From the NCBI GenBank assembly GCA_039798745.1, contig JBDKFK010000004.1, positions 21,178 through 85,177 of the forward strand: a DNA stretch of 64,000 nt, read 5' to 3'. Under the pieces are notes generated by a model. The model saw nothing but the letters and a program-made list of their open reading frames with translations, had not been told where the DNA came from and made no database searches. The translations under genes and the position numbers were made by a program. Below, in pieces: positions 1 through 64,000 of the stretch. Source of the stretch: Candidatus Parcubacteria bacterium. GTDB lineage: Bacteria > Patescibacteriota > Microgenomatia > UBA1406 > GWC2-37-13. How positions within the stretch are numbered: the first letter of the stretch is position 1; every line of letters starts with the position of its first letter.

Positions 1-286
1 TTTTAGTCATACTCTCTCAGGAGATGATATGCCTAAAACACAGGATCAGGTAGTGATTGACGAAAAGAAAAAAGATGAAGCTAATTCTAAACTTGACGAT
101 ATTATCATCGACGAGCTGAATCTTCCTTCACGCGTGATCAACGCCTTGTTAAGAGAGAATATTGAAACAGTCGCTGATCTTGTTAAACGTGGTCGAGAGA
201 AACTGGTTGGATTGAAGGGTGTTGGAAGAAAGTCCATAGATCTTATCGACGACGAGTTGAAAAAAATGGGAATTGAGTTACAATAA
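1..286 (+). CDS. rpoA: DNA-directed RNA polymerase alpha subunit, C-terminal part (5' end upstream of window)
   Basis: The frame is open from base 2. The translation ELNLPSRVINALLRENIETVADLV...LKGVGRKSIDLI is the helix-hairpin-helix alpha-CTD. rplQ follows, as in the conserved rpoA-rplQ order. Confidence 0.8.
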   Translation, partial: FSHTLSGDDMPKTQDQVVIDEKKKDEANSKLDDIIIDELNLPSRVINALLRENIETVADLVKRGREKLVGLKGVGRKSIDLIDDELKKMGIELQ

Positions 287-309
287 TAATTCCTGAAGAG
301 CACACAATT

Positions 310-759
310 ATGAAACACAGAGCCAATAAAATAAAATTTAAAGACGGAATCGACGCAAATAGAATGCTTATGAGAAAGCTGTTTATAAACTTTGTATCTC
401 ATGGACATTTAACCACCACTGAGAAAAAAGCAAAAGTGCTTAAATCATACATAGAAAAGCTGGTTGAAAAGACAAAGAAACAGACAGAAGCAGATAAGAA
501 TTATTTGCTCACTAAGGTCGCATCATCAAAGATTGTCGAGACACTCTTTAAACAAATAGGAGCGCAGATTGAGAATAGAATAGGCGGTTACGCACGTGTA
601 GAGAAGCTTCATGCACGGGTTTCAGACGGTGCTCCTATGGCTAAGGTTTCATGGTCAGTTCCTATGGTAAAAGAAGAACCAAAAGCAAAAGAAGTAAAAA
701 CCACAAAAAAACCAGTTAAAGACACAAAAGAAGTGGCACAGGTCCCCGCTGAAAAATAA
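310..759 (+). CDS. rplQ: 50S ribosomal protein L17
   Basis: 149 aa, directly after rpoA. The N-terminus MKHRANKIKF...RMLMRKL...HGHLTTTEKKAK and the GGYARV motif are typical of L17. It has a Lys-rich tail. Confidence 0.9.
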   Translation: MKHRANKIKFKDGIDANRMLMRKLFINFVSHGHLTTTEKKAKVLKSYIEKLVEKTKKQTEADKNYLLTKVASSKIVETLFKQIGAQIENRIGGYARVEKLHARVSDGAPMAKVSWSVPMVKEEPKAKEVKTTKKPVKDTKEVAQVPAEK

Positions 760-776
760 TTTATTCATTTGACATT

Positions 777-1208
777 ATGGCACAAATAAAGCAATCAACT
801 AAACCAGTTTCATCCAAGAGCATTAACAGAGAATGGCATATCATTGATATGAAAGATCAGGTACTAGGCCGCAGTGCAAATGAAATCGCTCAGCTTCTGC
901 AGGGAAAACATAAAACCAATTATGTAACCTACCTCGATATGGGAGACAACGTGGTAGTAATAAATGCCAAACTTTTGAAAGTAACAGGTAGCAAAACTGA
1001 CGATAAAATTTATACCTATTACTCAGGGTATCCGGGTGGTTTGAAGGAAGTGCCTTTAAAAACTCTTCTTGACCGAAAACCAAGTGAAGTAATTCGTCAC
1101 GCGGTATCTGGTATGTTACCAAAGAATAAACTTCGCGATAGAAGATTGGCACGGTTACATGTGTATGCAGATGAAAAACATCCACACGGTGACAAAATTA
1201 CCAAGTAA
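777..1208 (+). CDS. rplM: 50S ribosomal protein L13
   Basis: 143 aa. REWHIIDMKDQVLGRSANEIAQLLQGKHK and GMLPKNKL are L13 signatures. It forms the conserved rplM-rpsI pair. Confidence 0.95.
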   Translation: MAQIKQSTKPVSSKSINREWHIIDMKDQVLGRSANEIAQLLQGKHKTNYVTYLDMGDNVVVINAKLLKVTGSKTDDKIYTYYSGYPGGLKEVPLKTLLDRKPSEVIRHAVSGMLPKNKLRDRRLARLHVYADEKHPHGDKITK

Positions 1209-1238
1209 TTAATAATTTAAGTTAGTGAGTATTTGAAT

Positions 1239-1691
1239 ATGGCTAAAAAATCAAAAGATCTCCAATATTACGAAGCAGTTGGAAGACGCAAAACATCGGT
1301 AGCACGCGTACGACTTTATATTGCCGGTAAAGATAAGGCTGCCTCAGTAAAAGGCAAAAAATATACTGCCGGACAATTTATTGTTAACGGAAAACTTGCT
1401 ACTGAAGTATTTCCATCCCCATTTGAAACAAAGAAATATAGCCATCCTTTTGAACTGACAAATACTCAGGATAGATTTATTGTATCTGTTGTTACCAAAG
1501 GCGGAGGCAAGAACGGTCAGCTTGAAGCTATTATTCATGGCATATCCCGAGCGTTACTTATCGCTGAAACAGAATCAAGACCGGTATTAAAGCAGAACGG
1601 ACTTCTTACACGAGATCCACGCGCCCGAGAACGAAGAATGGTCGGTACCGGTGGAAAATCAAGAAAGCAGAAGCAGTCTCCAAAGCGCTAA
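1239..1691 (+). CDS. rpsI: 30S ribosomal protein S9
   Basis: GRRKTSVARVRLY, GGGKNGQLEAIIHGISRAL and the C-terminal TRDPRARERRMVGTGGKSRKQKQSPKR are S9 hallmarks. I prefer the ATG at 1239; the ORF track starts at the TTG at 1233. Confidence 0.95.
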   Translation: MAKKSKDLQYYEAVGRRKTSVARVRLYIAGKDKAASVKGKKYTAGQFIVNGKLATEVFPSPFETKKYSHPFELTNTQDRFIVSVVTKGGGKNGQLEAIIHGISRALLIAETESRPVLKQNGLLTRDPRARERRMVGTGGKSRKQKQSPKR

Positions 1692-1738
1692 TCGCATTAT
1701 GCCGTCAGCTATCTCGTCAGTCATATATAATATATGCT

Positions 1739-2638
1739 ATGAAAGATCTGTCGGTCATAATAGTTTCATATAACACCAAAGACATTACAAAGGATTGTCT
1801 TGATTCTTTGTTTGCCTCCTTTCATTCGATTGAGAAACATAATCCTTTTACCGCAGAAGTCATTGTTGTGGATAACGGATCACAGGATGGCTCACAGGAC
1901 ATGCTCACGGCCTATAAACACAGTTCCCGTTCCTTTACCTACTCATCTATTCTTCAAAAAAATAATACAGGTTTCTCAAAAGCGAATAATGTGGGGCTAT
2001 CAAAAGCAAACGGTAAATATATCTTATATCTTAACTCCGACGTAATCGTAAATAGTGTTAACTTTGCCGAGCTTGTAAAATACATGGACCACGACACTCT
2101 CATAGGCGCACTCACCGTACGGGTAAACCTTACGCATGGCGGTATAGATCCGGCGTCACATCGAGGGTTTCCTACAGCATGGCGGGCATTTTGCTACTAC
2201 GCAAGACTTGAAAAAATATTTGGATCGATACCCGTGTTTAATCGTATATTTGGAGGCTATCACCTTACCTATTTAAATCTGGATACAGTACATCAGATAG
2301 ACTCATGTACTGGCGCTTTCTTTATGGCGAGAGCATCTCTGTTACACGAAGTAAAGGGGTTTGACGAAACGTTTTTTATGTACGGTGAAGATCTTGATCT
2401 AGCTTACAGAATTAAGGAACGAGGATATAAAGTGCTTTATTATCCGCTGTATATAGTTACCCATCTTAAACACAAGAGCGGACTAAGCTCATCCAGCATC
2501 TCTACTGCCGGTAAAACAAAAGACTATTTCTACGACTCTATGAAGCTTTTTTACCGAAAACATTACGCGAAAGAAAGTCCTGCGTTTATCAATATGCTCA
2601 TGTATTTCTTTATTGATCTCAAAAAAAAACTATCATGA
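1739..2638 (+). CDS. Family 2 glycosyltransferase
   Basis: LSVIIVSYNTKD...VVDNGSQDGS...NTGFSKANN...YGEDLDL is the GT-A/GT2 pattern (DxD-type). It overlaps the next gene by 4 nt (ATGA). Confidence 0.85.
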   Translation: MKDLSVIIVSYNTKDITKDCLDSLFASFHSIEKHNPFTAEVIVVDNGSQDGSQDMLTAYKHSSRSFTYSSILQKNNTGFSKANNVGLSKANGKYILYLNSDVIVNSVNFAELVKYMDHDTLIGALTVRVNLTHGGIDPASHRGFPTAWRAFCYYARLEKIFGSIPVFNRIFGGYHLTYLNLDTVHQIDSCTGAFFMARASLLHEVKGFDETFFMYGEDLDLAYRIKERGYKVLYYPLYIVTHLKHKSGLSSSSISTAGKTKDYFYDSMKLFYRKHYAKESPAFINMLMYFFIDLKKKLS

Positions 2639-3732
2639 AAAAAATCGGCATTGACGCACGGCTATATTCTAAAACAGGGGTAGGCGTGTATATTCGTAAT
2701 CTTCTGCATCATCTTAGCCGTCAAAATCTGAGTGGTTTCCAGTACTATGTGTATTGCCTCAAGAGTGATCTGAGTGCTATTCAGTTGCCGAAAGACAAAT
2801 TCATTATAAGACCAGTCCCTTATCTATGGCATACATTTGGGGAGCAACTGGGATTTTGTCGCGCGTTAATGGCTGACAATCTTGATCTCATGCATTTTAC
2901 ATACTTCAGTTATCCGATACTCTATACTCGAAAATTTATCTCTACTATCCACGATATGATTTTGCTCCAGCATAAAACAGGGAAAGCCTCTATGCATAGT
3001 AACGCCTATTACGAGCTGAAACATATGGTATTTAGACATGTTTTCGCCACGCAAGTCAAACGTTCATTGGGTATTATAACACCAACAAATACTGTTAAAG
3101 ATCAAATAATATCAACGTTTGGAGATCAGTATAAAAATAAAATCAACACAATCTATGAGGGTCTTGACTATAAATTAACCGAAGCTAAACCTAATCAAAA
3201 ACTCAGAGCATTATACAAAAAACCATTTTTTATGTATGTGGGTAATTTCTATCCGCACAAAAATATTGAACAACTTGTGAGGGCATTTGAGAGTATAGAC
3301 AATCAATACGATCTCATTCTCATAGGTCCGGATGATTATTTTTCTCATCATACCGCGCGTATTGTGAAGCAACTGTCACTCTCTGACCGAGTTCATATGG
3401 TTCATAATGTATCTGAAGAAGATCTGGTATTTTATTATAAAAATGCAGAAGCTCTCGTCCATCCCTCTCTCTCGGAAGGGTTTGGTTTACCTCTTGTAGA
3501 AGCCGCTTATTTTGATCTTCCCGTAATTGCTTCGAACATACCCGTATTCCGAGAACTACTGGGCAATCAGTATCTTCGTTTTGATCCGCATGATAGCGCC
3601 TCTATTACAAAGACAATGAATCAACATTTGCACAAACCATTGCATCCGTCATATGATGAAATACTGAAAAAATGTTCATTTGACAAGATGACGAAAGATA
3701 TTAGCAAGTTATACGGGTCTTATTCAGCATAA
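2635..3732 (+). CDS. Family 1 (GT4-like) glycosyltransferase
   Basis: The C-terminal half has PSLSEGFGLPLVEAAYFDLPVIASN, the E-x7-E type GT-B motif. Confidence 0.8.
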   Translation: MKKIGIDARLYSKTGVGVYIRNLLHHLSRQNLSGFQYYVYCLKSDLSAIQLPKDKFIIRPVPYLWHTFGEQLGFCRALMADNLDLMHFTYFSYPILYTRKFISTIHDMILLQHKTGKASMHSNAYYELKHMVFRHVFATQVKRSLGIITPTNTVKDQIISTFGDQYKNKINTIYEGLDYKLTEAKPNQKLRALYKKPFFMYVGNFYPHKNIEQLVRAFESIDNQYDLILIGPDDYFSHHTARIVKQLSLSDRVHMVHNVSEEDLVFYYKNAEALVHPSLSEGFGLPLVEAAYFDLPVIASNIPVFRELLGNQYLRFDPHDSASITKTMNQHLHKPLHPSYDEILKKCSFDKMTKDISKLYGSYSA

Positions 3733-3735
3733 TTT

Positions 3736-4299
3736 ATGGATTTTACATTGTATTTAGTGAGGCATGGCCAATACGACAATCCGGAAAACATATATCCATT
3801 CCTTCTTCCGGTAACACTTTCTCGAGCAGGACGAGAGCATATAGGGAGAGTAGCACACTGGTTCTCACGCAATACGGTACCCAAAACGCAGATTATTACC
3901 AGCCCTGTCGTAAGAACCGTCCAGACGGCTGAAATTATAGCTGCGAGCTTACATTCTATGGTTACCGTAGATAGTAGACTTATAGAAACACAGTATTCGC
4001 AGCTGCAAGGAGTAACAATGCCGGAACATGATCCCTTTGGTACCTTTTATGAACAAGCGAAGATGGAGAGTTATGCGTCTATGCAACAACGAATGGTTGC
4101 AATATGGGAAGAAAAAAAATCTATGGGACGTGACTGCATTCTTATATCACATGGCGATCCCTTAACACTCCTCTACTATCACATAACGCAAAAAGTTCTT
4201 CCTTCCAGCATACGAAATGTTGAGGATAGCGTTCAGAAAGGGGAAGTAATAGTAGTACATTATATAAACAACACCCTTCATACGGTGAAACGAATATAA
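3736..4299 (+). CDS. Histidine phosphatase (phosphoglycerate-mutase-like) family protein
   Basis: The N-terminal LYLVRHGQ (RHG catalytic motif) and the later ISHGDPL histidine motif. Confidence 0.75.
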   Translation: MDFTLYLVRHGQYDNPENIYPFLLPVTLSRAGREHIGRVAHWFSRNTVPKTQIITSPVVRTVQTAEIIAASLHSMVTVDSRLIETQYSQLQGVTMPEHDPFGTFYEQAKMESYASMQQRMVAIWEEKKSMGRDCILISHGDPLTLLYYHITQKVLPSSIRNVEDSVQKGEVIVVHYINNTLHTVKRI

Positions 4300-4305
4300 C
4301 TCGAT

Positions 4306-5424
4306 ATGAAAAAAACTTCTAGTACTCATAAGATGGCGATTGTATATGACTGGATGGATAAGTGGGGAGGTGTTGAGAGGGTTTTACAGGTACTTCATGA
4401 AATGTATCCGCATGCCGTTTTTTACACATCTTACTATGACAGAGATAAGGCTCCCTGGGCACGATCATGGAATATACAAACTTCATTTATAGATAGACTG
4501 CCTTCTTTTATTAAGCACAGTAGAGTATTATCATTGGGACTGTACCCTTACGCGTTTGAGTCGTTTGACTTTTCCGCATATGATACGGTATTGTCTGTCA
4601 CCTCGTCATTTGCAAAAGGCATTATTACCCGGCCAGGTACTCGGCATATATCTTATCTCCTCACTCCTACGCGATATCTCTGGGTATATCCCGAAGTATA
4701 TTTTGGAACGGGAGTAAAAAAAGCGATAGGGATGAGTATGGCGGAGTCGCTGCGAGGCTGGGATTATGTTGCAGCTCAGCGTCCTGATGCTATTATCTCG
4801 CTATCAAATAAAGTCGCTGAACGTTGCCTAAAGTACTATAGAAGGTCTTCAGAAGTTATATATCCGCCATTTGATATGAACCACTGGGCAGGGCTTGCCG
4901 CGGCTCATACGCCACGCGAAGACTATTATCTGGTGGTATCCAGGCTCGAGCCGTATAAGAAGGTAGAGCTTGTCATTGAGGCCTTTAACAATACTCCTGA
5001 CCGCAGACTTGTGGTAGTAGGTAAGGGGACACGCGAAGATGCACTAAAAACCATGGCTGGTAGCAATATAAGCTTTCTCAAAGATCTCACCGATAAAGAA
5101 CTCGCAACTCATTATAAGCAAGCACGGGCGGTTATAATGATGCAGGAGGAGGATTTTGGCTATGTAAGCCTCGAAGCGCAGATGTTTGGGTGCCCTGTTA
5201 TTACCTATAAAAATAGTGGGGTCACGGAAACAATTGTGTCGGGTAAAACAGGCTTTCTTGTAGAGGATCAAACTGTATCATCGCTATCAGATACACTTGA
5301 AATATTTCATACTATATCATACAATTATAGAATTCCTAAGGCAGATAAGCTCAAAATTGAGCCTGAGCATTTTGCAAAGGAAGTATTTATGGATAAGATT
5401 GATAAGGTTGTTAATAATTATTAA
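4306..5424 (+). CDS. Family 1 (GT4-like) glycosyltransferase
   Basis: MQEEDFGYVSLEAQMFGCPVITYKNSG matches the GT-B EX7E region. Confidence 0.75.
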   Translation: MKKTSSTHKMAIVYDWMDKWGGVERVLQVLHEMYPHAVFYTSYYDRDKAPWARSWNIQTSFIDRLPSFIKHSRVLSLGLYPYAFESFDFSAYDTVLSVTSSFAKGIITRPGTRHISYLLTPTRYLWVYPEVYFGTGVKKAIGMSMAESLRGWDYVAAQRPDAIISLSNKVAERCLKYYRRSSEVIYPPFDMNHWAGLAAAHTPREDYYLVVSRLEPYKKVELVIEAFNNTPDRRLVVVGKGTREDALKTMAGSNISFLKDLTDKELATHYKQARAVIMMQEEDFGYVSLEAQMFGCPVITYKNSGVTETIVSGKTGFLVEDQTVSSLSDTLEIFHTISYNYRIPKADKLKIEPEHFAKEVFMDKIDKVVNNY

Positions 5425-5438
5425 TATACAATTAACAT

Positions 5439-6524
5439 ATGAAAGCAGTTATTTTTGCCGGAGGAGTAGGAACAAGACTATGGCCTTTGTCACGAAAAAA
5501 ATCCCCAAAACAGTTTGAAAGAATTGTTGGAGATAAGTCTACGTTGCAGTTGGCAGTTGAACGACTGTTACCAGAATTCAAACCTGAAGATATTTATATT
5601 TCCACAGGTAAGGGTTACGTTGATCTGGTTGCGTCTCAGCTAAACTTTATACCCAAAGAAAACATCATTGGCGAACCGTGTAAAAAAGATAACGGTCCTG
5701 CTGTTGGCTTTATGATGGGTTATCTTGCTAAAAAATTTCCGGAAGAACCTGTTATTATCCTCTGGAGCGATCATATAGTAAAGCATATAGAAAAATTCAA
5801 AAAGATCATTCTTACCGCAGGTAATATTGTCAGCGTAGAGAAGGACAGAATTGTTTTTATAGGTCAAAAACCAAGATTCGCTTCCGAGAATCTGGGTTGG
5901 ATTGAGACAGGTGTGGAAGTGAAGGAAAAAGATAAAGTTTCATTCCGTAGCTTTACAGGCTTTAAATATAAACCAAATCATGATCTGGCTCAAAAGTATT
6001 ATAGTGATTCTAAGTATTGTTGGAATCTCGGCTACTTTGTGAGTACACCCCGATTTATATACTCACTTTTTAAGAGATTTGCCCCTAAAGTGTACGAATT
6101 AAGTGAACATATTCTTGCCGAAAAAGATGCAGACTCATTTACCCGCGCCTTTGAAGAGTTCTATGCTCAGATGCCTGAGATCAACTTTGACAACGCGGTG
6201 CTGGAACAACTCGACAATAGTTACGCGTATGTGGTGATGGATGATATCGGATGGTCTGACGTAGGCGCGTGGGAAGCTCTTAAAGAAGCCCTCGAGGAAA
6301 AACGTGAAGATAATATTACAAAAGGACGTGTTATGCTTGAAGACTCGTCAGACAGCCTGGTGTACAACTTTGAAGATAATAAGATGGTTGTAGGTGTTGA
6401 TCTGGAAGATCTGCTCGTTGTGAATACTGGTGACGCGCTTTTGGTTGCGAAGAAGACCTCTGTTTCTAAAATTAAGAAACTTGTAGAGAGTTTTGCCGGT
6501 ACAGAACACGAGAAGTTAACTTAA
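5439..6524 (+). CDS. Sugar-1-phosphate nucleotidylyltransferase (mannose-1-phosphate guanylyltransferase-like)
   Basis: The N-terminal MKAVIFAGGVGTRLWPLSR is the GGxGTRLxPLS NTP-transferase loop. The length, 361 aa, fits ManC-type enzymes. Confidence 0.75.
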   Translation: MKAVIFAGGVGTRLWPLSRKKSPKQFERIVGDKSTLQLAVERLLPEFKPEDIYISTGKGYVDLVASQLNFIPKENIIGEPCKKDNGPAVGFMMGYLAKKFPEEPVIILWSDHIVKHIEKFKKIILTAGNIVSVEKDRIVFIGQKPRFASENLGWIETGVEVKEKDKVSFRSFTGFKYKPNHDLAQKYYSDSKYCWNLGYFVSTPRFIYSLFKRFAPKVYELSEHILAEKDADSFTRAFEEFYAQMPEINFDNAVLEQLDNSYAYVVMDDIGWSDVGAWEALKEALEEKREDNITKGRVMLEDSSDSLVYNFEDNKMVVGVDLEDLLVVNTGDALLVAKKTSVSKIKKLVESFAGTEHEKLT

Positions 6525-6574
6525 TGGCGGCGCGTAATGGCTATACCATTACAAAATTTGATACAATATAATTC

Positions 6575-7246
6575 ATGTCCGAAACAAAGTCTCCGTTTTC
6601 CGGGAGAATGTACTATACATATGTCAAACGGTTAGTAGATATAATACTCGCATTTATATTGATTATTATCTTCTTTCCTATTTGTCTTGTTGCTGCTGTC
6701 GCAATAAAACTCAACTCAAAAGGACCAGTATTTGCTGATGTGCCGGAAAGAGTTGGACAGAGTGGTAAAACGTTCCGGATGTATAAATTCAGATCAATGA
6801 TTGAGAACGCGCACCATATTCTACGAACCGACTCACGATTTCAACAGCTCTTTGATGAGTATAAGAAAGGAAGCTACAAGCTAAAGGAAGATCCTCGTAT
6901 TACGCAGGTCGGAAAATTTATAAGAAAACATTCAATAGATGAGATTCCCCAGTTTATTAACGTGCTGAAAGGGGATATGAGTATTGTAGGACCGCGCGCA
7001 TATTATCCAGACGAGCTTGAAAATCAGCAAAAAAAGTACCCTCAAACCAAGAGAATGGTAGCAAAAGTACTGTCTATAAAACCTGGCGTCACAGGGCTAT
7101 GGCAAGTTTCAGGGCGCTCTGAGATAAATTTTGATAAAAGAATTGCTATTGACGCTCGCTATGTAGATACGATATCATTATGGCAGGATTTAGAAATAAT
7201 TCTAAAAACTCCCACCATAATGCTCACCGGAAGAGGAGCAGTATAA
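6575..7246 (+). CDS. Polyprenyl-phosphate sugar phosphotransferase (bacterial sugar transferase family, WbaP/EpsL-like)
   Basis: An N-terminal TM helix followed by KFRSM...DEIPQFINVLKGDMSIVGPRA...PGVTGLWQV, the conserved family core. Confidence 0.85.
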   Translation: MSETKSPFSGRMYYTYVKRLVDIILAFILIIIFFPICLVAAVAIKLNSKGPVFADVPERVGQSGKTFRMYKFRSMIENAHHILRTDSRFQQLFDEYKKGSYKLKEDPRITQVGKFIRKHSIDEIPQFINVLKGDMSIVGPRAYYPDELENQQKKYPQTKRMVAKVLSIKPGVTGLWQVSGRSEINFDKRIAIDARYVDTISLWQDLEIILKTPTIMLTGRGAV

Positions 7247-7281
7247 TAACTTGTTAACACAATTGTAAATTCAATCTAATA

Positions 7282-9129
7282 ATGATTAAACCACTCTATA
7301 GAACTCAACCAAAGAAAGCAAAAAAAAATAAACTTAAGCTGCTCGTCATTCCTCTTCTTGTAGTCTTACTTTTCGCATATTTTTTTGTGTACCGACCTTA
7401 CACTAACATTAAAGCAAAAGGACTCGTACTGGTAGCCTCCGCGAAGCAATTAAAAGATGTGTTTAAGAAGAACGATATTGATCTCGTTAAGAAACAAATG
7501 GCAGATGTAAATGCAAAATATACTGATTTCGAAAAAGCATCAAAATCTGTATACTGGGCGGCATTTATACCATACGTGGGTGATTTTAAGAATGGTGTAG
7601 AGGCGGGAAATTATGTACTAAAGGCTGGTTCAGAAGCAGTGGAAGCAATATATCCATATGCGGATCTTATAGGTTTTAAAAAAGGACAAACGTCATTTGT
7701 AGAGAAATCTTCGGAAGATAGATTGCAGACAGCAGTGCTTACCCTTGACAAGGTTCTGGGCAAACTTGATTCTATATCAGCCAACATAGATGAGGCAGAA
7801 AAACGTATAGCCAAGATAAATCCTAGCCGGTATCCCGAAAAACTTGGAAAGACCGAGGTGCGGGCAAGAATAATCAACATAAAGGATCAGTTCCAGGGAG
7901 TAGCTTCACTGTTTGTGGATGCTAAACCATTTGTAAAAAACTTGCCAAATATTCTTGGCAAGGACAAAGAAAAAACATATCTCATTATTTTTCAGAATGA
8001 CAAGGAACGGAGAGCTACCGGAGGCTTCCTTACCGCTTACGCTGTGTTCAAGATAAAGAACGGAAAGATGAAGATTGAGAAATCAGCCGATATCTACAGT
8101 CTGGATGACAGTATCGCCGTGCATCCTCCAGCTCCTGCGCAGATTCTGACCTATCATAAGGGTGTTTCTAAGTTTTTTATACGTGATAGTAACCTTTCTC
8201 CTGATTTCGTGAAGTCTATAGAGCTATTTAACTCTCTTTACAAAAATAGTGGTGAGAAAGTAAATTACGACGGTATTATTTCTCTGGATTCTAAAGTGCT
8301 TGTAGATATGTTAACCATATTTGGAGATACAGAGGCTGATGGGATTGTTTTCTCAGCAAAAATAGATCAGCGTTGTGACTGCCCTGAAGTAATTTACAAG
8401 CTGTTCGATATGGTTGACCGTCCTGTAGGATATGTTAAAACGAACAGAAAAGGTATATTAGGCGATCTTATGTATGCGTTGTTCTACAAAGCCATAGGTT
8501 TCTCACCTTCAAAGTACTGGGGCACACTTGCGCAGACAATGTTCAAGAACATGGATGAAAAGCATATATTGTTGTACTTCACCGATCCACAGATTGAACT
8601 AGCCGTTGATAAACTCAACTACGCAGGCCGTATACGAAGCTTTGATGGAGACTATTTACACGTAAATAATGTAAATTTTGCAGGAGCAAAGTCGAATCTC
8701 TTCGTCAATGAAACAATCACTTCTAAAACTGATGGTAAAGACAGAGAAGTAAAGGTAGTATATCGCAATCCATATCCTCATTCCGACTGTAGCCTTGAAA
8801 GAGGAGGGCTATGTCTCAATGCCACACTAAGAAACTGGGTACGTGTGTATGTACCCAAGGGTTCCAAACTTAAGGAGTTTAAGGGGTCACTCATGAAGGT
8901 CAAGACATATGATGATCTCGATAAGACTGTCTTTGAGGGCTTCCTACAGGTAGTCCCGTTGGGTAAGGCAGAGATCAACGTTACGTATACTCTGCCAGAA
9001 TCAGTTAATTCTGATAATCTTATGATCCAGAAGCAGGCAGGCGTGCAGGGACAGAAATATACAGTGACCGTTGATGGAGACAAAGTGTATGACGGAGTGA
9101 TGGAGAAAGACCAAGTGTTTAAGAAGTAA
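7282..9129 (+). CDS. Membrane-anchored DUF4012-like protein
   Basis: An N-terminal TM helix and the FQNDKERRATGGF motif, recalled as QNxaExRatGG in the DUF4012 family. It lies at the end of the glycan cluster. Confidence 0.6.
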   Translation: MIKPLYRTQPKKAKKNKLKLLVIPLLVVLLFAYFFVYRPYTNIKAKGLVLVASAKQLKDVFKKNDIDLVKKQMADVNAKYTDFEKASKSVYWAAFIPYVGDFKNGVEAGNYVLKAGSEAVEAIYPYADLIGFKKGQTSFVEKSSEDRLQTAVLTLDKVLGKLDSISANIDEAEKRIAKINPSRYPEKLGKTEVRARIINIKDQFQGVASLFVDAKPFVKNLPNILGKDKEKTYLIIFQNDKERRATGGFLTAYAVFKIKNGKMKIEKSADIYSLDDSIAVHPPAPAQILTYHKGVSKFFIRDSNLSPDFVKSIELFNSLYKNSGEKVNYDGIISLDSKVLVDMLTIFGDTEADGIVFSAKIDQRCDCPEVIYKLFDMVDRPVGYVKTNRKGILGDLMYALFYKAIGFSPSKYWGTLAQTMFKNMDEKHILLYFTDPQIELAVDKLNYAGRIRSFDGDYLHVNNVNFAGAKSNLFVNETITSKTDGKDREVKVVYRNPYPHSDCSLERGGLCLNATLRNWVRVYVPKGSKLKEFKGSLMKVKTYDDLDKTVFEGFLQVVPLGKAEINVTYTLPESVNSDNLMIQKQAGVQGQKYTVTVDGDKVYDGVMEKDQVFKK

Positions 9130-9143
9130 TACAGACTCTGATT

Positions 9144-9671
9144 ATGTCACATAGTCTCAAGACAGATGCATTCGTGATGCGTAAGCGGGAGCTGTTGCAG
9201 AAGGATATCCTTATAAGTCTTTTTACCAAGGAACTTGGCAAAGTTACGGTGATTGCGAAAGGAATTAAGTCCATGACAAGTCGCCGTGGGCCACACCTAC
9301 AGACGGGAAATCTTATTAAGGTCATAATGAATGTAAAGAACGACTATAAATACCTTCAGCAAACAGAGCTTATCTCCGGTTTTTCTAATATAAAAGACGA
9401 TGCTAAGAAAACAGAGTATCTCTATCTGTATTTTTTCATTATCGATCGGCTCTTACCCGACGGCCAGCAGGAGAACGACATATTCCGTCTGACGCGTGCG
9501 TTTCTCAGTGAACTGTCAAGATCTGAGCAGTTTGGCCCCGAGGAGATATCAAAATATCTCAATATGATGCTAAGAATGCTGGGATATGCGCATGAGGAAA
9601 AGAGACTCATAGATCTTATACTTCTTATTGAGGAGACAATCCACGAAAAAATACCGTTTCATATTATATAA
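9144..9671 (+). CDS. recO: DNA repair protein RecO (short form)
   Basis: The N-terminal OB-fold pattern KTDAFVMRKRELLQKDILISLFTKELGKVTVIAKGIKS. At 175 aa it is short compared with typical RecO. Confidence 0.6.
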   Translation: MSHSLKTDAFVMRKRELLQKDILISLFTKELGKVTVIAKGIKSMTSRRGPHLQTGNLIKVIMNVKNDYKYLQQTELISGFSNIKDDAKKTEYLYLYFFIIDRLLPDGQQENDIFRLTRAFLSELSRSEQFGPEEISKYLNMMLRMLGYAHEEKRLIDLILLIEETIHEKIPFHII

Positions 9672-9721
9672 TTGACATATTAATGTATAGGCGACTGGAA
9701 TGCGTCTTTTTGTAATAAATT

Positions 9722-11083
9722 ATGGAAGAGATAGTATCACTGGCAAAGCGGAGAGGATTTTTCTTCCCATCATCGGAAATATATGGAGGGATGGCAAATA
9801 CCTGGGATTTTGGGCATTACGGCACCCTTTTGAAGAATAACCTTCGTGATCTATGGTGGAAGCGCTTCGTCCTGCAACGCGATAATATGGTTGGAATTGA
9901 CGCAAGCATATTTTTAAATCCTAAAGTCTGGGAAGCGTCGGGTCACGTGGCTGGTTTTACTGACGCGATGGTTGATTGCCGTAACTGTCATAACAGGACC
10001 CGGGCAGATCATCTTATTGAAGATCGCATTAAGGGAATGAAGGTGGAGGGTCTGCCGGTGGAGAAGCTCACCGAGATAATACGGGAACATAAGCTTACCT
10101 GCCCCAAATGTGGCTCAGCAGATTTCACCGATGTGCGGACATTTAACCTTCTCTTTCAGACACATATTGGCATAGTTGAAGAGAAAAAATCACTCGCGTA
10201 TCTACGAGGGGAAATCGCGCAAGGAATTTTCCTTAATTTTAAGAATACACTTAACTCAATGCGAGTACGCGTACCCTTTGGAATAGCTCAGCAGGGTAAA
10301 GCCTTCAGAAACGAAATAACCATGGGACAGTCTGTATTCCGCACTCTGGAATTTGATTTAATGGAGTTTGAATACTTTATACATCCCTCTACATGGGAAG
10401 AGACCTTTGAATACTGGAGTCGCGAAATGTGGCAGTTTGCAGTTGACCTGGGTATTGATGAAAAGAATCTCCGGTGGAGAGAACACGAAGAATTTGAGCG
10501 TTCTCATTATTCAAAACGTACTAAGGATATAGAATATAAGTTTTCTTTTGGATGGAAAGAAATGTGGGGACTCGCGTACAGAACTGATTTTGATCTTAGT
10601 AATCACGCAAAGAACTCGGGTAAAGATCTTACATATACCGACCCAAAGTCAGGAGAAAAGTATATCCCACACGTAATCGAACCGACCTTTGGTTTATCAC
10701 GTCTCACAGGAATAATCCTTAATGATGCGTATAGAGAAGAAGAAGTGAATGGTAAGCCACGCATATTCCTAAAACTGGCTCCGCATATAGCACCTATTAA
10801 AGTAGCCGTATTTCCTCTTCAGAAAGATGAAAAATTAGGTATTATCGCAAAGTCGCACTATGATTTGCTTAAAAAACATATGACTGCAGAGTTTGACGAC
10901 AATGGCAATATAGGTAAGATGTATCGCCGACAGGACGAAATAGGGACTCCATTTTGTGTAACCATAGATTATCAAACAGTTGAAGATGGCTCTGTAACGA
11001 TACGAGAGAGAGATACAATGAAGCAAGATAGAATTTCGGGAGAAACTCTATTACAATTTATAAGTGAAAGGGTGACGTTATAA
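9722..11083 (+). CDS. glyQS: Glycine--tRNA ligase (alpha2 type)
   Basis: LAKRRGFFFPSSEIYGGMANTWDFGHYG, FRNEITMGQSVFRTLEF and the C-terminal anticodon-binding region GKMYRRQDEIGTPFCVTID. Confidence 0.95.
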   Translation: MEEIVSLAKRRGFFFPSSEIYGGMANTWDFGHYGTLLKNNLRDLWWKRFVLQRDNMVGIDASIFLNPKVWEASGHVAGFTDAMVDCRNCHNRTRADHLIEDRIKGMKVEGLPVEKLTEIIREHKLTCPKCGSADFTDVRTFNLLFQTHIGIVEEKKSLAYLRGEIAQGIFLNFKNTLNSMRVRVPFGIAQQGKAFRNEITMGQSVFRTLEFDLMEFEYFIHPSTWEETFEYWSREMWQFAVDLGIDEKNLRWREHEEFERSHYSKRTKDIEYKFSFGWKEMWGLAYRTDFDLSNHAKNSGKDLTYTDPKSGEKYIPHVIEPTFGLSRLTGIILNDAYREEEVNGKPRIFLKLAPHIAPIKVAVFPLQKDEKLGIIAKSHYDLLKKHMTAEFDDNGNIGKMYRRQDEIGTPFCVTIDYQTVEDGSVTIRERDTMKQDRISGETLLQFISERVTL

Positions 11084-11095
11084 TTTACATTCATT

Positions 11096-11590
11096 ATGGA
11101 TAATACTGTCGCTCAGAAAAAATCGGGAAACACGCATCTTATTATCATCGGTGTGGCAATTGTGGTACTGGTGGGTATTGGTTTTATTATGATGAACGGA
11201 TCCAAGAAAACAGCTCAGCAATCACCTACAAAGAAATTAGATAATACCGAACTCATCCCCACTGTGGATGCCTCTGTTAAGGTTGATATAAAGCCTACAA
11301 ACGGGAGCAAGGAACTCGTTATCAGCGTAAAGAGTATGCCCAATGGCACAGAAACAGTTGATTACGAACTATCATACCAGACTGAGGGACAGGGACTTCA
11401 GGGTATCATAGGCACAGTAACGCCTAAAGAAGATGCCTCTAGTTTTACAGAATTTGAGAAGAAAGTAACGTTGGGCACATGTTCGTCAGGAACGTGCGTC
11501 TATCATAAGATCACCGGACCGATAAAAGTAAGTCTAAAGTTTGGAGGCTCTTATGGAGAGCGTCTGTATGAGAAAGACTATACATTATAG
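11096..11590 (+). CDS. Hypothetical membrane-anchored protein
   Basis: 164-aa ORF with one N-terminal TM helix (LIIIGVAIVVLVGIGFIMM). No motif recognised. Confidence 0.45.
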   Translation: MDNTVAQKKSGNTHLIIIGVAIVVLVGIGFIMMNGSKKTAQQSPTKKLDNTELIPTVDASVKVDIKPTNGSKELVISVKSMPNGTETVDYELSYQTEGQGLQGIIGTVTPKEDASSFTEFEKKVTLGTCSSGTCVYHKITGPIKVSLKFGGSYGERLYEKDYTL

Positions 11591-11681
11591 TTAAGAATTT
11601 CTACGTAAGCTAACTGCTACGTTTATATATTCGAAATTATTATATATTAAATGGTAAATAAGGGGAAAGGAGGTGTGTAAT

Positions 11682-11918
11682 ATGCCAAACATTAAATCAG
11701 CAAAGAAAAAAATGAGACAGGATGTGAAAAGAGAGACTGCAAATACGACCTATAGGAAATCGGTAAAACAATCTGTCAAAAATTTGAGTAAAATCAAAAC
11801 AGGCAAGTCTAAGGAGGAATTAAGTAAAGCTTATTCCGTTATTGATAAAGCCGTGAAACGGAAAGTACTGCACAAGAACAAGGCAGCTAGACTTAAAAGC
11901 CGAATTAGCAAGTCATAA
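11682..11918 (+). CDS. rpsT: 30S ribosomal protein S20
   Basis: MPNIKSAKKKMRQDVKR...NKAARLKSR. A strong SD (GGAAAGGAGGTG) precedes the ATG at 11682. Confidence 0.9.
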   Translation: MPNIKSAKKKMRQDVKRETANTTYRKSVKQSVKNLSKIKTGKSKEELSKAYSVIDKAVKRKVLHKNKAARLKSRISKS

Positions 11919-11926
11919 TTAAGAAG

Positions 11927-12481
11927 ATGAGATATCAAATCAATCTATTTCCACCTAAGGAACAGACGATTGTAGATAAAATAATTTACTTCTCATTTCA
12001 TCACTTGCGTTATATCCTCGTTATAACCCAACTAGTAATCATTGGGGTGTTCTTTTATCGCTTTAAAATCGATCAGGAGATTGTGGATCTGAAAGATAGT
12101 CTTAAACAGAAGGAAGAAATAATTACGGTTTCCAGCCCCCTTATACGTGATGTCCGGCTTATAGATACTCGATCTAATGCTATTAACTCCATATTGACAG
12201 AACAAATTGGAATCAATAGTATGTTGACATACATTCTAAGCCGCTTTCCCAAGGATCTTTCTCTTAATAAGATGGACATATCAAATAAAGGGGTAAGGTT
12301 TGAAGGCGTAACTTTCCGACCACACACGGTTCAATTGTTCTATAATCAGTTAAAGAGTGATAGTAAGTTCGGCATCATTAAGCTTGATACGTTGCGCAAG
12401 ACCGATGTCGGCTTTCAGTTTTCGTTCACTCTCACCAATTACGTTGCTCTAAAAAATGAACCGATCAAAAATCGTCGATAA
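11927..12481 (+). CDS. PilN-like type IV pilus assembly protein
   Basis: The N-terminal QINLFP motif (PilN INLLP) is followed by a single TM helix and a coiled coil. Confidence 0.5.
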   Translation: MRYQINLFPPKEQTIVDKIIYFSFHHLRYILVITQLVIIGVFFYRFKIDQEIVDLKDSLKQKEEIITVSSPLIRDVRLIDTRSNAINSILTEQIGINSMLTYILSRFPKDLSLNKMDISNKGVRFEGVTFRPHTVQLFYNQLKSDSKFGIIKLDTLRKTDVGFQFSFTLTNYVALKNEPIKNRR

Positions 12482-13052
12482 TCTGACTAATAAAAGGGTA
12501 AAAGACTATAGTTTTACTATAGCGTTTTTTCTTATATTCTCATTCTTTATCCTTTTCGCTATACGGCCTAATCTGGTTACGGTTTTTAGCCTCCAAAAAG
12601 AGCTGAATGACCTTCGTGTCCTGGACAACAACTACGAGAACGCTATTTTGAATATCGTACAACTTCAATCAATGGTTGAGGCTAATCGCAATAATCTTTT
12701 TCTTCTGGATCAATCCTTGCCTCAGATACCTCAGGTTAACAAAGTTATTGATGATCTTAATAAAGCAGCCTCAGATTCTGGTGTCCTCATAAAGAAGGTA
12801 GATATAGGCGAAGTAAACCTTAAAGTTGACAAAAGTAGTCGCGATACAAAGACATTTGCTGTAGATATAGAAACGGAGTCTGATTTTACTCAGGTACGTC
12901 GTTTTATTGATGTGTTTATGTCTCAACGGCGATTGAAGACAATGACTAACTTGAGTATTATAAAAGAAGTAGGTGGGTTTGGAGATAGTTTTGGATCTAG
13001 CGAATCTGCAATTCTCAAAATAAAGTTAGAAGTAGACGGACATTATCTATGA
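12456..13052 (+). CDS. PilO-like membrane protein
   Basis: A TM helix plus a coiled coil (LQKELNDLRVLDNNYENAI), directly after the PilN-like gene with a 26-nt overlap. The call rests on architecture only. Confidence 0.4.
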   Translation: MNRSKIVDNLTNKRVKDYSFTIAFFLIFSFFILFAIRPNLVTVFSLQKELNDLRVLDNNYENAILNIVQLQSMVEANRNNLFLLDQSLPQIPQVNKVIDDLNKAASDSGVLIKKVDIGEVNLKVDKSSRDTKTFAVDIETESDFTQVRRFIDVFMSQRRLKTMTNLSIIKEVGGFGDSFGSSESAILKIKLEVDGHYL

Positions 13053-13234
13053 ACCAACGTGAATTACTGATCCTGTCCGTGGGTATTTTTCTGACGATAG
13101 TTGCATGGATGATTATTGATCTCTATCATGTAAAGACTAATAACTCCTTTGATACCGCACTCAGACCTGTAACTATTCCACACTATAGCATTAACAGTAA
13201 AGTATTTAATAGTTTAAACGAAATGTCGGAATAA
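13049..13234 (+). CDS. Small membrane protein
   Basis: 61 aa with one TM helix. It overlaps the upstream gene by 4 nt. Confidence 0.35.
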   Translation: MNQRELLILSVGIFLTIVAWMIIDLYHVKTNNSFDTALRPVTIPHYSINSKVFNSLNEMSE

Positions 13235-13252
13235 TGATTTTGTACCGTACGT

Positions 13253-14584
13253 ATGTATAGTGATTTGTATTTTCGTCCTAAAAGACAGACTTCTGTTGTT
13301 CTTATTGTAATGGCCGCGGCTGCGGTTTCTCTTTTTGTGTTCTTCTTAAGCATGGGACCCACGAGTATTCCAACACGAGCTTCAAAGAAAACATTGGGGC
13401 GTCATGATGTAGTAAATTATTCAGCCCATCAAATAGGTGTTTTCTGGAAAACAGAAAAAGCCGAGGTGGGTTGGATCGCCTACGGAACAACGCCTCAGAA
13501 CCTAAATCAGATAGCTCTAGATGAACGCGATGTTGAGGCAAAAAAAAATACGGTAATGAACCATTTTGTGCTTCTGAAAAATCTAACGGAAAATACTACG
13601 TACTACTATAAAATAGTTACAAATGATGGACTTATTGGGCAAGGATCTGCGGCTCAGGCCTTTAGTTTTAAAACACTGCCTAACATAAGCAATCCATCAT
13701 CTGCAAAGCCTGCGTATGGCAAAGTGGTTCTGCCAAATGGTCAACCCGCTCAGGAATCGTTCGTAATTATTACAAAAGATGATACCTATCCACTTGTTAC
13801 AATGACTAAAATTACCGGAGAGTGGCTTATACCGCTTCAGTATGGTATTCAAAAGAGCACAGGTAAGGTAATAAGTTTTCAGCCGAGTGATGCTGTTTCT
13901 ATAGAAATAGTTGCAGATAATCAGGTCTCGGCACAGATAGACGCGATCATTAAAAATACGACACCGTTACCTCAGACTGTAGTGATGGGAAGGAATTACA
14001 CATTCATGAGTGATAGTAATGTACTGCCGGCATCTACGAGTGTAAACGGGACAGGCTCTAAACATACGGTAAGTGTGTTGTATCCAAAGGAAGGAGCGGT
14101 TGTACCGGGTTTCCGACCTCTGATTAAAGGCACGGCTGTTCCGGGAAAACAGGTGAAAATAAGTATTAACTCCAACCCTGGCTATGTATTTCAGCTTACT
14201 GCAGACGCAAAAGGAGAGTGGAATATATCATCGCCTATAACTATAGGAGCCGGTTCCTATATAATTACTTTGAAGACCATAGACGATTTTAACAGAGATG
14301 TTACATTGACAAGGAGATTTGTTATAGGCAAAAGTGGTGAGGCAGTTCTGGGTGATGCAACACCGTCGGGTACGATTACCACAACTCCTGAGATCAGTCC
14401 ATCGGTAACACCCGGAGGAACTACGGTAACGATAGAGCCGTCAGCTACAGAAACGCCAACAGCAAGCGTATCCGGGTCACTCTCACCAACGCCTACTCTT
14501 GTTGCAGGATTCAACAGTAATTTATTCCTCTATGGTAGCGCGGCTCTTATTATAATTGGTGCTGGAGTCATGTTTATATTCTGA
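13253..14584 (+). CDS. Surface protein with FN3-like and Ig-like domains and a C-terminal TM anchor
   Basis: It has an N-terminal TM helix. A VFWKTEKAEVGWIAYGT...TTYYYKIV segment looks FN3/PAP-N-like. A PGKQVKISINS...AKGEWNISSPI segment looks Ig-like. A Thr/Pro/Ser linker leads to a hydrophobic tail (AGFNSNLFLYGSAALIIIGAGVMFIF). Confidence 0.5.
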   Translation: MYSDLYFRPKRQTSVVLIVMAAAAVSLFVFFLSMGPTSIPTRASKKTLGRHDVVNYSAHQIGVFWKTEKAEVGWIAYGTTPQNLNQIALDERDVEAKKNTVMNHFVLLKNLTENTTYYYKIVTNDGLIGQGSAAQAFSFKTLPNISNPSSAKPAYGKVVLPNGQPAQESFVIITKDDTYPLVTMTKITGEWLIPLQYGIQKSTGKVISFQPSDAVSIEIVADNQVSAQIDAIIKNTTPLPQTVVMGRNYTFMSDSNVLPASTSVNGTGSKHTVSVLYPKEGAVVPGFRPLIKGTAVPGKQVKISINSNPGYVFQLTADAKGEWNISSPITIGAGSYIITLKTIDDFNRDVTLTRRFVIGKSGEAVLGDATPSGTITTTPEISPSVTPGGTTVTIEPSATETPTASVSGSLSPTPTLVAGFNSNLFLYGSAALIIIGAGVMFIF

Positions 14585-14585
14585 T

Positions 14586-15233
14586 ATGGACTTATTTGGT
14601 TACTTATCATCGATAAATAAAATAAGCATACTAGCGTTTATTGCCACGCTGGGATACCTTATTTATGAGGTAAGACTGCTTAAGAAGGAAAAACAAAAAA
14701 ATGTTAAGCCGGTTATCCCTCAATTTGACCAGGCAGCTACGCCTATCCCGATCGAAACACAGCAGATAGTTACTGACGAGATTGCTTCAAAGAAAAGTAA
14801 TTATCATAAGATTATGCTTACCGTACTTGTTGTAATGCTCGGATTTTTTGGTCTCACAACGATTCTTGGTTTTATAAATGCAGGCAAGGAAAAGGATAAT
14901 ACTGCCGCCAAGTCACAGGTAGTTGTTCAGGAAGTAAGATCGCAGGGTATTAAGGTATATGATTCTAAATGGGCTGAATTTAAGGATGACACGGTAACAG
15001 CAATCAATCCGGGAGATATTCTTTATATTGGTGTGTCTAATATACGTGGTACCGATGTAGATAAGGCGCGTATACGAGTTAATAAGGGACAGTGGACTCC
15101 GGAAACGATCACTGAAAAATATGATCAGCCACATAATGTATATTATGTGGAACATACCGTTGGTACAGGTGAGGCACAGTTGCAAATTGAGGCACAGCTG
15201 CACTCAAAGACTGATGGATGGCTGAGCGAATAA
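14586..15233 (+). CDS. Hypothetical membrane protein
   Basis: The ATG at 14586 comes right after the upstream stop (14582-14584). Two TM helices; no motif recognised. Confidence 0.45.
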   Translation: MDLFGYLSSINKISILAFIATLGYLIYEVRLLKKEKQKNVKPVIPQFDQAATPIPIETQQIVTDEIASKKSNYHKIMLTVLVVMLGFFGLTTILGFINAGKEKDNTAAKSQVVVQEVRSQGIKVYDSKWAEFKDDTVTAINPGDILYIGVSNIRGTDVDKARIRVNKGQWTPETITEKYDQPHNVYYVEHTVGTGEAQLQIEAQLHSKTDGWLSE

Positions 15234-15234
15234 T

Positions 15235-15837
15235 ATGGTAAGTACAAAAATGTTTATACAACGTTTGAAAAATTTGGATCGCAAGAAGTCATCGACCTAT
15301 ATAATCCTGGGATCCATACTATTACTGGTACTTATAATTATGAGCTTTAGCATGTTGCTGAGAGGCGACTCTGCATCAACCCCGCTCATTACCACTAAGC
15401 TGCGGGCTGCACTGTTGACATATAAACGGACGATAATCATTAAGGGCGCTACACCCACACCAATAGGTTCAGGAGGTTTGCCGGGAGAAGTGGGGGAGCT
15501 TACTCCGACGGGTCAGAAAACATTGCCGACAAGTATTCCTCTTGCTACCCGCACACCGGACTCAGCGACAAACGCACCCTCAGCGGGTAATGTAACTCCC
15601 ACTGACACTGTTATATTTGATGAAAATAATCCTGAAGATTCAGTAGCCCTGGAAGATCCCACAGAAACTCCGGCTGATTTGTTGGCTGAAGCGGCGACAG
15701 AAACTCCCGCAGAAGAAATAACAGAAGAAGAAAGTCCGACACAGGCAGCTACATTACCCGAGACAGGCTCAGTTCAGTATCCGATCATTTTGTTTATCAG
15801 TGCTACTGTGTTCTTATTTATCTCGTTCCTCTTTTAA
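15235..15837 (+). CDS. LPXTG-type cell-surface protein (candidate sortase substrate)
   Basis: It has an N-terminal signal/anchor and a Pro/Thr/Glu-rich low-complexity region. The C-terminus ATLPETGSVQYPIILFISATVFLFISFLF is LPETG plus a hydrophobic tail. Confidence 0.6.
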   Translation: MVSTKMFIQRLKNLDRKKSSTYIILGSILLLVLIIMSFSMLLRGDSASTPLITTKLRAALLTYKRTIIIKGATPTPIGSGGLPGEVGELTPTGQKTLPTSIPLATRTPDSATNAPSAGNVTPTDTVIFDENNPEDSVALEDPTETPADLLAEAATETPAEEITEEESPTQAATLPETGSVQYPIILFISATVFLFISFLF

Positions 15838-16862
15838 TTGCGCGAACATGCATCGCCTGATGTATTAAGAAGACAATATACCAGCTCATGGAATGCATCC
15901 CAGTCATTATTAGGGGGAATGAGCACGTACTGGCCATTATAATCGACACTCGAAGGTACTTCAAAATAATCGGCCGGCAATGTCACATTTTTCAGTAAAA
16001 AGTTCTTTGCCGTTCCTATATCTTTCGTGATTATAGCAAGCTGCTGATTGTTTATATCCCGCTCTACGAGTTTATTAAGTATTTCATATAAGCCAGTTAG
16101 TTCATTCAGATTCCTTTTTTTTAGAATGGTCAGAATATTGTTTTTTATGGCTGTAATCACTAACTGTTGTCGTTTACTACGTGCAAAATCGCTTCCTTCA
16201 GAGCCTATGGCATGACGTGAACGTACAAAGATGAGCGCGGTTTCTCCATCCATTTTAGTTGGTCCTTTTTCAAAGGTAACTGTTTTATAGCGACATCTAT
16301 ACTCAGGATCGCCGTTACACTCGTCGTTTTCTTTTCCCTCAATAGGATATTCTTTGTCTGTAAATGCATGTTCTACCTGTACCTCAATCCCCCCCATATA
16401 GTCTATAAGATCATTGAAGGTGCGGAAGCTTATTACAACACCATACTCTATGGGAATTCCAAGGATTCCTCCAACTTCTGCTTTGGCCAGTTTAAGGCCG
16501 CCGTTTTTTTGTTTTGCTTCCCCTATGGCATATGCTGTATTTATTTTCTGTTTTAATGTACTACTCCATACATCTCGGGGTAAGCCAATCGTTGATAGTT
16601 TATTTGTTTCAAAGTCGTAATGTATTACCATTATCGAGTCTGAGAGGTTTGGTCCTTCATGGTCACCTCCGGCTATACCAAGCAGAAGAATATTTATTTT
16701 GTTATCGACTGTTTCAACGGTATTGCCAGGAAAGAACGTCTTCCATATGGAAATATCAAGAGTACGGGTGACGAAAGTATAATATGGTTTTACCGTAACG
16801 TAGATAGTGCCAATAAACAATATTACAAACGCGAGTATACCGATCTTAAATTTTGCGTTCAT
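15834..16862 (-). CDS. LytR-CpsA-Psr (LCP) family protein
   Basis: A TM helix, then NILLLGIAGGDHEGPNLSDSIMVIHYD...RDVW and FVRSRH motifs. I prefer the ATG at 16862 (MNAKFK...), because the longer ORF to 16940 would overlap tpiA. Confidence 0.8.
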   Translation of the reverse strand: MNAKFKIGILAFVILFIGTIYVTVKPYYTFVTRTLDISIWKTFFPGNTVETVDNKINILLLGIAGGDHEGPNLSDSIMVIHYDFETNKLSTIGLPRDVWSSTLKQKINTAYAIGEAKQKNGGLKLAKAEVGGILGIPIEYGVVISFRTFNDLIDYMGGIEVQVEHAFTDKEYPIEGKENDECNGDPEYRCRYKTVTFEKGPTKMDGETALIFVRSRHAIGSEGSDFARSKRQQLVITAIKNNILTILKKRNLNELTGLYEILNKLVERDINNQQLAIITKDIGTAKNFLLKNVTLPADYFEVPSSVDYNGQYVLIPPNNDWDAFHELVYCLLNTSGDACSRN

Positions 16863-16869
16863 ATGACGG

Positions 16870-17544
16870 TTATGCCTGAGTACTAATGGAGTAAAACGCG
16901 TCGGGATCAAGAGAAGCTGTACCAATAAGGAGGCCATCAATATCCGGATGTTGCAGATACTCAGCGCATGTATCTGGATTTACGCTTCCGCCGTATATAA
17001 ATACTTTAGGTTGTTTTATCCCCAGGGCATCTTTTACCTGAAGAACTAGCTGAGCAGACGCATTTTTACCGGTACCTATAGCTTCAACTGGTTCATAAGC
17101 TATGTACTGGGAAAGTTCATGGACTTTATCATTTATGCCTCTTATGCATTGAATAGGTTGAATAACATGTTTTGAAGCGTTCATTATTTTGGCTGCTATA
17201 TCGTCTTCTGATTCGTTATACCATGAGCGGCGTTCGCTGTGGCCGATGATAACATACCTGACCAGACCTGCCAATGTGTTGGCCGCTACTTCGCCGGTAT
17301 AGTTACCGCCATCATATCTTGATACATCCTGGGCTGCTATATATATATTTTTTGTCTGTGGAAGTGATTGTTTTACAATAGGGATGAGGGGAAACGGTGG
17401 AGCGATTATTATACATACTTTATTTTCCGCAAGTGAAGCTTGTAGTTTGTTTCCATTGGATAATTTTTCGGAGAATTTGTTGCACCAGTTTGTGGCGTCG
17501 TCAGAGGTGAAATGTGCTTTCCAGTTAGCAATAATATATTTCAT
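16870..17544 (-). CDS. tpiA: Triosephosphate isomerase
   Basis: IIANWKAH, IIGHSERR, AYEPVEAIGTGK and IYGGSV catalytic and loop motifs. Confidence 0.9.
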   Translation of the reverse strand: MKYIIANWKAHFTSDDATNWCNKFSEKLSNGNKLQASLAENKVCIIIAPPFPLIPIVKQSLPQTKNIYIAAQDVSRYDGGNYTGEVAANTLAGLVRYVIIGHSERRSWYNESEDDIAAKIMNASKHVIQPIQCIRGINDKVHELSQYIAYEPVEAIGTGKNASAQLVLQVKDALGIKQPKVFIYGGSVNPDTCAEYLQHPDIDGLLIGTASLDPDAFYSISTQA

Positions 17545-17568
17545 AGTTGTATTGTATCATTATAGTCT

Positions 17569-19371
17569 ATGGATAATACCATATTCAAACATTTAAATAC
17601 AAAACAGAAAGATGCAGTGCTTCATGCCGATGGACCGTCAATCATTCTTGCAGGAGCTGGTTCAGGCAAGACGAGGGTACTCATACATAAAGTATTGCAT
17701 CTCATCAATAACAACAAGGTCGCGCCTGACTCAATTCTCATGATTACGTTCACAAACAAGGCTGCAAATGAGATGAAGGAGCGCATTGCTCATGCGCTCG
17801 TTTCACAGAAATATAATGGCATAGGATACGTAGGAACCTTTCATTCTTTCTGTGCTATGGTTCTCCGTCGTCAGTCTCAACATTTGGGTATAGATAATAA
17901 ATTTTCTATATACGATGGAGATGACCAGTCTACCGTTATACGCAGAATTCTTAGAGATCTTGATATTAAAAAATTTACTCCTTCATATTTTCTTAACAGA
18001 ATTTCTTCTGCCAAAAATCAACTGATACCGCCCGAAAGATACCTGAGTATATTTGCCGACTACGGCGCTCCTCTGGCATCTCAGGTGTATGATCAGTACG
18101 AGAAAGATCTTCGTAAAAATAACGCCTTAGATTTTGATGACCTCATCATGAAGACAATCGAAATATTTATAAAAAACCAGCAGGTGCTCGATATGTATCA
18201 GGATAGATATCGGTATATCATGGTTGATGAGTTCCAGGATACAAATGTGGCACAGTACAATCTCGCCAGATTGTTGGGGTCAAAGTACAAAAACATTACG
18301 GTAGTAGGAGATTTTTCACAGAGTATATATTCATGGCGAGGCGCCGACATCAGAAATCTGGAGAAGTTCAATGAAGATTTCCCGGGAACAGCAACATACC
18401 ATTTAGAGCAGAATTACAGAAGTTCTCAGAAAATTCTTGACTTTGCGTATGACGTAATCTCCAAGAATCAGACACATCCTGTGCTTCATCTCTTCACAGA
18501 AAATGAATCAGGAAAAGACGTTATTATTAATCAGTCTGAAAATGAACAGGATGAAGCAATCTATGTAGTACGGGAGATAGAAAGTCTGAAGAATTCTTCC
18601 ACCCCTTTTTCTTCATTTGCAGTGCTGTATAGAACAAATGCGCAATCCCGTGTGTTGGAAGAAGCATTTCTCCACTACGGAATTCCCTATATGCTCATCG
18701 GAGGTACAAGATTTTATGAACGTAAGGAGATCAAAGATATTCTTTCATATCTAAGACTATTTATAAATCCAAACGATGAAATTGCCTCAGAAAGAATAAA
18801 GAAGCTGGGTAAGAGAAAATGGGATGCTTTCAGAGCACTGTATCAGGAAATAGGCCTCAGCGAAGCGTATAAGGATATAAGTACTGTGGAGATTATGGAA
18901 AAAATATTTGAGAAAACAGGTTATCTTGAAATGTACGATATCCATGATGAGGAAGATTATGCGCGGTTGGAAAATATAAAAGAACTTAAGTCAGTAGCTG
19001 TTAAGTTTTCTGACATAGTGACGTTTCTTGAGCAGGTGGCACTTGTTGAATCTGAATATTTTGAGGGGGAGAAAAAAGGCGGTGCACGGGAAGGGGTGCG
19101 ATTAATGACGCTCCATCAGGCCAAGGGCCTTGAGTTTCCTTTTGTATTTATTGTCGGACTTGAGGAAGGAATACTGCCGCACTCCCGATCCGTTGACGAT
19201 ATCTTCGAGCTTGAAGAGGAGAGACGTCTGTTTTATGTTGGTATCACGCGGGCAAGGGAAAAATTATATATTACCTTCACAAAGAGAAGATTTATCTTCG
19301 GGAGAAGAAATGAGGCAATGAGATCGCGTTTTTTGGGTCAGGAGGATAAAGATCCAACCGACATATGGTGA
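17569..19371 (+). CDS. UvrD/PcrA-type ATP-dependent DNA helicase (short, 600 aa)
   Basis: LNTKQKDAV...ILAGAGSGKTRVL (Walker A), MVDEFQDTN, VVGDFSQSIYSWRGA, LEQNYRS, TLHQAKGLEF and YVGITRAR. Confidence 0.9.
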   Translation: MDNTIFKHLNTKQKDAVLHADGPSIILAGAGSGKTRVLIHKVLHLINNNKVAPDSILMITFTNKAANEMKERIAHALVSQKYNGIGYVGTFHSFCAMVLRRQSQHLGIDNKFSIYDGDDQSTVIRRILRDLDIKKFTPSYFLNRISSAKNQLIPPERYLSIFADYGAPLASQVYDQYEKDLRKNNALDFDDLIMKTIEIFIKNQQVLDMYQDRYRYIMVDEFQDTNVAQYNLARLLGSKYKNITVVGDFSQSIYSWRGADIRNLEKFNEDFPGTATYHLEQNYRSSQKILDFAYDVISKNQTHPVLHLFTENESGKDVIINQSENEQDEAIYVVREIESLKNSSTPFSSFAVLYRTNAQSRVLEEAFLHYGIPYMLIGGTRFYERKEIKDILSYLRLFINPNDEIASERIKKLGKRKWDAFRALYQEIGLSEAYKDISTVEIMEKIFEKTGYLEMYDIHDEEDYARLENIKELKSVAVKFSDIVTFLEQVALVESEYFEGEKKGGAREGVRLMTLHQAKGLEFPFVFIVGLEEGILPHSRSVDDIFELEEERRLFYVGITRAREKLYITFTKRRFIFGRRNEAMRSRFLGQEDKDPTDIW

Positions 19372-19433
19372 TGCGTTATGCTATAAAAAAGAGTATACTC
19401 AATGTATTATATTTAAGTTAACTCTTTATCTGT

Positions 19434-20585
19434 ATGAACCATTATAAAGGTTTGATAAGCTTGCTCTTCGTATTTTTTCTTTCATTTTTTATATTTGTTC
19501 GGCCAGCTTCTGCCATTACCTTAAAAGCCGATAAATCAGTTCATATAGAGCAAGATACAGTGGTTGATGGAAGCTTGTTTATAGCAGGCTCCACTATAAC
19601 GGTTGACGCAAATATTAATGGTGATGTTATCTGCGCGGGTCAGAATGTAACTCTTAATGGAGATGTAGAGGGTGATATTATCTGTGCGGCTCAGTCATTG
19701 ACTATAAACGGACACGTAAATGGTGATATCCGTACTGCGGTCCAGACACTTGAACTAAATAGCGTTGTAGAACATAACGTTTCGCTGTTTGGGCAAAAAG
19801 TAATGGTAAGTCGGGATGCTGTGGTAAGAGGAGAAATGTTTCTGGGATCACAGCAGGCAGTAATCGAAGGTTCAGTTGAGCGTGATGTAATGGGCGGCGC
19901 TGAGACGGTAGATCTACGCGGTCACGTAGGCAAAAATGTAAATCTGGATGTTGATGAGTTGATTGTGCACGAAGGGGCGAGTATATCGGGTAACCTTACA
20001 TACACAAGTGACCATAAAGCTCAGATCAATCAGGGAATAGTCGCTGGAAATGTACGACAGGAAATTCCGACCAGACCTGAAAAAAGAGAAAAATCTCCCC
20101 AACAGAAAACAGCGGGGTGGTTGGTTGGTAAGATTCTTGGAATACTATCATTCTCACTGTTAGGCCTGTTGCTCGTATATCTCTGGCCAAAAAAACTAAA
20201 AACTCTCTATGGAGAGATGGTTGATAATAAGGGAAGGTATATGCTGCACGGAGCCGTGGTTATGTTTCTTACGCCGATACTTGCGATCATAGTGGCCATT
20301 ACAGTAATTGGCTTGCCTCTCGCGTTCGTTATAATGCTTCTCTGGTTGGTTGCCCTTGTTGTAAGTAGAGTTCTGGTAGGGTTTGTTGTAGGGGAGTATA
20401 TACTGCGTCAATATTCCAAAAAATATAAAGAAAATGTATGGATAATAACGCTCCTTGGGATGACCGTAATCACGCTCGCCTTTGAAATACCATTCCTTGG
20501 ATGGTTACTATCGCTTGTCGCATTCTGGTGGGGCACAGGAGCTCTTGTCAATATGTTTAAGCCGGGAGAACATAAATCAAAATAA
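19434..20585 (+). CDS. Membrane protein with bactofilin-like beta-helix repeats fused to a polytopic C-terminal domain
   Basis: A signal/anchor, then repeated xNGDVxG/DIxCAAQ units (VDANINGDVICAGQNVTLNGDVEGDIICAAQSLTINGHVNGDI), then about 4 TM helices. Confidence 0.45.
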   Translation: MNHYKGLISLLFVFFLSFFIFVRPASAITLKADKSVHIEQDTVVDGSLFIAGSTITVDANINGDVICAGQNVTLNGDVEGDIICAAQSLTINGHVNGDIRTAVQTLELNSVVEHNVSLFGQKVMVSRDAVVRGEMFLGSQQAVIEGSVERDVMGGAETVDLRGHVGKNVNLDVDELIVHEGASISGNLTYTSDHKAQINQGIVAGNVRQEIPTRPEKREKSPQQKTAGWLVGKILGILSFSLLGLLLVYLWPKKLKTLYGEMVDNKGRYMLHGAVVMFLTPILAIIVAITVIGLPLAFVIMLLWLVALVVSRVLVGFVVGEYILRQYSKKYKENVWIITLLGMTVITLAFEIPFLGWLLSLVAFWWGTGALVNMFKPGEHKSK

Positions 20586-20629
20586 TTTGGGTACAACAAC
20601 CAACAAAATATATAGGTTATACTAGCATT

Positions 20630-21028
20630 ATGGCAGACTGGAAAAAGTGGTACGATCATCTTAAAAAACCGAGCTGGACGCCCAAGCCGGACACTATCAG
20701 TACCGTTTGGATGATTCTGTATCCTGTTATTTTTATAAGCTTCGGCATAGTTTTCTATCAGGCTTTTACAGGCGAAATATCGTGGATGTTAACGGTGCCA
20801 TTTTTTCTTAATCTCCTCTTTAATATCCTATTTACTCCATTATTCTTTGTGTTTGAAGACGTGTGGTTGGCTACGATAGACATATACCTTGTACTGTTGA
20901 CTATAATCTGGGCTATGATCACCATACTTCCGTATAATCCCCCTGTAGCATTCTCACAACTCCCTTACCTGGTCTGGATATGTATTGCTGCAACTCTGCA
21001 GACCTATATCTGGAAAGAGAATAGATAA
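20630..21028 (+). CDS. TspO/MBR family tryptophan-rich sensory protein
   Basis: WYDHLKKPSWTPKPDTISTVWMILYPVIFISFG plus further TM helices. At 132 aa it is slightly short for the family. Confidence 0.7.
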   Translation: MADWKKWYDHLKKPSWTPKPDTISTVWMILYPVIFISFGIVFYQAFTGEISWMLTVPFFLNLLFNILFTPLFFVFEDVWLATIDIYLVLLTIIWAMITILPYNPPVAFSQLPYLVWICIAATLQTYIWKENR

Positions 21029-21051
21029 TTACTGCTATAATAATCTAGCAT

Positions 21052-21414
21052 ATGTTAAATAAACAGTTTAGAAGTATCATAGAACGTTTGAATACTTTCA
21101 GAGATGAACGTGACTGGGATCAGTTTCATCATCCAAAAGATCTTGCTGAGGGGTTGGTTATAGAGGCTGGCGAAGTATTGGAGCATTTCTTATGGAAAAA
21201 TAATGTGGAGCTGGAAGAGCATTTCAAAAATAAAGAAAACAAAGCTGAGTTAGCCGCAGAGCTAGCTGATACATTACATTTTATTCTTCTCCTGGCCGAA
21301 AAGTTGCAGATTGATCTTGATGAGGCTACAAAGGCAAAACTTGTAGAAAGTGGTAATAAATATCCTATTGAAAAATCCAAAGGGCGTGCGGTGAAATATA
21401 CTAAGCTGACATAG
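21052..21414 (+). CDS. MazG-like nucleotide pyrophosphohydrolase
   Basis: FRDERDWDQFHHPKDLAEGLVIEAGEVLEHFLWK...ELADTLHFIL shows the EExxE/D-type MazG helices. Confidence 0.8.
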   Translation: MLNKQFRSIIERLNTFRDERDWDQFHHPKDLAEGLVIEAGEVLEHFLWKNNVELEEHFKNKENKAELAAELADTLHFILLLAEKLQIDLDEATKAKLVESGNKYPIEKSKGRAVKYTKLT

Positions 21415-21480
21415 TCTGTTCCTATACTATTGAGTTGCTCTTCGTAATTAATTATACTGATATTATAGTTTCTTATATTT

Positions 21481-21903
21481 ATGGCAGAACAAAAAACGCC
21501 CGGATTTCTCGAGCAGTTACAACTAAAAAATAGATTAGAGCAGGTTACAGGAGGCCCTCCAGAAAAATCCAAAGTTGAACAAGCAGTGGTGGGAGAACAA
21601 GGCGAGGCTGAGGGCAAAACTACATTTCAGAAAACGTTGCAGAGAATGCAAGAAATCGCAAACAAAATAATCGCTGATGAGGCAGAACAAGCTAAGATTG
21701 CCAAGAGAAAAGCTGCTGAGCAACAGAGTGCAGTAAGCGATCAGGTACAGTATGATTCGGTACTTGCAATGATCAATCGATCTCTTGCAGCTGGAGGGAG
21801 AGTTGACGCTGTTACCCCTCAGCCTGCAGCTGCAGATCAAGATAACATAAAGGTTTCTCCGGCAAATCAGGCTTTTCTTGAAGGCCGGGGACAAATAAAG
21901 TAA
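21481..21903 (+). CDS. Hypothetical protein
   Basis: 140-aa ORF, charged and coiled-coil-like. No motif recognised. Confidence 0.35.
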   Translation: MAEQKTPGFLEQLQLKNRLEQVTGGPPEKSKVEQAVVGEQGEAEGKTTFQKTLQRMQEIANKIIADEAEQAKIAKRKAAEQQSAVSDQVQYDSVLAMINRSLAAGGRVDAVTPQPAAADQDNIKVSPANQAFLEGRGQIK

Positions 21904-21936
21904 ACGGACAGATGCAATAAATGCTAGAATGATAGT

Positions 21937-22641
21937 ATGAACCGACCTTTGTTGTTAGCTACGCTTAGTATTGTTGCTGTGAGCCTTTTGCTGCCCCTAT
22001 TCGCTTTTTTTCCTTATCATTATTTATATCTGGAGCACTTGCCCGAGGTAGAGGCGCGCAAGACGTATTTTGGTTACAGCAATGGTGTTACTGTGGAACA
22101 TGGATGTCCTCATATCTGTATGCGAGCAAATATTTTGAGCGATATTGATTATGTGGAACTCTATAAAGACAGCATAAAGTTCTTTAGAATCGAGTATGAC
22201 GCGCTTACAAACGATCAAGACGCGGACTATATTCGATATGTATTTACTAACAGCGACGCTTCTACTGTAGTGGTGGATGATTCTGTAGATAAACCTTCAT
22301 GGTGGGGACATCTAAAAACAGGTCAATGGATTCCCTTGCCCGGATCGATAAGTCTGCAGAATAGACATAAGTTTGACCTTCAGATTTTCTTAAGCCTTAC
22401 CCAGGTACAAAAGGCCGAACGGATAGGTATAGATGACACCCGCAAATCGAACGGAACGATTGGTATTAAGGTTGAACCGATTCCGGATGTATCGTATACC
22501 AATCAGTCTAAAGTTATAGGATTTCAACAGAAAATTCCATGGAAAATAACAGCACGAACGGACAAAGGTGTTGTAAATGTAGCTGATGAAATAGCCATAC
22601 AGGATTCACATTTTTCCATCGGATCATGGCAAAAAGATTGA
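21937..22641 (+). CDS. Hypothetical membrane-anchored protein
   Basis: 234-aa ORF with an N-terminal TM helix. Confidence 0.4.
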   Translation: MNRPLLLATLSIVAVSLLLPLFAFFPYHYLYLEHLPEVEARKTYFGYSNGVTVEHGCPHICMRANILSDIDYVELYKDSIKFFRIEYDALTNDQDADYIRYVFTNSDASTVVVDDSVDKPSWWGHLKTGQWIPLPGSISLQNRHKFDLQIFLSLTQVQKAERIGIDDTRKSNGTIGIKVEPIPDVSYTNQSKVIGFQQKIPWKITARTDKGVVNVADEIAIQDSHFSIGSWQKD

Positions 22642-22663
22642 GTAACCTGCTATACTTCATTCA

Positions 22664-23224
22664 ATGAGGAAATCAGTGGCATTTTTTATCTACAATATAG
22701 CCATATGTATTACAGTCTTATTATTCTCCGCTGTAGTATCGGAAGCCGCAACCTTACAGTTGAAAAGATCTGGCATGAAAGATATATCTAAAGGAAGTAC
22801 GTTTTCGCTACCAGTGACAATTGATACAAAAAATGAATCTATAACCGGCGCGGACGCCATTATATTATATGATCCTGAGATGCTTACATTTGTCTCCGCG
22901 GATGATGATAAATTTTTCCCTTTTTTTACCTATAAACACGAGTCCGGTTCTATTAGAGCGTCTGGAGTGATAACTGATATAAAAGAACTCAAGACCGGGT
23001 CGGGAGGTATGACCACTCTCAAGTTTAAGGCGATAAAAAGTGGTCAGACTAAGGTTCAGATATTCTGTGATACTTCAACAAATGATACTTCAAAAATAAT
23101 ACTTTCCGATCTTGACGCCACTAATATTATTAACTGTAAAGATATAGACGACCAAACATTACATATCGTTTCTGAAGGTTTTGTTGCTACGGTTACCAAA
23201 TTTCTTTTTGGTTGGTGGAAGTGA
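22664..23224 (+). CDS. Secreted cohesin-like domain protein
   Basis: A signal peptide, then ATLQLKRSG...GSTFSLPVTIDTKNESITGADAIILYDPEMLTFVS, which is the cohesin-domain pattern. Confidence 0.5.
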   Translation: MRKSVAFFIYNIAICITVLLFSAVVSEAATLQLKRSGMKDISKGSTFSLPVTIDTKNESITGADAIILYDPEMLTFVSADDDKFFPFFTYKHESGSIRASGVITDIKELKTGSGGMTTLKFKAIKSGQTKVQIFCDTSTNDTSKIILSDLDATNIINCKDIDDQTLHIVSEGFVATVTKFLFGWWK

Positions 23225-23226
23225 TT

Positions 23227-23418
23227 ATGAAACGTTCATTTATACTCAAACACAGAAAAATTGTAGCCTGGACTCTCGTTTCTACAGGTGTTATTGTTGC
23301 TCTCGTTAAGAGTGACATTGCAAATCTTACAGTATATCGAGCGCTTGATAATTTTTGGCCTTTCTTCCTTACAACGTTGGGGTTTTATCTCCTTTGGGCA
23401 AAGCACGATAAAACATAA
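23227..23418 (+). CDS. Small membrane protein
   Basis: The ATG at 23227 follows the upstream stop. Two hydrophobic helices. Confidence 0.3.
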   Translation: MKRSFILKHRKIVAWTLVSTGVIVALVKSDIANLTVYRALDNFWPFFLTTLGFYLLWAKHDKT

Positions 23419-23518
23419 AAAATATGTACTTTTATTAACAAATAGTATATAATTTCTACATACTTATCGTCTTCGGATTCTGCATTCCGATTGAGTGGTG
23501 AGTCGATCATTTACATTA

Positions 23519-23531
23519 ATGAAAGCGCTTC
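23519..23531. repeat. Left copy of a 13-bp perfect inverted repeat (ATGAAAGCGCTTC) flanking the GC-rich ORF
   Basis: The exact reverse complement GAAGCGCTTTCAT is at 24413-24425. Confidence 0.7.
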
Positions 23532-23551
23532 CTATTGCTCCTTTACTATGT

Positions 23552-23606
23552 AAAAGACGCCAGACTTGAATATGCTCTCTGGATGTGTTCATGTCCGGCG
23601 TCTTTT
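23552..23606 (+). promoter_or_regulatory. Large hairpin immediately upstream of the SD of the GC-rich ORF
   Basis: AAAAGACGCCAGAC (23552-23565) pairs with GTCCGGCGTCTTTT (23593-23606) at 13 of 14 positions, with a 27-nt loop. TTTTATAATGAAAGGAG follows. Confidence 0.45.
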
Positions 23607-23629
23607 ATAATGAAAGGAGTGCCCCCTCT

Positions 23630-24403
23630 ATGGTTCTACGCCGAAAACCTGCCGGCCTGTCAATGTGTCTGCTCCTCTTGCTGACAGTATTGACGGGAAT
23701 GACCGCACACCCCGTTCGGGCGCAACAGTTTTCACCAAGCGTTCACCTACAGCCTGCGGGAATCCAATCGGACCCATCAACCGCTTCGTCGGGAACTATC
23801 ACCGTTTCATCTCCCTGGGATGGCCAGGCAATATATCTCCCACCCGGACAGAGCACAGCCCTATGGATAACGGGGACTGCCTCTGTGAGTGATGGTGAGA
23901 TAGCGGTACAGATCAAGATAGACAACGAAGCAGGTGGTCGCAACGCTGAGGTCGACGCAACCGGAAACTGGAGCTATCAGTGGTCAGTTCCTGCCGACAC
24001 GTCGTTAGGCCCTCACACCATTATGGCAACCCTCAACAACGGTTTGGCAGCGGTTGAAGTCCACTTTCGGTTTATCAATACGCCGCCAGGTGATATTGCT
24101 CTGACTGCTCCTCTACCGGGTACAGTATACCGCGTACCTGACAAGGGCAGCATCAATATCCGCGTTACTGGAACTGCCACCTCCAGTAGCACCCCTATCG
24201 GAGTATCCCTATATTTCGATGGGGATCCAACTCCACATCCTGCTAGCATAGTTGGCGATACGTGGAGCTATACCTGGACAGTGAATTCATCAACTCGACT
24301 CGGTCGTCGTACGATTCGGGTCGTGTTAAACAATGGTGAAGCATATGTGCAGGTAGAGGTACGGCTTGTCCGGCAGCTCTTTATACCTCTGATAGAGAGA
24401 TAA
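23630..24403 (+). CDS. Secreted protein with two tandem Ig-like repeats (compositionally foreign, GC-rich)
   Basis: An AAAGGAG SD lies 10 nt before the ATG at 23630. The signal peptide is MVLRRKPAGLSMCLLLLLTVLTGMTAHPVRA. There is an internal duplication: ...TGTAS..I.V......A.VD.TGNWSYQWSV...LGPHTI.ATLNNG.A.VEV versus ...TGTAT...VGDTWSYTWTV...LGRRTIRVVLNNGEAYVQVEV. GC is clearly above the neighbouring genes. Confidence 0.65.
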   Translation: MVLRRKPAGLSMCLLLLLTVLTGMTAHPVRAQQFSPSVHLQPAGIQSDPSTASSGTITVSSPWDGQAIYLPPGQSTALWITGTASVSDGEIAVQIKIDNEAGGRNAEVDATGNWSYQWSVPADTSLGPHTIMATLNNGLAAVEVHFRFINTPPGDIALTAPLPGTVYRVPDKGSINIRVTGTATSSSTPIGVSLYFDGDPTPHPASIVGDTWSYTWTVNSSTRLGRRTIRVVLNNGEAYVQVEVRLVRQLFIPLIER

Positions 24404-24412
24404 CGGATATCC

Positions 24413-24425
24413 GAAGCGCTTTCAT
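24413..24425. repeat. Right copy of the 13-bp inverted repeat
   Basis: GAAGCGCTTTCAT is the reverse complement of 23519-23531. Confidence 0.7.
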
Positions 24426-24426
24426 C

Positions 24427-24458
24427 GACAGACGCCGAGCTTTAGCTCGGCGTCTGTC
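24427..24458. terminator. Perfect 14-bp hairpin between convergent genes (candidate bidirectional terminator)
   Basis: GACAGACGCCGAGC, loop TTTA, GCTCGGCGTCTGTC. The stop codon and the last 4 codons of the minus-strand methyltransferase lie inside it. Confidence 0.65.
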
Positions 24459-25413
24459 TCACATTCGATCGCAGTTTACGCATTTTTGCCACAAAAAATC
24501 CCTCCATTGTAGCACTGGGAGTTATTCTTAACGTATGTTTCAAATCCTCGCCAAGTTTTTTATGCTTCCATTCGGTAATGCCGGAGGAAAAGGGTAGTGA
24601 AGGCAGATCAACTGAGAGTATTTCTAAATTCCCTTTTTCTTTTGTCATAATCCATTCAATCGCTTCTTCATTTTCTTCGGGAGCAAGCGTACATGTAGAA
24701 TATACAATAATGCCTCCTGGTTTTGTAGCGCTTACCGCTGAACGAAGCATCCATTTCTGCTGCTGAGCTAATCGTTTAATCTGCTTTAGAGACCAGTTGG
24801 CATAGGTTGAAGCATCATGTACGTTAAATGTTCCTTCCATACTACATGGCGCATCGAGTAAGGTGCGATCAAAATATTCAATATAATGCTTCCACGCAAC
24901 CTCTGCAGGATACGATTTGACGTGAGTATTTGTAATACCATAACGATCAAGGTTTGCCTGAAGTTTGTATAGACGTGTCCTGCTTATGTCGTTTGCAACT
25001 ATCTCACCGGTATTTTCCATAAGGGCTGCTATCTGTGTTGTCTTACTTCCCGGTGCTGAGGTAAGGTCAAGGATGCGTTCATTTTTTTGTGGATCTAGAA
25101 CAAGTGGTGGGATCATGCTGGAAAGGTTTTGTATATAAAAGTATCCTTTTTCATACTCAGGTAGTTCAGTTAATGTTCTTGCCGATGAACCATGCACTAT
25201 TAACGCATCATTCCACCATGGCACAGGCTCAGCTGTAATCTGTTCACGACGTAGCATAGTCTGGATCTCACTCATTGTTGATTTAATCGTATTAACACGA
25301 AGTGAAACAGGTCGGTTGTAGCTGAATTTTTCGGCTACCTGTTGTTGATCGTGGAGGGAGAGTATTTTTTGAGCACGAGAAAGGAAATCTTCAGATATAT
25401 TGAGATCATTCAT
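24442..25413 (-). CDS. RsmB/NOP2/Sun-family RNA cytosine-C5 methyltransferase
   Basis: ILDLTSAPGSKTTQIA (SAM motif I), NDISRTRL, LLDAPCSMEGT (motif IV, PC) and YSTCTLAPEENE (motif VI, TC). Confidence 0.85.
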   Translation of the reverse strand: MNDLNISEDFLSRAQKILSLHDQQQVAEKFSYNRPVSLRVNTIKSTMSEIQTMLRREQITAEPVPWWNDALIVHGSSARTLTELPEYEKGYFYIQNLSSMIPPLVLDPQKNERILDLTSAPGSKTTQIAALMENTGEIVANDISRTRLYKLQANLDRYGITNTHVKSYPAEVAWKHYIEYFDRTLLDAPCSMEGTFNVHDASTYANWSLKQIKRLAQQQKWMLRSAVSATKPGGIIVYSTCTLAPEENEEAIEWIMTKEKGNLEILSVDLPSLPFSSGITEWKHKKLGEDLKHTLRITPSATMEGFFVAKMRKLRSNVRQTPS

Positions 25414-25419
25414 AATCTA

Positions 25420-28400
25420 TTATTCTTCGTTCGCAATAATTCCAAGTTTGGGGAATATCAATGATGACTTGGGACGATATATTTCACCGTCGGTAATATG
25501 ATACACGATATAAGGGAGAGTTAGTGTTCCTGATTCCGCATTGGCGTCAAAATATACTGATTGTTCAGTATAGTCAGAGGCTGATATATAGGTTTGTTTA
25601 TACGATTCCGCTTCCGGGTATATACTCCGTAACATATTCTGATACTCAGGACTATTATTTGAGTCCTGATTAAGGTACATAAAGCCCGGAGGTATCATAT
25701 CGTAGAGCTGAAATTCAGTATAGCTGAGATCATCTGGCTCATAGATATGTGTCACCGGATTAATGGCAAGAAGCTCTATAATGCCGGAACTGCCTGTTTC
25801 TATCCGTTTTATACGCTTACCATCATCGAGCGACCGATAGGAACGAACAAAACCAGTAATTACATGTTTTGCGGCAGTTGTTTTTTTTGTTCGGCTCCCT
25901 AACTCAACAGTTGATAGAGATGTGTATATAGGCAACCCTTCGTTATGCTTCATCTCTACTGTTATTTTATCGTTGGAGAAGTTGATGGCATGATAATCTG
26001 CGCTAAAACCGCCATTGTACTGATCATCAGATGTTCGCTCATATATTTTTTTATCATTAAGATACAGTGTGGCAACAGGAGTATCAAAATCAAGATTTCG
26101 CCTTAGAGCGTGTCTCACGCCAGCGACAAGAGCAAGATAGGGGTTATTGCTGTAGTATGACATATACTGATAACTGAGCCCTTTCACTGCTTTATCCGCA
26201 TCTTCAGGAGATCCGTATAAGATCATTGCCAATGCCGGCAATGAACGAGTATATTGAGAGGGTGTTGACCAAAAATATCTATCGTCACTTGAAGGGACTG
26301 TAAGCGATCTCAACGATTCAAGTGCTTTTTTATCTCCTCTCATAGCTTTTGACGCGTAACAGCTTGATATGTATGCGTTCGTACAATCATTGCCATCGCC
26401 ATAGCCCAAAAGCCATCGCTTAATAACGGATTCTTCATCAGTTTTAAAAAACGCGACTTCGTTGTTTGCTACTGAGGTTGATATTTTTTTTACTATATCA
26501 GAAGCGTTTAATATTTCATCCAGAACACCGTTGGATAGAGCTTCTTTCAAACCTATTCCTATCATTGTGGTATATAAGCCATCTGATTCTTTTGCATATG
26601 TATCAGGATGTGTCCACCATATGTTTTTTTGCGTTGTTTCGAGACGTTTTTCTAGGATATCCGCAATTTTAGTGCGTAAACTATTTTTTACATGAGCATA
26701 TTTATACAATGACGGAGCTATATATCCATTTTTTGTCTGAGCCAATATTATTGAGGATGCATAGATACGTAACGCGTCTGATGTTGAACCGTAGTAAAAC
26801 GGAGATGAGAGATCATTATAGCTTGTCTGAGAGAGCATGGTTGCAACATGGGGTGCCACACGTACCGACAGGGTGTTTACATCTAATCCCGGATGTTTTG
26901 CGTTATATGTATAGGTATAACCGTTTTCATATTGCATCCAATCAGTGACTATATCTTCACGAGGAAGAAGAGGTTGCTTTACTAGGACTGAGTCGAGTAT
27001 GTTGCCTGAGGCTGTATCTTTGAGTTCGTATGTAATACTAACTTCATTTTTGTTGCTATTCAGCGCCACGGGCAGAAGTACTGTTTCAAAATCATTGTTA
27101 GCTATCTTTATTGATTTTTCGACACTCCCTTTAAGTTCTTTTACGCTCAGCTTCATGGTGGCCTGTATCTCGCGGCCGGAATTATTCTGTACAAGTGCCG
27201 TCATAACCGGCTTGTCGTTCTGGTAATAGTATTTGGAAAGCGCGGGTATAATAACAACATCCTTCTTTGAGATGAACTCGGCGATGCTCTGTCCGAACTG
27301 TGACTGTTTAGTTGACGCAACTACCTGAGAGGTAAAGGTAGTTGTATTGTCTGGCAGTTTAAAGCTTACTGAAGCAATACCCTGTTCGTTTGTCTTCACG
27401 TGAGGATTCCAATAAGCGGTATCAACAAAGTTATGTCGAGGGTCCATGCCTTTTTCATTGTGGACGTAAATACCCTCAGCTATAAATGTATGTGTAGTCG
27501 CTGTGGTTAGATTGTAAACAACATACTGCCCTGTATGATGGGTTATAGAATCTATTACAACAGCTTCTCCGTCTTTGTTAATGAGTTTATCACCTATGCG
27601 TGCCTGAGAGGCAGTCTGCCAGGTCCCATTTAGATAGATGCGGTGAATAGGCGTAACATTGAGCGAGCCGTTAATCGTAAGATATTCATCAACAACATGC
27701 CGGAATGTTCTGGTTACTTTGTCATTGATGAGCCGTCCATTCTGAGGGTTTTCAAAGGTTGAAATAACATCGCCCACCATAACATCTTCAATAGATTTGA
27801 GTGTCCCATCAGCCATAAGGATAGTCGTTCCTGCGACAAAACATCCACCACCTCCGCCTCCGCTCTGTTTGTAAATACCTGTTAATGAATCGAAATGAGA
27901 AACATATAAGTAATAGTTATTCTGGTTGTAAAATGATCCGAAGATATTTCCGAGATCGCCCGCAATTTGCAGCACTGCGCTGTCTATTACAGACAGGGAG
28001 GTATCTGCAGATACAGGCTTGTCCTCTGAATTTTTGGTACTTATTGTCGCTTTGACGGTATCTCCAGGTTTATACTCCGATTTATCAAATGCTACCGATG
28101 TTTTGAGTTTGTACAGCTCTGGGTCTACCGAAACAATAGCCTGGGACTGGACTATTTTACCCTCATGCACCGAAAATAAGTTTATACCTATAGATCCCGC
28201 CGATGTCGGACTGATAGGAATTTTGATCTCAAATGAATTAGGGTTCTGTTTTGATATTCGAAAGGTATCTATTGAGGTAGTATATCCGGGCGCTGTGGTA
28301 ATAATTGTGGCGGTATCTGAGAGATCAAAGTCTGCTCGTACATTGACTGTTGCTTCCTCGCCCGGTTGGTATGTGCTCTTTTGTGTGGTCATCTTAATAG

Positions 28401-30615
28401 ATGCGGTTGGTTGTTGTACTACATACTCCTGTTTGTTCCCTATATAAACGGTGTGGCTTGCAGTTACTGTATTTCCACGTTCATCCGTTCCTTTTGCCGT
28501 AATTTCGTAGCTTCCGGTATCTTTATACGGCAAATCAAGGGGTATCGTGCCTTCGGCGCTTACGCTCGCTGACTTGGATGTAATAAGTGTTTTATTACTG
28601 TAATCAATTATTTTGTGAAGCGTTATATCCAGAGTTGTTTTTGTATAGGGTTCTCGTTCTTTTTTGTGATCAAGAACATGTATTGTTCCTTTGATCCCAT
28701 CTTCGACATTGCTTTCAACTTTATCAAAGAATAAAGCAAACTCTCCTCTATGGACAAGTTTAATGAGTTTTCCTATCGAAGGAGCCGCTCCTATTTTGGG
28801 TGTTACCTCGAGCGTAATGTACTGACTCTGGTCAAATTTTAGAAGATCTGTTGAAAATGATATCTGAGCTTTACCTTTAGCATCAAATGTGCCGCTGCCG
28901 GTTGTCAACTCTTCTCCATAACCATAAGATGAAAAGTTTTCACCCGGAAGTTGCTCATGGTTTCGGTCCCGTTCTTCATAATAGCTATTAGCTAGTACAC
29001 GGTATGTAAACGCCGCATTGGTAAGCGGCTGTCCATACAAAGTACGCGCAGATACAGTGATATGGGCTGTATCTTTGCTTATGTATTCTTTTTCAGATGT
29101 AGTCGCGGTAATTTCTAAGTCAGGTTTATGGTAAGACTCTATAAGAAGTTCCTGAGTATGAATCTGAGTATATGTATCTTTCTGTTTTCTGTAATAAATA
29201 ATGCGAGGAAATCCGTGAATCTCTTTTGGCAAATCAATATCGGCAGATATGGTACCGTTTTCATCAAGCTGTGTTTCAGTATACTGGGTGTGGTCGGTAT
29301 CTTTTACGGAAGAGCTGCTATCAAGATACTGATAATAGATTGCGCCTTCCGGGATTTTGTATTCACCCTTTTCACGAAGCCTTACTATAGTTTTTGTATG
29401 TACGGTATCACCAGGTTTATATACAGGCCTATCAGTATATGAGTATATAGAATAGTGATTGTTTACCAGCTCATAATAACGATCGGTGTAGGAGATGGCG
29501 AAGTTATTGTTACTACCCGTTATTACAAAATCGATACTGGTGTCATTATTCCTTTTATATATGCCATCCTTATCGGTAGTGCCCTGTCCTATAAGCTTAG
29601 GTGTGTTGTTAAGAGCATAGTAACTAACAGGTAATCCAGGCAGAGATTTTCCCTGCATATCCGTAGTCCATACGATCGAGCTGTCGTTATCCATAAATAC
29701 CTGATTTACATGGTCAGTCACATTAATTATAAGATCTTCGGTGTTGTGTGGACTGGTTAGTTTGACGTAGTATAGACCTGATTGTTGGAACGCGGGAATA
29801 TCTATGGAAATTCGCTCACTTGAGCCGTTACTGGCATTGGGTTGAGCATCAAAAGAGAGAATCTCATGTTGCTCAGGTTTCTGTTCGAAATAATACATAA
29901 GCTCCCATCTGTAGTCGTTTTTATACTGGAAGTAATTTACTACCTGGGATACCTCTGCAGGGAATACGGATACATGAATTGGCTGAGTATTATCGCTATA
30001 TGTTGTGCCACTTCCATAGTTTGCATAATACAGTTCCAGATTGCTTGGTTCGTTCACTCGTACGTTCAGCAGTTTATAATTGCTGTTCAGAGCTTGTGCA
30101 TCTTTGGATACTGTTCTAAACAGAATAACCTTATTTGAATTAATTGACTCACCTGATGCTGAAGTTATACCTTTATTGATGGTAATTTTATATACCGTAT
30201 CATACATAAACTGTTGTGGAAAGGAGTTTTGCTGAGTTTTGCCGGAGGTGAATGAGATGACTTGTTTATTTGGTTCCAGACGCCAGCTTCCTTTTATAGA
30301 CGGAGAGATACTGAAGTATTTTGTTATATCTTTTTCAGATATATTCAGTGGCTTGGAAAAAACAAACGTAGGCTCACCATTTACGGGAAACGATGTCGAC
30401 TGATCGTCTGGGGAGCTTTCGACTAACTCAAATTTAATATCCTTTTTGAGTAGTTTATCTGAAGGTCTTCGTGGTGTTGAAGACTTATTTATATAGAGCC
30501 CCACTGCAAGAGCACCGATTATGAGTAGGAACGGTACTACAAAGCGGAATATATGATGACCTTTGTTGTGCGGGCCTTCGGCAATCAACAATAAATCATC
30601 CTCATCAGTCTGCAT
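25420..30615 (-). CDS. Giant membrane-anchored alpha-2-macroglobulin-like protein interrupted by a Hint domain
   Basis: 1731 aa with an N-terminal TM helix and many Ig-like (MG-like) segments with YKPGDTV-type strands. After residue 1053 comes PRHNFVDTAYWNPHVKTNEQGIASVSFKLPDNTTTF, the conserved A2M-family segment. No CxEQ thioester motif occurs in the translation. Confidence 0.7.
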   Translation of the reverse strand: MQTDEDDLLLIAEGPHNKGHHIFRFVVPFLLIIGALAVGLYINKSSTPRRPSDKLLKKDIKFELVESSPDDQSTSFPVNGEPTFVFSKPLNISEKDITKYFSISPSIKGSWRLEPNKQVISFTSGKTQQNSFPQQFMYDTVYKITINKGITSASGESINSNKVILFRTVSKDAQALNSNYKLLNVRVNEPSNLELYYANYGSGTTYSDNTQPIHVSVFPAEVSQVVNYFQYKNDYRWELMYYFEQKPEQHEILSFDAQPNASNGSSERISIDIPAFQQSGLYYVKLTSPHNTEDLIINVTDHVNQVFMDNDSSIVWTTDMQGKSLPGLPVSYYALNNTPKLIGQGTTDKDGIYKRNNDTSIDFVITGSNNNFAISYTDRYYELVNNHYSIYSYTDRPVYKPGDTVHTKTIVRLREKGEYKIPEGAIYYQYLDSSSSVKDTDHTQYTETQLDENGTISADIDLPKEIHGFPRIIYYRKQKDTYTQIHTQELLIESYHKPDLEITATTSEKEYISKDTAHITVSARTLYGQPLTNAAFTYRVLANSYYEERDRNHEQLPGENFSSYGYGEELTTGSGTFDAKGKAQISFSTDLLKFDQSQYITLEVTPKIGAAPSIGKLIKLVHRGEFALFFDKVESNVEDGIKGTIHVLDHKKEREPYTKTTLDITLHKIIDYSNKTLITSKSASVSAEGTIPLDLPYKDTGSYEITAKGTDERGNTVTASHTVYIGNKQEYVVQQPTASIKMTTQKSTYQPGEEATVNVRADFDLSDTATIITTAPGYTTSIDTFRISKQNPNSFEIKIPISPTSAGSIGINLFSVHEGKIVQSQAIVSVDPELYKLKTSVAFDKSEYKPGDTVKATISTKNSEDKPVSADTSLSVIDSAVLQIAGDLGNIFGSFYNQNNYYLYVSHFDSLTGIYKQSGGGGGGCFVAGTTILMADGTLKSIEDVMVGDVISTFENPQNGRLINDKVTRTFRHVVDEYLTINGSLNVTPIHRIYLNGTWQTASQARIGDKLINKDGEAVVIDSITHHTGQYVVYNLTTATTHTFIAEGIYVHNEKGMDPRHNFVDTAYWNPHVKTNEQGIASVSFKLPDNTTTFTSQVVASTKQSQFGQSIAEFISKKDVVIIPALSKYYYQNDKPVMTALVQNNSGREIQATMKLSVKELKGSVEKSIKIANNDFETVLLPVALNSNKNEVSITYELKDTASGNILDSVLVKQPLLPREDIVTDWMQYENGYTYTYNAKHPGLDVNTLSVRVAPHVATMLSQTSYNDLSSPFYYGSTSDALRIYASSIILAQTKNGYIAPSLYKYAHVKNSLRTKIADILEKRLETTQKNIWWTHPDTYAKESDGLYTTMIGIGLKEALSNGVLDEILNASDIVKKISTSVANNEVAFFKTDEESVIKRWLLGYGDGNDCTNAYISSCYASKAMRGDKKALESLRSLTVPSSDDRYFWSTPSQYTRSLPALAMILYGSPEDADKAVKGLSYQYMSYYSNNPYLALVAGVRHALRRNLDFDTPVATLYLNDKKIYERTSDDQYNGGFSADYHAINFSNDKITVEMKHNEGLPIYTSLSTVELGSRTKKTTAAKHVITGFVRSYRSLDDGKRIKRIETGSSGIIELLAINPVTHIYEPDDLSYTEFQLYDMIPPGFMYLNQDSNNSPEYQNMLRSIYPEAESYKQTYISASDYTEQSVYFDANAESGTLTLPYIVYHITDGEIYRPKSSLIFPKLGIIANEE
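27457..27843 (-). other. Mini Hint / bacterial-intein-like autoprocessing domain (residues 925-1053 of the macroglobulin-like protein)
   Basis: The N-terminal block is CFVAGTTILMADGTLKSIEDVMVGDVI (Cys codon at 27843-27841). The C-terminal block is VYNLTTATTHTFIAEGIYVHN (Asn codon at 27459-27457). SGGGGGG precedes it and Glu follows it. At about 129 aa there is no room for an endonuclease. Confidence 0.8.
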
Positions 30616-30659
30616 ATATTCATTGTAGTGATATGCTGCGACATGTCAAGATCCAGGAT

Positions 30660-31202
30660 TTACTGTTCGAATGCCGGAAAGTCTTCATCTCCGTTGGCAG
30701 ACTTGGCATTGTCGTTAAGCCATTCAACATGTGTACATCCAGTTGCTTCTTTTTTCACACGGTCCCAGCCGGCTGTACTACATTTTTTCATGCGTTTACC
30801 GTTGGCTGTTGTTACGAGAAGCAGTGGTTGTCCGCATTCGGGACATTCTTCTTTCAATGTTTCTTTGGTGCCGTTAAACCACTCAACATAATCACAACCC
30901 GTTGCTTTTTTTGCGTCACGATCCCAACCTGAAGTGCTGCATTTTTTTAGTTTTTTTCCGTTCCTGGTGGTCATCATTACTAAAGGATTTCCACATTTGG
31001 GACATTTTTCATCCAGCTCTTCGGGCGTTGCTTCAATCCATTTAACATAGTCACAGCCCTCGACCTGACGGGTTTCTCTATTCCAGGATCCTGCTGAGCA
31101 TCTCTGGAGTTTTTTTCCTGACGGAGTCTCGGTAACAGGTGACAGGGGAGATCCGCATTTTGGACAAGTATCTGGGTTAGTGGTTTTAGATTCTTTTTTC
31201 AT
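30660..31202 (-). CDS. Protein with three tandem 4-Cys zinc-ribbon repeats (topoisomerase-type C4 finger-like)
   Basis: The three repeats are: CPKCGSPLSPVTETPSGKKLQRCSAGSWNRETRQVEGCDYVKW; CPKCGNPLVMMTTRNGKKLKKCSTSGWDRDAKKATGCDYVEW; CPECGQPLLLVTTANGKRMKKCSTAGWDRVKKEATGCTHVEW. I prefer the ATG at 31202 to the TTG at 31259. Confidence 0.6.
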   Translation of the reverse strand: MKKESKTTNPDTCPKCGSPLSPVTETPSGKKLQRCSAGSWNRETRQVEGCDYVKWIEATPEELDEKCPKCGNPLVMMTTRNGKKLKKCSTSGWDRDAKKATGCDYVEWFNGTKETLKEECPECGQPLLLVTTANGKRMKKCSTAGWDRVKKEATGCTHVEWLNDNAKSANGDEDFPAFEQ

Positions 31203-31259
31203 AGTGATTAATAAGTGTATAGACTCTTCAAGTATTTTGCAATCGCATATACTCTTCAA

Positions 31260-32516
31260 TTAGAATTCATTTTGTTGAACTCTACACGTTTTGGGTACGT
31301 ATGTGTAGCTCCATTTTGATAATTTTTCCAGTGGACAGTTTACCTCAAATGCGTTACGGAACACCCGCGACTGAAAGACAAAATACGTGCGCATATCATA
31401 GAGAATGGAAAAGAGTACAAGGCATGCTATACATATAAATACTGGTTTTTGAAATCCGGTGATTTTTATCTGAGAGAGCATGATTACTCCGTTGCCAATA
31501 AAGTAAATTATGCCCGGTAGTGCGGTAAATGTTCTTAACATATTAGGGTTATCAGATAAAGGTGTAAGTAGAGTGGGTATAATCGCTATAGCTATATAGA
31601 AAAGAAAGAGAAGAGAGTATCGGTCACGCTTTATATAGAATATCCGGATCAATCCCGAAATAAAAAAAAGGCTCATCACTATATTCAGAGCGGGCTTACC
31701 CGGATAGTTATGTCTGCCATTCATATCCCCTTTGGTAAATAACATCTGAGCCGATTTAAGTGTATTTTGGCCAACAATAGACACTTTGCCTAAACTGTTT
31801 ATACGATTATTTGTAAGGACCGATACCTGAGACATACGTACATCAGGATGACGGGTAAAATAAATTACTAAGGGCGCTATAATTATTGTTAATACAACAA
31901 CATACATTGCAAATGTTTTTCGCCGCATGAAAAAGATATACGAAAGAGGCACAAGGAAAAAAATCCTTCCCGGCAAGTACGAATAAAACGCGAGTCCGGC
32001 GAACACTGCACTTATAACTGCATATATTCGATTACTGTGCTTTGAGTTTTCAAACATAAAGTAGATTGAAAAAAGCTCAAGAGTAAGTAAAAAAGTCGCC
32101 TCAAAAGAAAAGCGGCTAAAGTTGAGGTACCACCGAGTTGTGATAAGGAGCAGCGCGAATATAAAAGCAATATAGTTTGTTTTGAAAATAAGCTTTATTA
32201 TCAAGAAGAAAACTGCAATGTTGATAATGCCAAATAAGGCCGCAGGTAAGCGTAGCGCAAACACTGTGGTGTCGAACAGTTTGAACGACGCAAGTATAAG
32301 ATAGTAGTAAGGAGTTGCATGTCCAGTCGCGAGCGGACTATACAAAGTAAAAGGATGAGTGCCCAGATATGTTGCAAGCTGTGTAGAGTCAACTTCGTCA
32401 AATGCAAGGTTTTGGGGGATAGAAGAAAATTTGTAGAAAACGAGAACAGCTGAGATGAGCATGAGCAGACTTATATACACCCAGGCTGGGATAGCTTCAA
32501 TCTTTTTCAGATTCAT
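31260..32516 (-). CDS. Polytopic GT-C membrane glycosyltransferase (family 39 / ArnT-PMT-like)
   Basis: More than 8 TM helices, and a first-loop acidic motif NLAFDEVDSTQLA typical of the ArnT/PMT fold. Confidence 0.5.
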   Translation of the reverse strand: MNLKKIEAIPAWVYISLLMLISAVLVFYKFSSIPQNLAFDEVDSTQLATYLGTHPFTLYSPLATGHATPYYYLILASFKLFDTTVFALRLPAALFGIINIAVFFLIIKLIFKTNYIAFIFALLLITTRWYLNFSRFSFEATFLLTLELFSIYFMFENSKHSNRIYAVISAVFAGLAFYSYLPGRIFFLVPLSYIFFMRRKTFAMYVVVLTIIIAPLVIYFTRHPDVRMSQVSVLTNNRINSLGKVSIVGQNTLKSAQMLFTKGDMNGRHNYPGKPALNIVMSLFFISGLIRIFYIKRDRYSLLFLFYIAIAIIPTLLTPLSDNPNMLRTFTALPGIIYFIGNGVIMLSQIKITGFQKPVFICIACLVLFSILYDMRTYFVFQSRVFRNAFEVNCPLEKLSKWSYTYVPKTCRVQQNEF

Positions 32517-32575
32517 GCTCTTAGTTTATCATGAACTAATGTGAATAGAATTGACTATGAATTCATGAGAGTGTT

Positions 32576-34201
32576 ATGATGAAATATTCTGTAATTTCTA
32601 TGTTAACACCACAGACAATAGCCTATTTGAAGCAATGTAAAATGCTTCTCAAAACATACGAGGAAGTTGAGACGGAACTTCGCATGCATAATTGGGACGA
32701 TCATTCGTTGGAGGAGGTACGACAGTGGTATTATGAGCCATTCAATGAAATACACGATGCGCACACCCACGGGCATAATGTGCGTTTATGGAAAATTCTT
32801 ATCATTGGTTCAGCGCTCACGGTATGGTCGGTGATCAGCATACTCCTTTTATTAGTGGCATATGAAAAGATATCCACGGGTAGAGAAAACATTGATCGGA
32901 CGATATCTAATTTTATTGTAGGACTGCCCTTCATGCCAAAGACTGTCAGGTATGTTCTTGAACACTCAATTGCAAAAAGCAGCGCGGCAAAAAAAGCTAC
33001 TCTCGATGTATCTGTAGCTCTTGATTACGATGGGCTGAACGGTCTTACCGGACTCACGTCATTTGACGCTGCGGTAAACGGACCATTTGATTTTACAAAT
33101 GTTAAAAAGCCGCAAATGTCATTTAACATTTCCATAACAAAAGATTTTAATATGGATCTGCGATTAAAGAATTCGATGACCTACTTCAAGGTTAATAAAC
33201 TGCCGATCTATGTAACCGCGTTATTAGGATCACAGGCAGAGATAGTAGAAAAATATAAGAGCCGATGGATTTCGTATGACACAACACCACTGGAAACCGA
33301 GGCACGTAAAAGTATGGATACCCTATCTCCGCAAAAATCACCAACCGAAAAACTGAATGAGGCCATTTATACGCGACTTATAAAAAAACAAATACTTCCA
33401 AGAATAAAAATGGAAAAGCTGAAGGAAGCAGACACCAAACTATACAAGTTGCATCTTGATATAACCAAGGATTTGGTAAATACTATCGAAGATGAACTTA
33501 CAAAGACAAACAAAAACAACGTAAAGGACGATATACCCACCTATGGTACAAAATTTAAAACAGCAGATTACATTGATACATCGTATGTTGATATGTGGAT
33601 TAATGCCAACGACTACTATATTTCCAAGATCGTATTTTCGGTAAAAACCAAAGAGCTAGGGGATACATCATCTTCTAGCAGCAATTCCCTGGGATATATT
33701 CCAGGCGTTGAATCTTCAGGAGGCACTGTGTCCATGGTTCTTGCAATAGCTTATTCTGATTACGGTAAAGATGTTACCATCGAAGTCCCCTCGGATGCCA
33801 TAACATTTGAAGATTTTTACAAGGAGATTACAAATGACTACATTAATAAGCAAAACGCGATCGCTATGGCTGCACGGGTAAAATATGATATATCGACTAT
33901 TCAGTATGCTGCTATCCGTTATTACACGCGCACCGGTTTATATCCAGAAACAATAGCCCAACTTGTTAACGAAGGGGAGTTAACAGCAGAGTTTGAGGCT
34001 GTGGCCGGCACAGAGCGAATTTATCTCAAAGCTCTGGGTCCTGACAAGATAGTAATATACTCACTTGTTGAGGATCCTTCCAATACTGCAGCTCCGTATG
34101 CGGCAATAGTAGTGAGTTCAGAGGATGGCACAAACATGCCTTATGTAAGAAATTACACGAAGATTGAACTGAGTGGACTTATCGGAATGCCTATACAATG
34201 A
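32576..34201 (+). CDS. Hypothetical membrane-anchored protein
   Basis: 541 aa with one TM helix near residue 80. The C-terminal AIRYYTRTGLYPETIAQLVNEGEL resembles pseudopilin-like helices only loosely. Confidence 0.4.
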   Translation: MMKYSVISMLTPQTIAYLKQCKMLLKTYEEVETELRMHNWDDHSLEEVRQWYYEPFNEIHDAHTHGHNVRLWKILIIGSALTVWSVISILLLLVAYEKISTGRENIDRTISNFIVGLPFMPKTVRYVLEHSIAKSSAAKKATLDVSVALDYDGLNGLTGLTSFDAAVNGPFDFTNVKKPQMSFNISITKDFNMDLRLKNSMTYFKVNKLPIYVTALLGSQAEIVEKYKSRWISYDTTPLETEARKSMDTLSPQKSPTEKLNEAIYTRLIKKQILPRIKMEKLKEADTKLYKLHLDITKDLVNTIEDELTKTNKNNVKDDIPTYGTKFKTADYIDTSYVDMWINANDYYISKIVFSVKTKELGDTSSSSSNSLGYIPGVESSGGTVSMVLAIAYSDYGKDVTIEVPSDAITFEDFYKEITNDYINKQNAIAMAARVKYDISTIQYAAIRYYTRTGLYPETIAQLVNEGELTAEFEAVAGTERIYLKALGPDKIVIYSLVEDPSNTAAPYAAIVVSSEDGTNMPYVRNYTKIELSGLIGMPIQ

Positions 34202-34211
34202 TCATACATAT

Positions 34212-34574
34212 TCAGTTCCAACGGCGATCCTCTTCATTTTGTTGAATATAGTCTAGGACTGCCGACTTGTTTACAACAAAATTGTCTCCTGTTGCTGCCA
34301 TTGAAACAAGTCCCATTTCATGGAGTTGTTTCATAATTCTTACTGATTTGGCATGTTCACAGTTAAGGTAATGCTGCATTTGCTGTATAGTGACCTGATC
34401 AACAGAGTTAAGTATGGCCACAGCTTTTGGGATAGCTCCCTGGTCGTTTCCTTCTATTCCGGTTACAACCTCTTCATCTGCTTCAGCCGTAACGTACAAA
34501 TCTTCCTCTATCTGAGAGATGCGTTCTTCCAGATCATTAATTTTTTTGAGAATTTCCTTCAGAAGATCTTCCAT
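34212..34574 (-). CDS. Small protein with an FtsK-gamma-like winged helix
   Basis: An N-terminal coiled coil. The C-terminal VTIQQMQHYLNCEHAKSVRIMKQLHEMGLV resembles the FtsK gamma wHTH (SxLQRxLxIGYxRAxxIxDxLE..GIV). Confidence 0.35.
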   Translation of the reverse strand: MEDLLKEILKKINDLEERISQIEEDLYVTAEADEEVVTGIEGNDQGAIPKAVAILNSVDQVTIQQMQHYLNCEHAKSVRIMKQLHEMGLVSMAATGDNFVVNKSAVLDYIQQNEEDRRWN

Positions 34575-34626
34575 AATACTACAATGATACTACGTTTTGT
34601 TCTATTTGACAATCTAAAACATAAGT

Positions 34627-35346
34627 TTACCTTCTGCGGTGATTGATTATCTTCAGGAGTATTACTGTTACCATATGCACCGCTATAGTGATAAACAACA
34701 TAGTATCAATTCGTTCGATATAGGGGTTTGCTGCTGAAAGAAGAGAGAGCGGAGAGAGTCTACCGCCGCCGAGCAATGAAAGAGGGTTGATTTTAAATAT
34801 AAAGAACAGTCCCGCAATGATAATTATTATTGGCAGTATATAAACGAAATCAATAAGGTCCTGGCGTGAGGAAAACATCATCGTTGATACAACCAGAAGT
34901 ATGTATACAGATGCTATATTAACCCAGATGTTTGGAGAGGGGAATATACGAAAAGCAGAAAACACAAGAAAGAACACTACTCCTGCTATTACAGGCGCAA
35001 CACCCACAAGGATTCCTCTGAAGAAATCTTTTCGTATATATATTACCTTACCCAGTTTCAACTCATTGCCTTTCCATTCAGGCAGAAGATGGAGAGATTT
35101 TACTTCCAGCAAGAGAAGTATTGCCGCTCCGTAGTGAGCCAGTTCGTGCAGGAGAGTTCCGGGAAAAAAAAAGAACGCGATAAGTATATATACGTGGCGA
35201 TCTTTGTAAAATGTCCTTTGAAGGAGACGAAACAAACCATTGAGCGTGAATCTTGATAATATATAGAGAAGAACAATGCTTCCAATCATGATAAGCAATG
35301 GTTGTGCCGGGTGCATGTATACATTGTAGCGTATAGAGCGGTCCAC
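34627..35346 (-). CDS. Polytopic membrane protein with an HExxH motif (putative zinc metalloprotease)
   Basis: LLHELAHYGAA sits within a TM-rich 239-aa protein. Confidence 0.45.
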   Translation of the reverse strand: MDRSIRYNVYMHPAQPLLIMIGSIVLLYILSRFTLNGLFRLLQRTFYKDRHVYILIAFFFFPGTLLHELAHYGAAILLLLEVKSLHLLPEWKGNELKLGKVIYIRKDFFRGILVGVAPVIAGVVFFLVFSAFRIFPSPNIWVNIASVYILLVVSTMMFSSRQDLIDFVYILPIIIIIAGLFFIFKINPLSLLGGGRLSPLSLLSAANPYIERIDTMLFITIAVHMVTVILLKIINHRRR

Positions 35347-35365
35347 TATGCTATCATATATCTAT

Positions 35366-35713
35366 ATGAATAATGTATGCTTGATAGATAAACATTGTAA
35401 GCCATGCGAGGGAGGCGTTCCTCCTCTGAGCCAGGAAGAAGTAACGCGCCTTTCTTCGGAACTGAAACTTGAGTGGAACGTGACGGAAGGTAAAAAAATA
35501 TCACACCTATTTAAGTTTAAAGATTTTGTACAGGCTATAGCATTTGTTAATGCTATCGTCCCGCTCGCCGAGCAGGAAGGTCATCATCCTGATATCCAGA
35601 TCTCTTATAATAAGGTAACTATCGATTTATGGACGCATGCTATAGGCGGGCTCTCAGAAAATGACTTTATATTAGCATCTAAAATAGAAGCTCTTGATTT
35701 AGCAAAAGCCTGA
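35366..35713 (+). CDS. 4a-hydroxytetrahydrobiopterin dehydratase (PCD/DCoH)
   Basis: EGHHPDIQISYNKVTIDLWTHAIGGLSENDFILASKI is the PCD core. I take the ATG at 35366. Confidence 0.85.
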   Translation: MNNVCLIDKHCKPCEGGVPPLSQEEVTRLSSELKLEWNVTEGKKISHLFKFKDFVQAIAFVNAIVPLAEQEGHHPDIQISYNKVTIDLWTHAIGGLSENDFILASKIEALDLAKA

Positions 35714-35731
35714 TGCTATTATCTTGATAAT

Positions 35732-36361
35732 ATGTCTAAATATCTGATAGAGTTTTTGGGAGCATTCTTTTTGGTTCTTACAATTGCACTCTCTGCAAAT
35801 CCGCTCGCGATTGGCGTGGTACTTGTGGCAATGGTTTATATGGGTGGATATATCTCTGGAGCTCACTATAATCCTGCTGTAACTCTTGCCGTATATCTTC
35901 GTGGAAAAATAGAGCTCGTCCCTGCGCTGCTTTATATGCTGTTTCAGATTCTCGGAGGATTTGTTGCGGCCTTAGTGGTGGGGTATGTGAGCGGTAAAAT
36001 GTTTACACCTGCCCCGGGACCGGAAGTTACCGGACAAGCAGTTTTTCTCATAGAGGCGCTCTACACCTTTGCGTTGGCTACGGTGGTTCTTCATGTCGCA
36101 ACATCGGTGGGAACTGAGGATAATGAATATTATGGGTTAGCGATAGGATTTACTGTTATGGCTGCCGCATTCGCTGGAGGTCCTGTTTCGGGTGGTGTAT
36201 ATAATCCCGCCGTCGCTATAGGACCTATGCTGCTGGATACCGCAAACATAGGAGCGAATACTTCACATTTATTGCTATATATCCTTGGACCTTTGACCGG
36301 CGGAGCGCTCGCAGGGCTTACATACAACGCGATGACGGGGTCAAAGATTAGAGGAAAATAA
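35732..36361 (+). CDS. MIP-family channel (aquaporin/glycerol facilitator-like)
   Basis: Two NPA boxes: SGAHYNPAVTLA and SGGVYNPAVAIG. Six TM helices. Confidence 0.9.
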   Translation: MSKYLIEFLGAFFLVLTIALSANPLAIGVVLVAMVYMGGYISGAHYNPAVTLAVYLRGKIELVPALLYMLFQILGGFVAALVVGYVSGKMFTPAPGPEVTGQAVFLIEALYTFALATVVLHVATSVGTEDNEYYGLAIGFTVMAAAFAGGPVSGGVYNPAVAIGPMLLDTANIGANTSHLLLYILGPLTGGALAGLTYNAMTGSKIRGK

Positions 36362-36407
36362 CTGAGTGTAAAAACCCTCAATATGTGATACAATATATAT
36401 CACAATA

Positions 36408-36430
36408 GGCAGGCTTACTGGCCTGTCTTT
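36408..36430 (+). terminator. Candidate intrinsic terminator after the aquaporin gene
   Basis: GGCAGGC, loop TTACTG, GCCTGTC (one G.U pair), followed by TTTCTTATT. Confidence 0.5.
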
Positions 36431-36496
36431 CTTATTACTAAATATTAGTGCCGAATACTGCTACGTATCAGTTATTCTGCCGGTTTATATATCATT

Positions 36497-38323
36497 ATGG
36501 AAATTCGTAATATCGCTATTATTGCGCACGTAGATCACGGTAAGACTACACTGGTCGACGCTTTATTAAAACAGACTCACACATTCAGAGATAATCAACG
36601 CGAGATGACTCAGGATCTTATTATGGATTCCAACGATCTGGAACGCGAAAAGGGCATTACTATACTTGCAAAAAATACCTCGGTTTTTTATAAAGACGTT
36701 AAGATCAATATTATTGATACTCCCGGCCATGCAGACTTTGGTGGTGAGGTTGAGCGTGTTATTAACATGGCAAGTGGCGCGATTCTTCTTGTAGACGCAG
36801 CCGAAGGACCGTTACCTCAAACCAAGTTTGTACTTAAAAAAGCTTTGGAAGCTAAGCTTAAGGTAATACTTATTATTAATAAAATCGACAAAAAGGATGC
36901 TCGCCCCATGGAAGTGATTCGACTGGTAGAAGATCTGTTCCTTGAGTTGGCACAGGATGATGACGCTCTGCACTTTCCCATACTTTATGCAGTCGGGAGA
37001 GACGGCAAGGCATTTTTAGAGTTACCTGAAAATTATACAAGCGACACACCAGGAGATCTCTCACCGTTATTTGATACTATTCTAAAAGAACTTCCTAACA
37101 GCGCAATAAATGAAAATGAGCCATATCAGATGGTTGTTTCTACTCTAGATTACGATAATTACGTGGGTAAATTATGTATCGGAAAAGTAACCCGTGGAAC
37201 TCTAGAAAAAGGTAAATCTATAGTACTGGTGAACGAAAAAGGAATTATCGGCACATACAAAGCTTCAAAACTCTATACAAGCATGGGCTTGCAGAGACTG
37301 GAAGTAGATAAGGTAACCTCAGGAGACATCATTGCTATTGCAGGTATTCCAGAGATGACCATAGGACAGACCGTAACTGACCCTGCAACACCAGAAGCGT
37401 TGCCAAGTATAAATGTTGAAGACCCAACAATCAAAATAAGTTTGGGACCGAATACCAGTCCATTTGCCGGTAAAGAAGGTAAATTTTCTACCTCCCGCCA
37501 GATACGTGAAAGACTTATGAAGGAAAAAGAGACCAATCTGGGTCTGAGAATTGAAGATGAAGAAGAGGGTGTTGGCTTTACCGTGCATGGTAGAGGAGAG
37601 TTACATTTAGCTGTTCTTATTGAGACAATGCGCCGTGAAGGATTTGAAATGCAGGTGTCTAAACCGCACGTAATCTACAAAACTATCGATGGACAGGTAT
37701 GCGAGCCATTTGAAGAAGTAACTATAGACGTTCATCAGGATTTTGTCGGTATCGTATCGGAGGAAATGGGAAAACGTAAGGCTATAATGCAGGATATGGT
37801 AAAAGATCACAACGACAATACACGTCTTACCTATAAAATATCTAGTCAGAATCTTATCGGTATTCGTAATACCTTACTTACTAAAACAAGAGGTACCGCC
37901 ATTCTTAATACATATCTGCTGGGATACGAACCCAAAGGTACTAAAATGGAAAATATTAGAAACGGTGCTCTTATCGCAGTAAAGCCGGGAACAACGTTGG
38001 GATATGGTATCGCGAATGCTCAGGATCGTGGTACATTGTTTATAGGTACCGGAGTTGATGTGTATGAAGGGATGATAGTTGGAGTAGCCAGTAAAGTACA
38101 AGATATTGAGGTTAATGTCTGTAAAGAAAAACAACTTACCAATAACCGTTCATCCGGTGAAGGGGTAAATATACAGCTTACTCCGCCCACACCTATGAGT
38201 CTCGAGCAGAGTCTGGATTTCATCAATGATGACGAACTTCTGGAAGTAACGCCTCTCAATCTGCGTATGAGAAAACGTGGACTTACGGCGTCTGCGAGAC
38301 GGGTACAAAAAAGACAAGACTAA
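36497..38323 (+). CDS. typA: Translational GTPase TypA/BipA
   Basis: IRNIAIIAHVDHGKTTLVDALLKQ, DTPGHADFGGEV and NKIDK. The length of 608 aa and the domain order are typical of BipA. Confidence 0.95.
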   Translation: MEIRNIAIIAHVDHGKTTLVDALLKQTHTFRDNQREMTQDLIMDSNDLEREKGITILAKNTSVFYKDVKINIIDTPGHADFGGEVERVINMASGAILLVDAAEGPLPQTKFVLKKALEAKLKVILIINKIDKKDARPMEVIRLVEDLFLELAQDDDALHFPILYAVGRDGKAFLELPENYTSDTPGDLSPLFDTILKELPNSAINENEPYQMVVSTLDYDNYVGKLCIGKVTRGTLEKGKSIVLVNEKGIIGTYKASKLYTSMGLQRLEVDKVTSGDIIAIAGIPEMTIGQTVTDPATPEALPSINVEDPTIKISLGPNTSPFAGKEGKFSTSRQIRERLMKEKETNLGLRIEDEEEGVGFTVHGRGELHLAVLIETMRREGFEMQVSKPHVIYKTIDGQVCEPFEEVTIDVHQDFVGIVSEEMGKRKAIMQDMVKDHNDNTRLTYKISSQNLIGIRNTLLTKTRGTAILNTYLLGYEPKGTKMENIRNGALIAVKPGTTLGYGIANAQDRGTLFIGTGVDVYEGMIVGVASKVQDIEVNVCKEKQLTNNRSSGEGVNIQLTPPTPMSLEQSLDFINDDELLEVTPLNLRMRKRGLTASARRVQKRQD

Positions 38324-38329
38324 ACGAGG

Positions 38330-38578
38330 GTGTATAATAAGGGTATGTCAGGAGAACGTGGTTCTGCATATTCGCCGGAACTATCAGAGCGTGAGTTAGC
38401 AGATGCTGCTAAGCGCGCTGATGAAATGAGAGAGCTTGTTACTTCACGTGCCGATCTTCGCCAACTCGAAGAAAATATAGCTAATATATTTTCTGCTGTT
38501 GAGCTGGGTATTATTCCTTGGGATATCGCGATACGTGTACTTCATGGGCTATCTACCGTGAGTTTTGACGAAACCTAA
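38330..38578 (+). CDS. Hypothetical small protein
   Basis: 82-aa ORF with no motif. It overlaps the 3' end of the convergent gene. Confidence 0.25.
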   Translation: MYNKGMSGERGSAYSPELSERELADAAKRADEMRELVTSRADLRQLEENIANIFSAVELGIIPWDIAIRVLHGLSTVSFDET

Positions 38579-40061
38579 AAATGTGGTAGTTTTCTATCTT
38601 CTTTATGTATTGGAGGTTTTTATAAAATGTGGGCGCGCGAATTTTATAGTCTTCAATCTGAGGATCTACCAGCGATACAAAGTGAGGAGTGCCGTATTGC
38701 TTAAAAAATGTACGAAACGAAGAGTCGCTGATGGGCATGACGTAGGTACTCATTGCGGCAAATGGTTCGTTTATAATCCAGTGTACCGGATAAATTCCAG
38801 GAGCATTCCCGACCAGTTTATATAGAGTGTGAGATGCGTTGAGAAATGTATATTTTGGTTGAAGTACGAAACTGTTATAGCCCCACCATATGTTGAGAAC
38901 TATGTCTGCTCCTACACAAAGACCAATGACCGTTATATAAAGATTCCCGTAGATCGTTGACATATCTTTCACGCGCTTCCGGCGAAAGAGCGAGGCAACA
39001 ATTATTATAATCGGAACGATCGCGGAAATGAGAAACCGCGCATACTTGTCGGGCATTGAAAACATATGAACCAGGAATAACACCAGCCATAACGCCGCGA
39101 GCGAGGCAATAGATATTTCATATGAGCGGCGCTTGTTTAGATGAAAGTATAAGGCGGCAATAACTCCTCCTATAAGTGTTGGCATGTAGGTCCAAAATGG
39201 AGAAACTACAACAAGGCGCAGTTGTGTAATAGCGTATGACGGTACAAAGAGCGCCAGCCGAGGACGATTGCCGCCGATTGTTGCTTTGTAATTAGCATAC
39301 CAGATATCCTGGTTTGGAGCCCAGATATGTACAGCATATAAGAGCATGCATATCGAAAGTATAAACATGAATCCAACAGTTATATGTAGATATTTTTTCA
39401 CATTCTTTGTTTGTACGAAGTCATATAACCACGAAATAACAATTACCCCCAGAATGCCGGCTCCCGATTGTTTTGTAAAAAATGCAAGCATAAAGCATAG
39501 AGCTGTAATAGATCCCCACATAACGTATTTCCGACTAGATTTGAGCGTCATATAACAGGCAATGAATGTAACCAGAGAAAACAACACCATCGTGCTTTCG
39601 GGAAGCGCAGATCGGCTTATTGCAATACTGAAGTAGTTAAGGGATAGTAACAGTACTGCGACTGCAGATGGTAGAGTGCCCCATACCACATATAAAAATC
39701 CACCGAGAATAGCGATAGTAAGTGTAGAAGAGACTATTGAAACGGCACGGAACCCATAGTTATGCAAGTCGAATACGTAGAGTCCTGCTACTTGAAGTCG
39801 AGGATATACGGGCATTATAGCTCCGTAACTGAGAGAATCTTTGTTCCAGCTGTTGTACAGATAGTAATTTCTAGCAGCGTACGAGTGCAAGCCCTCATCT
39901 TCTGTATTTATAAAACGATCTGAGAAGGGATCTGCCTGCGGATGAACAACTCGGAAGAATATACCAAGAAACAAGCCACTGATAGTTATAAATAGAAGCA
40001 ATTTTCCTGTCATACTCTTCATACGTACCCGTATATTACCGTTATTCATTTTATTTTGCAA
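38553..40061 (-). CDS. Polytopic GT-C membrane glycosyltransferase (family 39 / ArnT-PMT-like)
   Basis: About 12 TM helices. The first loop [16 protein letters not shown] carries the DE(G) motif of the fold. Confidence 0.5.
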
Positions 40062-40077
40062 TTTGTATAATGATCAT

Positions 40078-40683
40078 ATGAAAGTACCCATGAAGGATAA
40101 AGAAGGGAATACAATGACCATTGAAGTGTTTATAACAAAAGCGTTGAACCGTTTTCTTAATATAGTGCTTGAATGTAATATCTTTCTTCTTACCTTGTTT
40201 GGATATATACCGTCACACTTCATACGAAAATGTGTGTACCGTTTAAGCGGCATAACCATAGGCAAAGGATCGACTATTCATATGGGTGCGAAGTTTTATG
40301 ACCCTGTTAATATTACTATCGGAGAAGACACAATAATAGGCGAGGGTGCGGTTCTGGACGGAAGGGATGAACTCACTATAGGTAATCATGTAGATATCGC
40401 ATCTGAAGTAATGATCTATAACTCCCATCATGATATAAATGATGAGCACTTTTCTGCTATATCCGCGCCTGTCGTAATTGAAGATTATGTTTTTATAGGA
40501 CCGCGCGCGATTATCTTACCCGGTGTTACGATCGGTAAAGGCGCGGTTGTAGCCGCAGGAGCTGTTGTTACTAAGCATGTTCCTGATGGAGTTGTAGTAG
40601 GTGGTGTTCCAGCAAAGAAAATAAGTGAACGGAAGCTGAAGACATTTCAGTATAAACTAGGAAGAGCTCGCTGGTTTAGGTAA
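40078..40683 (+). CDS. Hexapeptide-repeat (LbH) acyltransferase
   Basis: Repeated [LIV]G-x4 turns: [15 protein letters not shown]...[41 protein letters not shown]. Confidence 0.8.
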
Positions 40684-40690
40684 CCTTCAT

Positions 40691-42103
40691 TTAATCTGCC
40701 TGTCCTACAAGAAATACTGCCTGCCATGGACGGTACGCTGACACAAATGTATCGGAGATGATAGTTTGGTTGTCGCGTGTTACTTTGTAGTTGAATGTTG
40801 CTCTGGCGCCCGGAGCTGACCAATCTACCTGTTTTACTACACCCTTTTTAAGGGTTGGATCATCCTGGTATGCGGGCGGCGGAGGCGGTTGGTTATTGGA
40901 AACTACCGGCTTTGATATCTCCACGGACCGATTATCTTTTTTGCCATACATCTTAAAAGTTAGTATATTATTCTCTTCGTCTACTGCGGTAAGTATGAGG
41001 ATGGAGGATGGAGTGTCGTTTTTTATTTTAAGATCCACAGTTGGCGCAAACACAGTCGCGTCGAGTCCGGGTGCTGCATCGTTTTCGTAGTAATGTACTC
41101 GATAAGCATGCGCGTGTCGTTCGATAATAGGTAGCCCCGCGTTCATAGCTGCTCTAAAGAGCGTTGTGGAAACCTGACATACACCGCCGCCATCGCCTAA
41201 CACAGTCTTTCCATTTTTTATGATGTATGCCGGTTGGTAGCCTGTAAGGGCCGAGATGTCTCCTATAGTATCAACAAAGGAGAATACTTTATCTTTGGGT
41301 ATAAGCACTCCATTGAATTTTGACGCAGCCAGTATAACATTATGAACACGTCCCGGAATAGAGCCGCTATAGTCGGACTGTCCTTCAGCAATCAGTTCTT
41401 CAATACCGAATTGGTTAGCCTCACTTAACGTTATCTCCGGTTCAATAACAGAGTCTACAAGAGCAATTTGTATATTCCCGGGTTTTTGTTTCAGGTCACG
41501 GATCCGTAGGTCGATATCTTTGAGTAATTTATCACTGTTAAGTTTGAGTCCTTTTTCTTCCTGTCTGAATGTAACAACACGTCCATCTTTGAAATCAAAA
41601 AGCGCGTTTTTGGCCGGTTTGTTATAGCTTTCTTCAATATCTTCTATAAACTCAGTGACAGGTGTCTTATCGTACTGGACCGAAGTGGAAAACTCGAACT
41701 TTGCAAGCTTTAAGAGAGATGAGAGTTTTTGATATATCCGGGTTGAGGCATTTGGTGTTCTTCCAATAAGAAACGCGCGATCCACCATATCCCTGCCGTT
41801 TATACTTACCTGCAGAGCTGTAGCCTCAAATGTTGCTATGGGTTCGTTATGATATAGAACCATCATGCGCGTTGACTTAAGATCTTCATTTCTATTGTTG
41901 AAAGTCTTCATGAGCTCCTGCTTTGTTTTTTCTCCTACATTTCGGCCGTCTATATATACATTAGGATATACTCGGTCTGCAAGGTAGGCTTGTTTCTTGA
42001 GAAATAGGTGTATCCCAAAAACAGCCAGTGCAATAAGAATGAATCCAATGATTACGATGTTACGTACTATGAATGTGTCTTTTTCTCCGCGATTTGCTAT
42101 CAT
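40691..42103 (-). CDS. VanW-family protein
   Basis: An N-terminal TM helix and FSFVDTIGDISALTGYQPAYII...GGGVCQVSTTLFRAAMNAGLPIIERHAH. The start is uncertain (42103 or 42145). Confidence 0.75.
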   Translation of the reverse strand: MIANRGEKDTFIVRNIVIIGFILIALAVFGIHLFLKKQAYLADRVYPNVYIDGRNVGEKTKQELMKTFNNRNEDLKSTRMMVLYHNEPIATFEATALQVSINGRDMVDRAFLIGRTPNASTRIYQKLSSLLKLAKFEFSTSVQYDKTPVTEFIEDIEESYNKPAKNALFDFKDGRVVTFRQEEKGLKLNSDKLLKDIDLRIRDLKQKPGNIQIALVDSVIEPEITLSEANQFGIEELIAEGQSDYSGSIPGRVHNVILAASKFNGVLIPKDKVFSFVDTIGDISALTGYQPAYIIKNGKTVLGDGGGVCQVSTTLFRAAMNAGLPIIERHAHAYRVHYYENDAAPGLDATVFAPTVDLKIKNDTPSSILILTAVDEENNILTFKMYGKKDNRSVEISKPVVSNNQPPPPPAYQDDPTLKKGVVKQVDWSAPGARATFNYKVTRDNQTIISDTFVSAYRPWQAVFLVGQAD

Positions 42104-42109
42104 ACATTT

Positions 42110-43630
42110 ATGGACAATAATAAAACAAATTCCGGTGGAAATCAATCACCGGATGACTTCGAACAGCCGAAGCCGATCTTTGAAAGCGTCCCAGTAGAGG
42201 AAACCCCTGCTGAAAACCCTAGCGCAGGCATGCAACCAGAAGAGCTTGCGCCTGAAGTAGCAACTAGCGATGAAGCTTTCTCCAGTGCACCTCCTCCTAT
42301 GCCTCCCGAATTTGGCGGCCCACCTGCAGATGATAACAAAACTAAATATATTATTATTGGCGGCGCCGTGCTCTTTTTTATTATTATCCTCGTTATTTTG
42401 TTGCGTCTTATTTTTGGAGGAAAAAAAGAGGTCGCGACACAACCTGTTGTTCTTTCATACTGGGGCTTGTGGGAAGATACAGCCGTTTTTAAGCCGTTGA
42501 TTGATGAATATCAGAAAAAATATCCCAATGTTACTATTAATTACGAAAAATGGAATCCTCAGGACGATTATAGACAAAAACTCATAGCGCGAAGTAAGAA
42601 CGGAAAAGGCCCTGACATCTTTAGATTTCATAATACCTGGCTTCCGCAGCTTAATGAAATTGCGGCACCGCTGCCCGCGAGTATTATGACCAACGATGAG
42701 TTTGAGAAAACATTTTATCCAATTCATGCTCAGGATCTGAAAGTAGATACCTATTATTACGGACTGCCGTTGGAAATAGATGGGCTCGTGCTTATATACA
42801 ACGATACTCTTTTTGCCAATGCCGGCATAAATAAAGCACCTTCTAACTGGGATGAGCTGATTAACGATGTAGAAAAATTAACGGTTAAGGATAAAGACGG
42901 AAAATTGATAACCTCGGGTGTCGCTATAGGAACTGCGGGAAATGTGGAGCATTTTTCTGAGATTTTTGGTCTTATGCTCAGACAGAACGGCGGCGATATG
43001 AAGAGCCTCAATCAACAAGAAGCAGTCCAGACACTTGAAGTCTATCGTAAATTCGCGGAACCGCCTAACCCTTTCTGGGATGAAACCATGCCTAACTCTA
43101 TAACAGCATTTATTCAGGAAAAGGTTGCTATGATACTTGCCCCATCGTGGCAGGTTGCTGTAATAAAAACCGCAAACCCAGATCTGAAAATAAAAGTTGC
43201 TGAAGTGCCAAACGTGCCTGGTGCTGAGAATATATCTATGGCTAATTATTGGGTTGAGGGTGTATCGAAGGTCAGTAAGAACCAGCTTGAAGCCTGGAAG
43301 TTTCTCCGTTTTCTTGTAGAGAAAGAGAATATGACAAAATTATATGAACTTCAAAGCAAAACGAGACTTTTCGGTGAACCATATTCCCGTATCGATCTGG
43401 CAGATAAACTGGACAAAGATCCCTATGTCGGCGCTGTTATTCGTCAGGGTAAAAATTATTTTTCCTATCCCATGGTTACCCGCACATATGACAGCGGACT
43501 CAACGACCAAATAGTAAATTATCTGCGAGACGCGATCAACGCAACCGAAAATGGCGTATCCTATCAGGAAGCTTTGCAGACTGCAAAAAAAGGTATTGAT
43601 ACTGTTCTGGATACATATAAAATTAAATAG
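42110..43630 (+). CDS. ABC-transporter extracellular solute-binding protein (family 1-like) with a disordered N-terminus and TM anchor
   Basis: A Pro/Glu-rich N-terminus and a TM helix. The body shows YWGLWEDT...YQKKYPNVTINYEK...GKGPDIFRFHNTWLPQL, the sugar-type SBP pattern. The start is uncertain. Confidence 0.65.
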   Translation: MDNNKTNSGGNQSPDDFEQPKPIFESVPVEETPAENPSAGMQPEELAPEVATSDEAFSSAPPPMPPEFGGPPADDNKTKYIIIGGAVLFFIIILVILLRLIFGGKKEVATQPVVLSYWGLWEDTAVFKPLIDEYQKKYPNVTINYEKWNPQDDYRQKLIARSKNGKGPDIFRFHNTWLPQLNEIAAPLPASIMTNDEFEKTFYPIHAQDLKVDTYYYGLPLEIDGLVLIYNDTLFANAGINKAPSNWDELINDVEKLTVKDKDGKLITSGVAIGTAGNVEHFSEIFGLMLRQNGGDMKSLNQQEAVQTLEVYRKFAEPPNPFWDETMPNSITAFIQEKVAMILAPSWQVAVIKTANPDLKIKVAEVPNVPGAENISMANYWVEGVSKVSKNQLEAWKFLRFLVEKENMTKLYELQSKTRLFGEPYSRIDLADKLDKDPYVGAVIRQGKNYFSYPMVTRTYDSGLNDQIVNYLRDAINATENGVSYQEALQTAKKGIDTVLDTYKIK

Positions 43631-43670
43631 CCTAATACCTATTCAGGTTCTGTTACAATAGTTACATACT

Positions 43671-45869
43671 ATGTTTCTATCATCATTATTCTCGAAGTAT
43701 AAGAAAAGCAAAGAATATTATTTTGGACTCTTTCTCAAAGGCGACGAAGCAGTTGGTTTGGTATTTGAGGTATCCGAAAATAATCTTATAATTCTGGACA
43801 CCGAGCGATCTTCGTATTCGAACGGATGGGAAAATATTGTAGAAGATATAGACGATCTTATCTTCAAACTCGAAAGTAAGACAAAACAACATCTTAAGGA
43901 TGTTATTTTCTTTACCTACTCTTATTTCATAGACGAAAACTCTCATGAAATAAAGCAGCCCTACAAAGATATTATTAAGTCTCTTCTCAAAAAACTTGAG
44001 CTTAAACCGCTGGGTTATATTGAGTGTTTTGAGGCAGTAGCCTCATACCTGGGAAGAAGAGATAATATACCTCTCAATGCAATCCTTATAGAGCTTGATA
44101 AGCATAATGTAGATATCTGTATATACAAAAGCGGACGCAAAATATTTGCCAAAAATTCTTCGAGAACTAATAACCTCATAGAAGATATGACATCAATGTT
44201 TGATGTACTGAAAGGGCAGGTGTTGCCTTCACGTATTGTGTTGTACGACGCTGCCGATCTACACGATGAGTCAACCAAGATAATTGCGCATAAATGGGAC
44301 GAGGAAATTTTTGTGCAACCTCCCAGAGTGGAGGTTGTGAAAGAAGATAAACTGTATAAAGAACTAGGAGAAATTTTTGTGCAGCAGCTCTTCGCTGATA
44401 GTTCGGAGAGCAACATGCAGGATGTTACCACAGAACCCGCTGAAACTATCGCTGAAGATCCTGAATCTGAACCTGAGAACACTGTTCCTGCCAGCGAAGA
44501 AGAACCAGCAGAAACTACGGTTGTAGAAACACCTCATGTCGCGGGGGGAGTGATGGGATTTGTAATCGGTAAAGATATTAGTGCTTCCAAATCTGTACAA
44601 CCCAAACAGGCAGAGGTGTCGCAGGAATCATCGTTTGGTGCGGAGACAGATAGCGAGGAAGTTACAGGTATCTCACGTGCTCCCCGCAAGTCATTTATAT
44701 TTCCTACTATACGTATGCCACATATACAGATGAAAGGTTTTTTCAAATACGCGTGGATTGTCGGTATTATTATGATAGTCGCTTCCCTTTTTTCTATTGA
44801 GTACTATTTCCACAAAGCACACTTAACGGTACTTCTCCCTGCAAAATCACTCTCAAAAAAGATTGATATCAATACCACCATAGGATCTACTTCTTCCACG
44901 GGGCCAAATATATTAACGGGCACATATACCGCATCGGTAGATGACAGTTCATCAACTACCGGCAAAAGAGATTTGGGAGAGAAAGCGCGAGGTGATGTAA
45001 TGCTTCATAATTTTAGCGACTCTGACAAACTTATATCAAAAGGAACAGTGCTGGTAACAGAAGGGAAAAGTTTTGTGCTTGATCAGGATGTTAAAATTGC
45101 TTCAGCCAGCGAAAGTATTGTTGACGGTGGTCTGGTAAAACAGCCGGGTAAATCTAAAGGTACCGTGCTTGCCTCCACACTTGGTCCTGAAGGAAATATA
45201 GCAAAAAGTAAAAGGTTTGCTATCGGAGATTTGCCATCATCCACATATTTTGCCATTAATGAGAGCGCCTTCTCGGGCGGGACGCGTAAGTCAATAAAGA
45301 CTGTTTCGCGCGATGATATAGAGGGGCTAAAAAAGAGCGCACTTGAGAAAGCAAAAAAAGAAAACGGCGAGGAGATCAAAAAGAAACTGGGGAAAAATGA
45401 TGTGCTCATTGATGCGTTAACAGAAGCTGCTGTTTCTGATTCAACACTTTCAAAAGAACTCGGCGAAGAAGCTGATGAACTGACTATGCAGGCTAAGGTT
45501 GATCTGACCTACTATTATTTTGATGGCGATCAGTTAAAAAAAGAGCTGGCTGAGGACATGAAAGCCGAGGCTCCTTCTGACTTCCAGATAGTGACAGACA
45601 AGCTAACCTTTAGTTTTGACAATGTAAAGAAAGATGAGGATGATGTCTCAATGGTCGTAAATGCTCATACGGTATCTGTCAAAGAAGTATCTACCGAGGC
45701 AATTTTATCTAAGGTGATAGGTAAAAAGAAGTCAGATCTTGATTCGGTGTTAAGAAGCGAGAACGGAGTTTCAGGATATCATGTGGATATAAAATCTCCT
45801 ATTGTTGTATTGGATCAATGGATGCCGTTTTTCAAAAACAATATCAAGCTTGACACATCCACCCTGTAA
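43671..45869 (+). CDS. Large hypothetical membrane protein (possible actin-like/FtsA-PilM-like N-terminal domain)
   Basis: 732 aa. The N-terminal ~230 aa have a weak ASKHA-like pattern (AILIELDKHNVDICIYKSGR). An acidic linker and a central TM helix follow, then an extracytoplasmic domain. Confidence 0.4.
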   Translation: MFLSSLFSKYKKSKEYYFGLFLKGDEAVGLVFEVSENNLIILDTERSSYSNGWENIVEDIDDLIFKLESKTKQHLKDVIFFTYSYFIDENSHEIKQPYKDIIKSLLKKLELKPLGYIECFEAVASYLGRRDNIPLNAILIELDKHNVDICIYKSGRKIFAKNSSRTNNLIEDMTSMFDVLKGQVLPSRIVLYDAADLHDESTKIIAHKWDEEIFVQPPRVEVVKEDKLYKELGEIFVQQLFADSSESNMQDVTTEPAETIAEDPESEPENTVPASEEEPAETTVVETPHVAGGVMGFVIGKDISASKSVQPKQAEVSQESSFGAETDSEEVTGISRAPRKSFIFPTIRMPHIQMKGFFKYAWIVGIIMIVASLFSIEYYFHKAHLTVLLPAKSLSKKIDINTTIGSTSSTGPNILTGTYTASVDDSSSTTGKRDLGEKARGDVMLHNFSDSDKLISKGTVLVTEGKSFVLDQDVKIASASESIVDGGLVKQPGKSKGTVLASTLGPEGNIAKSKRFAIGDLPSSTYFAINESAFSGGTRKSIKTVSRDDIEGLKKSALEKAKKENGEEIKKKLGKNDVLIDALTEAAVSDSTLSKELGEEADELTMQAKVDLTYYYFDGDQLKKELAEDMKAEAPSDFQIVTDKLTFSFDNVKKDEDDVSMVVNAHTVSVKEVSTEAILSKVIGKKKSDLDSVLRSENGVSGYHVDIKSPIVVLDQWMPFFKNNIKLDTSTL

Positions 45870-45898
45870 CAAGTATATTCATATATCCATACAGACTT

Positions 45899-46648
45899 AT
45901 GGCCCTCTATACATATTTAAAAGAACATAATACGCGTAAAAGACAGATGGTTCACATGATGTCTTATATCTCATTAATAATGGGCTCTCTTCTTCTGTTC
46001 TGGGCTTTCTATCCGATCATATCGTTTGAGGTGTACGCTCGGCTTTTTATCCAGCGGAATGTCGCCAGTCCCATACCGCATACCGAGATTGCGACTTCGC
46101 TCAAAGCGGCCGATTCGGTGTTGGGTAATTACGACGTCTATTCGTCAAACCTGCGCGATTTTGTACAGGCAAACCTATGGTTTCCAAGCAAACCGCAGAC
46201 GAAACCATCAGAAAAAATTGATGTAAAAGACTATTATATTTCGATCCCAAAGCTAAACATTTCCGCGGCGCATGTGGTAGTAGGTGGCACGGACCTCGCG
46301 TCCAGTCTCATTCACTACATACCTACCTCATTACCGGGTGAATACGGGAATGTTTCAATCTTCGGCCATTCGACACTTCCCCAACTATACAATCAGAAAG
46401 ACTATAAAACTATTTTTACGTACCTGCCATCGCTCGAAAAGGGTGATACAGTGATTGTGAAGATGGGCGAGCTTGAATATGAATATGAGGTGTACGATAT
46501 GTTCGTGGTAAAGCCTGACCATATCTCCGTACTTGAACAAAAATACGACGCTTCTTATCTTACACTCATAACATGCGTGCCTCCGGGTACATTCTGGAAC
46601 AGACTGGTAGTGCGCTCAAAACTTAAGAATCTTCCGAGTACTCCGTAA
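45899..46648 (+). CDS. Sortase family transpeptidase
   Basis: A TM anchor, the catalytic His context NVSIFGHST, Cys in LTLITCVPPG, and Arg in NRLVVRSK. Confidence 0.8.
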   Translation: MALYTYLKEHNTRKRQMVHMMSYISLIMGSLLLFWAFYPIISFEVYARLFIQRNVASPIPHTEIATSLKAADSVLGNYDVYSSNLRDFVQANLWFPSKPQTKPSEKIDVKDYYISIPKLNISAAHVVVGGTDLASSLIHYIPTSLPGEYGNVSIFGHSTLPQLYNQKDYKTIFTYLPSLEKGDTVIVKMGELEYEYEVYDMFVVKPDHISVLEQKYDASYLTLITCVPPGTFWNRLVVRSKLKNLPSTP

Positions 46649-46737
46649 CGAATTATCTGTATGTAACTCATACATCTGTCGAATCTGATCAAATTAGCTT
46701 CATTGATAACGATTTAAAACCATGATAAAATACGGCC

Positions 46738-49104
46738 ATGAGGTATGTAAGCAACATTAACAATATTCTTTCAAAAATGGTAAAGTGGCCATCACGGACA
46801 CTTTTTTTCTTACTCTACCTATGTATACAGTTTGTTATAGCAATAGGAGAAGTTACTAAACTTCTTGCAATAATCCCCTTCAGAATTTTTACCTGGGTAG
46901 TCAGCGTAATCTATAGGTTGGAAGGAATACTCATGGTAAAGATTAAGAAAATACGTTTTTTTAAGCCTGTATTCAGTATTCGTTTACCCAAATTTCCCCG
47001 TATCAAAAAGAAAGCTGCTTCACGAAGTCTGGTACGTAAGTTTTTTTCACGGAGTATGTCCGGTTTGATCAAACTTATACGTGGAGTGGTCCGTTTTTTT
47101 GTTTTTGTGGTTCGTCTGCCTATAGTGGTTATACGAAGTATATTTCCGGAGAGAGTTCGGATTTTTCTTCTGGGTTTTATAGTGTGCCTGATTTTTTTGG
47201 CTTTTTATCAGATGTATCTTACGGTCAAAGAGTTACCTACGCCCAAGGATATCGGTAAATTAAACTACTCTCTGTCAACGCATCTGTATGACCGCAAAGG
47301 CAAATTACTTTATGAGGTATATCGTGACGAAAATCGGACTCCCGTGAAGCTTAAGGATTTGCCCTGGTATGTTACAAAGGCCGCCATTTCGATAGAAGAT
47401 AAAGATTTTTATCGTCACGGAGGCGTTTCTATATATTCAGGAATTCTGAGAGCCTTTAAGGATATGGTAGTTACACAAACACTTCAGGGAGGGTCTACTC
47501 TTACTCAACAGTTAGTGAAAAGTGCCCTTCTCACCCCTGAGCGAACGATTCAAAGGAAAGTAAAGGAAATTATATTAGCATTATGGACAGAACAGGTTTA
47601 CTCAAAAGATCAGATACTGGAAATGTATCTCAATCAGGTCCCCTACGGCGGTTCTTCCTATGGACTTGAAGAAGCATCACAAACCCATTTCAATAAACAT
47701 GCAAGAGAGCTTAGTCTCCCTGAAGCCGCTTTACTGGCCGGTTTGCCTCAGGCACCGTCTCTATACTCTCCGTTTCTCAACCCTGAACTTGCGATAAGCC
47801 GCAGAAATGATGTGCTGGACAGAATGTATTCGTATGGCTATATAAAGAAAGATGACTATACTAAAGCACGAAAAACTGCCTTAGGGATAACTCCTCCGAA
47901 TACATTTATCAAAGCTCCTCACTTTGTATTCTATGTAAAAAGCCAGTTGGAGCAAATATATGGTCCTCACAAAGTAGAAGAGGGTGGTCTGAGAGTTTAT
48001 ACAACATTAGATCTTGAAGTTCAGCAACAGGCCGAGAAAATTCTTAGGGAAGAGCTCGCTAAAGTGGAGAATCTTCATATAACCAATGGCGCCATTCTGG
48101 TGACCCGTCCTGCGACAGGAGAAATACTGGCTATGGTTGGATCCAAAGATTACTTCGCGAGCCCTGACGGCGCCTTTAATGTGGTTACAGCACTACGTCA
48201 GCCGGGGAGTTCGATAAAGCCGGTAACATACTCCCTTGCTCTTCAGAAGGGATATACCACGGCTTCTATAATTGACGATTCCCCCATTTCATATAAATCC
48301 GACAGCGGTGAGGTATACAGACCGGTAAACTACGACGGAAGGTTTCATGGAAAAGTGAGTCTGAGGATGTCTCTCGCTAATTCATACAATATCCCTGCGG
48401 TAAAAGTACTCAATTCTCTGGGTGTTGATAAGTTTGTCGATTATGCTGAGAAGTTGGGAATCACATCATGGAACGACCGCTCAAGATATGGCCTATCTCT
48501 TACACTGGGAGGAGTAGAAGTGCCCATGATGGATATGGCTACAGCCTACGGTGTGTTCGCTAACGCTGGTAAGAAAGTTCGTCCCACATATATTTCATAT
48601 ATAGAAGACTATAAGAGTAACGCGTTATCGTTCCCTGAGCCCATGAGCACACATGTTTTGGACAGTGGTGTTGCTTATATAATGTCGGACATCCTCTCAG
48701 ATAACTTTGCTCGGCTGCTCGCGTTTGGCCCTAACTCCGCGCTCGAGATACCGGGATATAAAGTTGCCGTAAAAACCGGTACAACAGACGAAAAGAAAGA
48801 TAACTGGACCATAGGCTATACACCGCAGTATTTAGTAGCCGTCTGGGTAGGTAATAACGATAACTCTCCTATGAATCAGTATCTTGCTTCGGGTATAACC
48901 GGAGCCGCTCCGATATGGAATAGAGTAATGAGCTATATGCTCAAGCAGTATGACAAAGATCATAGCTGGTTTCAGCTTCCTGAGAATGTAGTTTCGAAAA
49001 CCTGCTACTTTGGAAGAAAAGAATACTTTATACGCGGCACAGAGTCTGTCGCGCCCTGTACACGTGTTGAGAACACATCTCCAAAACCCTCTGCTTTTAA
49101 CTGA
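46738..49104 (+). CDS. Class A penicillin-binding protein (transglycosylase/transpeptidase)
   Basis: GT51 motifs ISIEDKDFYRHGG, GGSTLTQQLVK and RKVKE. Transpeptidase motifs SSIKP (SxxK), SYN (SxN) and KTGTT. Confidence 0.9.
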   Translation: MRYVSNINNILSKMVKWPSRTLFFLLYLCIQFVIAIGEVTKLLAIIPFRIFTWVVSVIYRLEGILMVKIKKIRFFKPVFSIRLPKFPRIKKKAASRSLVRKFFSRSMSGLIKLIRGVVRFFVFVVRLPIVVIRSIFPERVRIFLLGFIVCLIFLAFYQMYLTVKELPTPKDIGKLNYSLSTHLYDRKGKLLYEVYRDENRTPVKLKDLPWYVTKAAISIEDKDFYRHGGVSIYSGILRAFKDMVVTQTLQGGSTLTQQLVKSALLTPERTIQRKVKEIILALWTEQVYSKDQILEMYLNQVPYGGSSYGLEEASQTHFNKHARELSLPEAALLAGLPQAPSLYSPFLNPELAISRRNDVLDRMYSYGYIKKDDYTKARKTALGITPPNTFIKAPHFVFYVKSQLEQIYGPHKVEEGGLRVYTTLDLEVQQQAEKILREELAKVENLHITNGAILVTRPATGEILAMVGSKDYFASPDGAFNVVTALRQPGSSIKPVTYSLALQKGYTTASIIDDSPISYKSDSGEVYRPVNYDGRFHGKVSLRMSLANSYNIPAVKVLNSLGVDKFVDYAEKLGITSWNDRSRYGLSLTLGGVEVPMMDMATAYGVFANAGKKVRPTYISYIEDYKSNALSFPEPMSTHVLDSGVAYIMSDILSDNFARLLAFGPNSALEIPGYKVAVKTGTTDEKKDNWTIGYTPQYLVAVWVGNNDNSPMNQYLASGITGAAPIWNRVMSYMLKQYDKDHSWFQLPENVVSKTCYFGRKEYFIRGTESVAPCTRVENTSPKPSAFN

Positions 49105-49412
49105 TTATTTTTCTTACAAAGCACTTTCATATTTCTTACATAACTCTTATCACTGATTGAGAAAATGGTTAAATGATTGGTAATTACAACAAAAATATAG
49201 GATTAATAACTTTGTTATCAATACCATCTTTAAACGTAGATAAAAATACTTAACTCTTATTTTTCTGATATGTAAAACTGAAGATTTGAGTTAAGAGCAA
49301 CGTGCTAAAAATAACAAAGTGATAAAGAATATTACTCAACAAGTGTCCCATATTAATTGTGCTCATGCATCGTTAATAGGACAAAGCGTTCATTATAAGT
49401 TGTTCTGAAACT

Positions 49413-50708
49413 ATGATTAAACATTATTCACGTACTCTATTAACGACAGTATTGCTCTTAACTGCAGTTGCCTACCCATTTAGTTTCTATACTCCTGTAC
49501 TTGCAAATACTGCTACTCAAAATGCTCTAAGGTCATCAATAATGCAGGGAATACAGTCAGATATAAATGCGTCAAATAATACTACAAATATCATAAATTC
49601 AGGGGACAATACTGATATCGATACAAATGCAAACTCAAGCTCACAAACAACGGTACATAATCAAAATACAGCGCAAGTAAATCAGCAGATTGATGCTCAC
49701 GCAAATACAGGCAACAATGAAGCCAGCCGTAACATTAGCATCGGAGGTAATGCAGGGATTATTATGACAGGTAATGCTGCCGTTAACACTCAGCAAATAG
49801 TGAATGCGAACGATAATGTTACAGCCATCTCAGGAGGAGGTACGTACGGAAGTAATAATACAGATATTGTTAATACGGGAGACGGAGTAGACGCATCAAC
49901 TTCATCACAATCCAAACGCAGTACTCTGGTCAATAATGATAACACTCTCGTTGTCAACCAAACTGCAAACACATCCGCGAATACGGGGAATAATAGGGCT
50001 GATCGGAATATCAGCATAGGAGGAGTGTCAGGCGCAATCCTTACGGGTAACGCGTCTACTAACTCAAGCTTCTTACTCGCAGGCAATGGTTCAGTGGCGT
50101 TGGTGGGGGGAGTGGAGAACGGAAATGGTCCGGGCACCGGCGCTTCAATAATACTTACTAATACTGGTGATCGTGGTAGATTCGGATCACACAGTACACA
50201 TGCTAGCGCTCTTACTGTGAATAATACAAATAACGCGCAGGTATCTCAGTCCTGCGGGAGTTTATTTGGCTGCAGCGCGATTACAGGAGGAAATAGTTCA
50301 GATCGAGGAATAGCACAAGGCGGGAATGCCGGAGTAATTCAAACGTCCAATGCAGTAGTAAACGTAGTGCTCTATGCTCAAGCTAATACCAATAGAACAG
50401 CAGTTTCCGGTACAGGTAAGGGAACATCTTCTCAGAATAATACAAATGTCATGAATACAGGAGATGATGTAAGTATTCAAACAGGATCCAATGACAGCAA
50501 TACAACCCATGTAAATAACACAAATAACGCATTTATAGATCAGGCCATTAATGCTGTCGCGGATACAGGTAACAATCATGCAAATAGAAATATCAGTATA
50601 GGTGGTGACGCAGGTTTGATACGCACAGGAAATGCCGTGATAAACGCGATTACCGTAGCAGATGTAAACGGTAACGGTACCGAGATTGGGATTCCAACAG
50701 GTAACTAA
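49413..50708 (+). CDS. Secreted Asn/Thr/Gly-rich protein with four ~95-aa repeats (paralog 1)
   Basis: A signal peptide, then four units each holding N[ST]GD...V.N.N.A.V.Q...A.(A/I)(N/D/T)(T)G(N/G)N...RNISIGG.AG.I.TGNA..N. Examples: ANTGNNEASRNISIGGNAGIIMTGNAAVN, ANTGNNRADRNISIGGVSGAILTGNASTN and ADTGNNHANRNISIGGDAGLIRTGNAVIN. Confidence 0.6.
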   Translation: MIKHYSRTLLTTVLLLTAVAYPFSFYTPVLANTATQNALRSSIMQGIQSDINASNNTTNIINSGDNTDIDTNANSSSQTTVHNQNTAQVNQQIDAHANTGNNEASRNISIGGNAGIIMTGNAAVNTQQIVNANDNVTAISGGGTYGSNNTDIVNTGDGVDASTSSQSKRSTLVNNDNTLVVNQTANTSANTGNNRADRNISIGGVSGAILTGNASTNSSFLLAGNGSVALVGGVENGNGPGTGASIILTNTGDRGRFGSHSTHASALTVNNTNNAQVSQSCGSLFGCSAITGGNSSDRGIAQGGNAGVIQTSNAVVNVVLYAQANTNRTAVSGTGKGTSSQNNTNVMNTGDDVSIQTGSNDSNTTHVNNTNNAFIDQAINAVADTGNNHANRNISIGGDAGLIRTGNAVINAITVADVNGNGTEIGIPTGN

Positions 50709-50766
50709 ACCGTATTTATAGCGCATTTATTATTTATTAGTTCTCGATGGAAAGGGGGTGAATAGA

Positions 50767-51981
50767 ATGAGAATACTTAAAACAAACACGTTGGTTTCAT
50801 TGCTGACCGCGGCTTCAATCGCCGTTGCTCCTGGTTTAGCTTTTGCTGACAATGGTACTGCTGTGATCAACAGCGGTGACAATGCTTCAGTTACAAGCTC
50901 GACTAACCAGACATCACATGTTGCTGTTTCCAATAGTAACACCGCGTTTACAACCCAATCAGTCAATGCCGATGCTAATTCTGGTGGAAACACTGCAAAT
51001 AGTAACATTGGTTTGAATGGTGGAGGCGGGACTATCCTTACTGGAGCAGCCAATATCGGAGCGCAGATGGGAGTCAATGCAAACCACAATGTAACGAGTG
51101 TTAGCGGTGCTACTTCACCCGCAAGCTCAAACGTAACCGATGTAGTTAATACGGGTGACAACGCCCATGTTAACACTACGGCAAACACCTCGAATGTCGT
51201 ACAGGTTGACAACTCAAATGTTGCGGCTGTCGAACAGGCATTTAAGGCGAAAGCAAACTCCGGTTTGAACGTTGCCAATAAAAATATTGGCGGTGGAACA
51301 ATCGGAACTGGTGGTGCCAATATAGGCGCAACAATGGGTACAGATGTGAACCATAACACAACTTCTGTAGGAGGTTTTGGCGGTCTTTCGGGACTGTCAA
51401 ATGGTCTGGTGAATGGTACAAGTATCACCAATACTGGTGATCACTCAACCGTGCATTCATCAGCAAACTCTAACTCTACTGTTGGAGTTTCCAACTACAA
51501 TCATGCACTCGTTAATCAGGGTTTCTTTGGCGCTTCTAACACCGGTAAAAATGCAGCCAACTCTAATATCGGAGGCGGTTTGATTGGAACTGGTGCAGCC
51601 AATGTCGGTGCGACAATGGGCGTTTCTGCAAACTCAAACGTCACAGGTATCGACAGCAGTTGGTCTGGTGGATTAGGTACTTTGATGTCAGGCGATAACC
51701 TGCATGATATCATAAATACCGGAGATTCACTTGACTCAAATACATCGGTGAATAATACTTCATCAGTCGGTGTATCAAACTCACAGTTTTTGGCTTCCAC
51801 TCAGTATCAATGGTCGCATAGTAATAGCGGCTTAAACGATGCAGTTTCTAATATAGGAGGAACTGGAATCGGTACAAGTGTAGCCAATGCTGGTGGTACA
51901 TTCGGAATAGCAGGTAACACCAATCTTACAGGTATTGGTGGTTTCTTTGGTGATTTACTATCACTTATGGGAATGTTTTAA
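50767..51981 (+). CDS. Secreted Asn/Thr/Gly-rich protein with four repeats (paralog 2)
   Basis: A GGGGG-type SD precedes the ATG at 50767 and there is a signal peptide (...APGLAFA). The four units resemble INSGDNASV...ANSGGNTANSNIGLNGGGGTILTGAANIGAQMGVNANHNVTSV. Confidence 0.6.
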   Translation: MRILKTNTLVSLLTAASIAVAPGLAFADNGTAVINSGDNASVTSSTNQTSHVAVSNSNTAFTTQSVNADANSGGNTANSNIGLNGGGGTILTGAANIGAQMGVNANHNVTSVSGATSPASSNVTDVVNTGDNAHVNTTANTSNVVQVDNSNVAAVEQAFKAKANSGLNVANKNIGGGTIGTGGANIGATMGTDVNHNTTSVGGFGGLSGLSNGLVNGTSITNTGDHSTVHSSANSNSTVGVSNYNHALVNQGFFGASNTGKNAANSNIGGGLIGTGAANVGATMGVSANSNVTGIDSSWSGGLGTLMSGDNLHDIINTGDSLDSNTSVNNTSSVGVSNSQFLASTQYQWSHSNSGLNDAVSNIGGTGIGTSVANAGGTFGIAGNTNLTGIGGFFGDLLSLMGMF

Positions 51982-52011
51982 CGAATTATAGGGTTTAACA
52001 TATATGTTTGC

Positions 52012-52037
52012 CGCCCCGGGGATGCATACCCGGGGCG
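52012..52037 (+). terminator. GC-rich hairpin after paralog 2
   Basis: CGCCCCGGG, loop GATGCATA, CCCGGGGCG: a 9-bp perfect stem with no clear T-tract. Confidence 0.5.
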
Positions 52038-52105
52038 AGCCCTAGTAGCTAAGTTCAGAGCTTCGTGATATAATAATCCGCTTCATTATGAATTGATGGA
52101 ATAGC

Positions 52106-53938
52106 ATGATGTATAAACGAATTGTACTGGTCATGTTTTTACTGCTGCGCGTATATGTAAGTTCAATGTATGTGTTTGCTTATGCGGAAGATACCGTGAC
52201 TACCGAAGAGGCTACTCCTACTCCAGTTGCTATTATTGATTCCGAAGCACAAGAAGAGAATGTCCTACCTACCGAAGAAGAATCTAGTGCGGAACAAACA
52301 ACTGACGAGCCTTCTGAGAGTGTAACTAACAACAATAGTTCCGAGATCAATAATGAAACTGAGGCATCATCTACAACAGGCGATAATACTGATATTACTA
52401 CAATCGACGAAACAGTTATCGAAACGGGAACTGCTTCGGCCTCTGTTGATGTAGTTAATAATGTTAATGAAAACGTAACTGGTTCGGAAATCAGCGTTAG
52501 TGAGCATAATGTACTTGAAGATCATGAAGGGATAATAGATCTCACCCAACCGCCTGCTTCATGTAATGTATCAACAGATAGCGCAACGCTTCATAGCGAT
52601 GTTTCTCATACCAATAATGCTGTAATTACCAACGATATTACTGTAACAGCGAGCACTGGCAATAATAGTGCTAGTGCGACAGAGGCTGCCATTTTAACCG
52701 GAGATGCCGATATTGATATAGATGTTATCAATGTAGCTAACACAAACATTACGGGAGATTGCGCGCACTACGGCATAGTAAATATTATGAATGAGCAGAA
52801 GGGTGATATTATTTTGCCGTATGAAGGGGATATGGTGAATTCCCAAAGTTCCGCATCTTCCGAGGTCGTAAATGCAAACAACGTGGAGCTTGAGACAAAT
52901 ATTATGGCCAAAGCAGAGACCGGCGAAAACAGCGCACAGATTATACAGACTGGAGATAGTACCATTACCGTGCGACAGATAGATTCGGTGAATACTAATA
53001 TATCAGGAAATAACTGGATTATTGTACGGGTTAACGGAACAGATTTGTGGACGGGGGACTTTGTGGGATGGAAGGGCAATATTACGCGTGGTGATAATTA
53101 TGCCCTCGCCTGGACAGAGATACCATTTGAACAAGGCCAAGCATCGTCGTCAGTAACAAATACCAATACCAGTGCTGTTACAAACAATATTCGCGCAACA
53201 ACACATACAGGTAATAATGCGGCGACAGGAGCAAACTCTTCGGTGCGTACGGGTGACGCACATATAGATGTAGATATCCTTAATATACTTAATACCAATA
53301 TTACCGGCAGCTACTGGTATTACGAAATGATTAACATATTGGATACATTCGTTGGCAATATCGTTTTTCCCCGACCTGATCTACAGGTTTCTATTGGTTC
53401 CAACACGTTATCTGCGCATACGGGCGACGAAGCATCGTATACAGTTTCATACGCGGATAGCGGTACACTCTGGGCTGAGGAGGTAGTTGTAGAAGTACAG
53501 CTGCCGCCAAGTGCTGAGCTTCGCTCTATGTCATCGGGTGGAACGTTTTCGAATGGTGTTATACGCTGGAACCAAGGTTTATTAAAGGCCGGCGGAGGTG
53601 GCACAGTGTCATTTGTTATGAAACTCGAAGCCGGTTCGACAGATAACAGATGGAGAACGCAAGCAACAATACATTCGAATACTCAAGAACCGAACCAGAT
53701 TAATAATATGGCTGAAAGTTTCATTACAAACATCCTACCGACCTTACCATCAACTCAGACTCAGCCAGTAGTTATAGTTACCGTACAACCATCAGTAACA
53801 CCGTTTATAAACGCTCGGGTATCCAAAGCACAACAATCAGTGCTGGCAGCGAAAGATATCGCCTCAACAACAGATAAAAAGGGATCGTTAGTAGTACATA
53901 CCAAGATAAAACTACACAGCGCAGTCGCGCGCAATTAG
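52106..53938 (+). CDS. Secreted repeat protein (paralog 3) with a C-terminal DUF11-like domain
   Basis: It has a signal/anchor and an acidic linker. Repeats carry (A/T)xTG(N/E)N(S/A)A....TGDA.IDIDV.N..NTNITG. The C-terminal ASYTVSYADSGTLWAEEVVVEVQLPPSAEL...VIRWNQGLLKAGGGGTVSFVMKLE resembles the DUF11 repeat. Confidence 0.55.
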   Translation: MMYKRIVLVMFLLLRVYVSSMYVFAYAEDTVTTEEATPTPVAIIDSEAQEENVLPTEEESSAEQTTDEPSESVTNNNSSEINNETEASSTTGDNTDITTIDETVIETGTASASVDVVNNVNENVTGSEISVSEHNVLEDHEGIIDLTQPPASCNVSTDSATLHSDVSHTNNAVITNDITVTASTGNNSASATEAAILTGDADIDIDVINVANTNITGDCAHYGIVNIMNEQKGDIILPYEGDMVNSQSSASSEVVNANNVELETNIMAKAETGENSAQIIQTGDSTITVRQIDSVNTNISGNNWIIVRVNGTDLWTGDFVGWKGNITRGDNYALAWTEIPFEQGQASSSVTNTNTSAVTNNIRATTHTGNNAATGANSSVRTGDAHIDVDILNILNTNITGSYWYYEMINILDTFVGNIVFPRPDLQVSIGSNTLSAHTGDEASYTVSYADSGTLWAEEVVVEVQLPPSAELRSMSSGGTFSNGVIRWNQGLLKAGGGGTVSFVMKLEAGSTDNRWRTQATIHSNTQEPNQINNMAESFITNILPTLPSTQTQPVVIVTVQPSVTPFINARVSKAQQSVLAAKDIASTTDKKGSLVVHTKIKLHSAVARN

Positions 53939-54003
53939 CAGGATTAGTAGTGAGTCTTGCGGGTTTTATGTTTATTATCTATAAACTCAGAAAAGGAGTT
54001 GAA

Positions 54004-54432
54004 TTACCTTTCATCAAATAGTTTACTGAATAAATTTTTCAGAAATGATTGTACGCTTTCAGCTATTCCCGAACCCATTTTTTCAGTATCGTCAGAAGGT
54101 AATGGCACAGCAGTGGGTGATGGTTTTAACGTCGGAGTAGGCGACATACTCTGAGTGGTAGACTCAATAACTTTTTTTTCACCGTTCACGGTAACTTCTG
54201 TTTTCTTTTGGATTGTAGTAGTACTCGTGCTGCTGCTCTCTACACGATTCTGCATAGTTACACTTGCTTCGGAACCGTCGGATGATTCGACATGCGTTTC
54301 AACGGTGCTATGTACCTGGCCGTTGTTGATTGATACGTTTGAGTTTGTATTAACGTAGGCATTTCCCGTATTTATAACGAGAAGTGTGACCGGCATGACC
54401 ACAAAACTAGCGAATAGTTTATTCACATGCAT
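54004..54432 (-). CDS. Hypothetical secreted Ser/Thr-rich protein
   Basis: 142 aa with an N-terminal hydrophobic signal (FASFVVMPVTLLVINTGNA). Confidence 0.4.
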   Translation of the reverse strand: MHVNKLFASFVVMPVTLLVINTGNAYVNTNSNVSINNGQVHSTVETHVESSDGSEASVTMQNRVESSSTSTTTIQKKTEVTVNGEKKVIESTTQSMSPTPTLKPSPTAVPLPSDDTEKMGSGIAESVQSFLKNLFSKLFDER

Positions 54433-54455
54433 ACCTTATTATACTCGTTTGAAGA

Positions 54456-55577
54456 CTATCGGGTGTACTTTTTTTCAATATATTCATCACGCGACGTTTT
54501 GTACGCGGTAAAGAAATCTAGGCTATCTGAAGTATCGATACGATGTGAGTTGATGAATTTTATAAAATCCTGGAGAGACTGAAGAATATTGTCCGTATTA
54601 TGTTTAAATATCTGATCATGCATCTCAATATTGCCACTTGCTAAGCGCGTTGTAGTTTCAAAGCCACTCCCGGCAAGCTCCATAATCTCTTCATAATCGG
54701 TGGCAATAAACGCGAACATATAAACTGAAACAAGGAATACAAGATGTGATACTACTGCCACATTACGGTCGTGTGCTACTGCGTCTGAGACTACGGGGGT
54801 TCCGCCCAGATATTTGATTACATCTTTTAATGTGTCCACGGTAGAGTTCTTATTATGCTCATGAGGTGTAATAACCCATGGATTATGCAGAAATAACGAG
54901 GCTTTTGATGCCTTATATCCTGATTTTTCTGAGCCTGCCATCGGATGAGTGGGAACAAATTCAACCTGTGCGTTTGTCATCTTCATAAACTCTTCGCTGA
55001 TCGAGGATTTAACACTGGCAACATCTATTACAACAAGCCTCTGGGTTCTCCCCGACGCATAGGATGCAATTGAATGCGCGATTGAGATAATTGTATCTAT
55101 AGGTGAGGCGATTACAACAAGATCACACGTTTCAACCAGTGTACGCATGTCAACTTCTTTGGTGATTGTTTTGGTATCTCTGGGTGGATTTTTTAGAAGA
55201 GAATAGATCGGCAAATCCGCATTTTTTGCTCGCAAAGCCTTTGCTATCGAGCCTCCAATTAACCCAAGTCCAATTATTCCAATCTGAGAATAGGGGAGGG
55301 TATCATACGCAAATAGTTGCTGAGGGGCTTTGCACGAGGCTATTACTGATCTGTAGATTGGTTCAATATATTCTTTCAGGAGTGGATCATCTATCTGTTG
55401 TTCCAGTTTTTGGATGAGGGCTTGCTCACGGACTGTATCAGTTATAGGTGCATTATTCCTTTTTTTTACAGCACCCACCTCTTTTGCTATTTCGAAGCGT
55501 TCGGTAAGGAGCTCTGCTATCTGTTTATCAATCGCGTCCAGACGCGTACGAAGAGGACTAAGATCACTACCACTCAT
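54456..55577 (-). CDS. tyrA: Bifunctional chorismate mutase / prephenate dehydrogenase
   Basis: The N-terminal CM type 2 helix is LRTRLDAIDKQIAELLTERFEIAKEVGAVK. A Rossmann IGIIGLGLIGGSIAKAL follows, then the prephenate dehydrogenase body (HPMAGSE). It overlaps pheA by 4 nt. Confidence 0.8.
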   Translation of the reverse strand: MSGSDLSPLRTRLDAIDKQIAELLTERFEIAKEVGAVKKRNNAPITDTVREQALIQKLEQQIDDPLLKEYIEPIYRSVIASCKAPQQLFAYDTLPYSQIGIIGLGLIGGSIAKALRAKNADLPIYSLLKNPPRDTKTITKEVDMRTLVETCDLVVIASPIDTIISIAHSIASYASGRTQRLVVIDVASVKSSISEEFMKMTNAQVEFVPTHPMAGSEKSGYKASKASLFLHNPWVITPHEHNKNSTVDTLKDVIKYLGGTPVVSDAVAHDRNVAVVSHLVFLVSVYMFAFIATDYEEIMELAGSGFETTTRLASGNIEMHDQIFKHNTDNILQSLQDFIKFINSHRIDTSDSLDFFTAYKTSRDEYIEKKYTR

Positions 55578-56416
55578 AGTGTTTTTTCTGATTTATAAAA
55601 CCCCAAAACCTGGAGAGTAATGGTATATTTTCTCAGTTCGTTAAAAACATTATCTATTGCCTGTATATCTCCTTTAGGAAACTCAAAATCTACGTAGAAG
55701 ATATATTCAAATGGTTTTGCCTGTATAGGTCTTGACTCTATTTTTGTAAGATTATAGTCCTGGTCTGCAAGAATTTTGAGTGTGTTCATAAGGCTTCCCG
55801 GGACATGAGAAAGCGTAAACATTATGGAACATTTATTTGAATCATCTGCGAACGAGCGGTTTTTTGAAAGAACAAGAAAACGGGTATAGTTGATGACGTG
55901 ATCCTGAATATTAGTTTTTATTATGGTGAGCCCGTACATATCGGCCGCCTCGCGATTTGCGATCGCGGCAATAGTAGGATTCTGCAATTCACTTACGTAT
56001 TTTGCTGCAGATGCTGTATCGCCGTAGGCAATTTTTTCTATGTGTGGATATTTTTCAAAAAATAGATTGCATTGCTCAAGGGCTTTGGGGTGGGAATATA
56101 CCTTTTTTATTTCCTGCAATGCTTTTTCCGAAGTATCGAGCGGATTTTTTATCATGAGATGATGCTCTACTTTAAGATAGAGTTCTCCTATGGCATTTGC
56201 TTTGTATTCGCTCAGATAATCGTAGTTATCATAGATTGATCCTGCGAGACTATTCTCAATTGGGATAATTCCAAACTCCGCCGTGTTTTCCCTAAGGGCG
56301 TCAAATATGCCCTTAAAGTTTTCGTAGCCACTAAATGATGCATCCGACCCAAAATATTTAAGTGCTGCTGAGTAGGAGAACGAGCCTGGTATTCCAAGAT
56401 ATGCTACCTTATTCAT
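55574..56416 (-). CDS. pheA: Prephenate dehydratase
   Basis: MNKVAYLGIPGSFSYSAA, a TRF motif (NYTRFLVL), and an ACT domain with ESRP (KIESRPI). I prefer the ATG at 56416 to the upstream GTG. Confidence 0.85.
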   Translation of the reverse strand: MNKVAYLGIPGSFSYSAALKYFGSDASFSGYENFKGIFDALRENTAEFGIIPIENSLAGSIYDNYDYLSEYKANAIGELYLKVEHHLMIKNPLDTSEKALQEIKKVYSHPKALEQCNLFFEKYPHIEKIAYGDTASAAKYVSELQNPTIAAIANREAADMYGLTIIKTNIQDHVINYTRFLVLSKNRSFADDSNKCSIMFTLSHVPGSLMNTLKILADQDYNLTKIESRPIQAKPFEYIFYVDFEFPKGDIQAIDNVFNELRKYTITLQVLGFYKSEKTL

Positions 56417-56460
56417 AGTATTGTTATATTCTAAATCCGCAACTGATAAATAGCAAATCA

Positions 56461-57456
56461 CTACGCGGCACGGTTTGCATAGCGCTGAGCTCTTTGGACA
56501 GGTTCTGTCTGAACATTGGTGTCAGGGGTTTGCAGCTGGCGGAACGTTGCAAGCTGTTTTACTAGATGGTCAAGCTCTAACAGGGTTATGTGTTGTTGAG
56601 TATCGGTTTTGGAAGTTCCTACCTCAATAAGAATACCATCATAGAGAAATGTGCCGTCACCAGTTTTCATCCGCATGGCTGCTACCGTAGCAGCAACAAT
56701 TTCATCACGCAGTTTGGGCCCGTAAATATGACTGGGATCAAAGTATAGCTTTGCTCCGGTTGCGAGCTTGGTTCGAAGGGCTATTGTATGTACGGGATAA
56801 TTGCGGAAACTGCCTTTTCCATGGACATCAACCCCACGATGAATAAGCACTACATCTCCATCGGTATTTCCTATGTACGTTTTTAAACCGGCCCATGTTT
56901 TTTCCATGGTCGTTTGGCCGGCATACGCATCGGAGTCAGCACGTGACAGCTCATCGCCAACCCACTTGCCGTTTTTTATACCTACGTGCCATCCGTTACG
57001 TTTGGCGAATAGAGCCATTTCGTGTATCTGCCAACCCAGTTGGTTCACAGCGGGATTCCATGGCATAAGTTTGCCCCGGGGAACACGTTTTTCATAGCTA
57101 GGAAGTTGCAGGGAGGGCATCATTACTTCGGTCGCGACTATCATGCCTGTTTTTTTTACCACCTCTTCGGCAATAGTTACGCTTGGCGCGATCTGAAAAT
57201 CACGGTTACTTCCTCCTTGTGCAAGGATCTCCATGTTCGCCGCCAGGGTGAGGCTATCGAGTCCCATGTTTGAAGGATCTGCCATTAACTCGGTCCGTGA
57301 CTTGAGGCCTACTATACGTGTGCCGGCTATAGCCTGTTGATGGCGTCCGTGCATGTTGGTAACTTCGATCTGGGACAACGCCATAACTTCGTTGATGTTG
57401 TGTTCATCAATGGAGCATGGCCCGGCGATGATTGTACACGTTTGTGCTGTATTCAT
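56461..57456 (-). CDS. 3-deoxy-7-phosphoheptulonate (DAHP) synthase, type I-beta-like
   Basis: MNTAQTCTIIAGPCSIDE resembles the IIAGPCSVES start of class I-beta DAHPS/KDO8PS-fold enzymes, with a GLKSRT (KPRT-like) motif. It is first in the operon with pheA and tyrA. The ATG at 57456 is chosen because the 37-codon extension to 57567 runs through the leader hairpins. Confidence 0.65.
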   Translation of the reverse strand: MNTAQTCTIIAGPCSIDEHNINEVMALSQIEVTNMHGRHQQAIAGTRIVGLKSRTELMADPSNMGLDSLTLAANMEILAQGGSNRDFQIAPSVTIAEEVVKKTGMIVATEVMMPSLQLPSYEKRVPRGKLMPWNPAVNQLGWQIHEMALFAKRNGWHVGIKNGKWVGDELSRADSDAYAGQTTMEKTWAGLKTYIGNTDGDVVLIHRGVDVHGKGSFRNYPVHTIALRTKLATGAKLYFDPSHIYGPKLRDEIVAATVAAMRMKTGDGTFLYDGILIEVGTSKTDTQQHITLLELDHLVKQLATFRQLQTPDTNVQTEPVQRAQRYANRAA

Positions 57457-57523
57457 AGGTATTGTGAAATTTATAATAAGCGCCGCTACCGGACTTCGCC
57501 TTTTGATAGATGGCTTCGCCCGG

Positions 57524-57569
57524 TTATGGCCTGTAATCCGCTGAACACTCGGCGGATTACAGGCCATAA
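57524..57569 (-). promoter_or_regulatory. 18-bp near-perfect hairpin between the attenuator terminator and the DAHP synthase start
   Basis: ATGGCCTGTAATCCGC (57526-57541) pairs perfectly with GCGGATTACAGGCCAT (57552-57567), with a 10-nt loop. Two more A-T pairs extend the stem outward. Confidence 0.5.
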
Positions 57570-57592
57570 AAAAACCCGCCTTGTGAGCGGGG
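57568..57592 (-). terminator. Attenuator terminator (segments 3:4 + U7)
   Basis: Minus strand reads CCCCGC-UCACAAG-GCGGG-UUUUUUU (plus-strand A7 at 57568-57574). It lies inside a 5' leader, not after a gene. Confidence 0.6.
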
Positions 57593-57614
57593 TTGGGATT
57601 GTGCTTTTTAGTAC

Positions 57615-57701
57615 TTAGAGTTTAGTCATAGTACCTCCCTCCCCGCTAAGCGGGTAGAAAAACCAAAAATAAAAGCTGGAGGCAGCTGATACTAATCTCA
57701 T
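57615..57701 (-). CDS. Aromatic-amino-acid leader peptide (28 aa): MRLVSAASSFYFWFFYPLSGEGGTMTKL
   Basis: ATG at 57701-57699 and TAA at 57617-57615. There are seven consecutive aromatic codons at 57674-57654. An in-frame ATG at 57707 would add MY. It lies upstream of the alternative hairpins and of the aroG-pheA-tyrA operon. Confidence 0.6.
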   Translation of the reverse strand: MRLVSAASSFYFWFFYPLSGEGGTMTKL

Positions 57702-57709
57702 GTACATAC

Positions 57710-57738
57710 ATGATATACCGATATTATGTGATAGTCAA
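57710..57738 (-). promoter_or_regulatory. Sigma70-like promoter for the leader and aromatic operon
   Basis: Minus strand has TTGACT (57738-57733), a 17-nt spacer and TATCAT (57715-57710). The predicted TSS is within a few nt of the leader ATG, so the mRNA may be leaderless. Confidence 0.45.
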
Positions 57739-57797
57739 ATCAACATGCCTTAAGCATATGTAAAAGACAAAGCACGTTTATTGTAGACGATATGCAA

Positions 57798-57826
57798 TTG
57801 AGGACAGTCAAAAGGCGGTGTGTAAT
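57798..57826 (+). promoter_or_regulatory. Possible promoter for the TasA-like operon
   Basis: TTGAGG (57798-57803), a 17-nt spacer and TGTAAT (57821-57826), followed by the SD AAAGGAGGTG before the ATG at 57856. Confidence 0.3.
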
Positions 57827-57855
57827 GAGACATATATGAAAGGAGGTGAAACATA

Positions 57856-58410
57856 ATGAAGCGCAAAATTATGAGTATGATCGCGGCAGTCGCGATACTG
57901 GCAGGTTCCACTGGCGCTGTTTATGCGTACTTTAGCACGACACTTACCAGTGTTAACAACGTTTTTGCTTCGGGCAAGATGGAAATGCAGCTGTCTAAAG
58001 ATAATACTACGTTTACCGAAACGGTATCTGCCGCATTTGGAGGAACGGGCCTGATGCCGGGAACGTGTCTACAGCCCGGGACCTTGTATATTAAAAATAC
58101 AGGAACGGTGAACGGTAATCATATCGATCTAACGGCCAACAATACCAATGTGTCGCTAGCATCGTACCTTAAGCTGGATACGATTACGTACGATGGCATA
58201 GGGGTTACGGTGACTGACGCAAATAGTAATGGATTTGTTGACCTTGATGACCTCAAAACATCGGGCGCTCACAATCTGGCACTGACAGATAAAAATATAG
58301 CTCATCCGCTCGTGATGAAGCTCTGCCTCGATAGTTCCGCGACCAATGCACAGCAGGAACAGACCAATACTATGGAGCTCAGTGTAGTGTTGGATCAGGG
58401 ACCTCATTAA
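57856..58410 (+). CDS. TasA/camelysin-like secreted protein with a SipW-class signal peptide
   Basis: MKRKIMSMIAAVAILAGSTGAVYAYFSTTLTSVNNVFASGKMEM matches the G(T)xAYFSD...N.F.(S/T)G pattern of the TasA/CalY family. LMPGTC...YIKNTGTVN matches the family's PGD...N.G strand. Confidence 0.6.
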   Translation: MKRKIMSMIAAVAILAGSTGAVYAYFSTTLTSVNNVFASGKMEMQLSKDNTTFTETVSAAFGGTGLMPGTCLQPGTLYIKNTGTVNGNHIDLTANNTNVSLASYLKLDTITYDGIGVTVTDANSNGFVDLDDLKTSGAHNLALTDKNIAHPLVMKLCLDSSATNAQQEQTNTMELSVVLDQGPH

Positions 58411-58469
58411 CTCAGAGATATACCGGTAACTGGAAAGCCAACCTCCGGTTGCCGGTATTTCCTTGAGAT

Positions 58470-59156
58470 ATGAACTCTATAGCAGTTATATTCATCGGAT
58501 ATATAGTGTTGTTAATGGCGATACCGTATGCTCACGCATTTTTTCAACATACGAGTAAGGTAGTCGACAACTCGTTTGTAAGCGGAACATTTGTCTCACC
58601 TTCTGTATCTCCTACCGTTTCTGTGTACGCTCCACATGCGGGTGATATTGTAATAAACGAGATAAACTGGGGAGGCAGTCGTTTATCGACAAGCGATGAG
58701 TGGCTCGAGCTGCGTAATATGCGCGATATAGAGATTGATATCGGCGGATGGACACTAGAGAATCTGGGAGGATCTGCATCAGCGAGCGCAACGATAACTG
58801 TTCCTCAGGGTAAAGTAATACCGGCTAAAGGATACTTTCTTATCGCGAACGCAGCAACGATATCTTCAAAAATAAATGTAACTCCTGATGTTATTACGAC
58901 TGCCATAAGTTTACTCGACACCGGAGAGGAGATACGGTTGCGGTCAATAAGCGGAGTTGTAATAGATATAGCTAATAGAACCGGCGCGTGGTTTAGGGGA
59001 AGCAAAACACCGGTATATAAATCTATGGAGCGGAAAGATCCTCCAGCTAACGGTGCGGATGTAGTAAACTGGCAGGACGCATCCACTCACACGGGCATGG
59101 ATGCAAGCGGCAGCATAGACGAGTACGGTACACCGAGTAATCCAAACGGCATATGA
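58470..59156 (+). CDS. Secreted lamin-tail-domain (LTD) protein with a TasA-type N-terminus
   Basis: The N-terminus AHAFFQHTSKVVDNSFVSGTF is the same signal class. GDIVINEINWGGS...SDEWLELRNMRDIEIDIGGWTLEN is the LTD signature. Confidence 0.6.
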   Translation: MNSIAVIFIGYIVLLMAIPYAHAFFQHTSKVVDNSFVSGTFVSPSVSPTVSVYAPHAGDIVINEINWGGSRLSTSDEWLELRNMRDIEIDIGGWTLENLGGSASASATITVPQGKVIPAKGYFLIANAATISSKINVTPDVITTAISLLDTGEEIRLRSISGVVIDIANRTGAWFRGSKTPVYKSMERKDPPANGADVVNWQDASTHTGMDASGSIDEYGTPSNPNGI

Positions 59157-59638
59157 AAACGATCATAGGTATGATACTTATTGTTTCGATGCTAATCTAT
59201 CCTACCGCTCTGTCAGCTCATTCGCGGCATGACTATGAAACAGATAAGGTCGCTCCACTTTTTACCCTCTCAAACATGCTCCCTGGGGCTCATGTGCAGA
59301 AAAGTATGAAGGTGGTTAACAAACTATCTAATCCGCAGAAGATTAGCGTATACGCGACTCTAAAAAATTCTAAAGGCAGATTGAAGAATGTCCTCCATTT
59401 AGCAATCTTCATGGATAAAAACAATATAAAATCAATCTCTTTTATCGAATTATTAGCCAAACCTATAGATATTGGATCACTCAAACCTGGTGAGGCCAGA
59501 ACAGTAGTTTTTGATGTGGAGATGCCTGCTTCTGCAGGAAATAAGTACCAGCAGAGTAGCGTGGTATTTGATCTTCATGTTGGTATGAGTGGCCCTTCCA
59601 AACACCGACATCATTTTTGGCAACGCTGGAGATGGTAA
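59153..59638 (+). CDS. Secreted TasA-like accessory protein
   Basis: A signal peptide, then LFTLSNMLPGAHVQKSMKVVN, resembling the NxxPGD...V.N strand of the camelysin/TasA fold. It overlaps the upstream gene by 4 nt. Confidence 0.4.
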   Translation: MKTIIGMILIVSMLIYPTALSAHSRHDYETDKVAPLFTLSNMLPGAHVQKSMKVVNKLSNPQKISVYATLKNSKGRLKNVLHLAIFMDKNNIKSISFIELLAKPIDIGSLKPGEARTVVFDVEMPASAGNKYQQSSVVFDLHVGMSGPSKHRHHFWQRWRW

Positions 59639-59650
59639 CAGTCGTATAAT

Positions 59651-60847
59651 ATGCATATCATGAAACCACTCAATAAGAACGTGCTTAATACTCAACTTTC
59701 AGCTATTAAAGAAATCCTTATGCTGGCGGCAAAGACCGAGGGAATAGTTTCGCTTGCATGGGGATTGCCCCTGTATGAATTGGATGAAACTGTTAAAGCA
59801 GATATGATAAAGGCAGTTTCTTCAGTCGCGGGTATTAATAAGTATGCGCCTTTCCCTGGTCTACCGGCGTTAAGAACTACATTAGTAGAAAATCTTAACC
59901 GTGAGTATAAACACAATCTGTCTGTTGATAATGTACTCATTACAAACGGAGCGATAGAGGCTTTATTTATTATTTGTATGACACTCCTGAATGCCGGTGA
60001 CGAGGTTATTATTCCATCGCCCTTTTTTTCAGGACAGATGGAACAGGTATCGCTTATGGGCGCGAGGGTAGTGAATGTTCCGCTGCACGAAGATACCGGT
60101 TGGTCGCTTGATATTGAGGAGCTACGAAATGCAATAACCGATAAAACAAAAGCAATCCTTATAACAAGTCCGAATAACCCCACAGGGTCTGTATATGATA
60201 AAAAAGTATTCGACGAGCTTGTCGCGATTGCCCATGAGCACGACATATTTATTATCTCAGATGAAACGTATAACTTTTTGTCCTATGGAGAGAGAGCATA
60301 TTCATTACTGGAATACAGGATAGAGCCGCATTTTATTACCGTACGATCTTTCTCAAAACAATACGCAATGACGGGTATGAGAGTAGGCTATGTATTAGCA
60401 GATATTTCGCTTATGCATAATATTATGAAAGCGCATGACGCATCGGTAGCTGCTGTCACTACTATTTCACAGTACGCGGCGCTTGCAGCAGCCGATCATT
60501 TTCCGCAGGCGACAGCAGAAACGTATCTGAAAGAGTTTAGAGAAAAACGTCAGCTTGTGATGGATGAACTAACAAAATATTCTGATGTGTTGAGTTTTAC
60601 CGAACCGGCAGGCGCATTTTATATCATGCCTAAATATCATCTTGATATGAAAAGTATGGACCTTGCAAGAGAATTAGTAGATAATGCGAAAGTAGCGGTA
60701 GTTCCGGGAAGCGGATTTGGCGAAGCCGGGGAATATCATCTGCGTTTATCATTTGCAGGAAAAAATGAGGACATTGTTGAGGGAGTAAAAAGAATTGGTG
60801 AGTATTTGAGAAAAGTTGGTAAGGATGCCGAAACAAGTTCGGTATGA
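59651..60847 (+). CDS. Class I/II pyridoxal-phosphate aminotransferase (aspartate/aromatic type)
   Basis: ITNGAIEAL, SPNNPTGSVY, and SFSKQYAMTGMRVGY (PLP-Lys in SxSK). Confidence 0.9.
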   Translation: MHIMKPLNKNVLNTQLSAIKEILMLAAKTEGIVSLAWGLPLYELDETVKADMIKAVSSVAGINKYAPFPGLPALRTTLVENLNREYKHNLSVDNVLITNGAIEALFIICMTLLNAGDEVIIPSPFFSGQMEQVSLMGARVVNVPLHEDTGWSLDIEELRNAITDKTKAILITSPNNPTGSVYDKKVFDELVAIAHEHDIFIISDETYNFLSYGERAYSLLEYRIEPHFITVRSFSKQYAMTGMRVGYVLADISLMHNIMKAHDASVAAVTTISQYAALAAADHFPQATAETYLKEFREKRQLVMDELTKYSDVLSFTEPAGAFYIMPKYHLDMKSMDLARELVDNAKVAVVPGSGFGEAGEYHLRLSFAGKNEDIVEGVKRIGEYLRKVGKDAETSSV

Positions 60848-60882
60848 CAATTAACTTGTCATTCCGAATTTATTTCGGAATC
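60845..60882. repeat. Two-hairpin module, left copy (H1 TGACAA/TTGTCA; H2 ATTCCGAA/TTCGGAAT)
   Basis: H1 is at 60845-60861 and H2 at 60861-60881. An inverted, structurally conserved copy is at 63321-63359. Confidence 0.7.
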
Positions 60883-60892
60883 TAGTAAATAT

Positions 60893-60910
60893 GAAACCGG
60901 AAGAATGAAC
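60893..60910. repeat. Left copy of the 16-18 bp inverted repeat GAAACCGGAAGAATGAAC
   Basis: AACCGGAAGAATGAAC (60895-60910) has its exact reverse complement at 63375-63390. Confidence 0.75.
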
Positions 60911-60942
60911 CGACAAGGGGTACCGGCTGGTACCCCTCGTCG
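60911..60942 (-). terminator. 14-bp hairpin after the last gene of the GC-rich operon
   Basis: Plus strand reads CGACAAGGGGTACC, loop GGCT, GGTACCCCTCGTCG. On the minus-strand RNA the single mismatch becomes a G.U pair. Confidence 0.55.
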
Positions 60943-60961
60943 TAAAAACGGCGAATTACGA

Positions 60962-61547
60962 TTAGAACTCGACTGCGGTTCTCAACCTGTCGTTGAGCGC
61001 CTTCGAGGCCTCGTCGTCGAATTGCCCACTGTGGCCGATGATCTTCGCCAATGGGTAGTTAGGATCATCATCGAATCGGCCAAAGATAATGCGTTTCCAG
61101 GTATGGACTTCGTTGTGCTGGAAGTGCTGCACACGGCACCATGCCATGGTAACACTGATGGTAAACCGCACATCAACGTCATGGCTGTCTTCAGCATGTT
61201 CGCGCAGGAAGCACTGCAGCTCCCACAGGAGATCATACATCTCCTCGTCGTTGAATCGTCGCTCGCTGAGGAGCTTACGGCGTACCGACTGATTCAGAGC
61301 TTCAGTCTGGGTTTGATCCACCGCGAAGTCGGCCACATGAACCACAAGCTGCGGTGTTGCCGAGCAGATTGGCGCGCTCGAACGTGTGGTTGTATGATCG
61401 TCCTTCGACGAGCGCTTGCACAAACTGTTTGCTTTCTGCATCCACCTTTTGCGACGGAATCATATTGCGAATCAGATATTCGAGAAGCGACCAGTACACC
61501 GACTCGGCTCGCTTGAGCTCCATGCCACCGAGTGAGTTGGTAGACAT
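60962..61547 (-). pseudogene. Frameshifted paralog of the 61609-62199 gene (unknown function)
   Basis: An SD (AAAGGAG) precedes the ATG at 61547 and opens an 81-codon frame (MSTNSLGGMELKRAESVYW...ERANLLGNT). The protein-like sequence continues in the +1 frame (PQLVVHVADFAVDQ...ALNDRLRTAVEF, stop at 60962). The two frames overlap at 61302-61441. The joined length, about 196 aa, equals that of the neighbour. Confidence 0.5.
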
Positions 61548-61566
61548 TGCGGTCTCCTTTCATATA

Positions 61567-61597
61567 GCAAGAGGTCCCGCGACGCGGGACCTCTTGC
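61567..61597 (-). terminator. Perfect 14-bp intergenic hairpin
   Basis: GCAAGAGGTCCCGC / GCGGGACCTCTTGC with a 3-nt loop. It lies between the stop at 61609 and the next SD. No T-tract. Confidence 0.45.
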
Positions 61598-61608
61598 AGT
61601 TTGATTGA

Positions 61609-62199
61609 CTAGAACTCGACGACCTTACGGAACCGATCGTTAAGCTCCTGAGTCAACGCGGTGATCGTAGCTCCCGTGATCTGGTTGACCGCCGTGCAAA
61701 TATTGCCGGCGGCATCGATCTGGTGAAACTTGAGCGTTACCTGGCGCCGGTACATAGTATGCTCGTGGTTGGCAGAGCCAAACAGCGTGCACGCCAGTGC
61801 GATGCCAAAGTTACGGCCAAGCTCATTCGGTCGAGCTTCTTTCTCTGCGATAAGGAAGCTTTCGATCTCGTCAGCCAGAAGCATGATCTCGATGTCCTCG
61901 AAGCGCAGCGATTGCAAGCCCGCACGCACACCAACATCTAGCATGTGCGTGAGGCTGGTTATCACTCCGCCCGAAGTCGCGAACGCGCGGGCTGTAGGCT
62001 GGTAGGGTTTGAAGAACTCTACCTGCACCCGGTGGAGGCTCCACTGGTTGATGGAACGCACCGGAAGCGAAACTGTTGTTTCGTTCTGCAAAGCTGCGCG
62101 CAGCGCCTCCCACTCGAGCTGAGTGGGGTACACAAGGTTGTTGCTGATAAAGAAGGCCTTGAGAGCCCTCTCTACCAGCGCCGTCCGTCGGGTGTTCAT
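61609..62199 (-). CDS. Hypothetical protein, 196 aa (GC-rich operon gene 3)
   Basis: An AAGGAGG SD lies 7 nt before the ATG. It ends ...ELNDRFRKVVEF, like the downstream frameshifted gene. No family recognised. Confidence 0.6.
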   Translation of the reverse strand: MNTRRTALVERALKAFFISNNLVYPTQLEWEALRAALQNETTVSLPVRSINQWSLHRVQVEFFKPYQPTARAFATSGGVITSLTHMLDVGVRAGLQSLRFEDIEIMLLADEIESFLIAEKEARPNELGRNFGIALACTLFGSANHEHTMYRRQVTLKFHQIDAAGNICTAVNQITGATITALTQELNDRFRKVVEF

Positions 62200-62223
62200 A
62201 GACGAGAACCTCCTTAGCGGAGA

Positions 62224-62243
62224 GGGAGGCTGGTTAGCCTCCC
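62224..62243 (-). terminator. Intergenic hairpin GGGAGGCT/AGCCTCCC
   Basis: An 8-bp perfect stem with a 4-nt loop, between the stop at 62257 and the SD of the next gene. Confidence 0.4.
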
Positions 62244-62256
62244 TTCCATAATGCGC

Positions 62257-62712
62257 TTACAGCGCGTGGACGTTGAAGTACTTCTCGTGTTCGTAGTAGA
62301 CAACATGGTCGGCCGACAAAACAGGCGCGTGCGGTGTATTCCGCATCCACGCCAGCTGTGTCGAATTCCACACCTCTACCTCACCGTTCCCGATGAGCCT
62401 TGCTGTGACGAAATGCCACTTGAAGCGCGGCTTGTGTGCGCCGGCCTCGTGGATCTCGAACCCAACAAGCTCAATTCTGAGTACGGTGCTGCGAGCAGCG
62501 TTTTCCAGCATGACCAGCCGCTCCAACCGACGGTAGTTGAAATTCCCGTCGGTATGCCAAGGCCCATCCTCCGTCCCCTCCGCTTTCATGGAGTCGAATG
62601 AGGGGATGCGATCGGTGTCTTGGCAGATTCGTGCCCAGACCTGCAGCGCGAAGCTGAGGTCGGGGTAGATTCTCGAGCTAAAGCGTGGCTGCTCACTGCG
62701 ATGCTTGGTCAT
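62257..62712 (-). CDS. Hypothetical protein, 151 aa (GC-rich operon gene 2)
   Basis: An AAGGAGG SD precedes the ATG at 62712. The protein is Trp/His-rich and no family is recognised. Confidence 0.55.
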   Translation of the reverse strand: MTKHRSEQPRFSSRIYPDLSFALQVWARICQDTDRIPSFDSMKAEGTEDGPWHTDGNFNYRRLERLVMLENAARSTVLRIELVGFEIHEAGAHKPRFKWHFVTARLIGNGEVEVWNSTQLAWMRNTPHAPVLSADHVVYYEHEKYFNVHAL

Positions 62713-62728
62713 GAAGTCACCTCCTTTT

Positions 62729-63097
62729 TCAGTTCCACCGGCTGTTGAAGACCGGTAGAATCCACACTAAACCATCCATCGTCTGACCGGCGCCGACAAC
62801 TGTCCACTCCTCACCTTCGTGAGGCTGACATTTCCCCCACGTGGGGTGGGGGAGGCATACCATTGGTGTGCCTGCGTCGTCGTCGTTGTACATGTCCAGC
62901 GAGATAGCCACAAGGCGGCCACCCTGGCGCACAAAATGCACCGTGGTGTCGGCTTGGCCGGCAGCCTGTTTGCGGCGGGCACCCTTCAGTGCCCACTCGC
63001 ACATCTGCAAGCGCTGGGTTTCGGCCAAGGCCTCAAGCTGCGCAGCGGCAGCGGCGTGCTCCTCGAGGAGTCGCAGATCGATAGGTAGTGATTGCAT
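62729..63097 (-). CDS. Hypothetical protein, 122 aa (GC-rich operon gene 1)
   Basis: An AAAGGAG SD precedes the ATG at 63097. An Ala-rich N-terminal helix is followed by a beta-rich C-terminus. No family recognised. Confidence 0.55.
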   Translation of the reverse strand: MQSLPIDLRLLEEHAAAAAQLEALAETQRLQMCEWALKGARRKQAAGQADTTVHFVRQGGRLVAISLDMYNDDDAGTPMVCLPHPTWGKCQPHEGEEWTVVGAGQTMDGLVWILPVFNSRWN

Positions 63098-63146
63098 TAC
63101 AGTCTCCTTTCCGGTCCGCCCGTTGGGCGAGACCTATCACGAGTAG

Positions 63147-63168
63147 CCAGGTGCCAGGCGGCACCTGG
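63147..63168 (-). promoter_or_regulatory. Perfect 9-bp hairpin in the 5' leader of the GC-rich operon
   Basis: CCAGGTGCC, loop AGGC, GGCACCTGG. Confidence 0.4.
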
Positions 63169-63320
63169 TGCGGCAGCTGTAGGTTCCCGGAGATGGGTTC
63201 CAACCGCTTTGGAGCGTTCAGCATGCCTACGGATTGGATACCGCGACAGATGGTGTCTCTTTTCCGATCCTCTGCCGGGATCGGAACGTAACCCACAAAA
63301 GTGAGGCAAAGAGCCATCTG

Positions 63321-63359
63321 GATCCCGAACTAAATTCGGGATGACAATAACCCTTTGTC
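63321..63359. repeat. Two-hairpin module, right (inverted) copy (H2' ATCCCGAA/TTCGGGAT; H1' GACAA/TTGTC)
   Basis: The hairpin order is reversed relative to 60845-60882. H2 carries a compensatory T-A to C-G change, and the loops differ. Confidence 0.7.
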
Positions 63360-63374
63360 TCACCTTGTGAGTGT

Positions 63375-63393
63375 GTTCATTCTTCCGGTTTTC
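63375..63393. repeat. Right copy of the inverted repeat (GTTCATTCTTCCGGTTTTC)
   Basis: 63375-63390 is the exact reverse complement of 60895-60910. Confidence 0.75.
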
Positions 63394-63612
63394 AAGGAAC
63401 CAAAAGACTTTTGAGGCATAGCTACCTCATGCGTGTGTGGTAGTGCCTAAAATATACCTATAGTATAGCAAATAACGAATAAATACACAATCGATATGTA
63501 TATTGTATCTAGGGGTGAAATAAAGCTATATACGAGTATAGGTTAACATTTTGCAGGAATTCACGCAGAAGATGTGGGTAGAGTGTAGAGCAATCGAGAG
63601 AGGAAATAGGGG

Positions 63613-63648
63613 CCGGAACAGCAGGACAACGTTGTCCTGCTGTTCCGG
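63613..63648 (-). terminator. 36-bp perfect palindrome / hairpin after the last (partial) GC-rich gene
   Basis: CCGGAACAGCAGGACAAC | GTTGTCCTGCTGTTCCGG, 10 nt after the stop at 63658. Confidence 0.55.
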
Positions 63649-63657
63649 TAGACGCGA

Positions 63658-64000
63658 CTAGCGGAAGACGATCCGCGTCCGCGGCGTGTAGTCGAACCGA
63701 GCGCTGCTCGGTTTGCCACTCACGCTGCGAGGCTGGTTAGGCTGCAGCCGGGTAGCCGTCGGAGCATCCTGGCGCTGAGGCGCGGGAGCATCGTGGGTAC
63801 GCTTTTCCTGCGCGCGGCGCGCGATCAGCACGATTTCGGCCAGGCCGTTGGCGATGGCTAGCTCGTACGTATCCGCGCAGCGGATCTCGTTGGCGAGCGC
63901 CTCCGCCTCATCGGTCTGTCCCGAGTCCATGAGCCGGGCCCAGGTAGATCGCAGCTTGACGAGCTCTGGCGTGACCACTTTGGTTCCGGGCAGAATGATC
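63658..64000 (-). CDS. Hypothetical protein (GC-rich; 5' end may lie beyond the window)
   Basis: The stop is at 63658-63660. A GTG at 63978 is a possible start, but the frame stays open to base 64000. The translation is ...LANEIRCADTYELAIANGLAEIVLIARRAQEK... with a disordered basic tail. Confidence 0.45.
   Translation of the reverse strand, partial: IILPGTKVVTPELVKLRSTWARLMDSGQTDEAEALANEIRCADTYELAIANGLAEIVLIARRAQEKRTHDAPAPQRQDAPTATRLQPNQPRSVSGKPSSARFDYTPRTRIVFR

What the first reader, a model, noticed from the sequence alone, without database searches (positions are those of the whole stretch)
57568..57738. Ribosome-mediated attenuator with an FYFWFFY leader peptide in front of the DAHP synthase-pheA-tyrA operon
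All elements below are read on the minus strand. A good sigma70-like promoter is present: TTGACT at 57738-57733, a 17-nt spacer, and TATCAT at 57715-57710. A 28-codon ORF follows, from ATG 57701 to TAA 57617-57615, encoding MRLVSAASSFYFWFFYPLSGEGGTMTKL. Codons 10-16 (57674-57654) are seven consecutive aromatic codons: 4 Phe, 2 Tyr and 1 Trp. Four short G/C segments come directly after this run. Segment 1 is CCCGC (57654-57650) and segment 2 is GCGGGG (57646-57641). Segment 3 is CCCCGC (57592-57587) and segment 4 is GCGGG (57579-57575), followed by U7 (57574-57568). Pairings 1:2 and 3:4 are hairpins, and 3:4 plus U7 is an intrinsic terminator. Segment 2 is perfectly complementary to segment 3 (6 bp, extendable by a GGG/CCC pairing), so 2:3 is a mutually exclusive anti-terminator. 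A ribosome stalled on the aromatic run would cover segment 1 and free segment 2 to pair with 3. This is the trpL/pheL/hisL attenuation logic. Here the sensor mixes Phe, Tyr and Trp codons and controls the first common step of the pathway plus the Phe and Tyr branch enzymes. Sample 60-nt lines of the DAHP synthase gene count about 52% GC against about 40% in pheA, so the gene, and possibly its leader (not counted), may have been acquired together. I am not aware of leader-peptide attenuation being described in reduced CPR-like genomes, if that lineage assignment holds.
Basis: partly seen in the sequence, partly recalled or inferred. Interest (0 to 1): 0.85.

Follow-up and report, generated by a model that had tools for sequence, protein, structure and literature searches.

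The report
Aromatic leader-peptide attenuator in CPR bacteria
A 28-codon mini-gene packed with Phe, Tyr and Trp codons, followed by two mutually exclusive RNA folds and a terminator, most likely switches on this candidate-phyla-radiation bacterium's aromatic amino-acid genes only when those amino acids run short; the mechanism is classic, but I found no earlier description of it in this lineage.

Summary
The interpretation, ribosome-mediated attenuation, is strongly supported by comparison with related sequences.

FYFWFFY is the only run of 7 or more aromatic codons in any frame of the window (0.04 expected). The anti-terminator 2:3 folds at -21.5 kcal/mol (z -3.8), against -9.3 for the terminator.

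Upstream of the same DAHP-synthase-like gene in Patescibacteria MAGs and metagenomes I found about 46 distinct leaders. Each has a promoter, a short ORF with an F/Y/W run of 4-8 codons, a GC hairpin and a U-tract terminator.

Covariance models built only from metagenomic relatives hit the window once, exactly here (31.7 and 30.9 bits, E about 1e-5). Both the terminator fold and the anti-terminator fold are about 90% paired and covary (0 of 500 shuffles reach the observed score).

New points:
- The leader ORF is probably leaderless: the -10 box ends 6-9 nt before the ATG and there is no Shine-Dalgarno sequence.
- The first gene is a divergent type Iβ DAH7P synthase that starts at 57456.
- A conserved, unexplained two-hairpin module lies between the terminator and that gene.

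It is a new family of a known mechanism. Nothing has been tested experimentally.

The parts
57733..57738 (-). -35 box TTGACT
   Evidence: Equivalent TTGACA-like boxes occur in 38 of 45 related upstream regions.
57710..57715 (-). -10 box TATCAT. It ends 8 nt before the leader ATG, so the predicted transcription start is at about 57703-57701 and the leader ORF is leaderless or nearly so.
   Evidence: In relatives the -10 box ends 6-9 nt before the ATG in 35 of 38 promoters, and none of 45 has a Shine-Dalgarno-like motif.
57615..57701 (-). Leader ORF of 28 codons plus TAA: MRLVSAASSFYFWFFYPLSGEGGTMTKL
   Evidence: Homologous leaders: L091 MRLVSTLSSFYWYFFYPQRGEGSTMTKL and L093 MKLISVSSYYFYFFNPQWREGANMS. 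About 46 distinct leaders in all.
57654..57674 (-). Sensor: seven consecutive aromatic codons (4 Phe, 2 Tyr, 1 Trp)
   Evidence: It is the only run of 7 or more in six frames of the window, against 0.04 expected. Family runs are 4-8 codons: F 155, Y 101, W 10.
57650..57654 (-). Segment 1 (CCCGC), the 5' arm of hairpin 1:2. It starts at the last base of the aromatic run.
   Evidence: 1:2 hairpin -8.6 kcal/mol. Helix 1 in A6 is 92% paired, and all 4 pairs show changes on both sides.
57636..57646 (-). Segment 2 (GCGGGG) plus its extension (A)GGGA. It pairs either with segment 1 or with segment 3.
   Evidence: Covariation of the anti-terminator helix in A9.
57610..57635 (-). Central hairpin GGUACU...AGUACU, which contains the leader stop codon (57617-57615)
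   Evidence: An equivalent central hairpin holding the stop codon occurs in relatives.
57587..57598 (-). Segment 3 (CCCCGC) plus its upstream extension UCCC. It pairs either with segment 2 (anti-terminator) or with segment 4 (terminator).
57568..57592 (-). Intrinsic terminator: stem 57591-57586 with 57580-57575, loop CACAA, then U7 at 57574-57568
   Evidence: (-9.3 kcal/mol). Helix 3 in A6 is 96% paired, and 5 of 6 pairs show changes on both sides.
57488..57568 (-). Post-attenuator module of unknown role: hairpin A (57568-57525, 17 bp) and hairpin B (57524-57488)
   Evidence: -50.4 kcal/mol, z -6.1. A comparable module sits in the same slot in 10 related loci. No Rfam match.
56461..57456 (-). 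First regulated gene: a divergent type Iβ DAH7P (DAHP) synthase-like protein of 331 aa
   Evidence: Weak profile hits. AlphaFold2 model with pLDDT 90.4. The top 17 PDB fold matches are all DAH7P synthases, E about 1e-12. In relatives the gene is followed by DHQ synthase, EPSP synthase, and shikimate kinase or DHQase II.
55574..56461 (-). Prephenate dehydratase (Phe branch)
   Evidence: PF00800, 199 bits; NF008865, 232 bits, above its cut-off.
54456..55577 (-). Chorismate mutase-prephenate dehydrogenase fusion (Tyr branch)
   Evidence: CM_2, PDH_N, PDH_C.

Best explanation
This is a ribosome-mediated (leader-peptide) transcription attenuator. It controls an operon encoding a DAH7P synthase, a prephenate dehydratase and a chorismate mutase-prephenate dehydrogenase fusion.

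Proposed sequence of events:
1. Transcription starts at or within a few bases of the leader AUG (inferred).
2. A ribosome translates the 28-codon ORF while RNA polymerase is still transcribing the leader (inferred).
3. If Phe-, Tyr- or Trp-tRNA is scarce, the ribosome stalls in the FYFWFFY run and covers segment 1. Segment 2 and its extension then pair with segment 3 (6 + 4 bp, stacked on the central hairpin). The terminator cannot form and the operon is transcribed.
4. If aromatic aminoacyl-tRNAs are plentiful, the ribosome runs through segments 1 and 2 to the stop codon inside the central hairpin. Segment 2 is then unavailable, or re-pairs with segment 1. Hairpin 3:4 plus U7 forms and transcription ends at about 57568.

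Shown here: all the sequence elements, the competing folds and their energies, their conservation and covariation in about 40 relatives, and the aromatic-biosynthesis identity of the regulated genes.

Inferred, not shown: translation of the ORF, the transcription start, coupling of ribosome and polymerase, and the response to starvation.
For: - Anatomy and coordinates.
- The aromatic run is unique in the window.
- Fold energies: 1:2 -8.6, 3:4 -9.3, 2:3 -21.5 kcal/mol (z -3.8); whole leader z -3.97.
- With a ribosome mask at the first or middle aromatic codons the anti-terminator forms. With the mask at the last aromatic codon the terminator forms.
- The pattern (short ATG ORF with an aromatic run plus a nearby T-run) gives 57 forward-strand hits against 5 reverse-strand hits in 304 kb of related loci. 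About 46 of the leaders are distinct.
- The anti-terminator sequesters the terminator arm in 38 of 41 leaders; median z -3.6.
- Model R1 (terminator fold, 6 metagenomic seeds) hits the window only at 57568-57663, 31.7 bits, E 1e-5. Model R2 (anti-terminator fold) hits the same site, 30.9 bits.
- Terminator-state pairs: 89.9% paired, 14 of 15 pairs changed on both sides, covariation score 0.397 against 0.121 for shuffles.
- Anti-terminator pairs: 90% paired, 11 of 14 pairs changed on both sides, 0.272 against 0.079.
- Separate clades use CCGC/GCGG, CCCCC/GGGAGG/CCUCCC and CUUU/AAAGGAG versions of all four segments.
- The regulated genes are aromatic-biosynthesis genes.
- Precedents: the C. glutamicum aroR leader (Phe-Tyr-Phe) before the DAHP synthase gene aroF (PMC11802643), and leaderless leader peptides in Deinococcus deserti (PMC4007540).
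Against: - There is no experimental evidence of any kind for this uncultured lineage.
- The naked-RNA minimum-energy fold is the 1:4 + 2:3 cruciform (-44 to -45.4 kcal/mol), against -39.4 for 1:2 + 3:4. Termination is therefore not the thermodynamic default and needs a ribosome or favourable folding kinetics.
- Hairpin 1:2 has only 5 bp.
- In this window the stop codon is 24 nt past segment 2, so a terminating ribosome may not cover segment 2.
- Stalling at codons 15-16 would also mask segment 2.
- The Rfam Trp_leader and Phe_leader models score below their thresholds (26.3 against 41; 19.9 against 55).
- Each covariation count was made on an alignment fitted to the structure being tested. On the terminator-fitted alignment, the anti-terminator counted in one fixed register is only 71% paired against 67% for shuffles.
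- The sequences are related to one another, so shuffle counts overstate significance.
Confidence: 0.85

Rival explanations
1. The element is a translation-independent attenuator. The alternative hairpins are real, but the switch is set by a protein, a tRNA or a small ligand that binds the U-rich or structured leader. The short ORF is incidental.
For: - Terminator and anti-terminator folds alone do not prove that a ribosome is involved.
- The U-rich run can pair with an A-rich tract in several relatives.
- A second structured module of unknown role follows the terminator.
Against: - No T-box, riboswitch or other Rfam family matches.
- About 46 distinct leaders keep an in-frame ATG, most often 8-9 codons before the run, and an in-frame stop in the central region. 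The ATG and stop were search criteria, so only their consistent spacing counts as independent evidence.
- TAT/TAC and TTT/TTC alternate while the amino-acid class is kept, and Trp TGG appears within the run.
- The promoter is placed so that the AUG lies at the 5' end of the transcript.
- The enriched codons match the pathway's products.
Confidence: 0.05
2. The leader ORF is translated and senses aromatic aminoacyl-tRNA, but the output is mainly post-transcriptional: downstream translation or mRNA stability, possibly acting through the post-attenuator hairpins. Premature termination is not the main output.
For: - The start codon of the DAH7P synthase gene has no Shine-Dalgarno sequence.
- The region between U7 and that start codon is highly structured (z -6.1).
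- The naked-RNA minimum-energy fold lacks the terminator.
Against: - A canonical GC stem followed by 6-9 U is conserved in nearly all leaders, and the stem covaries.
- In many relatives the U-tract lies only 8-30 nt from the start codon, with no extra module.
Confidence: 0.06
3. The short ORF encodes a functional small peptide, for example a hydrophobic or Cys-rich product. The downstream hairpin is an ordinary, leaky terminator of that small gene.
For: - Some clades end in Cys- and Gly-rich tails (CGGGCSC).
- The peptide is conserved among close relatives.
Against: - Apart from the aromatic run, the peptide is not conserved across clades.
- The conserved tail codons coincide with the arms of the RNA stems and covary as base pairs, not as amino acids.
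- The N-terminal 8-9 residues vary freely.
- The element is always found upstream of aromatic-pathway genes.
Confidence: 0.02
4. A U-rich stretch, a short ORF and a terminator-like hairpin occur together by chance in an AT-rich intergenic region.
For: - AT-rich genomes contain many TTT and TAT codons.
- One other aromatic run of 6 codons exists in the window (667-684, minus strand).
Against: - That other run is antisense to the Lys-rich tail of the ribosomal protein L17 gene.
- The run here is unique at length 7 or more (0.04 expected).
- Independent covariance models find only this site in the window.
- The architecture is conserved with compensatory base changes.
Confidence: 0.01

Closest known systems
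E. coli pheL-pheA attenuator (Rfam RF01859 Phe_leader) and the pheM leader of pheST
   Same: - A short leader ORF with a run of aromatic (Phe) codons.
- Alternative 1:2, 2:3 and 3:4 hairpins and an intrinsic terminator.
- Control of a Phe-branch enzyme.
- Two related leaders (L038, L060) reach 42.8 and 41.5 bits on RF01859.
   Different: - The window scores 19.9 bits against a gathering score of 55, so it is not a member of that Rfam family.
- The sensor mixes Phe, Tyr and Trp codons.
- The leader ORF has no Shine-Dalgarno sequence and is probably leaderless.
- The operon begins with the common-pathway enzyme.
- The lineage is Patescibacteria, not Gammaproteobacteria.
E. coli trpL attenuator (Rfam RF00513 Trp_leader)
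   Same: - The same four-segment logic.
- It is the best Rfam match to the window (26.3 bits, E 0.015), mostly through the terminator.
   Different: - The match is below the gathering score of 41.
- trpL has two Trp codons, against a seven-codon mixed aromatic run here.
- The regulated operon is different.
Corynebacterium glutamicum aroR leader upstream of aroF (DAHP synthase); Neshat et al. 2014, as summarised in PMC11802643
   Same: - A leader peptide with mixed aromatic codons (Phe-Tyr-Phe).
- Attenuation of an operon that contains a DAHP synthase gene.
   Different: - The phylum is different (Actinobacteria).
- The run has three codons, against 4-8 in this family.
- That paper reports a response to Phe limitation only.
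- Sequence homology was not tested because I had no aroR sequence to hand.
- The DAHP synthase class is probably different, from my own knowledge; this was not tested.
Leaderless leader-peptide attenuators in Deinococcus deserti (PMC4007540) and polycysteine leaderless short ORFs in mycobacteria (bioRxiv 10.1101/834739)
   Same: - The transcript begins at or next to the AUG of a short ORF rich in the regulatory amino acid.
- There is no Shine-Dalgarno sequence.
- The downstream genes are for biosynthesis or tRNA-synthetase functions.
   Different: - Here the leaderless start is inferred only from the distance between the -10 box and the ATG.
- The amino acids sensed and the lineages are different.
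Computationally predicted attenuators before DAHP synthase (Iβ) > tyrA operons in Thermus, Bacteroides and others (PMC1173090, Table 7)
   Same: A terminator/anti-terminator pair is predicted upstream of operons that combine a DAHP synthase gene with tyrA.
   Different: - Those are database predictions, and no leader-peptide analysis is given in the passages I read.
- No Patescibacteria are listed.

Membership tests
Ribosome-mediated (leader-peptide) transcription attenuators | A short ORF in the 5' leader, enriched in codons for the end-product amino acid(s) | tested here: met
   A 28-codon ORF with 7 consecutive F/Y/W codons. The run is unique in the window and is conserved in about 46 distinct relatives.
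Ribosome-mediated (leader-peptide) transcription attenuators | An intrinsic terminator between the leader ORF and the first structural gene, not attributable to an upstream gene | tested here: met
   Stem 57591-57575 plus U7. The upstream neighbour is divergently transcribed. The stem covaries.
Ribosome-mediated (leader-peptide) transcription attenuators | A mutually exclusive anti-terminator that uses the terminator's 5' arm | tested here: met
   Helix 2:3 is -21.5 kcal/mol, z -3.8. It forms in 38 of 41 leaders, median z -3.6. It covaries in A9. The signal is weaker on a fixed register in the terminator-fitted alignment.
Ribosome-mediated (leader-peptide) transcription attenuators | The regulatory codons are placed so that a stalled ribosome masks segment 1 but not segment 2 | tested here: inconclusive
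   The run ends at the first base of segment 1, both here and in most relatives. Masking models give the anti-terminator for stalls at early or middle codons, but the terminator for the last codon, where segment 2 is also covered.
Ribosome-mediated (leader-peptide) transcription attenuators | The downstream genes make the sensed amino acids | tested here: met
   DAH7P synthase-like, PDT and CM-PDH in the window. Shikimate-pathway genes in relatives.
Ribosome-mediated (leader-peptide) transcription attenuators | The leader ORF is translated, and read-through rises when the cognate aminoacyl-tRNA is limiting | not testable with these tools
   This needs Term-seq, a reporter assay or in-vitro coupled transcription-translation.
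Rfam RF01859 Phe_leader / RF00513 Trp_leader | A score at or above the family's gathering threshold | tested here: not met
   19.9 against 55, and 26.3 against 41. No hit at gathering thresholds anywhere in the window.
The Patescibacteria aromatic-leader RNA family defined here (models R1, R2) | A significant match to covariance models built from relatives with the window left out | tested here: met
   R1: 31.7 bits, E 1e-5, the only hit in 64 kb. R2: 30.9 bits, E 5e-5.
Type Iβ DAH7P synthase (Pfam PF00793) | A sequence-profile match above the curated threshold | tested here: not met
   PF00793 21 bits against 25.5; NF006421 30 bits against 335. Many homologues do carry a precomputed PF00793 hit.
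Type Iβ DAH7P synthase (Pfam PF00793) | The DAH7PS/KDO8PS TIM-barrel fold, closest to DAH7P synthases | tested here: met
   Model pLDDT 90.4. PDB ranks 1-17 are all DAH7P synthases (E 1e-12 to 3e-10, TM 0.57-0.73); KDO8P synthases rank below them.
Type Iβ DAH7P synthase (Pfam PF00793) | Shikimate-pathway gene context | tested here: met
   In relatives the gene is followed by DHQ synthase, EPSP synthase, and shikimate kinase or DHQase II, and in one locus preceded by transaldolase.
Type Iβ DAH7P synthase (Pfam PF00793) | Catalytic activity (condensation of PEP and erythrose 4-phosphate) | not testable with these tools
   Invariant C14 (GPCS), H243 (DPSH), E278 and D285 are compatible with the metal-binding residues of this enzyme class. 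That reading is an inference only.

The most novel reading that the evidence does not exclude
The leader is a two-tier regulator. The aromatic leader-peptide attenuator is followed by a second, previously undescribed structured RNA module (57568-57488). That module is conserved in about ten related loci, with different stem sequences but a recurrent GUUUCC/GGAUUAC motif and an AAUCC...GGGAU closing helix. On this reading it senses a different signal (a ligand, a protein or temperature) and gates translation or stability of the DAH7P synthase message.
Probability: 0.15. Interest if true: 0.7.

Novelty: new member of a known kind. Interest (0 to 1): 0.5.

Why it matters
- **New lineage.** CPR/Patescibacteria are uncultured, have small genomes and are usually described as poor in both biosynthesis and regulation. 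Here a conserved RNA switch family controls their shikimate and aromatic amino-acid genes by the classical attenuation mechanism.
- **Coupling.** That mechanism requires transcription and translation to be tightly coupled, apparently starting from a leaderless AUG. This gives a concrete, testable handle on gene regulation and on coupling in a lineage that cannot yet be grown.
- **Combined sensing.** Mixing Phe, Tyr and sometimes Trp codons in one sensor in front of the first common-pathway enzyme is a neat way to integrate several end products. A sister clade uses a WWW leader instead.
- **Practical gains.** The work yields a candidate new Rfam family. It corrects the start codon of the first gene. 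It also shows that a protein family annotated mostly as 'hypothetical' in these MAGs is a divergent DAH7P synthase.

Tried and rejected
- **RNAalifold on MAFFT alignments** of the leaders and of the post-attenuator module returned no consensus structure. The stems were out of register and two folds compete. I replaced this with covariance-model alignments.
- **Counting 2:3 in one fixed register** on the terminator-fitted alignment gave only a weak signal: 71% against 67% paired. The bulge or internal loop differs between clades. A model built on the anti-terminator fold resolved this.
- **Sequence searches of the first gene against PDB** gave nothing with a single sequence. A profile gave only faint N-terminal hits to DAH7P synthases, E about 0.04. 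Fold comparison was needed.
- **T-box, riboswitch or other known RNA family:** rejected; there are no matches.
- **The second aromatic run in the window** (667-684, minus strand, FWFFFY) is rejected as chance. It is antisense to the L17 gene.
- **Hairpin A as a dispersed repeat:** there are no other copies in the window.
- **Start of the first gene at ATG 57567** (the 368-aa call used by public annotations): rejected. Homologues align from MNxxx...IIAGPCS, and the 72%-identical homologue P0002 (locus L091) is called at the equivalent of 57456.
- **Horizontal acquisition of the gene plus leader:** not pursued beyond GC content. I neither support nor reject it.
Full report
**1. The observation**

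- The promoter is TTGACT (57738-57733), a 17-nt spacer and TATCAT (57715-57710). It matches 10 of 12 consensus positions and is the best promoter-like site in the 2.2 kb scanned.
- The ORF runs from ATG 57701 to TAA 57617-57615 and encodes MRLVSAASSFYFWFFYPLSGEGGTMTKL.
- The seven aromatic codons lie at 57674-57654.
- The four GC segments and U7 are at the stated positions.
- The terminator scan independently reports the stem 57591-57575 followed by T7.

The region 57456-57856 is a divergent intergenic region. The next gene upstream (57856-58410) is on the other strand, so the terminator cannot be the end of an upstream gene.

FYFWFFY is the only run of 7 or more F/Y/W codons in all six frames of the 64-kb window, against 0.04 expected from block shuffles. 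The only other run of 6 (667-684, minus strand) is antisense to the ribosomal protein L17 gene and is chance.

**2. Folding of the window's leader**
- The 134-nt leader folds at -44 kcal/mol, z -3.97.
- Hairpin 1:2 is -8.6 kcal/mol and the terminator 3:4 is -9.3.
- The 2:3 anti-terminator is -21.5, z -3.78. It consists of 6 bp GCGGGG:CCCCGC, 4 bp GGGA:UCCC, and a stacked central hairpin that contains the stop codon.
- With the 5' part masked as a ribosome stalled at the first or middle aromatic codon would mask it, the minimum-energy fold is the anti-terminator. With the mask at the last aromatic codon, segment 2 is also covered and the terminator forms.

One complication: the naked full-length RNA prefers a cruciform in which 1 pairs with 4 and 2 pairs with 3 (-45.4 kcal/mol, against -39.4 for 1:2 + 3:4). 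Termination is therefore not the thermodynamic default. It must rely on the translating ribosome occupying segment 2 and the central hairpin, or on co-transcriptional folding order.

**3. The downstream genes**
- The second gene is a prephenate dehydratase. The third is a chorismate mutase-prephenate dehydrogenase fusion.
- Sequence profiles barely recognise the first gene: PF00793 scores 21 bits against a cut-off of 25.5, and NCBIfam DAH7PS models give E 3e-7 to 4e-5, far below their cut-offs.
- It has 841 homologues. Most are annotated 'hypothetical', in Roizmanbacteria, Woesebacteria, Dojkabacteria and other Patescibacteria.
- An AlphaFold2 model built with 36 sequences is confident (pLDDT 90.4). 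Its 17 best PDB matches are all type Iβ DAH7P synthases (E about 1e-12, TM 0.57-0.73), ahead of KDO8P synthases.
- In related loci the gene is followed by 3-dehydroquinate synthase, EPSP synthase, and shikimate kinase or dehydroquinase II. In one locus it is preceded by transaldolase. L001 has the same PDT and CM-PDH arrangement as the window.
- I therefore accept it as a divergent DAH7P synthase. Homologue alignments place its start at ATG 57456, not at the ATG at 57567 used by public gene calls.

**4. Relatives**
- A scan of one genome per species found 11 loci, in MAGs labelled Patescibacteria or Microgenomates. A metagenome scan added 75 more.
- Upstream of the gene, or of the operon when a transaldolase gene comes first, I found leaders such as MSKKPFHRFYFYFYFTASGGVESYV, MNISRQANYFWFYFTPLREVS, MKNVTTQKFYFYFDPPCGGGCSC and MNTSNQYFYFFFFYPPNREVGCLCNKLN. 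Each is followed by a GC hairpin and a terminator with 6-9 U.
- The search pattern gives 57 forward-strand hits and 5 reverse-strand hits in 304 kb.
- Forty-six distinct leaders are 17-35 codons long (median 24). Most often 8 residues precede a run of 4-8 aromatic codons (F 155, Y 101, W 10). Ten leaders include Trp in the run. TAT/TAC and TTT/TTC alternate.
- Closer relatives of the window keep the same design with changes: L091 MRLVSTLSSFYWYFFYPQRGEGSTMTKL and L093 MKLISVSSYYFYFFNPQWREGANMS.
- The window itself is from a CPR genome. Its L13 protein is identical to one from an NCBI 'Candidatus Parcubacteria' MAG, and the next named hits are Roizmanbacteria, Microgenomates and Patescibacteria. 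The identical locus is in assembly GCA_964596635.1.

**5. Structure conservation**
- With segment 1 masked and segment 4 withheld, the anti-terminator pairs at least 80% of the terminator's 5' arm in 38 of 41 distinct leaders. Energies lie a median 3.6 sd below dinucleotide shuffles, and 39 of 41 are below -2 sd.
- Model R1 was built from six metagenomic leaders in the terminator state, without the window. It hits the window once, at 57568-57663, with 31.7 bits and E 1e-5. It gives about 58 matches at the expected leader positions across the loci (64 matches at E ≤ 1).
- On its alignment of 41 leaders, the 1:2, central and 3:4 helices are 89.9% paired. Fourteen of 15 pairs show changes on both sides. 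The covariation score is 0.397, against 0.121 for shuffles (0 of 500 reach it) and at most 0.086 for slid registers.
- Model R2 was built on the anti-terminator fold from four seeds. It hits the same window site (30.9 bits). On its alignment of 35 leaders, 90% of cells are paired, 11 of 14 pairs change on both sides, and the score is 0.272 against 0.079.
- Each count was made on an alignment fitted to the fold being tested, and the sequences are related, so these numbers are supportive rather than formal probabilities.
- Different clades carry different versions of all four segments together: CCGC/GCGG, CCCCC/GGGAGG/CCUCCC/GGGAGG, and CUUCUUU/AAAGGAG. This is what the three-way pairing model predicts.

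**6.
- In 38 of 45 distinct upstream regions there is a sigma-70-like promoter matching at least 9 of 12 positions.
- Its -10 box ends 6-9 nt before the leader ATG in 35 of those 38, and 8 nt before it in the window.
- None of the 45 has a Shine-Dalgarno-like motif.
- The leader ORFs are therefore probably translated from leaderless or nearly leaderless transcripts. This has precedent in Deinococcus deserti (PMC4007540) and mycobacteria (bioRxiv 10.1101/834739).

**7. Comparison with known systems**
- The mechanism is that of trpL, pheL and hisL.
- The nearest functional precedent is the C. glutamicum aroR leader (Phe-Tyr-Phe) upstream of the DAHP synthase gene aroF (PMC11802643).
- Attenuators have also been predicted computationally before DAHP synthase > tyrA operons in other phyla (PMC1173090).
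- The window is not a member of Rfam Phe_leader or Trp_leader (19.9 against 55; 26.3 against 41), although two related leaders reach about 42 bits on Phe_leader.
- Full-text searches found no paper that combines leader-peptide attenuation with Patescibacteria or the candidate phyla radiation. That library is incomplete, so this is not proof of absence.

**8. Verdict**
- It is a new family, in a new lineage, of a well-known mechanism. Its distinguishing features are a mixed Phe/Tyr/Trp sensor, probably leaderless initiation, and control of a divergent DAH7P synthase.
- Translation of the ORF, the transcription start, the premature 3' end and the response to starvation all remain inferred.
- My confidence in the mechanism is 0.85. 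Interest is moderate at 0.5: it is not surprising in kind, but it is a clean and testable regulatory element in a lineage where almost nothing is known about regulation.

Noticed in passing
window 57488-57568 (minus strand); also L001, L002, L003, L005, L029, L035, L038, L060, L090, L091 between the U-tract and the start codon: A strongly structured module lies between the attenuator terminator and the DAH7P synthase start. Hairpin A (17 bp) abuts the U-tract and hairpin B follows it (-50.4 kcal/mol, z -6.1). Related loci have a hairpin in the same slot with different stem sequences but a recurrent GUUUCC/GGAUUAC motif. It is followed by a CCAAUCC...GGGAU(N)U-AUUAA closing helix; the window has a compensatory AACCGG/CCGGU. 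There is no Rfam match, no other copy in the window, and the module is absent from many relatives. Its function is unknown.
   Followed up: partly
L062, L066, L067, L068, L071, about 190 nt upstream of the DAH7PS-like gene: A sister clade (47-49% identical enzyme, soil metagenomes) carries a different leader that ends ...F/Y-W-W-W-S-stop (TGG TGG TGG AGC TAA). It is followed by a GGAGCU...AGCUCU hairpin and, further on, a CUCUC/GAGAG stem with a broken U-tract. This looks like a Trp-run variant in front of the same gene family.
   Followed up: partly
L004 1802-1953 and L042 302-453; L045 about 281 nt upstream of the DAH7PS-like gene: A second aromatic leader (MVRFNPNGNFIQVFYFFFLSRGF in L004 and L042) precedes the class IV aminotransferase gene that lies upstream of the shikimate operon. 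A similar short ORF (MSKFYFFFLSRGLDSKMG) lies at a comparable position in L045, whose gene content I did not check. These loci would then have two separately attenuated aromatic-related transcription units.
   Followed up: partly
L077 1115-1227 and 1312-1421: Two aromatic short ORFs, each with its own terminator-like element, lie in tandem upstream of one gene. Model R1 hits them at 35.8 and 21.1 bits.
   Followed up: no
L021, L030, L033, L047 leaders: About 10 codons are inserted inside the aromatic run (FFF-SSTGRSSFGR-YFYF). This splits the sensor in two.
   Followed up: no
window 56461-57567 (minus strand): Public gene calls start the DAH7P synthase-like gene at ATG 57567, directly after the terminator U-tract (368 aa, no Pfam hit). 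Homologue alignment indicates ATG 57456 (331 aa). The protein family is annotated mostly as 'hypothetical protein' in CPR MAGs, although it has a DAH7P synthase fold and shikimate-pathway gene context.
   Followed up: yes
window 57674-57687 (minus strand): A small hairpin, AGCUGCCUCCAGCU, lies inside the leader ORF and ends at the first base of the U-rich aromatic run. The scan flags it as terminator-like (5 bp, 3 GC). It could act as a pause signal. I did not check whether it is conserved in relatives.
   Followed up: no
window 56461-57456 compared with its neighbours: The DAH7P synthase-like gene is 49.0% GC. That is higher than all 17 other ORFs sampled (37.5-44.7%) and the window mean (41.7%). 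I did not examine whether this reflects horizontal acquisition or protein composition.
   Followed up: partly
window 57430-57480 and the related loci: The DAH7P synthase start codons have no Shine-Dalgarno sequence. In many relatives they lie only 8-30 nt after the terminator U-tract.
   Followed up: no
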